A stretch of DNA of 32,000 bases. Source: Candidatus Heimdallarchaeota archaeon B3_Heim. GTDB lineage: Archaea; Asgardarchaeota; Heimdallarchaeia; Hodarchaeales; Hodarchaeaceae. Both the position numbers and the translations under genes were made by a program. Positions 1 through 32,000 of the stretch are shown here, piece by piece. The stretch lies in NCBI GenBank assembly GCA_003144275.1, contig NJBF01000002.1, positions 30,001-62,000 of the forward strand, given 5' to 3'. The notes beneath the pieces are model-generated. The model was not told the origin of the DNA and did not search any database. It was given only the letters and a program-made list of their open reading frames with translations. Numbering within the stretch: position 1 is the first letter of the stretch; each line of letters opens with the position of its first letter.

Positions 1-439
1 AATTCATCTGTTTGAAGATTTGCCAAGTTACATTTTGAATATAATCGACGGTAGGTGCCCATTTTCCAAACGTTCCCCCACCCTGAAAGCTGATAGTGAC
101 TCTATGATCAGCGGATGCAAGCATCCCTACCTGAAAAACTTGTAGGATAAGTCCAATACTGCCTGCAGTGGGAATGTTGACAGAAAGATTCGATTTCCAT
201 TCCGACCCAGGATGAAAAGTAATTGATTCACTTCCAATTTTTCCACCCACCAATTCACCACCACATAAGTCCGTTAAAGCGCGTAATCCTAAAAGATGCT
301 GGGGTCGAAGTCCTGACACGGGTCTCTTCTTGCGAATATTTTCAATGGTAACTGCTTCTTGATTAACTAAAGCAAGAGCTGTAGCAATACGTAATACTGA
401 ACCTCCACCCTCACCTTGGCTACCATCAATCAAACGCAT
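1..439 (-). CDS. rtcA: RNA 3'-terminal phosphate cyclase (5' part, runs off the window edge)
   Basis: Hand translation MRLIDGSQGEGGGSVLRIATALAL...IRKKRPVSGLRPQHL matches the RtcA N-terminus (GEGGGQ-like and RxxPGLxxQH-like motifs). GGAG lies upstream of the ATG. Not in the ORF track. Confidence 0.93.
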   Translation of the reverse strand, partial: MRLIDGSQGEGGGSVLRIATALALVNQEAVTIENIRKKRPVSGLRPQHLLGLRALTDLCGGELVGGKIGSESITFHPGSEWKSNLSVNIPTAGSIGLILQVFQVGMLASADHRVTISFQGGGTFGKWAPTVDYIQNVTWQIFKQMN

Positions 440-520
440 TACAAATTCTCCAATTTAAGAGTCAACCAAGTTAAAAAGATACGAAGTATATCAAAGAAAG
501 AGGAGAAAACGAAAATAACT

Positions 521-682
521 CTACCCTGCTCGTTCTTTCCGCTTAGGACGAAGTCTTGTTGATCGACAACGGCGACATTTAGTTGCATTAGCAGGATTTC
601 TAGCGTAGCACTTACGACAGATCATCATATCAAGGAGAGCACTACGTACAATGTCTCTTTTCTCTGGATCGGTGATAGGCAA
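521..682 (-). CDS. rpl40e: 50S ribosomal protein L40e (53 aa, TTG start)
   Basis: Hand translation MPITDPEKRDIVRSALLDMMICRKCYARNPANATKCRRCRSTRLRPKRKERAG; C4 zinc-finger pattern CRKCYARNP..CRRC of L40e. Not in the ORF track. Confidence 0.96.
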   Translation of the reverse strand: MPITDPEKRDIVRSALLDMMICRKCYARNPANATKCRRCRSTRLRPKRKERAG

Positions 683-1255
683 TGAATACAGGACTCCATT
701 TCTTAAATATGGGCATCAAAAATCAAAAATTTAAACTGTCAATGTTTAAATAATGAATTATGACCGTTTTAAGGGATTTAATTGAGTGTTAAAATCTTAT
801 TTGTAGATTTCATTTGAAAAAAGTTGGAGAAAAATATCTCAAACAAGGAAAAATCTAATGTCGTAAAACATTCAATACCCCTAATTCTATAGGAGGAAGT
901 ACTCGGATGGAAGAGAAACAGAAATTCCATCAGAAATGGTTGTCTCCTAACATGGTTAAAAAAAACACCTCCAAACTACCACTTTTAACCGACTAAAATC
1001 ATAATTTTCCCATTTCTATTTGGAAAAGACACTCTGTTTCTATTTAAGAGAGGGAAGGAAGAGATTGAAGTGAAAGGTGAATAAAGTCGGCAAACAAACT
1101 TCCTATCAAACACACCCACCCGAGAGTTTCCAGTCGAGAATTCGGAAAATTCGACAAAATTCAGAATCTTTCGGAATACGGGTGTGAGAACCGCCGTATT
1201 TCCTTTCTATCTATTTCCAGAAAAGCTTAATATAATATTATATTTATGATTAGTC

Positions 1256-1576
1256 TTGAAATACAATTTCCTAATTGGTGATACCCGTATGCAATATTAC
1301 ATGAGTGTGAGCGAAATACAAGATCGAGTTAAAACCCTTCTTAATCATTTTACTGGCAGTTATAATTCCAAATCTCCTTTTTTTAATCCTGAATTAGTTG
1401 CTTCTTTAAAGAAAGCCATGGATCCTACTTTATTAAACAATGAACAAGTCGCTGATGAAATTCTCACTGTGTTCTTAAACTCGATTATCCTCGCTGGTCA
1501 GTTGGGTATTGACATTGAAACAAAGATCAATGAATATTTGGTTCAACTTGAACGTGAAGCCCTAGTTGCCATGTAA
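1256..1576 (+). CDS. Small all-helical protein, degenerate MazG-like (NTP pyrophosphatase fold); likely start ATG 1289
   Basis: C-terminal VADEILTVFLNSIILAGQLGIDIETKINEYL resembles the MazG-like ELAD..LA..LGIDLE segment; the first EExxE acidic motif is not visible. Confidence 0.5.
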   Translation: MKYNFLIGDTRMQYYMSVSEIQDRVKTLLNHFTGSYNSKSPFFNPELVASLKKAMDPTLLNNEQVADEILTVFLNSIILAGQLGIDIETKINEYLVQLEREALVAM

Positions 1577-1686
1577 GTCTATTTTATTCTTTTTTAGATA
1601 AAGATCCAGGCATTTATGCCTATTTCTTCTTCTTCCTGTTAATAAGGGTTTTATATAGGGCAGAAATTATGTTATGAATTTCTAGA

Positions 1687-3189
1687 TCACCCAAAAAGGT
1701 TGAGAATGGCCTCGATTGATGTTCCCCCAAAGATCATCACGATTAGAATTCCCGAGATTAGTAACCCAATTCCTCCAAAAATTGGTAAAGGAAGACCTGG
1801 TAGAGCTCGTTCTTCTTTTAGATATTGAAAAGTATAGTAAGCTCCTCCAAGAAGACCTATAACTGCCATCAACAACGGTATCGGGTTATTTAATTCTGCA
1901 CTGATGATTACAGCTGCACTAACAAACATACTGAAAAAAGCGAAATCACCGAGCCCGATACTAATCAAGGGTGTGGAATATACAGGTAATGCTGGCATAA
2001 GAGGAACTAGTTCCACTTCGCTCATGTCATACTCTTGCTCTTCAGCCTGATATTCGTTTTCTTTAGCTGATTCTCGACTTTCATCTATTATTCCCTTGAG
2101 AGGCCCACGAAAAACGGCATAAATGTCATATAAGGATAAACCTATTAAAATTAAAAAGACTGTAAGGAGTCCAAAATGAATAGCAAGCATAGAACCAATC
2201 ATTGGTCCAAAAAACACCATCATTACATTACGAACCCAAATTCTTTTGAAAGATTTGACAGCGAATGATATCGTCCCAATTAAACCTAGAAGAGCAGCTA
2301 TGAAATATAGTAGCGCTTCAATTACAATTAATTCCCCCGGAATTACTTCTGTCTCAAACAGAAAAATTAGAAAATTTTGGATGAATTCGGGTATACTTTC
2401 CCATATAGTGTTGAATACTCCAACCGAATAAGTTAATAATATACTCCCATAATACAATCCGAATGTGAACCAGCTAATTCCCATAATAATTGCATAGAAG
2501 TAAGATAATAATATCATTAGACCTTTCTTAATGATAAACAGCACGATAAATCCACTAATGAATACAATTGCTACATAAAATAACATAGTCATTATTGCGC
2601 CATAAGCAATTCCACCTGTATCCCCAGGATCTTCAGGTATTGGCGCAATATCTGGAATTTCTGCAATAGATAAATCAATAGTATCAACATTAATATTAGT
2701 CGAAACATCAGTGTTTGTGATATTAAATTTGCTAATAAATTTACCAGTTGTGAGACCAGTGACATTCTTTTGACTCCATAATCCTGTGTCACCCAAAGAA
2801 AATTCTATAACACTTGTTTTTTCATCCTTATAGGAAACAATAATGTCTAGGCTAGCATTATTGGAATCCAAAATCCAAAAAGAAAAAGATGAAATTTCAT
2901 CTACTGGAATATTAGGGAGAGTTTGAGCCACATATCCTCCTGGAGTTATTTCAGCTGATTTAGAACCAGAATAAGCTGGTAAACCAAAAGTTGTCCCAGA
3001 TACAATCCATTTAGCTGAATCTTCTTCAAAATCATAATCATTAATTACATTTTCTTGTATCCCCGCATAAAAATCAAGTGTAAGTACAGACAAAATGATT
3101 GTAATCAATACAACAAAAACTATTGGTAAAAAAAACGCCTTTAACTTAGCTTTGTGCATCTTATGGTTTTCTATTGTGCTTTCACTCAT
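1687..3189 (-). CDS. Presenilin-family GxGD intramembrane aspartyl protease with an extracellular beta-sandwich insertion
   Basis: About 9 hydrophobic segments; LSLYDIYAVFRGPL (YD aspartate), IGLGDFAFFS (GxGD aspartate), ALPGLP (PAL-like motif); a soluble ~130 aa domain follows TM1. Confidence 0.88.
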   Translation of the reverse strand: MSESTIENHKMHKAKLKAFFLPIVFVVLITIILSVLTLDFYAGIQENVINDYDFEEDSAKWIVSGTTFGLPAYSGSKSAEITPGGYVAQTLPNIPVDEISSFSFWILDSNNASLDIIVSYKDEKTSVIEFSLGDTGLWSQKNVTGLTTGKFISKFNITNTDVSTNINVDTIDLSIAEIPDIAPIPEDPGDTGGIAYGAIMTMLFYVAIVFISGFIVLFIIKKGLMILLSYFYAIIMGISWFTFGLYYGSILLTYSVGVFNTIWESIPEFIQNFLIFLFETEVIPGELIVIEALLYFIAALLGLIGTISFAVKSFKRIWVRNVMMVFFGPMIGSMLAIHFGLLTVFLILIGLSLYDIYAVFRGPLKGIIDESRESAKENEYQAEEQEYDMSEVELVPLMPALPVYSTPLISIGLGDFAFFSMFVSAAVIISAELNNPIPLLMAVIGLLGGAYYTFQYLKEERALPGLPLPIFGGIGLLISGILIVMIFGGTSIEAILNLFG

Positions 3190-3256
3190 TTTCCAGTCAT
3201 TTTGACATAATATGGATTAAGAAAATAAAAATACTGGAACGAGAATGTAAAGCAAT

Positions 3257-4258
3257 ATGCGGATTTTGAAGGATATTAAGGAATCAGATATTATTCATCT
3301 TCTACAATCTTATCTATCCTCATCCCCTTATATGGGGAGTAATGAAGATGCATATCTGATTAAAGATCATCCTCCATACATGCTAATTAATATTGACAGT
3401 ATGCAGCGGGACGGGGACTTCTTACCTAACCAGACTTGGGCTCAAATCGGAGGAAAATTGGTGACTATGACTTTTTCTGATTTGGTAGCAAAAGGAGCGT
3501 ATCCTGAAGCATTTCTATCCTCTCTCGTCCTTGAAACTGAAATGCTTGAAAAAGATCTTAAAGAGCTAGCTAGCGGTATATGCCAAGCTACTCACAAATA
3601 TAATTCGTCATATCTGGGTGGCGATTTAGGTTCGGCTTTTGAAGCAGTATTGACTGGAGTGGGAATTGGGTCTATTAAACAGGGAGAAATATTGACAAGA
3701 AGAAACGCTCAGGAAGGTGATCTAGTGTGTGTTTCGGGATATTTCGGACTTACTTCAATTGCTTTTGATGAGTTACTCAACAATAAAAAGACAAAAATCC
3801 CAACTATCTCTTCTCACATCCTAAATACCGCCATTAAAAAGGTTTATGAACCCGAATTACGATTGATGGAAGGAACACTGTTAAGTTCAAATAAAATTGC
3901 TTCTTCCTCTATTGACAGTTCTGATGGTTTAGCTTCTGCTCTTAATTGGTTGTCAAAAGAATCTAACATTCGTATAATCATTGATTATCTTCCTACTGAG
4001 CCTGATCTTCTACAATATGAACCTTCTCAAGATGTAATTCAGGAAATAACTTTTTATGGAGGGGAAGAATACGAAATAGTTTTTACCATTCCCTCCACTA
4101 AGTTAGATGAGACAGTGGATTTATTTGAGCGCAATAATATCCAGTGTATAGTTATTGGGAAATGCTATGAAGGAGAGGGTGTATTTTATAGAAAAGCTGA
4201 TAAAGACGTGAGAATTCCTCTATATGGATGGGATTCAATCCAACAACAGCACAAGTAG
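3257..4258 (+). CDS. thiL: Thiamine-monophosphate kinase
   Basis: EDAYL, NIDSM, SDLVAKGA, GGD, DLVCVSG, IDSSDGL and GGEEYEIVFT motifs of ThiL (PurM-like fold). Confidence 0.92.
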   Translation: MRILKDIKESDIIHLLQSYLSSSPYMGSNEDAYLIKDHPPYMLINIDSMQRDGDFLPNQTWAQIGGKLVTMTFSDLVAKGAYPEAFLSSLVLETEMLEKDLKELASGICQATHKYNSSYLGGDLGSAFEAVLTGVGIGSIKQGEILTRRNAQEGDLVCVSGYFGLTSIAFDELLNNKKTKIPTISSHILNTAIKKVYEPELRLMEGTLLSSNKIASSSIDSSDGLASALNWLSKESNIRIIIDYLPTEPDLLQYEPSQDVIQEITFYGGEEYEIVFTIPSTKLDETVDLFERNNIQCIVIGKCYEGEGVFYRKADKDVRIPLYGWDSIQQQHK

Positions 4259-4290
4259 CCAACTCATAACGCGAGGGAATAAAAAATATA

Positions 4291-4363
4291 TGCGCCGACC
4301 GGGATTTGAACCCAGGTCACCTGTGTGGCAGACAGGAGTCTTACCAGGCTGGACTATCGGCGC
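4291..4363 (-). tRNA. tRNA-Gly(GCC), intronless, CCA not encoded
   Basis: Cloverleaf: GCGCCGA/TCGGCGC acceptor, CCTGT-CTGCCAC-ACAGG anticodon arm, GGTTCAAATCC T-arm. Confidence 0.96.
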
Positions 4364-4527
4364 TGTTAATATAGTTTTATAGGTTATTGCTTTTTTCTGC
4401 GGTTCCAATTCAGTTACTGCGTTAATAGCTCATTAATGGGTAGATATTTGTATTTTACCTCTATTCGAAAATTGATCTTTTATCACTGATTACCTTTCAT
4501 TTTTAATCTTTACAACGTCAGGACTAT

Positions 4528-5277
4528 TTATTTAAGTTGTAGTTCTATCCATTTCAAAACACCCATTAAAGTTGTGACTTCTCGCCCTGTAATATATCCT
4601 CGTGAAAGTATATTTGAAAATGCCTGATTTGCTACCTTTAATTTTTCTGGATGATAGTTAACGTTCTTTATTAATTGATTAAAGTATAATTTCAGCTGTT
4701 CTCGCTCATTAAATTTAGCAGCTCTATGCTTAGGTCTCTCCATTGTCTCCCTAATCTCAGTTAATTTCAAAACCTTTTTTATTTCATAGAGGATAATTGC
4801 AAGTGCATGAGATAAGTTCATCACTGGATATGCAGAATGTGATGGAATTGTTAAGACCACATCACATAAGTTGATTTCATCGTTTGTTAATCCATGTTGT
4901 TCTCTTCCAAAAACAAGACCTACACTGTTAAAAGGTAATGCATCTGTAAAAAGCTCTTCTGGAGTGATTGCTATGCGATTTAGATTGTAATCATTCCCTA
5001 CTCGTGCTGTGGTCCCAATAAGGAGATTAAAATCATTTCTCAACTCTGTTAACCCTGGGATAATAATTTCTGCTTGGTCTATTATCTGGATTGCTTTGCG
5101 AGCTACAATCTCTATTTCTGGATCTGCTAAATTAACCTTGGGATTAACCAAAATAAGATTTTTAAATCCAAAATTCATCATCACACGAGCAATACTACCA
5201 ATATTCTGAACTTTAGACGGTTCTACAAGAATGATGGATATTGTATGCTCTTCTGTTTCTGTAGATCGATTATTCAA
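4528..5277 (-). CDS. trmJ: SPOUT RNA methyltransferase, TrmJ/TrmH family (tRNA position 32 2'-O-methylase)
   Basis: LVEP..NIGSIARVMMNFG, GLVFGREQHGLTNDE and YPVMNLSHA motifs; TTG start with GGAG upstream. Confidence 0.88.
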   Translation of the reverse strand: MNNRSTETEEHTISIILVEPSKVQNIGSIARVMMNFGFKNLILVNPKVNLADPEIEIVARKAIQIIDQAEIIIPGLTELRNDFNLLIGTTARVGNDYNLNRIAITPEELFTDALPFNSVGLVFGREQHGLTNDEINLCDVVLTIPSHSAYPVMNLSHALAIILYEIKKVLKLTEIRETMERPKHRAAKFNEREQLKLYFNQLIKNVNYHPEKLKVANQAFSNILSRGYITGREVTTLMGVLKWIELQLK

Positions 5278-5438
5278 ATATGAATTCTCCGCTATGACAC
5301 CAGTATAAGGATTTCTTCTATTTTTATTTAATATCGAATATTCTTTATTTTATAGATAATTCTTTTTACTGTCTACATTTTGCCTGTTGTCGGAATACCT
5401 TACCTTCCTCCTATGCGGGGGTAGCCAAGTCAGGTCAA

Positions 5439-5493
5439 AGGCAGCTATACGCGGGCTAGACGACATTTTAGTTTGTCGCATGGCGCCGACCAA
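5439..5493 (+). other. tRNA intron, 55 nt, position 21/22 of tRNA-Leu
   Basis: BHB: central helix GGTC/GACC, AAA bulges on both strands, inner helix GGC/GCC. Confidence 0.85.
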
Positions 5494-5509
5494 AGGCGCT
5501 GGACTTAAG

Positions 5510-5527
5510 ATCTACATAGAATGAGAA
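5510..5527 (+). other. tRNA intron, 18 nt, position 37/38 of tRNA-Leu
   Basis: Central helix CTTA/TGAG, 3' bulge AAA, inner TCT/AGA. Confidence 0.88.
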
Positions 5528-5602
5528 ATCCAGTCGTATAGACGTTCGAGGGTTCAAACCCCTCCCCCCGCATGTTCTTTCTGCTATATTATTGCCTTTC
5601 AG

Positions 5603-6928
5603 CTACTCATCGATTTTTCCAATTAGGTAATTTCTTGTTGCACCAGTTATTGTCACTGTTTGAAAAGTCCCTAGTTCCTTCTTAGAATCATTAATTACGA
5701 CAGGTAGATAGGATGAGTTTCGTGCCTTTAACTGCTTTTTCTTCGTTCCTTTACTGTCAATAATAACAGAACCTGTCCAACCTATCCAAGACTCTAATTC
5801 TTGTTTTGAAATCTCTTGACTAAGCTGCATTAGCCTCTTAGATCGTTGGGATTTAATTTTCGTGGGAACTTTAGATCTCGATTTCGCTGCTGTGGTTCCA
5901 GGACGATCTGTATATTTGGAAATATTGATAATTGTTGGTCGAACTTGAGTTATTAGTAACTCTGATAATTCAAAATCTTCTTCAGTCTCTCCTGGGAACC
6001 CTACAATGATATCTGTTGACAAAACAAGTCTAGGGATCTTGGATTTCAATTCATGAATGAGCTCGATGTATTCCTCTCTTTTTCCTTTCCGTCTCATCTT
6101 GGTAAGGATGAAATTTGAGCCAGATTGAATAGGTAAATGTAAAAATGAAAACACTTTAGAATTATTTATTTGCTTAATCAATGGTTCTCTGAATGTTTTT
6201 ATTGTATATGGTGTCATCATTCCGATACGAATATAAAATTGACCTTGAATTTCAACAAGTTCACTAATTAAATCTGGTAAAGTGACTTTGGGTTCCCTTT
6301 CCCAACCGTATGTTCCTGTATCTTGGGCTGTAAGCCAAATTTCCTTACTCCCAGCGTCAAGCGAATTATTAACTTCTTTTATTATGGACGAAGGAGATCT
6401 AGATCGCAAATGACCTTTTGCATGTTTAACAATACAATAACTGCAATTACCAAGACATCCTCTTGATATTTCCACAGTTGTAATAAGAGGATTATATAAA
6501 ACCCGCTTGTGAGAATACAATTTTTCCCATACCTGTGTATCTAGTCGAAGATTTGCATTCACAGGTTGATTCTCAATCAGGGAAAGAATTTCATTCGCAT
6601 TCTCTGGATAAAGAATTCTGGCATTAGGTACATTCTGTTCAATCCATTCTTGCATTACTACCGGTAAACATCCTGTAACTATTACATTGCGAGTATCGGG
6701 AAGAGAAAGTAAAAGATCTTTCATCCTGTGTTCCGTGTTCTGCTTTACAATGCATGTATTAATAATGATGAGGTCGGTATTAACATCTGTAGTAGAAATA
6801 GAGTAACCATATTGCTTTAATACCCCTGAAATTCCCTCAGCAATAGCCCGATTAGCGCTACATCCAAAATTCATCACTGTAGCTGTTTTGGAGATTTCTT
6901 CTTCCATATTTGTTTCCATATTATACAA
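5603..6928 (-). CDS. Radical SAM tRNA methylthiotransferase (MiaB-like, archaeal/eukaryotic MtaB-CDKAL1 type)
   Basis: UPF0004 N-domain (FGCSAN, INTCIVK, VTGCL), CLGNCSYC cluster motif, HLPIQSGS, TDIIVGFPGETEEDF, C-terminal TRAM-like region. Confidence 0.9.
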   Translation of the reverse strand: MYNMETNMEEEISKTATVMNFGCSANRAIAEGISGVLKQYGYSISTTDVNTDLIIINTCIVKQNTEHRMKDLLLSLPDTRNVIVTGCLPVVMQEWIEQNVPNARILYPENANEILSLIENQPVNANLRLDTQVWEKLYSHKRVLYNPLITTVEISRGCLGNCSYCIVKHAKGHLRSRSPSSIIKEVNNSLDAGSKEIWLTAQDTGTYGWEREPKVTLPDLISELVEIQGQFYIRIGMMTPYTIKTFREPLIKQINNSKVFSFLHLPIQSGSNFILTKMRRKGKREEYIELIHELKSKIPRLVLSTDIIVGFPGETEEDFELSELLITQVRPTIINISKYTDRPGTTAAKSRSKVPTKIKSQRSKRLMQLSQEISKQELESWIGWTGSVIIDSKGTKKKQLKARNSSYLPVVINDSKKELGTFQTVTITGATRNYLIGKIDE

Positions 6929-6995
6929 CTTTTAATGAATATAAATCAAATTTTCTGAGAAATCAAACATTCACCCTAATAGCAAAAATAGAGCT

Positions 6996-7934
6996 TCATG
7001 ATGAGAGTTTGGAATTAATCCATTCTGCGATTAATTGTACAACACTAACAGTTGTTAGGCCAGGAATATCTGATTTTATGCTATCTGTTGTAACAAAAAG
7101 TCGGATATCTTCTTTGGCTAGTTTTTTAAATTTTTCCGTTGTATGTACACCATGTATATATCCTAAATAAACTTCTTTCACCCCTTGTTGCTTGAATATC
7201 CTCGCTGCTCCTATCATAGTTCCTCCAGAACTCACAAGATCATCAACAATTAAAATATGCCTATTTTGCAACGAGATATCTATTCCTACAAGCTCTTGTG
7301 TAATTTCTCCAGTATCTGGATCCCTTTTTTTTCGGATTGCACCATAAAATTGTGAATTAATTGCATCTGCCGCTTCTTTGGCCAACATAAGAGCCCCTTC
7401 ATCTGGGGAAAAGCATAAAATATCTTCTGATGAATTACTAAGCTTTTTTACTTTCTGAGCAACCAACGGAATTGCAGATAGGCTGATAGATTCTGATTCA
7501 GAAAAGAAATCACTAAGGGGATTCTTACCATATGAATGAGAATTGATAGTTAAGTATTGGTTAATACCTGCAGATTCTAGCATAGAAGCGAGATACATAC
7601 TTGAAACGGGTTCGCCCAAGCGAGATTCGCGATCCTGCCTAGAATAAATATGATAGGGCATAATGCAGGTAATTTTTGCCGCTCCAAGGCGTTTAACATT
7701 ATAAATGGTCAACAGAAAGGAAATTAAGTACTGATTTTTCGATTGATCTAGTGCTAATTGCATTGCGATGATGACATGCGCATCTTGCATTATATTCCCA
7801 TCATCCAATAGCAATCGAGGGCAAACTTCGCCATCAGGGAAGGTTCTTTCATCAATTTCAATGAAAATCGCTCCATCTATCTCAGTTGATAGCTTTCCTG
7901 CAAATTCATGTTTACCAACAACTACAACCTTCAT
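6996..7934 (-). CDS. prs: Ribose-phosphate pyrophosphokinase
   Basis: FPDGE, PYHIYSRQDR, SPDEGA and LIVDDLVSSGGTM (PRPP-binding loop). Confidence 0.94.
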   Translation of the reverse strand: MKVVVVGKHEFAGKLSTEIDGAIFIEIDERTFPDGEVCPRLLLDDGNIMQDAHVIIAMQLALDQSKNQYLISFLLTIYNVKRLGAAKITCIMPYHIYSRQDRESRLGEPVSSMYLASMLESAGINQYLTINSHSYGKNPLSDFFSESESISLSAIPLVAQKVKKLSNSSEDILCFSPDEGALMLAKEAADAINSQFYGAIRKKRDPDTGEITQELVGIDISLQNRHILIVDDLVSSGGTMIGAARIFKQQGVKEVYLGYIHGVHTTEKFKKLAKEDIRLFVTTDSIKSDIPGLTTVSVVQLIAEWINSKLSS

Positions 7935-8129
7935 AGTATTTCAAACCTGCAACAATCTTACACTCTACAATCCGTTTTCCTTTAGAAAAAAAACTTCCCT
8001 TCTCGAGTTAACTCGAAGCATAGGAAATATAGTTCTCTAATTTTGTACGATACTAGTTAAAATACATCAATAAAATCAAGATCATATCAATTGTACTTGC
8101 CCAATAATCACTGAATAGAGAAGATTGAG

Positions 8130-9401
8130 ATGAAAGAAGACATAGAAAACCCTAAAAGATCCTCCTCGCGTGCTTGGTTTACTGGAAACGTGCTTCTTTT
8201 AGGTTTAGTATCTTTTTTTGCAGATCTTTCAGGAGAAATGATGACTCCCGTACTTCCTTTGTTTATTGCTGCGCTTGGAGGATCCAGTGTTGTCATTGGT
8301 TTCATTGGTGGATTAGGTGACGCAGTAGCAAACATTGTTAAGGTTTTTTCAGGTTATATAGCAGATAAAACTGGAAGAAGGAGGCAATTGATCGCTGTGG
8401 GGTATGGAATCCCTTTCTTCGCCAAACTTGGTATAGGACTTTCGAATGCATGGGAACAGGTGTTAGTACTAAAACCGACAGAAAGATTAGGAAAAGGAAT
8501 TCGGGGAGCACCACGTGATTCATTACTTGCTGATTCCATTTCGTTTGAAGAAAGAGGAAAAGCCTTCGGATTCCATCGTATGATGGATACTGCTGGGGCA
8601 ATTGTAGGATCATTATTAGCGTTAATTATCCTAATCATGTTTTATGGGATTCTAAATGATGAATTAGGAATTCTAAAACTGATTCTCATTATTTCGGCTT
8701 TTGTTTCTCTCGCAGCAGTTATTCCAATTTTCTTTCTCTCAGATCAGGAAGAGAAACAAATCACCGAGGAACGGAAGAAATCTAGTTTAGTTGATAATCT
8801 CAAAGGTTTACCAGGGAATTTTTACAAATTCCTAATCGTCTCAACTTTGTTTGGATTTGGTAATTTTACCATCTTATTATTCATCATTCATACTAAAACA
8901 ATTTTATTAGGTGCAGATCCTAATGCATCTGAGTTTGTCCAACTCGCATTCCCAATTGTTACTTTCATTTGGTTTAACATTATCTACACAATCCTCTCCA
9001 TACCGTTTGGATCTTGGTCAGATAAGTATGGTAGAAAAAATATTTTTGCGGTAGGTTTAGGTCTATTTATATTCACATGTTTAGGTTTTTCCCTGACGAC
9101 CGATCCAATTATTCTTTTCCTATTATTTGGTGTATATGGGGCTTTTAACGCAGCGACTGATGGAATTCAGAAGGCCTTTGCAGTAGATCTTCTCCCTGAG
9201 GATCTCAAAGGTACGGGGATTGGATTACTTCAGGCTTTAATGGGGTTTGCGAGTATTTTTGGAGGGCTTATCGCGGGTTATCTTTACGATTTTGAAAGCT
9301 CCTTTGCCTTTTTGTATGGTGGAATACTAGCAGGAATTACTTTACTAGTATTATTTGGAATGAATATTTCTATCACACGTCCAAACGATATTGATCAATG
9401 A
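8130..9401 (+). CDS. Major facilitator superfamily transporter
   Basis: About 12 TM segments; motif A in both halves (GYIADKTGRRR, GSWSDKYGRK); ERLGKGIRGAPRD. Confidence 0.92.
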   Translation: MKEDIENPKRSSSRAWFTGNVLLLGLVSFFADLSGEMMTPVLPLFIAALGGSSVVIGFIGGLGDAVANIVKVFSGYIADKTGRRRQLIAVGYGIPFFAKLGIGLSNAWEQVLVLKPTERLGKGIRGAPRDSLLADSISFEERGKAFGFHRMMDTAGAIVGSLLALIILIMFYGILNDELGILKLILIISAFVSLAAVIPIFFLSDQEEKQITEERKKSSLVDNLKGLPGNFYKFLIVSTLFGFGNFTILLFIIHTKTILLGADPNASEFVQLAFPIVTFIWFNIIYTILSIPFGSWSDKYGRKNIFAVGLGLFIFTCLGFSLTTDPIILFLLFGVYGAFNAATDGIQKAFAVDLLPEDLKGTGIGLLQALMGFASIFGGLIAGYLYDFESSFAFLYGGILAGITLLVLFGMNISITRPNDIDQ

Positions 9402-9431
9402 AAATAAAAAAAAGAGATGCTCCGACCGAGA

Positions 9432-9464
9432 GTTTCAAAGATAGAGTACAAAACTACTATCTCA
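9432..9464 (-). other. tRNA intron, ~33 nt, position 59/60 of tRNA-Glu
   Basis: Strict BHB: central TTCA/TGAA, bulges AAT and ACT, inner helix GAGATAG/CTATCTT, outer helix is the T-stem. Confidence 0.88.
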
Positions 9465-9485
9465 TTTGAACTCGGGTCGTAGGGG

Positions 9486-9517
9486 TTATCCTGATATCTC
9501 ATACAAGAAGATATCAT
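9486..9517 (-). other. tRNA intron, 32 nt, position 37/38 of tRNA-Glu
   Basis: Bulges CAA and AAC, inner helix TGATATCT/AGATATCA, central CTCT/GGAT with one mismatch. Confidence 0.88.
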
Positions 9518-9614
9518 TGAGAGCCCTAAATGATGGACCAAGCTACACTATCGGAGCAAGTGTTTTAATTTGATGTAGTGCTGGGGGGGGGGTTTGAACC
9601 CCCGACTTCGGGAT

Positions 9615-9676
9615 GTCCCATGTTAGCGCGTTTCAAATTAGCCCTTTGAAAGGTAATGTGAGAATCGCTCTCAGAT
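9615..9676 (-). other. tRNA intron, 62 nt, position 37/38 of tRNA-Met
   Basis: Central CTCA/TGGG, bulges TAA and ACA; two internal hairpins. Confidence 0.87.
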
Positions 9677-9700
9677 TATGAGTCCCGCGCTATACCAGGC

Positions 9701-9729
9701 CTCGCCGCAATAATCAGGTTTTTATTGCT
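9701..9729 (-). other. tRNA intron, 29 nt, position 14/15 of tRNA-Met
   Basis: Inner helix GCAATAA/TTATTGC, bulges TAA and AGG, central GGCT/GGCG (3 bp plus a mismatch); removal restores GCTTA|GCCTGGTATAGC. Confidence 0.82.
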
Positions 9730-9942
9730 TAAGCCACCCCAGCAAGGCGTTAATTATCATAAGCTATATTTATGTACCAACGCATCCGAATTTACCACCA
9801 GAACCTAGTAGATTAAAAGATTGCGTTTGATAAGTTTGGGAAGGTACTAGTAATTTTAAAAATTAACGTTGTAACGATGCTTTAGTTAGGACTAGTTCGT
9901 TTGCCCCGATGGTGTAGCTTGGTCTAGCATTGATGGCTGTCA

Positions 9943-9972
9943 AAGACTTGTCAAGTCTGACAGTCAGCAGAC
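9943..9972 (+). other. tRNA intron, 30 nt, position 37/38 of tRNA-Asp
   Basis: Central CTGT/GCAG, bulges CAA and ACC, internal hairpin GAC(T)TGTCA/TGACAGTC. Confidence 0.87.
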
Positions 9973-9993
9973 CCCATCCGACTCGGGTTCAAA

Positions 9994-10023
9994 AGGTACA
10001 AACTATTTGTTTATACTTGAAAA
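9994..10023 (+). other. tRNA intron, 30 nt, position 59/60 of tRNA-Asp
   Basis: Strict BHB: central TTCA/TGAA, bulges AAA and AAT, inner GGTA/TACT. Confidence 0.88.
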
Positions 10024-10049
10024 TCCCGATCGGGGCGCCAGTTCTTCAT

Positions 10050-10150
10050 GGGCGCATAGCTCAGCCAGGTAGAGCGACAGGCTTTTAGTGGTTGTTTATT
10101 ATTGACCAAAAGAAACCTGTTGGCCGGGGGTTCAACTCCCTCTGCGCCCG
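10050..10150 (+). tRNA. tRNA-Lys(TTT) with one canonical intron
   Basis: GGGCGCA/TGCGCCC acceptor; ACAGG-CTTTTAA-CCTGT anticodon arm after removing 10088-10114; starts 9 nt after tRNA-Asp. Confidence 0.94.
10088..10114 (+). other. tRNA intron, 27 nt, position 37/38 of tRNA-Lys
   Basis: Strict BHB: central CTTT/AAAG, bulges TAG and AAA, inner TGGT/ACCA. Confidence 0.9.
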
Positions 10151-10589
10151 TTACTTCTCTTTTTAGAATAACAAATAAAAAAAATACGAATTTTTCTTAC
10201 CACAATTTTTGGTATTATTTTTATCTAGAATAAATAAAAGACTTTTAACCAATATTCGAGGTTAGTAAAGTGAATATTTTGGTTTTTATAAAGTCATTGA
10301 CATACAATGACTAAAAACGTCAAATGAGTACTGTTTAACAACTGTGAGAACGAAGGGTTATATGTGAAAAGAAGGTTATAGAACAAAGTTGGTATTCTTC
10401 TATCCATAGAATCTTCACTCATTCTAATTTTTTGGAAAATCGTTACCCCATCCGTCTTTTGGATCGAATTCGATATTTGATGAAATTTATTATTGTGTTT
10501 GGGGAAAGAAAAGGAATTCTTCAGCATTTAAGCCTGGTATGCGCCCATATCACGTTTAATTCTCTTGAATTGACATTTTAGAGAATTTA

Positions 10590-11957
10590 CTACAATCCTT
10601 CAAAACCTGGGGGAAGCCCACCTGGTGCTCCTCCACGTCGGCCTCGCATTTTTCTCATGGCCTTAAATTGTTTTGTCATTTGATTAAATTGTTTTAATAG
10701 TTGTTTTACCTCTTGAGGCGAGGTACCTGAACCTCGGGCAATTCGCTGTATGCGCTTTCCTTTTATTATTCGAGCATCATCCAGTTCTTCATCAGTCATT
10801 GAGCCACAGATTGCTAGAAATCGTTTCATACCTTTTTGACTTTCTTCCTCCAAATTTGGCTGTTGACCCATCATACTACTAACTCCAGGAATTTTAGAAA
10901 CTAATTTTCCTATTGAAGATTGCTTATTAGCGGTCTCCATTTGCTTTTGAAAATGTCTTAAGGTAATTTTTCCCTTTTTAAAGGCATCACGTATTTCTGC
11001 AGTATCTTCTTCATCAAAAGCTTCATTTACCTTAGTTACTAATCCTTCCAAATCCCCCATTCCAAGGAGTGATCCAACAAATCGTGTAGGATTGAATTCT
11101 TCAAGATCTTGGATTTTTTCACCATCACCATAGAAGCGGATCACTGCACCAGTAACTGATACGGCGGATACTGCCCCACCACCTTTTGCAGATCCATCCA
11201 ATTTAGTTAAAATAATTGATCCTAAAGGTGTTGCACGATTAAAAGCGTCCGCTTGAGCTTGGGCTTGCTGACCAATGGTTGCATCAACAACTAAGATTAT
11301 TTCAGTTGGGCTAGATACTTTAGCTATTGACTGCATCTCTTTAAGTAGGGATTTCTCCTCCTTATGGCGCCCTGTTGTGTCAATTAGGATAAGATTGATA
11401 TTTTTCATTCCCTCAAAATGCTTCAACCCTTTTTTTATGACATTGGTGGCTTTTTTCTCTTTTTCATCACCATAAACTTCAACGTCTATTGGAGCCAAAT
11501 TCTGTTGAAGTTGCACCAAAGCCCCAGGTCTGAATGTATCTCCACCTATTACTCCGATTTTAAATCCTCGTTTTTGAAAGTAATTGGCTAGTTTACCGAT
11601 AGCTGTTGTTTTTCCAGATCCTTGGATTCCGATAAGCAACAGGATAGATTTTTCATTTGGATTTAAACGCAAAGGGTCATGTTTTCTTCCGAGAAGATTT
11701 GTTAATTCATCATAAATGACCTTCAATGTATAATCGCGTCTGCTTAAACCTGGAGGGATATTATCTTTCAAGGCTTTATTACGCACTACGTCACACATAT
11801 TCAGAGCTAGATCTAAATTCACGTCTGCACCCAGTAGTGCATTTTCTAGATCTTTCATTAATTCTTTTATTAATTTTTCATCAACGATTGGCGCTCCTCG
11901 AATCTTCATAATCGTTTTGCGCAAAGATGACCCTAGAGAATCAAGCAAGTTGTACAC
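10590..11957 (-). CDS. srp54: Signal recognition particle 54 kDa protein
   Basis: NG GTPase motifs GIQGSGKTT, DTFRPGA, DTTGRH, TKLDGSAKGGGA; Met-rich M domain with RIARGSG. Confidence 0.97.
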   Translation of the reverse strand: MYNLLDSLGSSLRKTIMKIRGAPIVDEKLIKELMKDLENALLGADVNLDLALNMCDVVRNKALKDNIPPGLSRRDYTLKVIYDELTNLLGRKHDPLRLNPNEKSILLLIGIQGSGKTTAIGKLANYFQKRGFKIGVIGGDTFRPGALVQLQQNLAPIDVEVYGDEKEKKATNVIKKGLKHFEGMKNINLILIDTTGRHKEEKSLLKEMQSIAKVSSPTEIILVVDATIGQQAQAQADAFNRATPLGSIILTKLDGSAKGGGAVSAVSVTGAVIRFYGDGEKIQDLEEFNPTRFVGSLLGMGDLEGLVTKVNEAFDEEDTAEIRDAFKKGKITLRHFQKQMETANKQSSIGKLVSKIPGVSSMMGQQPNLEEESQKGMKRFLAICGSMTDEELDDARIIKGKRIQRIARGSGTSPQEVKQLLKQFNQMTKQFKAMRKMRGRRGGAPGGLPPGFEGL

Positions 11958-12129
11958 CTCTTTTTTTGTATGTTTATTACTTTCTCAAATATTTTTTTTG
12001 GTTCCATTTTCTTGAACTCAAATATCGATATCTAATTTAGAAAGATACATCCTATTTGGTTTAGATGCCTCTTTCTACTGATAATGACTGCTCCTGAGAC
12101 AATTGTCAGAATATCTCGATTGATCTGGA

Positions 12130-12711
12130 TCACTCTTGATCGAGCATATAATTGAGAATTGTGATAGTTTGGGAACTTAGATATTCATCTGATCCCAAAG
12201 ATACCCTTTTTAATTTAGAAAGAATTGTTTCATCCTCCGATGGGTATCCCAATTGGTCACCTATTATGAATGATTGATAAGTGGAGATTCTCTTATGATT
12301 AACCTCTCCATGGATGTCTAACATAACTGGTTCATGTTTAGTAAGTAAATTTTCTAGATTTCCTGAATAGAAGCGAATTCCAGGATGTGGGAAACCCCGA
12401 AAAACGCGTTTTAAGATCCCTGCAATCGCACGCTCGTCTGGATTAATACCATGAACATTCTCCCCAGTAATCTGTAAAATGGTTTTATTAATTACAAAAT
12501 AAACATAGAGTAGAACATCCTTACGAAAATTATTTGAAAGAAAAAAAGCTGTTGAAATACATCTACATAATACATCCAAGCGCCCATAACTTGTTAATGA
12601 ATTAATGGAAAGAGGTTTAAAAGTATCCACAGAATTGGAAGTGATTATGAAAATTCTATTCATTTTAGGTAACCACATTGGATTTTCAAGGTCTAATAAG
12701 ACTGATGACAA
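12130..12711 (-). CDS. trmY: tRNA (pseudouridine54-N1)-methyltransferase
   Basis: GRLDVLCRC..AFFLSNNFRKDV, INPDERAIAG, IGDQLG and SLG..YLSSQTITILNY match the TrmY (DUF358) SPOUT family. Confidence 0.88.
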   Translation of the reverse strand: MSSVLLDLENPMWLPKMNRIFIITSNSVDTFKPLSINSLTSYGRLDVLCRCISTAFFLSNNFRKDVLLYVYFVINKTILQITGENVHGINPDERAIAGILKRVFRGFPHPGIRFYSGNLENLLTKHEPVMLDIHGEVNHKRISTYQSFIIGDQLGYPSEDETILSKLKRVSLGSDEYLSSQTITILNYMLDQE

Positions 12712-12804
12712 ATAGAAGCAATATATTCTTCGGCTGGAAAGTTTAAACTCGAAAGAAATAATTGCACTTTCTCCCTAAGCATGATTTGTTGAAACGTCAA
12801 GAAA

Positions 12805-14238
12805 TTGGACTTTCAAGCCTTTATACTTGAGGAAATCTCACGGAAAATGGATTTTCTTGTAATAGGAAGAAGGATTATCAAAATGGACTCGTATCTTTTC
12901 AAAACAATTGTACCTTTTATCGAAAAACATCATGTCTGTAATTCGTGTTTAGGCAGACAATTCGGTAACTTATTGACTGGTTTATCTAATGCAGATCGTG
13001 GTTCTGCATTAAAGATATTTCTTGCCATGGAGTGGGAAATCAATCATCGTCAAGCAAAAACTGGACTATCAAACATTTCGTCACTAGTATCAAAGGATTT
13101 TTCCATCGGAGAACATTCAGTTAGACGATATTTTCCGGATTCTGAACCTAATTCTCTACCCTGCACAATATGTCAAGATTTTCTTTCTTATCCATTTTTA
13201 GAAAGTTTGGCCAAGGAAGCATGTGATCTAGTAAGTGCGTATGAATTTTCGACTTTCTTGGTTGGCTCTAAATTTCCTCCTGGAATTATAGATAATGAGG
13301 ATATTACTCGGAGCACCTTTAGCTTTGAATATGGCGAATCTATCAAATCCGACTTCAACCGTGAACTTGGGAAAATCCTCTCAACGTTTATTCCAGACGC
13401 TACTGTTGATTTCAAAGCACCAGATATTGTATTTACCTTTGATCTTATTCAAAATAGTATCGATATTAAGAGTAACCCTCTTTTTATCTTGGGGAGATAT
13501 AGAAAATTAGAACGAGGTATTCCTCAATCAAAATGGTTCTGTCGTAAATGTCGAGGAGTAGGGTGTAATCACTGTAACTTTACAGGGAAAATGTATCAAG
13601 ATTCTGTTGAAGAATATGCTACGACGCCATTTTTTGACGCTGCAAAAGGAATTTCGAGTAAATTTCACGGATCGGGAAGAGAAGACATTGATGCTCGTAT
13701 GTTAGGAACAGGTAGGCCCTTTGTTATTGAAATTTCTGAACCTAAAATTAGAAATCTTGACTTCAAAGCGATTACGAAACAGATTTCTGATAATTCAAAC
13801 GGTAAAGTTGAAGTTACAATTGAAGGATTAACTAATAGAACTAAAGTACGAGAGATTAAAACTCGTTCGAGTAGAAATGCGAAAGCTTATAGAGCAGTGG
13901 TAACTTTAGAAAAATCGTTACCAGACAACCATTCAATTTTAGAAACTATTACTGAAGAATTTACAAATATCCTAATTCAACAACGAACACCCATAAGGGT
14001 TGCCCATAGAAGGGCGGATAAAATCAGAACGCGCAAAGTTTCTTCCTTTCAGATAGAAAAAGCAACTAAGGATGAAATAACGGTACATATAGTTTGTGAG
14101 GGAGGATTATATGTAAAAGAATTGATTAGTGGAGATCAGGGACGTACACAACCGAGTTTTTCTGGAAAATTGGGGATCCCAGCAGTGGTTACAAAATTGG
14201 ATGTTATTGAAGTATTTAAAAGCACTGATCCTATATAA
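12805..14238 (+). CDS. pus10: tRNA pseudouridine 54/55 synthase Pus10
   Basis: N-terminal CNSCLGRQF zinc site, THUMP-like region, GRYRKLERGIPQSKW, catalytic GREDIDARMLG, GGLYVKELISGD. Confidence 0.96.
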   Translation: MDFQAFILEEISRKMDFLVIGRRIIKMDSYLFKTIVPFIEKHHVCNSCLGRQFGNLLTGLSNADRGSALKIFLAMEWEINHRQAKTGLSNISSLVSKDFSIGEHSVRRYFPDSEPNSLPCTICQDFLSYPFLESLAKEACDLVSAYEFSTFLVGSKFPPGIIDNEDITRSTFSFEYGESIKSDFNRELGKILSTFIPDATVDFKAPDIVFTFDLIQNSIDIKSNPLFILGRYRKLERGIPQSKWFCRKCRGVGCNHCNFTGKMYQDSVEEYATTPFFDAAKGISSKFHGSGREDIDARMLGTGRPFVIEISEPKIRNLDFKAITKQISDNSNGKVEVTIEGLTNRTKVREIKTRSSRNAKAYRAVVTLEKSLPDNHSILETITEEFTNILIQQRTPIRVAHRRADKIRTRKVSSFQIEKATKDEITVHIVCEGGLYVKELISGDQGRTQPSFSGKLGIPAVVTKLDVIEVFKSTDPI

Positions 14239-14494
14239 TCTTGAAATCAAATAAACATAAGATATTCCTTAGAAAAATAAATTAATGGGCTTGAATAGGC
14301 AACATTTGCGGTTTATACAAAAAATTCTAACTGACTTCAGGTTTAGAGGTTTTTAGATTCTCAAAATTTATAATCACGTTTATCCCAGTTGTATTAGAAA
14401 GCCAAAAATAGTCATATGAAACTCCTTCCTTTAGTCTTTAAAGCCTATAAGAGTACTTCAATGTAAGTTGATTGCATAGGAATGCTCGGAAAAT

Positions 14495-14803
14495 TTGGGG
14501 CATACCAAGATGGTCAGAAAATCAAAGGGTACTAACTTTCGCACACGGAGAATTTTTTCTAAACATCCACGAAATAGAGGTTTACCATCTCTATCCCGTA
14601 CTTTAACGGAATATGAAGTAAATTCAAAGGTTAATATTGTTATAGAACCTAGCGTCCAAAAAAGTCGTCCGCATAGGCGATTTCATGGCAAAACGGGAGT
14701 CGTCTTAGAAAGACGTGGACAGGCATATGTTGTTCGTGTTACAGATGGTAAAAGCTATAAGAAAATCATAACACGTCCAGAGCACTTGAAGGCCCAGCAC
14801 TGA
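14495..14803 (+). CDS. rpl21e: 50S ribosomal protein L21e (start may be ATG 14510)
   Basis: MVRKSKG..RTRRIF, PHRRFHGKTGVV, RPEHLK. Confidence 0.96.
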   Translation: MGHTKMVRKSKGTNFRTRRIFSKHPRNRGLPSLSRTLTEYEVNSKVNIVIEPSVQKSRPHRRFHGKTGVVLERRGQAYVVRVTDGKSYKKIITRPEHLKAQH

Positions 14804-14844
14804 TCTTGAATTTATAACTAAATCGTTTTTGGAGATCCAAAAAG

Positions 14845-15243
14845 TTGGTACGAAAGGTTAAGGAAGAAAAGCCTATACCATTAGGGCAAGTATATGAATT
14901 CCTTCAGTTGAGGGAAGAATCTGGTATTAATTATGTTCAACGTGTTACTGCACAACACGCAGAAAATCTCTCAAGAGACGCTGCATATTCTGAAGAAGTC
15001 TTGGAAATGCTCCAATCTGAGTTTGATTTAACAAGATTATTAGCTGTTCAAATAGTCAATTTAAATCCTAAAACCGCAACTGATGTAAAAGCGGTAACTA
15101 GAGATCGTTTGACTGATGATCAAGTTGAGCAATTATTGGAACGGTATTCAGGATTTGTTTTAAAAGTTAAAGTAGCAATGGAAGAGAAAAAAAGCGAAGA
15201 AGAAGAACCTACTGAAATTGACGAGACCTTCGAAGATCTATAG
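14845..15243 (+). CDS. rpo4: DNA-directed RNA polymerase subunit Rpo4 (RpoF)
   Basis: Follows rpl21e as in the conserved archaeal cluster; EEKPIPLGQVYEFL and AVQIVNLNPKT..DVKAV (HRDC-like); TTG start after GGAG. Confidence 0.85.
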   Translation: MVRKVKEEKPIPLGQVYEFLQLREESGINYVQRVTAQHAENLSRDAAYSEEVLEMLQSEFDLTRLLAVQIVNLNPKTATDVKAVTRDRLTDDQVEQLLERYSGFVLKVKVAMEEKKSEEEEPTEIDETFEDL

Positions 15244-15481
15244 ATTTTCAATATTATTAGGAGTCTCACCTTGTGTTCACTTTTAGATATTTATTTTTAC
15301 TCGAATAGTGGATAGATCTATTCTAAGAGTTCGAGTACATAATTTAGCCGCCATTGAGGCATTCTCTTAGATTTAATTGATCTTACACCAGAAAAATTTA
15401 AATCGTTTAGAAGTTTAAATTGAAACGAGGCAAATTCATTAGACAGTGAATTAAAAAAGGGACGTGGTCTAGATTGGTTTT

Positions 15482-15511
15482 AATCGTATTTTTATTAAAT
15501 ACGTTGACCAA
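15482..15511 (+). other. tRNA intron, ~30 nt, D-loop just before A21 of tRNA-Pro (boundaries +/-1)
   Basis: Central GGTT/GACC, bulges TTA and AAA, inner helix CGTATTT/AAATACG. Confidence 0.8.
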
Positions 15512-15550
15512 ATGATTCTTGGTTCGGGACCAAGAGGCCGGGGGTTCAAA

Positions 15551-15581
15551 ATTAGACAAGCAGGAGGCTTTCTCATGAAAA
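15551..15581 (+). other. tRNA intron, 31 nt, position 59/60 of tRNA-Pro
   Basis: Central TTCA/TGAA, bulges AAA and AAT, inner AGA-AAGC/GCTT-TCT. Confidence 0.86.
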
Positions 15582-15631
15582 TCCCCCCGTCCCTATTTAT
15601 TCACTTTAATCCGAGATTGAGATGAAATGTA

Positions 15632-16174
15632 CTGAAATCAATCCCCACTTATTCACAATGCTTACAGCTTCTATTTCAATTTTCAGTACCTAATAGAGTA
15701 ATCACCCATTTATTCCTCACAACACAAACTGCTATGATAATCACAAGAGAACTGAAAACCCAGAATTATGTAATCGACTGTAATCTGGTTTTAGCTGGGG
15801 CCATGCTTCATGATATTGGAAGATCGCGATCACATAAGCTCGATCACGGGATAATAGGCGGAAAGCTCTTAAAAGAAGAAAAATTTCCAGCAGAACTAAT
15901 AAGCATTATAGAAAATCATGTTTTTGCAGGTATTTCTAAAGAAGAAGCATTAGAATTCAATCTTCCACATAGAGATTTTCTACCCCACTCATTAGAAGAG
16001 AAAGTAGTGGCTTATTCGGATAATATCTCAAAAAGCAATGCGATATTAACAACAGAACAGGTCATTATACGATATTCTCGCTATTTAGATGAAAAACATT
16101 CAATTATTCAACGAGTTTGGGATTTACATAACGAAATTGAATCATTACTTGTCACCCAAGTAAAAAAGGGATAA
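15632..16174 (+). CDS. HD-domain metal-dependent phosphohydrolase (archaeal HDIG type); real N-terminus lies upstream of the track's ATG 15734
   Basis: MLHDIGRSR, IIENHV, PHSLEEKVVAYSD motifs. The frame stays open back to 15626 and encodes IPTYSQCLQLL..VPNRVITH, which holds the expected first His. Confidence 0.82.
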   Translation: MKSIPTYSQCLQLLFQFSVPNRVITHLFLTTQTAMIITRELKTQNYVIDCNLVLAGAMLHDIGRSRSHKLDHGIIGGKLLKEEKFPAELISIIENHVFAGISKEEALEFNLPHRDFLPHSLEEKVVAYSDNISKSNAILTTEQVIIRYSRYLDEKHSIIQRVWDLHNEIESLLVTQVKKG

Positions 16175-16176
16175 TT

Positions 16177-17172
16177 GTGACAGATCATAAAAACATAGAG
16201 GAATTTATTTCATGGTTAAGGAAGAATAATAAGTCAATTATTCTTGCAATGCATAATCAGGCCGATCCTGATGCTGTTGGATCTGCTATAGCTTTGATTC
16301 ATTTAATAAAATATGTAAATCCCCAGATAGAAGTCTCTGTTTATGATCCTGACCTTAGTGGACTCAGTCAGAAATTACTCCTCCATCTCGACTATGAATT
16401 ACCAATAGTTTCAGAGTATGATATTTCTACACTCCTAATTCTTCTTGATAATCCTTCTATCCCTCTTAAACTCAATCAACCAGAAAGAAAAATAATTATT
16501 ATTGATCATCATGTCAAACAGGAGATCAAAACCAAATTACTATTTGATATTCGGAAGAGGAAGGTTACATCGACTGCAGAAATCATTGTACTGATCTATC
16601 AGATTGGAAATATCCCTCTAAATGCAATTAGCGTTAAAAGTCTTCTTGCAGGGATTATTTTTGATACTAGACGATTCCTTTATGTTAAAAATGAGCTTTT
16701 CAACAAAATTGTATACTTATTACAGGACTACCCAACTGCTTACAGGGAACTACTACCTCTTTTCACATCTACAAGGTCTTTTGATGAGCGTATTGCATGT
16801 ATCAAAGCAGCACAACGAATGAAAAGAGTAGAAATAAAAAAATTTCAAATCGTGCTTTCTCACGTTAGTTCTTTTGAGGCTGCTGCAGCTAGGTCATTAA
16901 TTTATCTTGGAGGGGATCTATCAATTGTGGTAGCCAGGCTCTCAGATCATTCTCGAATAAGTCTTCGTGCGACATCCGAGTTTACAAAATCAACAAATAT
17001 TTCCTTGGGACGAGATATCGTCCCTCTTCTCATTGACAAATTTGAAGGAACTGGTGGAGGTCATGATGGAGCTGCAGGATACAATTCTTCAACCCGAATG
17101 GATCTAAAATTAGTATTTGATTTTCTCTTACACAATCTTACAGATCTGATAAAGAAAAATCAAGAAAACTAG
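16177..17172 (+). CDS. DHH/DHHA1 family phosphoesterase
   Basis: HNQADPDAVGS, LLD, IIDHH, GIIFDT and GGGHDGAAG motifs. Confidence 0.9.
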   Translation: MTDHKNIEEFISWLRKNNKSIILAMHNQADPDAVGSAIALIHLIKYVNPQIEVSVYDPDLSGLSQKLLLHLDYELPIVSEYDISTLLILLDNPSIPLKLNQPERKIIIIDHHVKQEIKTKLLFDIRKRKVTSTAEIIVLIYQIGNIPLNAISVKSLLAGIIFDTRRFLYVKNELFNKIVYLLQDYPTAYRELLPLFTSTRSFDERIACIKAAQRMKRVEIKKFQIVLSHVSSFEAAAARSLIYLGGDLSIVVARLSDHSRISLRATSEFTKSTNISLGRDIVPLLIDKFEGTGGGHDGAAGYNSSTRMDLKLVFDFLLHNLTDLIKKNQEN

Positions 17173-17195
17173 AATTTTTTTTGTTTTAAGGCATA

Positions 17196-17504
17196 CTAAA
17201 TCAACCACTCTGTTCGAAGGGGCTCAAATTCTTTGTTAGAGACCTCGTACTTATCGTAGCTGTTTTCCTTTATAGCTATCTTAACGGCGAGGCTGTGCTT
17301 ACACTCAAAATAAGGATCTTTATAATAACCCTTTTGAAATGCATAACATCTACACCAGACGGGCGTAGCTAAATTTAAATAATCACGTGAAGTTCCAACA
17401 ACCACCCACCGCTCACTATTACCATCAATTACATATTTTTTCACAGAATTTCGTTCAACAAGTTTTTTAGCTGCTTCTAATCGCTTAGTAAACGAAATGG
17501 ACAA
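17196..17504 (-). CDS. SWIM zinc-finger protein
   Basis: CRC..(x~12)..CKH pattern (WCRCYAF...ECKHSLAV). Confidence 0.8.
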   Translation of the reverse strand: MSISFTKRLEAAKKLVERNSVKKYVIDGNSERWVVVGTSRDYLNLATPVWCRCYAFQKGYYKDPYFECKHSLAVKIAIKENSYDKYEVSNKEFEPLRTEWLI

Positions 17505-18089
17505 CTACTTCTTCACCTGTTTAAGAATGAACTCTAAGGCTGATAAAAAATTTGTCTTGTTTTCCAAATCACTTTTTAGTTCCTTATCACGAGCATTAAA
17601 ATCATCTTCTGAGAGTTCTTCAACATCTCTCCGAACAGCTAGCTCTTCAATTTGAAATTTCAACACTTGGATTAACGGTTGGGTTTGTTGTCTCGCAATT
17701 TCCATTTTTTTCAGAAATACACTCAAATCCTGTGTTAATTTATTAAGTTCTGTTAGGTATTCATCTTTTAAAGCTTGATAAACCTCTACCTGAATCGTCT
17801 TCCGCTTTTGATTAAGTTTTTCCAATCTTTCCTTGAGAATGGTCTGATTTTCAAAGTTCTCTATTAAAAGATTCGTCTCATCACTTGATCCACTCTTTTG
17901 TCGTTTTAGAGAAGATATTTCTTGTTTTAATTTTTTAATTTCTGCTTGTTTGTCGATTCCTTCAATTTCTTCTTTTACAAGTAAAAGCTCATGTTCCTCT
18001 TGCAACTTAGATACTCTACTTTCTGATTTAAATTGCTCTACTAGTTTGATAATAGCATCAGGGGTGAGATCTTCAATATTAGGTACCAA
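17505..18089 (-). CDS. Coiled-coil protein, CdvA-like C-terminal region
   Basis: Heptad-rich; VYQALKDEY...IEELAVRRDVEELSEDDF..RDKEL resembles the CdvA-like coiled-coil signature (EEL..R..(G)E.....Y). No PRC-barrel visible. Confidence 0.55.
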   Translation of the reverse strand: MVPNIEDLTPDAIIKLVEQFKSESRVSKLQEEHELLLVKEEIEGIDKQAEIKKLKQEISSLKRQKSGSSDETNLLIENFENQTILKERLEKLNQKRKTIQVEVYQALKDEYLTELNKLTQDLSVFLKKMEIARQQTQPLIQVLKFQIEELAVRRDVEELSEDDFNARDKELKSDLENKTNFLSALEFILKQVKK

Positions 18090-18441
18090 AATTTTCTGCT
18101 CCTACTTAAACATCAAGATTTATCTTCAATTAAAAGATCGCTAAATAAAATATAATACTTTCCTTAGAGGATCTAATAAAATCTCTCAAACAAGTCTAAT
18201 CAGTTTTAAAATTGTTAAATGTCTGGAAAGTTTGATAAATAAATGTAAAGATGGATTGGTAAATAATGATAAATTGATCCGTCTTTGAATGAAGATTTGG
18301 ATTGGTTTTCAGTTTTTAAGAGGAGGGCGGAACAATGTAATGTTAGTATTTGAACTACGTCAAGTCGAAGAAAAAAAATCTTAAGACACATAAATTGTGA
18401 ACGGTTAGACTAAGGATTGATAAACAATCCCACAAGAAGGT

Positions 18442-20232
18442 TTGATTATGTCACCAAATGCTCAAATTGGAAAAATTACCAGGATTTCTGGCCCTGTCGT
18501 GGAAATTAGAGGGCTGAATAATGCCAAATTGTATGAGATTGTAAAAGTTGGCGATGAACAGTTAATCGGTGAAATTATTCGAATCAATCGAACTGAGTCA
18601 GATCATATCTCTACCGTTCAAGTTTATGAAGAAACCACAGGATTAAAACCCCGAGAACAAGCTTTCTCCACAGGGAATCCGTTAAGTGCAGAATTAGGTC
18701 CGGGATTACTAACGAAGATTTATGATGGTATTCAAAGACCGTTACCTGCATTAGAAGTTATAGCTGGTAATTTTATTACACGAGGTATTTCAACCACACC
18801 TTTAGATGAACAAAAAAAGTGGGAATTCATTCCTATTCTAGAAAATGGTGCTAAAGTTTCTGGAGGATCCCATATTGGTGAAGTAAAGGAATCTAACGTT
18901 GTTACCCATAAAATAATGGTGCCCCCTGATATTAAATTAGGTACCCTTTCAAATCTTGCTGATCGAGGTAATTATACAATTTTAGATGAAATCGGGCAGG
19001 TCAAAATCAATAGGAGTACCATTCCTCTCACTATGAAGCAATTGTGGCCAGTTAGAAGGGCAAGGCCTGTAATTCGAAAACTGGAAGCCACAATCCCTTT
19101 AATTACTGGACAACGCATATATGACACGTTCTTCCCTATTGCCAAAGGTGGAGTGGCTGCAATTCCTGGAGGCTTTGGTACAGGAAAAACGGTTTCCCAA
19201 CATCAGCTAGCTAAATGGTCTGATGCAACAATAGTTGTGTATGTTGGTTGTGGTGAACGTGGAAATGAGATGGCTGAGGTATTAAAAGAATTTCCATCAT
19301 TAGAAGATCCAAGAACTGGTGAAGAACTCATGAAGCGTACTGTTCTCATCGCAAATACTTCTAATATGCCTGTCGCTGCACGGGAGGCATCGGTATATTT
19401 GGGAATTACAATTGCGGAATACTATCGGGATATGGGTTTTGATGTTGCATTAATGGCTGATTCCACAAGTCGATGGGCAGAGGCACTAAGAGAAATTTCG
19501 GGTCGATTGGAAGAAATGCCTGGTGAAGAGGGATATCCTGCTTATCTAGCATCACGAATTGCAGAGTTTTATGAGCGTGCAGGAAGAGCAGAAACATTAT
19601 CTGGTCATACTGCAAGTATCTCCGCTATTGGAGCTGTATCACCTGGAGGTGGAGATTTTTCAGAACCCGTTACTCAGAATACACTAAAAACTGTACGTGT
19701 TTTCTGGGCTTTGAGTTATGCTTTAGCTAGATCAAGGCACTTCCCAGCAATTTCTTGGTTGGAGAGCTATAGCTTATACATTGATTCTCTGTCAAATTGG
19801 TATCAAAACAATGTAGCAAAGGATTTCATACGGCTACGTGAAGAAGCAATGACTTTATTACAAAAAGAAAAAGAACTTCAAGAGATTGTTCAACTAATTG
19901 GGCCTGATGCTCTCCCAGATTCAGAAAAAATCGTTCTATTATCCGCGAAAATGATTCGAGAAGATTTTCTCCAGCAAAATGCTTATTCAGATGATTCTTT
20001 CTGTCCTCTGGATAAGCAATATGATATATTAAAACTGATTATTCAATTTTATTACAAAATACGTGATAACTACGATGTTGGCGTTCCTTTTGAGAAAATG
20101 ACTTCATTACCAGTATTAAATGACATAGCCAAATTAAAATGGGCATTTGATGACGAATTCAAAAAAACTCACGAAACATGCAACAACTATATTCAAAATA
20201 AAATGGAACCTGATATCCTGGGGTTCGATTAG
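18442..20232 (+). CDS. atpA: A/V-type ATP synthase catalytic subunit A
   Basis: P-loop GGFGTGKT, YVGCGERGNEM, ANTSNMPVAAREAS, ADSTSRWAEALRE, EEGYPAYL, RHFPAI; no intein. Confidence 0.97.
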   Translation: MIMSPNAQIGKITRISGPVVEIRGLNNAKLYEIVKVGDEQLIGEIIRINRTESDHISTVQVYEETTGLKPREQAFSTGNPLSAELGPGLLTKIYDGIQRPLPALEVIAGNFITRGISTTPLDEQKKWEFIPILENGAKVSGGSHIGEVKESNVVTHKIMVPPDIKLGTLSNLADRGNYTILDEIGQVKINRSTIPLTMKQLWPVRRARPVIRKLEATIPLITGQRIYDTFFPIAKGGVAAIPGGFGTGKTVSQHQLAKWSDATIVVYVGCGERGNEMAEVLKEFPSLEDPRTGEELMKRTVLIANTSNMPVAAREASVYLGITIAEYYRDMGFDVALMADSTSRWAEALREISGRLEEMPGEEGYPAYLASRIAEFYERAGRAETLSGHTASISAIGAVSPGGGDFSEPVTQNTLKTVRVFWALSYALARSRHFPAISWLESYSLYIDSLSNWYQNNVAKDFIRLREEAMTLLQKEKELQEIVQLIGPDALPDSEKIVLLSAKMIREDFLQQNAYSDDSFCPLDKQYDILKLIIQFYYKIRDNYDVGVPFEKMTSLPVLNDIAKLKWAFDDEFKKTHETCNNYIQNKMEPDILGFD

Positions 20233-20235
20233 GAC

Positions 20236-20868
20236 ATGTTTCCTCTTGCGAAAGGACATGTACAAATCACATTGGCATTAACGACATTACTTCCCATAGT
20301 TTTCTTTTATTCTCTTCTATACAATTGGTTAATCTTCTTAATTCCATTTAATGTACTGTTATTAGCAGGCCATCTCTATTTTTTCCGCGATCCCGCGAGA
20401 AATACCTTAAAAAATACTAATAATCTATTAGCTCCTGCTGATGGTAAAGTATATGAGATCTTACCGGAAGAGGGGATTATTAGGATACGAATGTCCTTAT
20501 TCGATGTTCATGTTAACCGCTGGCCCGTATCAGGTAGAGTAACTGAAATTACCACTAAATCTGGTAAACACTGGCCTTTCCTTCCATTCATTCGTCGAGG
20601 AACGGATGAAAACTCAAAGAAAATAATTAGTTTGACAAATGAATTTGGAACGTATCAAATCGTACAAATTGTGGGTATGATTGCACGACGATGTGTTATG
20701 TACGCAAAGGAGAATGAGAATGTTGAACAGGGTGAACGAATGGGAATGATTCGATATGGGAGTGAGGTAGATATTCACTTTCCGAGAGATGTGTACGACA
20801 TTGTCGTTCAACCGAAGGATAGAACTCAAGCGGGAAAAACTGTCCTCGCAAAAACTAGGAAAGGTTAG
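20236..20868 (+). CDS. psd: Phosphatidylserine (archaetidylserine) decarboxylase proenzyme
   Basis: FFRDP.R, APADGKV, MSLFDVHVNRWP and RYGSEVD self-cleavage motif. Confidence 0.93.
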   Translation: MFPLAKGHVQITLALTTLLPIVFFYSLLYNWLIFLIPFNVLLLAGHLYFFRDPARNTLKNTNNLLAPADGKVYEILPEEGIIRIRMSLFDVHVNRWPVSGRVTEITTKSGKHWPFLPFIRRGTDENSKKIISLTNEFGTYQIVQIVGMIARRCVMYAKENENVEQGERMGMIRYGSEVDIHFPRDVYDIVVQPKDRTQAGKTVLAKTRKG

Positions 20869-20876
20869 AATCTATT

Positions 20877-21608
20877 ATGACTCCTCTCAACAAGTATACC
20901 ATAGCTGCTCACATTTTCACACTTTCTAATGCCCTTGCAGGAATTATAGGGATAATTATTGCCGTTAATTATCCTGAAACGTTACCATTTGTCCCTTTAC
21001 AATTAATAATTCTTGGAGCAATATTTGATTTTCTTGATGGATTCATGGCAAAGCGAGCACCGACAACATCGACCTTTGGAGTGTATGCAGATTCAGTAAG
21101 TGATGTTCTCACCTTTGCCATCTTACCAGGAATTATGATTCTTCAAACCAACGTTATTGGTACGAATGAACAAGGAATTTTTGGGTTAACCCCTTTATTT
21201 ATCGCTGGTTTTTACACGATTAGTGGTTGGATCAGATTAATTCGTTTTGCAACGAACCCAACCTCCATCTATTATGAAGGCCTCCCTTCCCCTGCAGCAG
21301 CTTTGTTAATTGGGACTAGTGCGACGTTAGCTACATTACAAGAGGCAGCATGGCTTTTTGCTGAAGATGGATTAATACTGTCTCTTTTAACGATAATGAC
21401 TGGTTTTCTTATGATAGAGATTGTCCATTATCCTTCACCGAAAAGAGGACAACTTTCAGACACAATCTTAATCATGTTCGCAGGCCTTGTCGTCATTAGT
21501 TATGTATTTTTTCCAAATATCCTCACTTTGAGTATGATCTTATTTATTTCTCTGCTCTATACGATATTTGGATCCATTTACCTTTATAGCACAAAAAAAT
21601 CGAAATAA
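20877..21608 (+). CDS. pssA: CDP-alcohol phosphatidyltransferase, phosphatidylserine (archaetidylserine) synthase
   Basis: DFLDGFMAKR...FGVYADSVSD signature; RLIRF; YEGLPSPAA; adjacent to psd. Confidence 0.9.
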   Translation: MTPLNKYTIAAHIFTLSNALAGIIGIIIAVNYPETLPFVPLQLIILGAIFDFLDGFMAKRAPTTSTFGVYADSVSDVLTFAILPGIMILQTNVIGTNEQGIFGLTPLFIAGFYTISGWIRLIRFATNPTSIYYEGLPSPAAALLIGTSATLATLQEAAWLFAEDGLILSLLTIMTGFLMIEIVHYPSPKRGQLSDTILIMFAGLVVISYVFFPNILTLSMILFISLLYTIFGSIYLYSTKKSK

Positions 21609-21619
21609 ATTCACCTTTA

Positions 21620-22978
21620 TTGAAGGTTTCACAGATGGGAATTCAAACAGAAAAAGGAAAAAATTTTGAAATTAAAGACGCTTCCTTAGCTGAAGCGGGA
21701 AGAAAAACCATGGATTGGGCGGAAAGTCGAATGCCAGTCCTGAAACTGATAAAAGAGCGTTTTAGAAAAGAAAAACCCCTGAAAGGAGTAAGAATCGGAG
21801 CTTGTCTTCATGTTACAAAAGAAACATCTCAGCTTTGTGATGTTTGGCTTGCAGGAGGGGCTGAAGTATACCTGTGTGCCTCCAATCCTCTTTCCACTCA
21901 GGATGAAATACCAGCCGCCTTGGTGGAGAAAGGGGTACATGTTTATGCATGGAAATTTATGGATACCGAAGGTTATTACCGATCGATAGGCAATGTCATT
22001 GCTGCTCGGCCCCATATTACAATTGATGATGGAGCTGACTTGGTAAGCATTATACATAAGCTCAAGCGTGGAGAAACTGATTCAGAAATTGAAATTATTA
22101 AACAAGTAACTGGAGATTCTGAAGATTTCATTGAGGGAGTTTGGGGTGGCGCTGAAGAAACGACGACAGGAATCATACGTCTCGAATCGATGGCTAAGGA
22201 GGGCGCTCTTTTATACCCAATAATGGCGACGAATTCCTCTCCCTGTAAAAACCTGTACGACAATGTATATGGTACAGGGCAATCCACAATTGATGGCATT
22301 CTACGTGCTACTGCGGATTTAATCGCATCTAAAGTATTTGTAGTGGCGGGATATGGCCATTGTGGAAAAGGCGTGGCTATGCGAGCAAAGGGAATGGGAG
22401 CACGAAGAGTTATAATAACTGAGATTGAACCCCATGCAGCATTACAGGCAGTTATGGAAGGAATGGAAGTTATGCCCATGTTAGAAGCAAGTAAAATTGC
22501 TGATATAATTGTCACCACAACAGGAAATAGAGATGTTCTGAGGAAAGAGCATTTTAAAGTAATGAAAAATGAATGTCTAATCGCAAATTCGGGTCATTTC
22601 AATGTCGAAATCAATATTCCAGATCTAGAAGATCTTTCTGTAAAAAAGATTCAGATTCGCCCATTTGTAGAACAATTCGTTTTACCTGATAATAGACGTA
22701 TTAATTTACTGGGTGAAGGACGTTTAATTAATCTAGCGGCGGCAGAAGGCCATCCAAGCGAGATCATGGACATTTCCTTCTCTCTACAAGCTTTAGCATC
22801 TGAATATATTACTAAGAACAAGGATAAAATGTCAATAAGTCGTGGAAAGGTTATTGAAATTCCAAAGGACATTGATGACAATGTAGCGTTCTTAAAATGT
22901 CACGCCCTGAGGGTTGAACTTGATGTGCTAACTCCAGAGCAGAAAAAATATCTTGCAAGTTGGAAAACTGGAACCTAA
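21620..22978 (+). CDS. ahcY: S-adenosylhomocysteine hydrolase
   Basis: ACLHVTKET, ASNPLSTQD, EETTTG, KNLYDNVYGTGQS, GYGHCGKG, NLAAAEGHPS. Confidence 0.97.
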   Translation: MKVSQMGIQTEKGKNFEIKDASLAEAGRKTMDWAESRMPVLKLIKERFRKEKPLKGVRIGACLHVTKETSQLCDVWLAGGAEVYLCASNPLSTQDEIPAALVEKGVHVYAWKFMDTEGYYRSIGNVIAARPHITIDDGADLVSIIHKLKRGETDSEIEIIKQVTGDSEDFIEGVWGGAEETTTGIIRLESMAKEGALLYPIMATNSSPCKNLYDNVYGTGQSTIDGILRATADLIASKVFVVAGYGHCGKGVAMRAKGMGARRVIITEIEPHAALQAVMEGMEVMPMLEASKIADIIVTTTGNRDVLRKEHFKVMKNECLIANSGHFNVEINIPDLEDLSVKKIQIRPFVEQFVLPDNRRINLLGEGRLINLAAAEGHPSEIMDISFSLQALASEYITKNKDKMSISRGKVIEIPKDIDDNVAFLKCHALRVELDVLTPEQKKYLASWKTGT

Positions 22979-23037
22979 TGTCACATAAGATATTTTCACT
23001 TACTATACACGAATAAAGGTTTTTAATAGACCTAGAA

Positions 23038-24669
23038 TTATACAGGATAATATTTATTAATTGTTTCTAATAACAATGACCTAAGATTTTCATATTCGTG
23101 TAAATTGCTTATCAATTCTGATCTATATGATTCAGATTTCATTACATCTCTCTTTCGAATTTTCCTACTAAATTTCCATGGAAATGTCTTTTTAGCTAAC
23201 CTTAATGTTTCAGGTGTTGCCTTTTCAAGATATTGATAGAAACGTTGAATGTCCTCACGACGCCCAATTATTATGACTGGTTGATTCGTTTTTCGTTTTC
23301 TTTTCTGAAATCTCCAATGAGAATCAATTCCAAGAGTTTTATTCATTTCATCCACGAGAAAAATAACATCATCAACTTTAAAATTGTGTGTACTAAACAA
23401 AATTTCTGAATTGGCGCTTCCATCTCCAATATACCAATGTAAGAGTGTATTTGGTGTCATTTGTACCTCTCTTGGAACCACTTTTATTGATTCAGGATAC
23501 CACAGGTCATAAACCTCACGAAATTGCGTCGTGAATCCACTCCATAGTGAAATGTTATGATATTTTCTTGCCGTTATTTTTGCATTATCGATATGGGATG
23601 AAAGGGGTACGGAATTAATTTTGAAAAGGTGTTTTAGATGTAAAATCCATGGAATAGCTAAGACAGAAGCACAAAGGTGAATTCGACTCATTGAATAACA
23701 ACTTATAGCCTCAAGAGAATCATTAAATCTATCTACTACCTCGGCTAAATCCTTAGGAATTGAAGTCTGTAGCTCCCTTAGATTTGAAATAGCTTTCTTA
23801 TATTCTTCATTTGAGATATTCCTTGATTTTATACCTCTGAAATCAAGACTCAAATCCCCTAAAAGTTCACCATTGATCACATCCATTAAATAGTTATTGA
23901 GTGGGACGTTAAACACTCCATTGACATGTTTTTTAACATTGCTAAGGGCACAAGTTCGAGTGACATTTGCTTCCTGAAGTATTCTTCTGATTGTTGTGCT
24001 GGGAAATCCCCTCCGAGCTACTATACTTTCAATAGAATTTAACCGAAGATAATCAAGGATGATCTCTGATTTTGGATACTTTTTAATTTCCTTTCCGGCA
24101 TTTGCATGTCTTCTCATAACTTCATACTGTCTCAACCAATTCTTGAGTGTTGTCCTAGAGATACCTAGTAGTTTAGTAATATCTTTGAAAGGTAGCTGTT
24201 GATCAATATAACATTCCCTAAGGCGCTCGTGTTTCTGCTCGTGTGGAATTATCTTAATAATCTGTTGTGGTTGGGTTTTTAGCCGTAGAGCTATTTCAGA
24301 AATAGGAACCTTATTCTTAAACAGTCTGATTACTTGATCTGAGTATTTTCGATGAATTCCACCCTCCTTAGCATATTTTTTAACAGTCGTAGGATCGATC
24401 CCAATTTGTTCTCCAATTTTTTCATAACTAAAACCTTGTTTTAGAAGAAAATTGATCTTTCCAAGAAGGATTTGTTTTGGAAAACTTCTAACTAGATGTA
24501 TTTTACTAATATTTAGTCTTCCAGCAATTTCATGAAAATTCAAGCCTTGATTGAAGAGGTCAATTGCATATTCTTTGATTTTATTTTTGGAGATTTCGTC
24601 ATTTTTTGTCGAGTTAAAGCTTGTATTTTTCTTACCTTGCATTTTCAAGTGTGATGGGTTGTAAATCAT
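23038..24669 (-). CDS. Free-standing LAGLIDADG endonuclease-like protein with five tandem N-terminal HTH modules
   Basis: Motif 1 VINGELLGDLSL and motif 2 TLLHWYIGDGS (LAGLIDADG_2 style), STHNF..DDV..L; five HTH-like repeats in aa ~30-235. Confidence 0.82.
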   Translation of the reverse strand: MIYNPSHLKMQGKKNTSFNSTKNDEISKNKIKEYAIDLFNQGLNFHEIAGRLNISKIHLVRSFPKQILLGKINFLLKQGFSYEKIGEQIGIDPTTVKKYAKEGGIHRKYSDQVIRLFKNKVPISEIALRLKTQPQQIIKIIPHEQKHERLRECYIDQQLPFKDITKLLGISRTTLKNWLRQYEVMRRHANAGKEIKKYPKSEIILDYLRLNSIESIVARRGFPSTTIRRILQEANVTRTCALSNVKKHVNGVFNVPLNNYLMDVINGELLGDLSLDFRGIKSRNISNEEYKKAISNLRELQTSIPKDLAEVVDRFNDSLEAISCYSMSRIHLCASVLAIPWILHLKHLFKINSVPLSSHIDNAKITARKYHNISLWSGFTTQFREVYDLWYPESIKVVPREVQMTPNTLLHWYIGDGSANSEILFSTHNFKVDDVIFLVDEMNKTLGIDSHWRFQKRKRKTNQPVIIIGRREDIQRFYQYLEKATPETLRLAKKTFPWKFSRKIRKRDVMKSESYRSELISNLHEYENLRSLLLETINKYYPV

Positions 24670-24741
24670 ATATAACTTTGTAACAGAGAGAGATCTTTGA
24701 AAATGAGACTGGTTAATAACCCATCCTTTGAGATGAGGAAC

Positions 24742-25566
24742 TTAATATTTTGAGAGTGATTCAAGGATGAACATATTAACCGCTGATCGTTCTTGATAAC
24801 GTTTAACAGCCTCGACTAGTACATTCTGAAAGAATTTGACACTTTTATGATCAACATCGAATACTAGATCTCTATACACAATTTTTTCCAGCACTAGTAC
24901 CTCTGGAGGTGCAGAAGGAGGTTTATTTCTTGTTGAATGATCATTCAGCAGGATTATTGTATCAGAAACAGTTAATTCGGTTGTTGCTACCTCTATAAGA
25001 TGACCAATAATTCTACGCACTTGCTGCCATAAAAACGATGGCGAGGATATTCGTAGCTGAAGAATGTTTTCATCTAGCTGCAGGATCGAAGTCTCGGTAA
25101 TGGTCTTCATTGTATTTTTAGGGTTTGTTGAGTCAAATTTCGCAAAATTTCGAAAATCATGCGTTCCCTTGAGTGCATTGAAAGAGTGTTTCATTTGTTC
25201 TAAGTCATAAGCATCATTAATCACTAGAAAATATGAATAAGTCCGTAATAATGCATCTTTTCGTGGATTAAATTCGTCAAATACGTTCGTTTTTCCAATT
25301 ATCTGTATTCCGGCTGGTAAATATGAATTAATTTCTGGAATAATGGGAGAATTTATTGAGTCAAATGCTATCACTTGGTTCAATGCTCCTACCCCTCTAT
25401 CTGTTCTACTCGCAAATGTAACCCTATTCTCTGATTGAATGAGTCTTGCTTTATGTAGAGCCTTACAGACAACTGTAAATATGTTTGTAGTATCATGAAG
25501 TTGGTGATTAAATCCACTATAGCTATTATCTGGGATATACGCTAATCTTAGAGCATAACGAGGCAT
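24742..25566 (-). CDS. truA: tRNA pseudouridine 38-40 synthase
   Basis: LRLAY..YSGF, catalytic ASRTDRGVGA, GTHDFRNF, FLWQQVRRI. Confidence 0.94.
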   Translation of the reverse strand: MPRYALRLAYIPDNSYSGFNHQLHDTTNIFTVVCKALHKARLIQSENRVTFASRTDRGVGALNQVIAFDSINSPIIPEINSYLPAGIQIIGKTNVFDEFNPRKDALLRTYSYFLVINDAYDLEQMKHSFNALKGTHDFRNFAKFDSTNPKNTMKTITETSILQLDENILQLRISSPSFLWQQVRRIIGHLIEVATTELTVSDTIILLNDHSTRNKPPSAPPEVLVLEKIVYRDLVFDVDHKSVKFFQNVLVEAVKRYQERSAVNMFILESLSKY

Positions 25567-25568
25567 CC

Positions 25569-26693
25569 TTAATCCTCTGCTGGAATGTTTTGCTGTTTCA
25601 TGATAGCTGTAATTTGTTTTTGATTTGTTTTAAAGAAATCCACCAGAAGAGCGTGCAAATTTGCTGGATCATTCATTGATACGAGATTAAAGGGATGAGA
25701 AGAAAAATTCTCCTTCCAAAAGGCTTCTAGTGCATCTTTTTCTATTTGATCAAATAAATCGGCTTTACTAAATAGGAGAAGCAGGGGCACATCAGAAAAT
25801 TCACTGATAATCTGACTATAGAGATTAAGTTGAGCATTAATTGCTTCTTGCTGAGTGAAATCAAAGATAAAGACAATAGCTGCGGCTAAAGTCTTTAATG
25901 CTGCTAACGCACGCAATTCTATTTCATTCCGTTTATCTAATGCGCGATCCAGGATTCCAGGAGTATCTACAATTTGACAAGGGATATGTGTAAGAGGTTC
26001 TGTATGTGAGGAAGAGGCATATACAGGGATTTCCAAGTGACCTACCGTTGCTTCTTTTGTTGTGAAAGGGTATGCTCCAATTTCAGGAGTTGCTGAGGTT
26101 ACTCCGTTCACTAAAGAACTTTTTCCTACATTAGGATAACCAGCAATGCAAAGAGTCGGTTGTTCAAGATCAATTCCTGGCATTAAGCGCATTTCTTTCC
26201 GAACTACCTCTAAATACTCAAGTCGAGTCTTTAACTTCTTAATTACTGATTCAAAACGTCCAAATGCGGCTCTACGCAAATCTTTTGTCGCTAATATCGA
26301 GCTAGCGTGCCACACAGTTCCTATATACTCCCGTTTAATCTGCCAGATGAGATTTGCAGAACCTGATAATGATCCAAGTGTCTGCCGAATTTTATCGATG
26401 CTAAAGCTAATGTCAAGGATTTCAACATAGAAATCAGGAATGTATCCGTCTTGTAGAGTTGGAAATTCTTCCACAATTCGAAATAATCGCTCTCTTAATT
26501 GCCTTGAAAGAAGTTCTATCCTAACAGCTTCTTTCTTTCTGGCTTTACGAATTAGTGGTACAGATTTAGAGGATCCAGACGTTCCACGTATTGAAGTCTT
26601 CATAACCGTATTATGAGACAGGGTAAATAACTCATCTGCAAAAGGAATGGGTTTTATTGCCCTGAAAGGATTTGTAGAAGGCACGAGAACCAC
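25569..26693 (-). CDS. NOG1-family GTP-binding protein
   Basis: N-terminal helical domain; AGYPNVGKSS, YPFTTK, DTPGILDR..RNEIE, SKAD (G4). Confidence 0.92.
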   Translation of the reverse strand: MVLVPSTNPFRAIKPIPFADELFTLSHNTVMKTSIRGTSGSSKSVPLIRKARKKEAVRIELLSRQLRERLFRIVEEFPTLQDGYIPDFYVEILDISFSIDKIRQTLGSLSGSANLIWQIKREYIGTVWHASSILATKDLRRAAFGRFESVIKKLKTRLEYLEVVRKEMRLMPGIDLEQPTLCIAGYPNVGKSSLVNGVTSATPEIGAYPFTTKEATVGHLEIPVYASSSHTEPLTHIPCQIVDTPGILDRALDKRNEIELRALAALKTLAAAIVFIFDFTQQEAINAQLNLYSQIISEFSDVPLLLLFSKADLFDQIEKDALEAFWKENFSSHPFNLVSMNDPANLHALLVDFFKTNQKQITAIMKQQNIPAED

Positions 26694-26728
26694 TTTATTC
26701 TTGATAAGAGTAATTATAGAATTCTGCT

Positions 26729-27250
26729 TTAGTCCGTTGTCTGTTTTATTTCTTGAAGTCGCTTCAATCCATCGATATCAACAATGACTTTTTGTACACT
26801 TAGGGGTACTAAATGCTCCCATTTTGCACCCTCTATCATTAATTGTCTTATGTTCGACCCTTTGTAGATGGATCTTTTAACAAGTTTGGACGATTTTACT
26901 TGATATCCAGCTTCAACAAAAAGGCGTTGAATTAAGCTATTATTTGTAAAAACTATAGAGAACGAAGGAGTGAAACTCTGTACATGACTTACCCAAATAG
27001 GATTGCGAAAAATATCGTAGACCGGTATACAGAAGATATTTTCAAGAGCAATCTTCTCCGTTTTCAGGGTCTCATGAATCATCAAAATTCGTTCTCCTGT
27101 AGTAAAGGGATCTGTTATGGTGTGTGATTGCTGGGCGCTTCCTATAACAATAATTAACTCGTCAACTTCCTCTAAGAGTGATTTTATTGTTTGAAGATGA
27201 CCGAGATGGAATGGACTAAAACGTCCAACAAATAAGCCTCTGATTGTTAA
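26729..27250 (-). CDS. nadM: Nicotinamide-nucleotide adenylyltransferase (archaeal NMNAT), ~173 aa; start codon non-canonical
   Basis: Extending the track ORF upstream in frame gives LTIRGLFVGRFSPFHLGHLQ (HxGH), GSAQQSHT..PFTTGER, and later KGSNIRQLM. Confidence 0.92.
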   Translation of the reverse strand, partial: LTIRGLFVGRFSPFHLGHLQTIKSLLEEVDELIIVIGSAQQSHTITDPFTTGERILMIHETLKTEKIALENIFCIPVYDIFRNPIWVSHVQSFTPSFSIVFTNNSLIQRLFVEAGYQVKSSKLVKRSIYKGSNIRQLMIEGAKWEHLVPLSVQKVIVDIDGLKRLQEIKQTTD

Positions 27251-27258
27251 ATTTATTT

Positions 27259-27263
27259 CCTCC
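27259..27263 (-). promoter_or_regulatory. Shine-Dalgarno GGAGG upstream of nadM
   Basis: Minus strand AAGGAGGAAATAAATTTAACAATCAGAGGC; in-frame TTA sits 8 nt downstream. Confidence 0.65.
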
Positions 27264-27270
27264 TTGTTGT

Positions 27271-28074
27271 TTAATTCTCCTTTTTACTGTCTTTCCGTTC
27301 TGTTTTAACTCGTAAAGCATCTTCTATTGAAATTTTTCCTAACGCTACTTGTTCGGCTAGTTTAGAGTCTATTGTAAGATTGCCTGACAATTCTCGACTC
27401 CTGTTTTGAATTTCTTTTACACGTCCAAGAGGAATTTCAGTTCTTACCATATGGGTTTTTGGTTGGCCTTCTCTAAACCCAATTGCAATAGCGGCTTTTT
27501 CATCGAGACTGAGATCCGATTGAGAAGAGGTTGTTTTAACATTGGTTGCGGCTTCATTAACGATTTCCAGATGAAAATTAGGAATGTTCTGGAACGCTTC
27601 AAAAATTCTATTGAATACTACCGTCGATATTGATATGGGTTTGTCGCCAATCCGTACGATTATTTTTTCTGATGGAAATGTCAAAAGAAACCCCTGTATG
27701 GTATTATTCAAAGTTTCAAGATAAACTGTCTTCGCAGATAATGTCATTCCATCACAAATTGCCGCAACACCTATTTTCTCTCCAGGATCAATTCCAATGA
27801 GCATCTTTTGGAAACAGGGTGATTGATTTCGAGCTATTAATCCAATCAAGTTGGGGACTGTATCTACACCAAGATCTTCATATCTAAGATGAATCACACC
27901 ATTATTACTTTGTTCATGGACATCTTCATCAGTTGTGATAATTAAATCAAAGTGTTTCAGTGGTATTGGTTGATTTTCTGAGAAAAATTTTACTCTAAGA
28001 GATGTGTTTTGGCTTAACTTCAACAATTTGTAGTAAAACCGCATATTATTTGTTCTAACTGCTATGACAGCCAA
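27271..28074 (-). CDS. RNase H-fold (YqgF/RuvC-like) nuclease-domain protein
   Basis: LIGIDPGEKIGVA, VRIGD, VNEAAT, DEKAAIAI acidic motifs plus a C-terminal IQNRSRELSG helical tail. Confidence 0.72.
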   Translation of the reverse strand: MAVIAVRTNNMRFYYKLLKLSQNTSLRVKFFSENQPIPLKHFDLIITTDEDVHEQSNNGVIHLRYEDLGVDTVPNLIGLIARNQSPCFQKMLIGIDPGEKIGVAAICDGMTLSAKTVYLETLNNTIQGFLLTFPSEKIIVRIGDKPISISTVVFNRIFEAFQNIPNFHLEIVNEAATNVKTTSSQSDLSLDEKAAIAIGFREGQPKTHMVRTEIPLGRVKEIQNRSRELSGNLTIDSKLAEQVALGKISIEDALRVKTERKDSKKEN

Positions 28075-28188
28075 AATATGACATCCATTAAAGATAGTAG
28101 ACCCTGATCTTACTGCCTATAATAATATATTCTGTGCAGATTTCTTAATATTAGAGATACAAATAATCCACGTAGCGATGTATCAGTC

Positions 28189-28797
28189 ATGAATCAAGAA
28201 TTATCCCCGATTTTTCAAGCTAAAAATAAGGTCATTCATATTTTTGGATTACCAGGTACCTATAAAACAGCTTTTCTTGTTCAAATTATCTGGCAAAAAC
28301 TTAAAGAGGGGATAGATCAAATATTTTTGGTGGATGCTAGCGGTAATTTTCCCTATGTAAAATTAAAGCCTATAGAAGATCTTTTGTCTAATCTTATTGT
28401 CTTCCAACCTAAGTCACTGAAAGAAGAATTACTGATTATTGATGATCTCGAAATTAAGGGGGTTGCAGATACAACCATACTTCTAATAGATGATATTTTT
28501 CATAGGATTAATCCAGAGGAGGAGAATCACCTTGAATCCTATCTTTTAGCAATTATTCAAGCACTATCACAACGAATTAGTTTTCCAATATTTTTAACAA
28601 ACCAAGGACGAGGATTTGAGAATAGGATTCATCCGCTTAGAGCAACTCTTATGACGAGATATTTTGACAACCATCTCTTTTTTCAGAAATCAACAAAGAA
28701 AAATGTCATTCAAATCATGAAATTAATCAATGATAGACATGAGTTCTTAACTGAACTGCAAGTCGATCCTTCAGGCTTTTTTCCTGATATGTTCTGA
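28189..28797 (+). CDS. Short RecA/RadB-like ATPase-fold protein
   Basis: IHIFGLPGTYKT (Walker A variant), FLVDAS, LLIDDI (Walker B), IFLTNQ; no N-terminal HhH domain. Confidence 0.68.
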   Translation: MNQELSPIFQAKNKVIHIFGLPGTYKTAFLVQIIWQKLKEGIDQIFLVDASGNFPYVKLKPIEDLLSNLIVFQPKSLKEELLIIDDLEIKGVADTTILLIDDIFHRINPEEENHLESYLLAIIQALSQRISFPIFLTNQGRGFENRIHPLRATLMTRYFDNHLFFQKSTKKNVIQIMKLINDRHEFLTELQVDPSGFFPDMF

Positions 28798-28806
28798 AAT
28801 CTTCAA

Positions 28807-30588
28807 TTATATGCGTCGTACTTGTTTCAACATCTCTTGATACGCGATTCTAAAGTAGGTCGGTCGTCCGTGAGCACATATATTTGGGTTTTCAGTCTTG
28901 ACTAAACGAGATAGTAATTCTTGAGTTTGACGAAAAGATAGTTGATCTCCTGATCGATAAGAGGTATGGCAGGCGATTACACTCAAAATTTTTGTGATCT
29001 CATCCTGAAAGAGTGAGGTATCAATTTTTGATGAGAGTAATTCAAAGAATGTTTCAATATCAGTTTTTGCTAGTATTTTGGGAATCCCATGAATTTCAAT
29101 TATTTCAACTTGCTTTTTAGGAACTCGTATATCGAAACCCAAGTTTGAGAGCTGTGGTATGAGCTGCTCATCTACAGAACGCTTAGTGAGTTCAAATGGT
29201 TGCAAAAGAGTTTGGATAGATACTTTTCCTAATTTATGAAGATTTATCAAACGTTCGAGGTTTACTCTTTCATGGGCTGCGTGGAAATCAAGAACAACCA
29301 AGTCATGAGTTGTAACATCTTCTAAAAGAATGAATTCTTTTCCTAAGGGGCCTCGATACTTCAGATCTGCACCAATCAGATCCAAGGTCTCAGCTTTTTT
29401 TATGACATCGCTGAATTCACGGTGCATTAGCGGTTGATTACTAAATTCAATCTCGGAGGGAAGTGATTTTGTATCCAGTTGTACTTGAGACGCTTTAATT
29501 GGACTTCGAGAAGGACGGGAATCTACCTTTGACAGATTTAATTGATTTTGTCTCTTTTTGATTGATGTACGAGTAAGTTGGGGAACTAAATCACTGGTTT
29601 TAAGACAATGATTAACCGCGCCATGAACTGCAGTTCGAAGCATCTTTTCATCAAAAAACAAAACTTCACGCTTTTGAGGGTGAATATTTACATCAAATTC
29701 CTCTGGATCTATATCTAAATAAAGAAATGCACAAGGAAATTCCCCTTTCATTAGGTATTTGCCATATCCTTCTTCTAATGCTTCCTGTAAGATGTTAGAA
29801 AAAATTCTACGTCCATTGAGATAGAAAAACTGAAATTTTCTGTTTCGTTTGTGATTCCCTGGCTTACTGATATATCCCATTATGGATATTTTATCGTGTC
29901 CTACCACTCCTAAATTCAATAGGCCTTGTACGAGTTCTGAACCAAATACTTTTCGAATTGGGAGTAAATAATCAGTAGATCTGATAGTATGAATAAGTTC
30001 TTTGTCATCTACCTTGAAGATGAATGAAATCTCTGGATGTGCAACTGCATATTGAGCAACAATGTCATAAATGTATCCTTGTTCGATATATGATTTTTTT
30101 AAGAACTTTCTTCTTACAATGAAGTTGAAAAAGAGATCTTTTACCCGAATGATGGTTCCTGAAACTGCAAGAATGTCTTCAGATATGGATATATTATCAA
30201 CATCTCCAGAAACTTTCAATTTTGTAGCAATTTCTTCTTCGGCCTTTCGACTAATAATCGTAAATCGGCACACCGAAGCAATAGAATACAGCGCCTCACC
30301 TCGGAATCCCATGGTATTTATTCTAGCTAAGTCTGCTTCAGATTCAATTTTGCTTGTAGAATGACGTTTTATTGCTAAAGGTAATTCATTTGCTGCAATG
30401 CCTTTTCCATTATCCCTGATCTCAATTAGATCTTTACCCCCTTCTACAATAATTATTGTAATTTCAGTAGCTTCTGCATCAATTGCATTTTCTATTAATT
30501 CTTTGACAACAGATACTGGACGTTCAATTACTTCACCCGCAGCGATTTTACTTATGACCAATGGCTCAAGGAGTTGTATCTTTGGCAA
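28807..30588 (-). CDS. mutL: DNA mismatch repair protein MutL
   Basis: KIAAGEVIERP, ELIENAIDA, DNGKG, HSTSK, GFRGEAL; C-terminal DFHAAHERVNLE, ACH and CAHGRP. Confidence 0.97.
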   Translation of the reverse strand: MPKIQLLEPLVISKIAAGEVIERPVSVVKELIENAIDAEATEITIIIVEGGKDLIEIRDNGKGIAANELPLAIKRHSTSKIESEADLARINTMGFRGEALYSIASVCRFTIISRKAEEEIATKLKVSGDVDNISISEDILAVSGTIIRVKDLFFNFIVRRKFLKKSYIEQGYIYDIVAQYAVAHPEISFIFKVDDKELIHTIRSTDYLLPIRKVFGSELVQGLLNLGVVGHDKISIMGYISKPGNHKRNRKFQFFYLNGRRIFSNILQEALEEGYGKYLMKGEFPCAFLYLDIDPEEFDVNIHPQKREVLFFDEKMLRTAVHGAVNHCLKTSDLVPQLTRTSIKKRQNQLNLSKVDSRPSRSPIKASQVQLDTKSLPSEIEFSNQPLMHREFSDVIKKAETLDLIGADLKYRGPLGKEFILLEDVTTHDLVVLDFHAAHERVNLERLINLHKLGKVSIQTLLQPFELTKRSVDEQLIPQLSNLGFDIRVPKKQVEIIEIHGIPKILAKTDIETFFELLSSKIDTSLFQDEITKILSVIACHTSYRSGDQLSFRQTQELLSRLVKTENPNICAHGRPTYFRIAYQEMLKQVRRI

Positions 30589-30592
30589 TTTC

Positions 30593-32000
30593 TTATTTCT
30601 CCTCGATTTTGTGTTCTAGCTTCTTTAATTCTTCGATGAGTTCCTCAAGCTGTTTTAATGCTTCTATCGGAGTTTTATAATTAACATCGATACCTGTATA
30701 ACTCTTAAGAAAAGCTAATATCGTAAATTTCAGACTTTTCAGCTCTTCTTCATATTTGTCCTTACTAATATTTTGAGAGAAAGCTTCAGCAAGTGATAAT
30801 TGTCGTGGTTGTCCTGTTTTCTCTCCTACCCCTTTTGTCATGGGTTTATGGCTGGAAGTTGACTCTAGTTCTAGAAGTTTCTTTTGGGCATTATAAATGA
30901 CACTTTGAGGAACTCCAGCCATTTTAGCCACACTAATACCAAAAGAATGGTCGGTAGCACCCTGATGTAATTTATATAACAACATTAGCTCACCATTACG
31001 TTCTTTGGCTGTAAGGTGGAAATTTTTAACTCTGGATGAACGTTCTACCAGTTCACTTAATTGATGGTAGTGGGTAGCAAACAATGTTTTACATTTGATA
31101 TTAACTACAATATGTTCAGCTATTGCCCAAGCCAGAGATAAACCATCGAATGTACTTGTTCCTCGACCCACCTCATCTAAGATAACTAAGGAATTTTCCG
31201 TTGCATTATGTAATATATGAGATGTTTCAAGCATTTCTAGCATGAAAGTTGATTGCCCAAACGCTAAACGATCAAATGCACCAACTCTTGTGAATATTTT
31301 ATCAACAATCCCAAATTCAAACGATTTAGCTGGTACCCAAGATCCTGTTTGAGCCATTAGTATCATTAAAGCCACTTGACGAATCAAAGTTGATTTACCA
31401 GACATATTAGGGCCTGTAACTATGTGGAGCTCACCTTCTTCTAGGAGAATAGAATTGGGTACAAATCCAGTATCGTGTTGTAGATGTTCCACAACAGCAT
31501 GTCGTCCCTCACGAATCTTAATTTTTGACCCCTCAATAATAAGAGGACGACAATAGTTATTCTTAAGAGCAGTAGATGCAAAGCAGGTCAAAACGTCTAC
31601 TTCTGCTAATAAATCTGAAAACGATTTAACTTGAGTGAGGTTCTCTGATATCTTATCACGAACTTCACAAAAAAGATTATATTCAAGATCCATTATCTTT
31701 TCGTCTAAATTCAATATTTTTTCTTCAATTTCTTTCAATCTAGGAGTAATGAAGCGCTCGGCGTTAACTAGCGTTTGACGGCGAGTATAATCAGAAGGAA
31801 TTGCATCTTCCCCAGCATCCCTTAATTGAGCCTTAGTGGCTTCTATATAATAACCATGAACAGAATTATACCCAAGTTTAATGTTAAAAGATGTCCGGTT
31901 CTGTTCATGAACTTCAACCTCAGTAAGGATAGCTTTCTGATTTATTTTTAACTCGTAGAGTTCAAATAATTCCTCATGAAATTCTGGTTTAATGATGCCT
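30593..32000 (-). CDS. mutS: DNA mismatch repair protein MutS (MutS1 type, 5' end outside the window)
   Basis: The frame is open to the window edge (GYNSVHGYYIE, RRQTLVNAERFITP); TGPNMSGKST, FGQSTFMLEM, LDEVGRGTS, ATHYHQL, SFGISVA. Confidence 0.97.
   Translation of the reverse strand, partial: GIIKPEFHEELFELYELKINQKAILTEVEVHEQNRTSFNIKLGYNSVHGYYIEATKAQLRDAGEDAIPSDYTRRQTLVNAERFITPRLKEIEEKILNLDEKIMDLEYNLFCEVRDKISENLTQVKSFSDLLAEVDVLTCFASTALKNNYCRPLIIEGSKIKIREGRHAVVEHLQHDTGFVPNSILLEEGELHIVTGPNMSGKSTLIRQVALMILMAQTGSWVPAKSFEFGIVDKIFTRVGAFDRLAFGQSTFMLEMLETSHILHNATENSLVILDEVGRGTSTFDGLSLAWAIAEHIVVNIKCKTLFATHYHQLSELVERSSRVKNFHLTAKERNGELMLLYKLHQGATDHSFGISVAKMAGVPQSVIYNAQKKLLELESTSSHKPMTKGVGEKTGQPRQLSLAEAFSQNISKDKYEEELKSLKFTILAFLKSYTGIDVNYKTPIEALKQLEELIEELKKLEHKIEEK

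Follow-up and report, generated by a model that had tools for sequence, protein, structure and literature searches.

Eleven predicted BHB introns in six of seven clustered tRNA genes of a Hodarchaeales archaeon, and their presence/absence polymorphism within the genus

The 32,000-nucleotide stretch of DNA analysed here (the window), from Candidatus Heimdallarchaeota archaeon B3_Heim, contains seven tRNA genes between positions 4291 and 15595, six of which are interrupted by 11 introns of 18-62 nt (Table 1). The intron load differs among the genes: Gly(GCC) is uninterrupted, Lys(UUU) has a single intron, and two are found in each of Leu(UAA), Glu(CUC), elongator Met(CAU), Asp(GUC) and Pro(CGG). 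Five introns lie at position 37/38 (Leu, Glu, Met, Asp and Lys); the T-loop site 59/60 is interrupted in three genes (Glu, Asp and Pro), and a further three carry a D-loop intron (Leu, Pro and Met), the D-loop sites being on the 3' side after 20a/20b in Leu and Pro and at about 15/16 in Met. A preliminary, sequence-only reading of the window had counted six non-canonical introns, and the three T-loop and three D-loop sites therefore make that number right. Its tally of 11 introns in six of seven tRNAs, with five genes doubly interrupted, also stands, and the genes and insertions lie where that reading placed them, except for the D-loop boundary of Pro, which is revised to 15482-15511.

Table 1. 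tRNA genes of the window and their predicted introns, with coordinates counted from the first letter of the window
Feature	Coordinates	Strand	Details
tRNA-Gly(GCC)	4291..4363	-	uninterrupted; ARAGORN 119.4; Rfam RF00005 60.8 bits
tRNA-Leu(UAA), three exons (5415-5438, 5494-5509, 5528-5572)	5415..5572	+	spliced product ARAGORN 118.3
Leu intron 1, 55 nt, D-loop (3' side, after 20a/20b)	5439..5493	+	BHB H GGUC/GACC 4/4
Leu intron 2, 18 nt, canonical 37/38	5510..5527	+	BHB central 4/4; outer helix 6 bp; inner helix weak
tRNA-Glu(CUC), three exons	9418..9557	-	spliced product ARAGORN 117.2
Glu intron, 33 nt, T-loop 59/60	9432..9464	-	BHB H UUCA/UGAA 4/4; outer helix = T-stem (5 bp); inner helix 7 bp
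Glu intron, 32 nt, 37/38	9486..9517	-	BHB central 3/4; outer helix 5 bp; inner helix 9 bp
Elongator tRNA-Met(CAU), three exons	9579..9743	-	spliced product ARAGORN 119.9
Met intron 1, 27 nt, D-loop ~15/16	9702..9728	-	relaxed BHB: H GCUU/CGGC 3/4; no outer helix; inner helix 6 bp
Met intron 2, 62 nt, 37/38	9615..9676	-	BHB central 4/4; outer helix 5 bp
tRNA-Asp(GUC), three exons, encoded CCA 10038-10040	9903..10040	+	spliced product ARAGORN 120.4
Asp intron, 30 nt, 37/38	9943..9972	+	BHB central 4/4 (CUGU/GCAG); outer helix 5 bp; inner helix offset
Asp intron, 30 nt, T-loop 59/60	9994..10023	+	BHB central 4/4; outer helix 5 bp; inner helix 4 bp
tRNA-Lys(UUU), two exons	10050..10150	+	Rfam RF00005 58.5 bits with 28-nt insert; spliced product ARAGORN 124.6
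Lys intron, 27 nt, 37/38	10088..10114	+	textbook hBHBh': central 4/4; outer helix 7 bp; inner helix 6 bp
tRNA-Pro(CGG), three exons, A1-U72 acceptor	15458..15595	+	best spliced product ARAGORN 118.3
Pro intron 1, 30 nt, D-loop (3' side, after 20b)	15482..15511	+	boundary revised; BHB H GGUU/GACC 4/4
Pro intron 2, 31 nt, T-loop 59/60	15551..15581	+	BHB H UUCA/UGAA 4/4; outer helix = T-stem (5 bp); inner helix weak

As the sequence-only reading anticipated, standard annotation misses or miscalls these genes: with default settings ARAGORN reports for the window Gly(GCC) alone and a false 'Ile(tat)' at 15463-15543, a miscall that falls within the Pro(CGG) gene, and the Rfam tRNA model (RF00005) detects only Gly and Lys among the seven. 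BHB-compatible deletions were enumerated, and each spliced product was scored in ARAGORN. The spliced products of the six interrupted genes score 113-125 (the lowest value, 113.1, being that of Pro(CGG) with its preferred D-loop boundary), as opposed to a maximum of 102 for 620 reversed decoy regions treated by the identical procedure. Once the introns are removed, all six genes give a canonical cloverleaf in which the anticodon loop is the expected one. The central helix of the BHB is fully paired (4/4) at nine junctions, each with a flanking helix, and 3/4 paired at two (Glu 37/38 and the Met D-loop), where the flanking helices are strong; central-helix mismatches are thus present as had been claimed, "several" being a slight overstatement. 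Split or permuted tRNA genes of the Nanoarchaeum, Caldivirga or Cyanidioschyzon type are ruled out by colinear exons in loci of 101-165 nt, as are group I and group II introns, since the ribozyme core needs hundreds of nucleotides and the inserts have 18-62. A search for Rfam intron matches in 3500-16500 returned none, even at E<=10.

The presence or absence of the insertions in sister species served as a motif-free test of the junctions. For seven of the 11 introns (Glu T-loop and 37/38, Asp T-loop, Lys 37/38, Leu 37/38, and Pro D-loop and T-loop), intron-less orthologues or paralogues within the genus match the predicted junction. The Glu T-loop intron occurs in 11 of 16 congeners; in the remaining five the sequence is GGGTTCAAATCCCGG, identical to the junction predicted. 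The Glu 37/38 intron is found in 12 of the 16; in three species (G001, G010 and G016) the anticodon loop is uninterrupted and a variable-region intron is present instead. The Lys 37/38 intron occurs in 14 of 17 congeners; the same three species lack it and carry one in the T-loop instead. Just five of 14 congeners carry the Asp T-loop intron, which is missing in the close relative G003 (GGGTTCAAATCCCGA), and all 14 carry that at 37/38. Two Leu orthologues (G004 and G019) are devoid of intron 2 and have the predicted junction as their sequence, and Pro(CGG) in G001 and G016, where intron 2 is missing, reads GCGAGTTCGAATCTCGC. For the Leu and Met D-loop introns and the Met and Asp 37/38 introns, an intron-less homologue was not found among the congeneric genomes compared. 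Of these, Met intron 2 is almost unchanged in G003 and G013.

The D-loop insertions call for separate consideration. In Pro, the predicted BHB has bulges UU-A and AA-A and an inner helix of 9 bp with one mismatch. Its central helix is 100% paired over seven species that show three one-sided changes, and two pairs of the inner helix are altered on both sides. The boundary that ARAGORN scores best (15473-15504) was rejected, as its model fails in G014 and G017. Within the Pro precursor, 95.5% of the structure cells are paired, versus 35-53% when the partners are slid. In Leu, the bulges are AA-A and AA-A, the inner helix is GGC(A)GC/GCGCC, and the D-stem lies beyond a 6-nt loop. The insertion is present in all 17 congeneric species in which the gene has orthologues, its hairpin covarying (CGACA/UGUCG versus UGAUA/UAUCA). 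That of Met is present in the four orthologues found, with both strands of the inner hairpin altered in G021. Because no intron-less orthologue of the Leu and Met insertions was found, the argument for their removal is drawn from cloverleaf restoration, BHB potential and hairpin covariation.

It is conceivable that at least one of the three D-loop insertions (Leu 55, Met 27 and Pro 30 nt) is not an intron, being either kept in the mature tRNA or removed without EndA. All three are devoid of a contiguous exon-exon outer helix; that of Leu contains, in every one of the 17 species, an invariant 8-nt block (GGGCUAGA), which would be odd for a neutral intron; and the Discussion of a recent preprint (10.64898/2026.10.13.758758) cautions that certain insertions in the D-arm may be something other than introns. 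Against this, the 4/4 central helices of the Pro and Leu insertions sequester G18-G19 and are kept by one-sided and compensatory changes, the D-loop of intron-less Pro(UGG) in three congeners (G021, G016 and G001) reads AGCTTGGTTTTA, exactly the predicted mature form, and 27-55 extra nucleotides in a D-loop would clash with the D/T-loop tertiary fold. We therefore regard such an exception as improbable. Still less credible, to the point of being nearly negligible, is that these loci are pseudogenes in decay, or artefacts of assembling a genome from a metagenome, with functional copies in unassembled sequence: the genome is a draft of 103 contigs with 94% completeness, from which some tRNA genes could be absent, but independent assemblies of up to 17 congeneric genomes, two of which are a single contig, show genes interrupted in the same way, the exons are nearly invariant while intron interiors and flanks diverge, the introns with compensatory changes, and the spliced products are all high-scoring cloverleaves.

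The Leu, Glu and Asp genes are each the sole copy found in the genome, and the two other CAU tRNAs are an initiator (contig C10) and an Ile2-like tRNA (contig C50). Intron-less copies elsewhere, which the sequence-only reading had named as grounds for refutation, were not found in this draft genome for any of the six interrupted isoacceptors; since no second copy was found at 94% completeness, the six genes would have to be spliced. The sole RNA-library record matched to the locus is an adapter-flanked contig of 135 nt (9592-9726), in which the Met intron at 37/38 is retained in full and that of the D-loop for the most part; it could be precursor or contaminating DNA. It contains no exon joints, the absence of which contigs are unable to show.

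The SRP54 adjoining the tRNA cluster is 98% identical to that of a 'Ca. Heimdallarchaeota' metagenome-assembled genome and 93-94% identical to those of 'Ca. Hodarchaeota', and the genome has a GC content of 36%; the host is therefore an AT-rich Asgard archaeon, as had been supposed. It is plausibly mesophilic, the one support for this being contigs of 95-99% identity in a single marine-sediment metagenome.

Two EndA paralogues are encoded in the genome, P0001 (182 aa) and P0002 (215 aa), both on contig C57. P0001 is the predicted catalytic EndA alpha subunit, with an E-value of 8.5e-43 to that of Aeropyrum pernix (3P1Z_B) and an intact Tyr-His-Lys triad. It bears the L1/Crenarchaea-specific loop, where the alignment to 3P1Z_B is gapless (IRKPK versus VEKPR), and it aligns end to end with 3P1Z_B, 2CV8 (S. 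tokodaii) and 2ZYZ_B (P. aerophilum), with the loop, its Lys and the triad present. The loop Lys aligns with Lys44 of the A. pernix chain, which reportedly recognises RNA. P0002 is beta-like, with Ala or Ser at the catalytic His position in alignments and a 9-residue gap at the loop, and is closer to the EndA units of M. kandleri and M. jannaschii (E-values 1e-24 to 1e-19) than to the crenarchaeal beta subunit (2e-3). The pair is predicted from these alignments to form an EndA of the broad-specificity (alpha-beta)2 type, in both subunit assembly and substrate range, in line with the enzyme that the earlier reading had called for. RtcB is also encoded (559.8 bits).

In our assessment, the window very probably contains seven functional, single-copy tRNA genes of a member of the Hodarchaeales, six of which are transcribed as precursors with 11 BHB introns that are cut by EndA and joined by RtcB. 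Each intron-exon boundary would fold as a BHB or relaxed BHB. At 37/38, the anticodon stem would provide the outer helix; at 59/60, this role would fall to the T-stem, the universal UUCA of the T-loop pairing with UGAA at the 3' end of the intron; and in the D-loops of Leu and Pro, G18-G19-U20-N would pair with GRCC at the intron 3' end. The (alpha-beta)2 EndA, with the L1/Crenarchaea-specific loop on its catalytic subunit, may then cleave both bulges, after which RtcB would ligate the exons. We infer the cleavage and ligation of these precursors, the order of intron removal and the range of substrates that EndA accepts.

The multi-intron tRNA set is typical of published Asgard archaea, and the novelty implied by the sequence-only reading is not sustained. 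An (alpha-beta)2 EndA with the L1 loop was described for Asgard archaea by Kaneta (2018, PMC5829648), and their heavily interrupted tRNA genes, with D-arm and T-arm introns, were reported by Valentin-Alvarado (2024, PMC11291895) and by Goswami (2026, bioRxiv 10.64898/2026.10.13.758758), the latter preprint covering 90 Asgard genomes. As in the present genome, most tRNA genes in these sets (PMC11291895; 10.64898/2026.10.13.758758) are interrupted, many by two or more introns; the non-canonical introns are mostly in the T-arm and D-arm, those of the D-arm being missed by annotators; there are two EndA paralogues; gains and losses recur among relatives; and the introns form no sequence families. 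The published focus is on Atabeyarchaeia, Freyarchaeia and Jordiarchaeia, in which a tRNA gene has about 2.2 introns, and several Heimdallarchaeia lineages are given as having fewer than one, whereas this Hodarchaeales genome has at least 1.04 introns per tRNA gene, with 67% of its tRNA genes interrupted; the set described here, at about 1.6, is denser than that genome-wide average. Thermoproteales and other Crenarchaeota (Sugahara 2008 and Fujishima 2010, as cited in the same papers) likewise have BHB introns at non-canonical sites and up to two or three introns per gene, and they rely for splicing on an (alpha-beta)2 EndA that bears the Crenarchaea-specific loop. Among the introns of Thermoproteales, many fall into families common to several tRNAs, which suggests transposition (10.64898/2026.10.13.758758, Discussion, citing Fujishima 2010); tRNA-shared families of this kind were not seen in the present genome. 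Unlike the Thermoproteales, the host, at 36% GC, is probably no thermophile.

What the present analysis adds is the within-genus polymorphism of intron gain and loss, above all at position 59/60. This site has been repeatedly hit or cleared within the genus, the tRNA families affected numbering at least six (Glu, Asp, Lys, Leu, Pro and Met). The Asp T-loop intron, for example, is present in G000 and G013 and missing in G003, in genomes about 90% identical at the locus. The 2026 preprint regards the arrival of introns as the central open problem (10.64898/2026.10.13.758758). An ACAAAC...GUUUGU hairpin is common to the Asp T-loop intron of this genome and the Glu T-loop intron of sister species, and the Glu and Asp genes are adjoining, inverted and 74% identical. 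The likeness of the two introns might reflect copying, e.g., gene conversion between neighbouring paralogous tRNA genes, a suggestion that we hold to be rather unlikely; if true, it would give a concrete route by which introns spread in this genus. The intron-less form of the Asp T-loop junction also occurs in a marine-sediment DNA contig, with a loose end at 9993.

Over the interval 4291-15595, ARAGORN with default settings returned only tRNA-Gly(GCC) and a “tRNA-Ile(tat)”, and the Rfam tRNA model returned Gly together with Lys, the latter with a 28-nt insert; these searches were blind to five of the seven tRNA genes and miscalled one as Ile(UAU). The Ile call is an artefact assembled from pieces of the interrupted Pro(CGG) gene, and would put a spurious AUA decoder into an annotation. 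With five genes invisible and one miscalled, inferences on the codon usage and tRNA complement of the lineage would therefore be wrong unless the calling is intron-aware. Read directly, the intergenic gaps contain tRNA-like exons parted by AT-rich inserts. A scanner for bulge-helix-bulge (BHB) motifs (a 4-bp central helix between two 3-nt bulges, with the cut behind the second base of each bulge, and outer and inner flanking helices) was calibrated with the textbook Lys intron; all single and double BHB-compatible deletions were enumerated per region, and every spliced product was scored with ARAGORN. The same pipeline, applied genome-wide to 310 GC-rich intergenic regions on both strands plus reversed decoys, reached a decoy maximum of 102. 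Set against the scores in the table, the spliced cloverleaves of the six genes are therefore far beyond chance.

Features of the tRNA region and its neighbourhood, with ARAGORN scores (best spliced product for the six interrupted genes) and intron occurrence among the species in which the orthologue was recovered (G, related genomes of the same genus; L, orthologous loci; C, contigs)
Feature	Positions	ARAGORN score	Occurrence or remark
tRNA-Gly(GCC)	4291-4363		
tRNA-Leu(UAA)		118.3	D-loop intron 17/17; 37/38 intron 15/17; T-loop intron in 5
tRNA-Glu(CUC)		117.2	37/38 intron 12/16; T-loop intron 11/16; variable-region intron (about 45/46) replacing 37/38 in G001 (L064), G016 (L062) and G010 (L063); additional D-loop 15/16 intron in G004 (L051/L075)
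tRNA-Met(CAU), elongator		119.9	both introns in 4/4 species found; extra T-loop intron in G021
tRNA-Asp(GUC)		120.4	37/38 intron 14/14; T-loop intron 5/14
tRNA-Lys(UUU)		124.6	37/38 intron 14/17; T-loop intron in 4
tRNA-Pro(CGG)		118.3	D-loop intron 9/9; T-loop intron 7/9
Leu D-loop intron	5439-5493		orthologues L078-L098
Met 37/38 intron	9615-9676		62 nt
Asp T-loop intron	9994-10023		
Asp encoded 3' CCA	10038-10040		
“tRNA-Ile(tat)”	15463-15543	100.8	artefact
Pro D-loop intron, ARAGORN-best model	15473-15504		rejected
Pro D-loop intron, corrected prediction	15482-15511		
SpoU-family methylase gene	4528-5277		Pfam
Radical-SAM protein gene (UPF0004 and TRAM domains)	5603-6928		Pfam; resembles MiaB-type methylthiotransferase
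PF04013 SPOUT methyltransferase gene	12130-12711		Pfam
Pus10 gene	12805-14238		Pfam; divergently adjacent to the PF04013 gene
Metatranscriptome contig (135 nt)	9592-9726		Met(CAU) locus

The sequence-only reading had counted 11 inserts in six genes, and this count is borne out: five lie at the canonical 37/38 site, three at the T-loop 59/60 site (Glu, Asp, Pro) and three in the D-loop (Leu, Met, Pro). All four central pairs form in nine of them, and three of the four in the Glu 37/38 and Met D-loop introns. A genome-internal search for intron sequence families or transposition matched every one of the 11 introns to itself alone, with the pairwise scores among them at shuffle level.

The boundary of the Pro D-loop intron required correction. 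The ARAGORN-best model (at about 15/16) was rejected: the D-loop of its product is without G18G19, its helices are broken in G014 and G017, two of the congeners, and it is the corrected placement that intron-less Pro(UGG) genes fit. The latter is supported as the predicted boundary because the congener alignment, the intron-less Pro(UGG) D-loops and the helix pairing all favour it. The Pro(CGG) genes of seven congeners align without gaps, and the intron-less Pro(UGG) D-loop, AGCTTGGTTTTA in three congeners, is identical to the BHB-predicted junction. In the predicted BHB, GACC at the intron's 3' end is the pairing partner of G18-G19-U-U. Across the seven-species alignment, 100% of the central-helix cells are paired; three of the four pairs show changes on one side only, and in the inner helix both partners have changed at two pairs. 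In total, this model has 95.5% of its cells paired, compared to 35-53% with the partners slid by 1-3 columns.

Second copies of the seven tRNAs were sought using ARAGORN with and without intron mode, genome-wide Infernal, the tRNA census and blastn of the mature sequences. Each isoacceptor matched solely at its own exons in the 94%-complete assembly; the remaining matches are related isoacceptors, namely Lys(CUU), Pro(UGG) and Glu(UUC). The genome has three CAU tRNAs: an initiator (contig C10), an Ile2-like tRNA (C50) and the elongator Met of the window. Intact intron-less copies elsewhere, which had been named as evidence against the interpretation, were thus not found in this assembly; the interrupted genes stand, and these loci are the working genes.

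The census comprises 45 high-confidence tRNA genes, of which 15 carry no intron, 14 one, 15 two and a single gene three. This amounts to a minimum of 1.04 introns per gene, and 67% of the genes are interrupted; the totals are approximate lower bounds from an automated procedure in which some class II identities were miscalled, two adjacent Gln genes were merged and six calls scored low (104-110). With 11 introns in seven genes, the window lies above the genome-wide density yet within a comparable range. One further locus, C10:37765-37873 of this genome, is read as Ile(tat) by the census under one splice model, and as Pyl(cta) by ARAGORN in intron mode.

Two EndA genes occur in the genome, both on contig C57. 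The alpha-like protein P0001 (182 aa) gives an end-to-end alignment to 3P1Z_B of A. pernix (E-value 8.5e-43), and likewise to the chains 2CV8 of S. tokodaii and 2ZYZ_B of P. aerophilum; the L1/Crenarchaea-specific loop is present together with its Lys (IRKPK opposite VEKPR), as is the Tyr/His/Lys triad. Its beta-like paralogue P0002 (215 aa, 25% identity to P0001) has a 9-residue gap at the loop position, and Ala or Ser at the position of the catalytic His. The two proteins, one with loop and triad and the other without, would thus form the (alpha-beta)2 type of endonuclease that had been proposed as a candidate. RtcB is also present (559.8 bits). The suggestion of an AT-rich Asgard genome was likewise correct: the GC content is 36.1%, and SRP54, whose gene lies some 440 nt away from the tRNA cluster, shares 98% identity with that of a “Ca. 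Heimdallarchaeota” MAG, 93-94% with those of “Ca. Hodarchaeota” MAGs and about 79% with those of further Hodarchaeota, Heimdallarchaeota and Promethearchaeota MAGs. Hodarchaeales is an Asgard order often placed nearest to eukaryotes.

Splicing of all six genes by EndA and RtcB at the predicted junctions is very probable. Least secure are the Leu and Met D-loop inserts: both are without a contiguous outer helix, and no intron-less orthologue of either was found among the congeners searched; the Leu insert shares the design of its Pro counterpart (GGUC/GACC). We consider it conceivable, but highly improbable, that a D-loop insert is something other than an EndA intron. On 9405-10165, no spliced joint occurred in contigs from two RNA runs, one DNA run and a further run that is probably DNA; being contigs only, this data set is uninformative on the absence of splicing. 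The single RNA-library contig on this stretch, from a 2025 sediment metatranscriptome (run X20) and flanked by Illumina adapters on both sides, covers the unspliced Met(CAU) locus with 3 mismatches; read in the sense of the tRNA, it starts 2 nt into the D-loop intron and ends at T-loop position 60. Its origin may be a precursor or a processing intermediate from a near relative, or DNA carry-over.

When 40 related genomes were searched with the DNA of Pro, Leu and the cluster, syntenic orthologues emerged across the whole of a single genus (21 species). In the congener alignments the exons are almost invariant, while the intron interiors diverge fast yet keep their hairpins. Where a species lacks an intron, its compact sequence is in every case identical to the BHB-predicted junction, as in the compact Glu form GGGTTCAAA|TCCCGG. 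The most interesting residue of the analysis is the within-genus turnover of introns at T-loop 59/60. The Asp T-loop intron, for example, is missing in G003, whose flanking DNA is about 88-96% identical, and the intron-less form is also found on a marine-sediment DNA contig; in Lys(UUU), a T-loop intron replaces the 37/38 intron in G001, G016 and G010. The 21 sequenced congeners thus provide a fine-grained matrix of intron presence and absence, from which gains and losses could be dated and routes of intron arrival tested.

The Asp T-loop intron and the Glu T-loop introns of four congeners (G006, L053; G011, L057; G015, L061; G017, L055) have a common ACAAAC...GUUUGU hairpin; the Glu T-loop intron of the present genome is unrelated to its Asp T-loop intron. 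Pairs of Asp and Glu T-loop introns score 3-5, against a shuffle null with a 99.9% level of 4 and a maximum of 7, the congener pairs being non-independent. This is a weak, non-significant hint, suggestive of a relationship between the Asp intron and its sister-species Glu counterparts. Gene conversion between the two genes is conceivable, since they are neighbouring, inverted and 74% identical. For the Glu T-loop intron, counting covariation on an alignment (A1) was given up, as the interiors of different lineages are unalignable.

The multi-intron state, whose novelty had been implied, is real but already published for Asgard archaea. In three complete Atabeyarchaeia and Freyarchaeia genomes, 92-95% of tRNA genes contain introns, often multiple and non-canonical (Valentin-Alvarado et al. 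2024; PMC11291895). An October 2026 preprint surveying 90 Asgard genomes (10.64898/2026.10.13.758758) reports that about 30% of inserts, mainly in the D-arm, are missed by tRNAscan-SE, that called introns cluster at 37/38 and in the T-arm, that introns were gained repeatedly without forming sequence families, that two EndA paralogues occur in 44 of 60 genomes, and that experimental proof of splicing is still absent. The (alpha-beta)2 architecture had already been assigned to Asgard archaea (Kaneta et al. 2018; PMC5829648). Everything observed in the present genome fits the surveyed Asgard archaea, including the absence of intron families. These tRNA genes leave the known mechanism unchanged, and add to the published pattern a Hodarchaeales example with matching predicted (alpha-beta)2 EndA and RtcB.

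The Leu D-loop intron, a 51-64-nt insert, differs from the other introns in being present in all 17 congeners examined. It contains a near-invariant block, GGGCUAGA (GGGCUAAA in G020), which RNAalifold pairs with exon U8-C12 (UAGCC), the 5' strand of the D-stem, with no covariation; the block may represent an intron-borne decoy or folding element. The Met 37/38 intron is almost invariant, with one difference among this genome, G003 and G013; it has no Rfam match and contains an inverted repeat, UUUCAAA...UUUGAAA; in the loop of the nearby Met D-loop intron, 5-6 positions differ among the same three. Inspection by eye and Rfam (E<=10) gave no convincing C/D-box or k-turn in the Leu D-loop or 62-nt Met intron.

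The 3' CCA is encoded in Asp(GUC) alone among the seven tRNA genes of the window, and likewise in the initiator tRNA elsewhere in the genome (C10:1249-1346). The tRNA genes are surrounded by genes of RNA- or tRNA-modification type (Pfam; 4528-7000 and 12130-14238). The PF04013 methyltransferase is presumably TrmY-like; Pus10 and TrmY act at T-loop positions 54/55, which adjoin the 59/60 intron site.

Follow-up and report, generated by a model that had tools for sequence, protein, structure and literature searches.

A tRNA gene on the minus strand at 9579-9743 of the window (the whole 32,000-nucleotide stretch analysed here, contig C80:30001-62000 of the genome labelled G000, whose assembly comprises 3.95 Mb, is 36% GC and is 94% complete) raises the question of what 29 nucleotides are doing between positions 14 and 15 of its D-arm. 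From 9743 the minus strand reads GCTGGGG-TG-GCTT-A, and the gene ends at 9579 with GGGGG-TTCAAAC-CCCCC-CCCCAGC-A, comprising the T arm, a 3' acceptor strand that can pair with the gene's first seven bases, and the discriminator A. The reading favored here, with a probability of roughly 0.85, is that these 29 nucleotides constitute an archaeal tRNA intron of the protein-spliced kind, lying between A14 and G15 of an elongator-type tRNA-Met(CAU) and removed by way of a relaxed HBh' motif. The features on which the argument depends are as follows, with i1 to i29 denoting the nucleotides of intron 1.

9579-9743, minus strand: tRNA-Met(CAU) gene, apparently of elongator type, 165 nt, two introns, G1:C72, discriminator A, no encoded CCA.
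9730-9743, minus strand: exon 1, tRNA positions 1-14 (GCTGGGGTGGCTTA), invariant in 17 congeners.
9701-9729, minus strand: predicted intron 1, 29 nt (AGCAATAAAAACCTGATTATTGCGGCGAG), at A14/G15; 29 nt in 13 congeners, none in G005, G004, G016, G001 and G022.
9722-9728, minus strand: 5' arm of the intron 1 inner helix h', i2-i8, GCAATAA, pairing with 9707-9713.
9707-9713, minus strand: 3' arm of the intron 1 inner helix h', i17-i23, TTATTGC, from covariation in a 13-species alignment.
9704-9706, minus strand: i24-i26, GGC, the intron strand of the central helix H, pairing with U12, C11 and G10 (9732-9734).
9677-9700, minus strand: exon 2, positions 15-37 including 17a, carrying the D-arm's 3' half and the anticodon CAT, from in-silico splicing.
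9615-9676, minus strand: intron 2, 62 nt, canonical 37/38, called by ARAGORN and read from the sequence itself.
9579-9614, minus strand: exon 3, positions 38-73, with the 3' anticodon stem, the variable loop with C48, the T arm, the 3' acceptor strand and A73.

When both introns are cut out in silico, ARAGORN recognizes the 75-nt product as a tRNA-Met(CAT) cloverleaf with U8, A14, G15:C48 and G18G19 in place, and when intron 1 alone is taken out, the program correctly calls a tRNA gene with an ordinary 37/38 intron. The motif of that second intron consists of a central helix between C32-A35 and UGGG, with the anticodon stem as its outer helix. ARAGORN overlooked the unspliced gene, and so did Rfam's tRNA model, even with E raised to 10. 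A sequence-only reading of this DNA had placed an insert at 14/15 of tRNA-Met, at 9701-9729, and had proposed that its excision restores A14-G15. The coordinates were right, as the restored cloverleaf and the intron-less alleles described below agree, and the spliced product does have A14 together with a G15 that matches C48.

The boundaries of the insert are set by comparison with relatives. BLAST searches with the gene against 40 related genomes returned orthologues from 17 congeners plus a single genome (G022) belonging to a neighboring family. Exon 1 is identical in all congeners with an orthologue, and the 37/38 intron is present in all congeners. A homologous insert of exactly 29 nt occupies the same site in 13 of the 17; it is missing from G005, G004, G016 and G001, and also from G022. 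At the corresponding junction these four congeners read GGCTTA/GCCTGG, the same as the predicted spliced product, and no other cut pair in the G000 sequence yields this string, so the boundary is fixed without reference to any splicing motif. An Rfam RF00005 search reported the intron-1-less gene of G005 as a full tRNA (50.6 bits, model positions 1-71) and did not report the insert-bearing genes of G000 and G006. These comparisons argue that 9701-9729 is a genuine intron, presumably absent from the mature tRNA.

The insert also has a conserved fold. In the alignment of the 13 species, i2-i9 pair with i16-i23 in 94% of cells, and five of the eight aligned pairs have changed on both sides (A:U to G:C, for example). 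The observed covariation measures were reached by 0-1 of 500 shuffles, and pairing fell to 25-60% in a control in which the partner strand was slid by 1-3 columns. Like the boundaries and the intron-less alleles, this covariation is directly observed. The adjoining central helix comprises three pairs, U12.G, C11:G and G10:C, of which 12:i24 and 11:i25 are invariant and 10:i26 is G:C in 12 species and G.U in one; it shows no covariation, since the exon strand is invariant. A 5' bulge of three nucleotides, U13-A14/i1, with the cut after its second base, separates the central helix from the hairpin, and the 3' cut (A-G/G15) falls two bases past the fourth central position, as the two-fold geometry of the enzyme needs. 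Beyond the 3' cut nothing pairs.

The geometry of this structure determines its class. The sequence-only reading had described a bulge-helix-bulge (BHB) cut after the second base of each 3-nt bulge, with a central helix at positions 9-12. Its 5' half holds, as does pairing at positions 10-12, but the 3' "bulge" is open with no outer helix to close it, and G9 is unpaired with i27 (9703; G, A or U) in 11 of the 13 species, four central pairs occurring only in G007 and G017 (2 of 13). The mismatch at G9 and the unclosed 3' bulge led to rejection of the strict hBHBh' class; in the terms of Marck and Grosjean, the predicted structure is a relaxed HBh' motif. The earlier proposal that the D-stem must be unfolded in the precursor fits this structure, in which bases 10-12 would be engaged by the intron and a D-stem would be impossible before intron 1 is removed.

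Motif matches of this kind must be weighed with care, as the relaxed class is permissive, according to a published warning (bioRxiv 10.64898/2026.10.13.758758). Shuffled versions of the gene contain ~18 motifs each with at least three central pairs and an inner helix of at least 4 bp. When an inner helix of at least 7 bp is demanded, the real gene contains a single motif, exactly at the boundary after 14 nt and with a length of 29 nt, while shuffles contain 0.78 per sequence over ~13,000 windows. A self-splicing group I or II intron was rejected as well, since the catalytic core of such introns takes up hundreds of nucleotides and the insert is only 29 nt long; an Rfam search of 9400-10300 at E up to 10 found no group I or II intron family.

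Three other explanations of the insert were considered. The strongest of them, although very unlikely, is that the insert is retained, giving a mature tRNA with a 29-nt expansion of its D-loop. Asgard stretches of this kind often appear as enlarged D-loops in tRNAscan-SE output, and a recent preprint warns that D-arm insertions lacking a canonical motif need not all be introns (bioRxiv 10.64898/2026.10.13.758758). A retained insert would, however, part A14 from G15 and tie up G10-U12, leaving the tRNA with no D-stem, no U8-A14 pair and no G15-C48 pair. The conserved GGC complementary to positions 10-12 and the hairpin flush with the 3-nt bulge correspond to what an endonuclease needs rather than to what a tRNA needs, and congeners without the insert have identical exons.

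Slightly less probable still is splicing in a neighboring register, for example one base downstream to give A14-A15. Cuts placed one base later on both sides still leave a purine at position 15, and a second register passes the relaxed motif test, with 15 as its last exon base, a length of 27 nt, three central pairs and a 6-bp inner helix. This 27-nt register would yield GGCTTAAGGCCTGG, which has one base too many, whereas the intron-less G005, G004, G016 and G001 read GGCTTAGCCTGG, a string given only by the 14/15 cut pair, in which G15 matches C48 as a Levitt pair. That the locus is a decaying pseudogene and the insert the debris of an insertion event, as the failure of both ARAGORN and Rfam to find the gene might suggest, is the least credible of the three, given exons that are invariant across 17 species, two introns that change by compensatory or neutral substitutions, a cloverleaf that is intact once spliced, and the status of this gene as the only elongator-Met-like one found in the assembly. 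The sequence evidence thus favors a real and well-supported non-canonical intron with a relaxed motif at 14/15 of tRNA-Met.

Cleavage and ligation of such an intron in the cell, and any order of events, would presumably follow a route of this kind. In the precursor, intron 1 would form a hairpin of 7-8 bp (h'), and the GGC of its 3' segment would pair with G10-C11-U12 to give the 3-bp central helix H. U13-A14/A would then stand as the 3-nt bulge that receives the 5' cut, while A-G/G15 would be left unpaired for the 3' cut. An (alpha-beta)2-type EndA endonuclease with a crenarchaeal specificity loop would cut both sites, and RtcB would join A14 to G15. After joining, the D-stem (10-13 with 22-25) and the tertiary pairs U8-A14 and G15-C48 would form. 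The canonical 37/38 intron would be removed independently of the 14/15 intron.

The presence of the enzymes for this route is a direct observation. The G000 genome contains two EndA-family genes. The alpha subunit, of 182 aa, matches EndA alpha of A. pernix over its full length (3P1Z_B, E = 8.5e-43), and its specificity-loop residues are retained as Lys (K39 in place of APE K44, K41 in place of APE R46). The product of the other gene, 215 aa long, is an EndA-like protein that has diverged further, as would fit a structural beta subunit. RtcB is encoded as well (559.8 bits). With the cloverleaf restored, the bulge and helix geometry present and the enzymes encoded, intron 1 has the features looked for in an EndA/RtcB-spliced relaxed HBh' intron. 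Hirata et al. found that the crenarchaeal specificity loop lets EndA cut relaxed motifs in vitro, and the A. pernix enzyme removes a D-loop intron in vitro without other factors (PMC3241643); an (alpha-beta)2 EndA with this same loop (L1) has been described for Asgard archaea (PMC5829648). Judged from its gene content, the organism would be able to splice the tRNA-Met precursor with these enzymes, and the endonuclease would presumably act on a precursor in which the D-stem is replaced by an exon-intron helix.

The RtcB protein itself (C53:10989-12452) has an uneven distribution of similarity. It is 74-94% identical between G000 and three congeners (G013, G003, G010), but against the RtcB of the genus's other genomes identity drops to 48-49%, below the 58% seen with another family. 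These identities suggest two lineages, paralogues or transfer, and RtcB was discarded as a species marker since congeners are either 48% or 74-94% identical to the G000 protein.

The predicted minimum free energy (MFE) fold of the precursor does not contain the productive central helix. In this fold G9-U13 pair with i28, i29, G15, C16 and C17, so that 9701-9703 and 9698-9700 are involved with 9731-9735. Local energies, computed at 37 °C, a temperature that may differ from that at which the organism grows, are -13.0 kcal/mol for this competing helix, -7.9 kcal/mol for the HBh' conformer and -6.4 kcal/mol for the D-stem plus hairpin; the competing helix is thus predicted to be ~5 kcal/mol stabler than the splicing conformer. 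Of the alignment cells for this helix in the 13 species, 97% preserve the pairing, and four of its five pairs involve invariant bases. According to the model it would bury the 3' splice site, and so could not be a substrate for the 3' cut. The competing helix is recorded here as unexplained and not as a mechanism.

An insertion at this site had also been thought to force ordered splicing and refolding. The two splice motifs use disjoint nucleotides, the 37/38 motif drawing on positions 27-43 and intron 2 and the 14/15 motif on positions 10-14, intron 1 and G15. A structure containing both motifs together with the acceptor stem and the T arm is valid and, when all other bases are free to fold, comes to -54.4 kcal/mol, vs. 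-63.0 kcal/mol for the MFE fold. Both motifs can therefore form in one precursor, and no order is forced. Blockage of the D-stem before removal is true of any intron that lies in or beside a stem.

The nearest known counterparts are the hidden D-arm introns of the same phylum (Valentin-Alvarado et al., 2024, PMC11291895; Goswami et al., 2026, bioRxiv 10.64898/2026.10.13.758758). These sources present D-arm introns as the hidden class typical of Asgard tRNAs, frequent in occurrence and consistently overlooked by tRNAscan-SE. Like intron 1 of tRNA-Met, the introns described there are short (median ~22 nt), often have a relaxed BHB, are overlooked by standard tRNA finders, have been gained and lost repeatedly among close relatives, and usually stand beside a 37/38 intron. 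The accounts center on Atabeyarchaeia, Freyarchaeia and Jordiarchaeia, with fewer introns in several Heimdallarchaeia lineages; the 14/15 site and the tRNA-Met locus are not named in their running text, in which positions are left to figures and tables. Intron 1 contributes a case from Hodarchaeales to the pattern of D-arm introns that Asgard archaea have gained and lost repeatedly. It is a further example of a published phenomenon, and knowledge of how such introns splice is unchanged by it. What it offers is a tRNA intron missed by standard finders that can be demonstrated without a motif, its boundaries coming from an intron-less allele and its fold from covariation.

Biochemical precedent comes from D-loop introns in A. 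pernix pre-tRNA-Thr(UGU) (PMC3241643) and at 20b/21 in the pre-tRNA-Glu(UUC) from M. kandleri (PMC5829648), the latter of which is a relaxed HBh' intron beside a canonical one, as is intron 1 of tRNA-Met. In vitro, the (alpha-beta)2 EndA from A. pernix cleaved the two of them, and the specificity loop that lets this enzyme act on relaxed motifs is conserved in the G000 alpha subunit. Both introns lie at the 3' side of the D-loop, while the Met intron lies at the first D-loop nucleotide and, unlike them, uses D-stem bases 10-12 for its central helix. Nuclear tRNAs of C. merolae likewise have multiple introns per gene, D-stem and D-loop sites, and HBh' or hBH motifs (Soma et al., 2013, PMC3728597). 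Each motif folds independently there, yet ordered processing was observed, with 37/38 removed last (PMC3728597). C. merolae is a eukaryote with another endonuclease composition, and the order seen in it is an observation rather than a structural necessity.

The identity of the tRNA bears on how much the organism depends on this splicing. With G1:C72, the gene at 9579-9743 is not that of an initiator tRNA, which is found at C10:1249-1346 (A1:U72, GGG:CCC anticodon stem). A third CAU tRNA, on C50, is of the GGGCC... type with an anticodon arm ..GGCUCAUAACC.., a form characteristic of archaeal tRNA-Ile2; elongator Met is typically of the GCYGGGGUGGCU.../ACUCAUAAU type. We infer that the tRNA-Met(CAU) of 9579-9743 is the elongator. 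No close paralogue was found in the 94%-complete G000 assembly, and the organism therefore most likely depends on splicing of this gene. For annotation the consequence is practical: without recognition of intron 1, the genome seems devoid of an elongator tRNA-Met.

The 14/15 site had further been regarded as rare or undescribed. Within the lineage this does not stand, given the published Asgard D-arm introns and the recurrence of the site in tRNA-Thr(GGU) and tRNA-Lys(CUU). A frame-based census of G000 tRNA genes for 14/15 introns uncovered a tRNA-Thr(GGU) gene on the minus strand of C57:15316-15484, missed by ARAGORN, which has three introns, at 14/15 (29 nt), at 37/38 (32 nt) and in the T-loop (30 nt). 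A scan of 400 genomes of the phylum for the pattern GTGGCTTA-N20-40-GGCNNN-GCNNGGT gave 20 hits, vs. 3 for the reversed pattern used as control; 12 congeners with the Met intron, 5 genomes with the Thr intron (G000 and four congeners) and three further loci account for them. One of the three, a genuine tRNA-Lys(CUU) gene of another Asgard family (G282:C387, family f21), has a 30-nt 14/15 intron (agttagcaagttatacttgcaaacggcaac) together with 37/38 and T-loop introns. The other two, in G113 and G009 (the latter of 46 nt), are not tRNA genes and were discarded.

The Thr gene of G000 and the Lys gene of G282 resemble the Met gene in their 14/15 site, in a 5' exon ending in GTGGCTTA, and in an additional 37/38 intron. 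Their 14/15 introns, of 29 and 30 nt, share its layout of one unpaired base, a hairpin, GGC(N) and two bulge bases. Their hairpins are unrelated in sequence to that of the Met intron and so do not point to common descent of the three introns, and both genes have a T-loop intron that the G000 Met gene lacks. On this sequence evidence the supposed rarity of 14/15 is contradicted within Asgard archaea, the phylum to which the result applies. In reviews, the accessible text names archaeal intron positions such as 20/21, 22/23 and 25/26 "etc.", and positions are otherwise given in figures only.

Scans with wider scope were less informative. A restricted pattern run on 251 Thermoproteota genomes gave ~85 hits vs. 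~35 for controls, with all 12 of the 12 inspected hits coding-like, a weak negative since the pattern also misses the G000 Met and Thr genes. Hits from a scan of named genomes were set aside as plain tRNA genes, since the "RGCNNN" pattern also fits an ordinary "RGCTCA" D-arm with a chance TRGCTCA upstream. A hairpin-bearing hit in a Shapirobacteria MAG was likewise dismissed as tRNA debris in a bacterial tRNA cluster.

It is doubtful, though conceivable, that 14/15 is a preferred and repeatedly used landing or persistence site in Asgard tRNAs with the D-arm G9-G10-C11-U12-U13-A14, and that the competing helix is a switch that times 3' cleavage. If the preference were true, it would suggest site-specific intron gain, or copying between tRNA genes followed by divergence. 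The unrelated hairpins of Met, Thr(GGU) and Lys(CUU), with a near-fixed length of 29-30 nt and an ending of GGC(N) plus two nucleotides, would point to such gain or copying.

Intron 1 most likely lacks a function of its own; it seems to have been gained within this lineage and to persist since the cell can splice it out. The history of the Met intron can be followed in part among the congeners. The 13 introns at 14/15 are clearly homologous in their shared length, sequence and gradual change, and a single origin is therefore likely. In a SecY tree (a single gene, unrooted, with paralogues included), the intron-less G004 groups with G019 and the intron-bearing G010 (SH-aLRT 89-93), and the intron-less G005 and G001/G016 fall in an unresolved base with the intron-bearing G021. 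This placement hints at a history with one or more precise losses, or with multiple gains. As for SecY itself, the closed 4.9-Mb single-contig genome of G009 contains two full-length SecY genes, as do several other congeners, and a pair inside one closed genome means that the duplication is not just MAG contamination.

Eight congeners (G006, G011, G014, G012, G009, G007, G015 and G017) have a tRNA-Met gene of 220-221 nt with four introns, at 14/15, at a second D-arm site (~29 nt, after GGTATA), at 37/38 and in the T-loop (~30 nt). No fit to a symmetric BHB register was found for the second D-arm intron of these genes. The differing extra introns among relatives agree with published accounts of Asgard tRNA genes gaining and losing introns repeatedly.

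At 10050-10150 and 15463-15543 on the plus strand of the window, ARAGORN appears to mislabel two intron-bearing tRNA genes. At 10049-10151, the program with introns allowed reports a "tRNA-Stop(tta)", whereas Rfam scores a complete tRNA at 58.5 bits, in which 28 nt are inserted behind CUUUUA; this tRNA is probably Lys(UUU). The ARAGORN call of "tRNA-Ile(tat)" at 15463-15543 is likewise suspect.

A C/D-box guide within intron 2 (9615-9676) was considered and rejected, as it has no box C and no C/D box. This 62-nt intron is unusually well kept across the genus, with spanning BLAST matches ~76-83% identical, and it contains a conserved TCTGAGA...TCTCA hairpin and GGGC and CGCGC blocks, in a layout similar to that of the neighboring family (G022).
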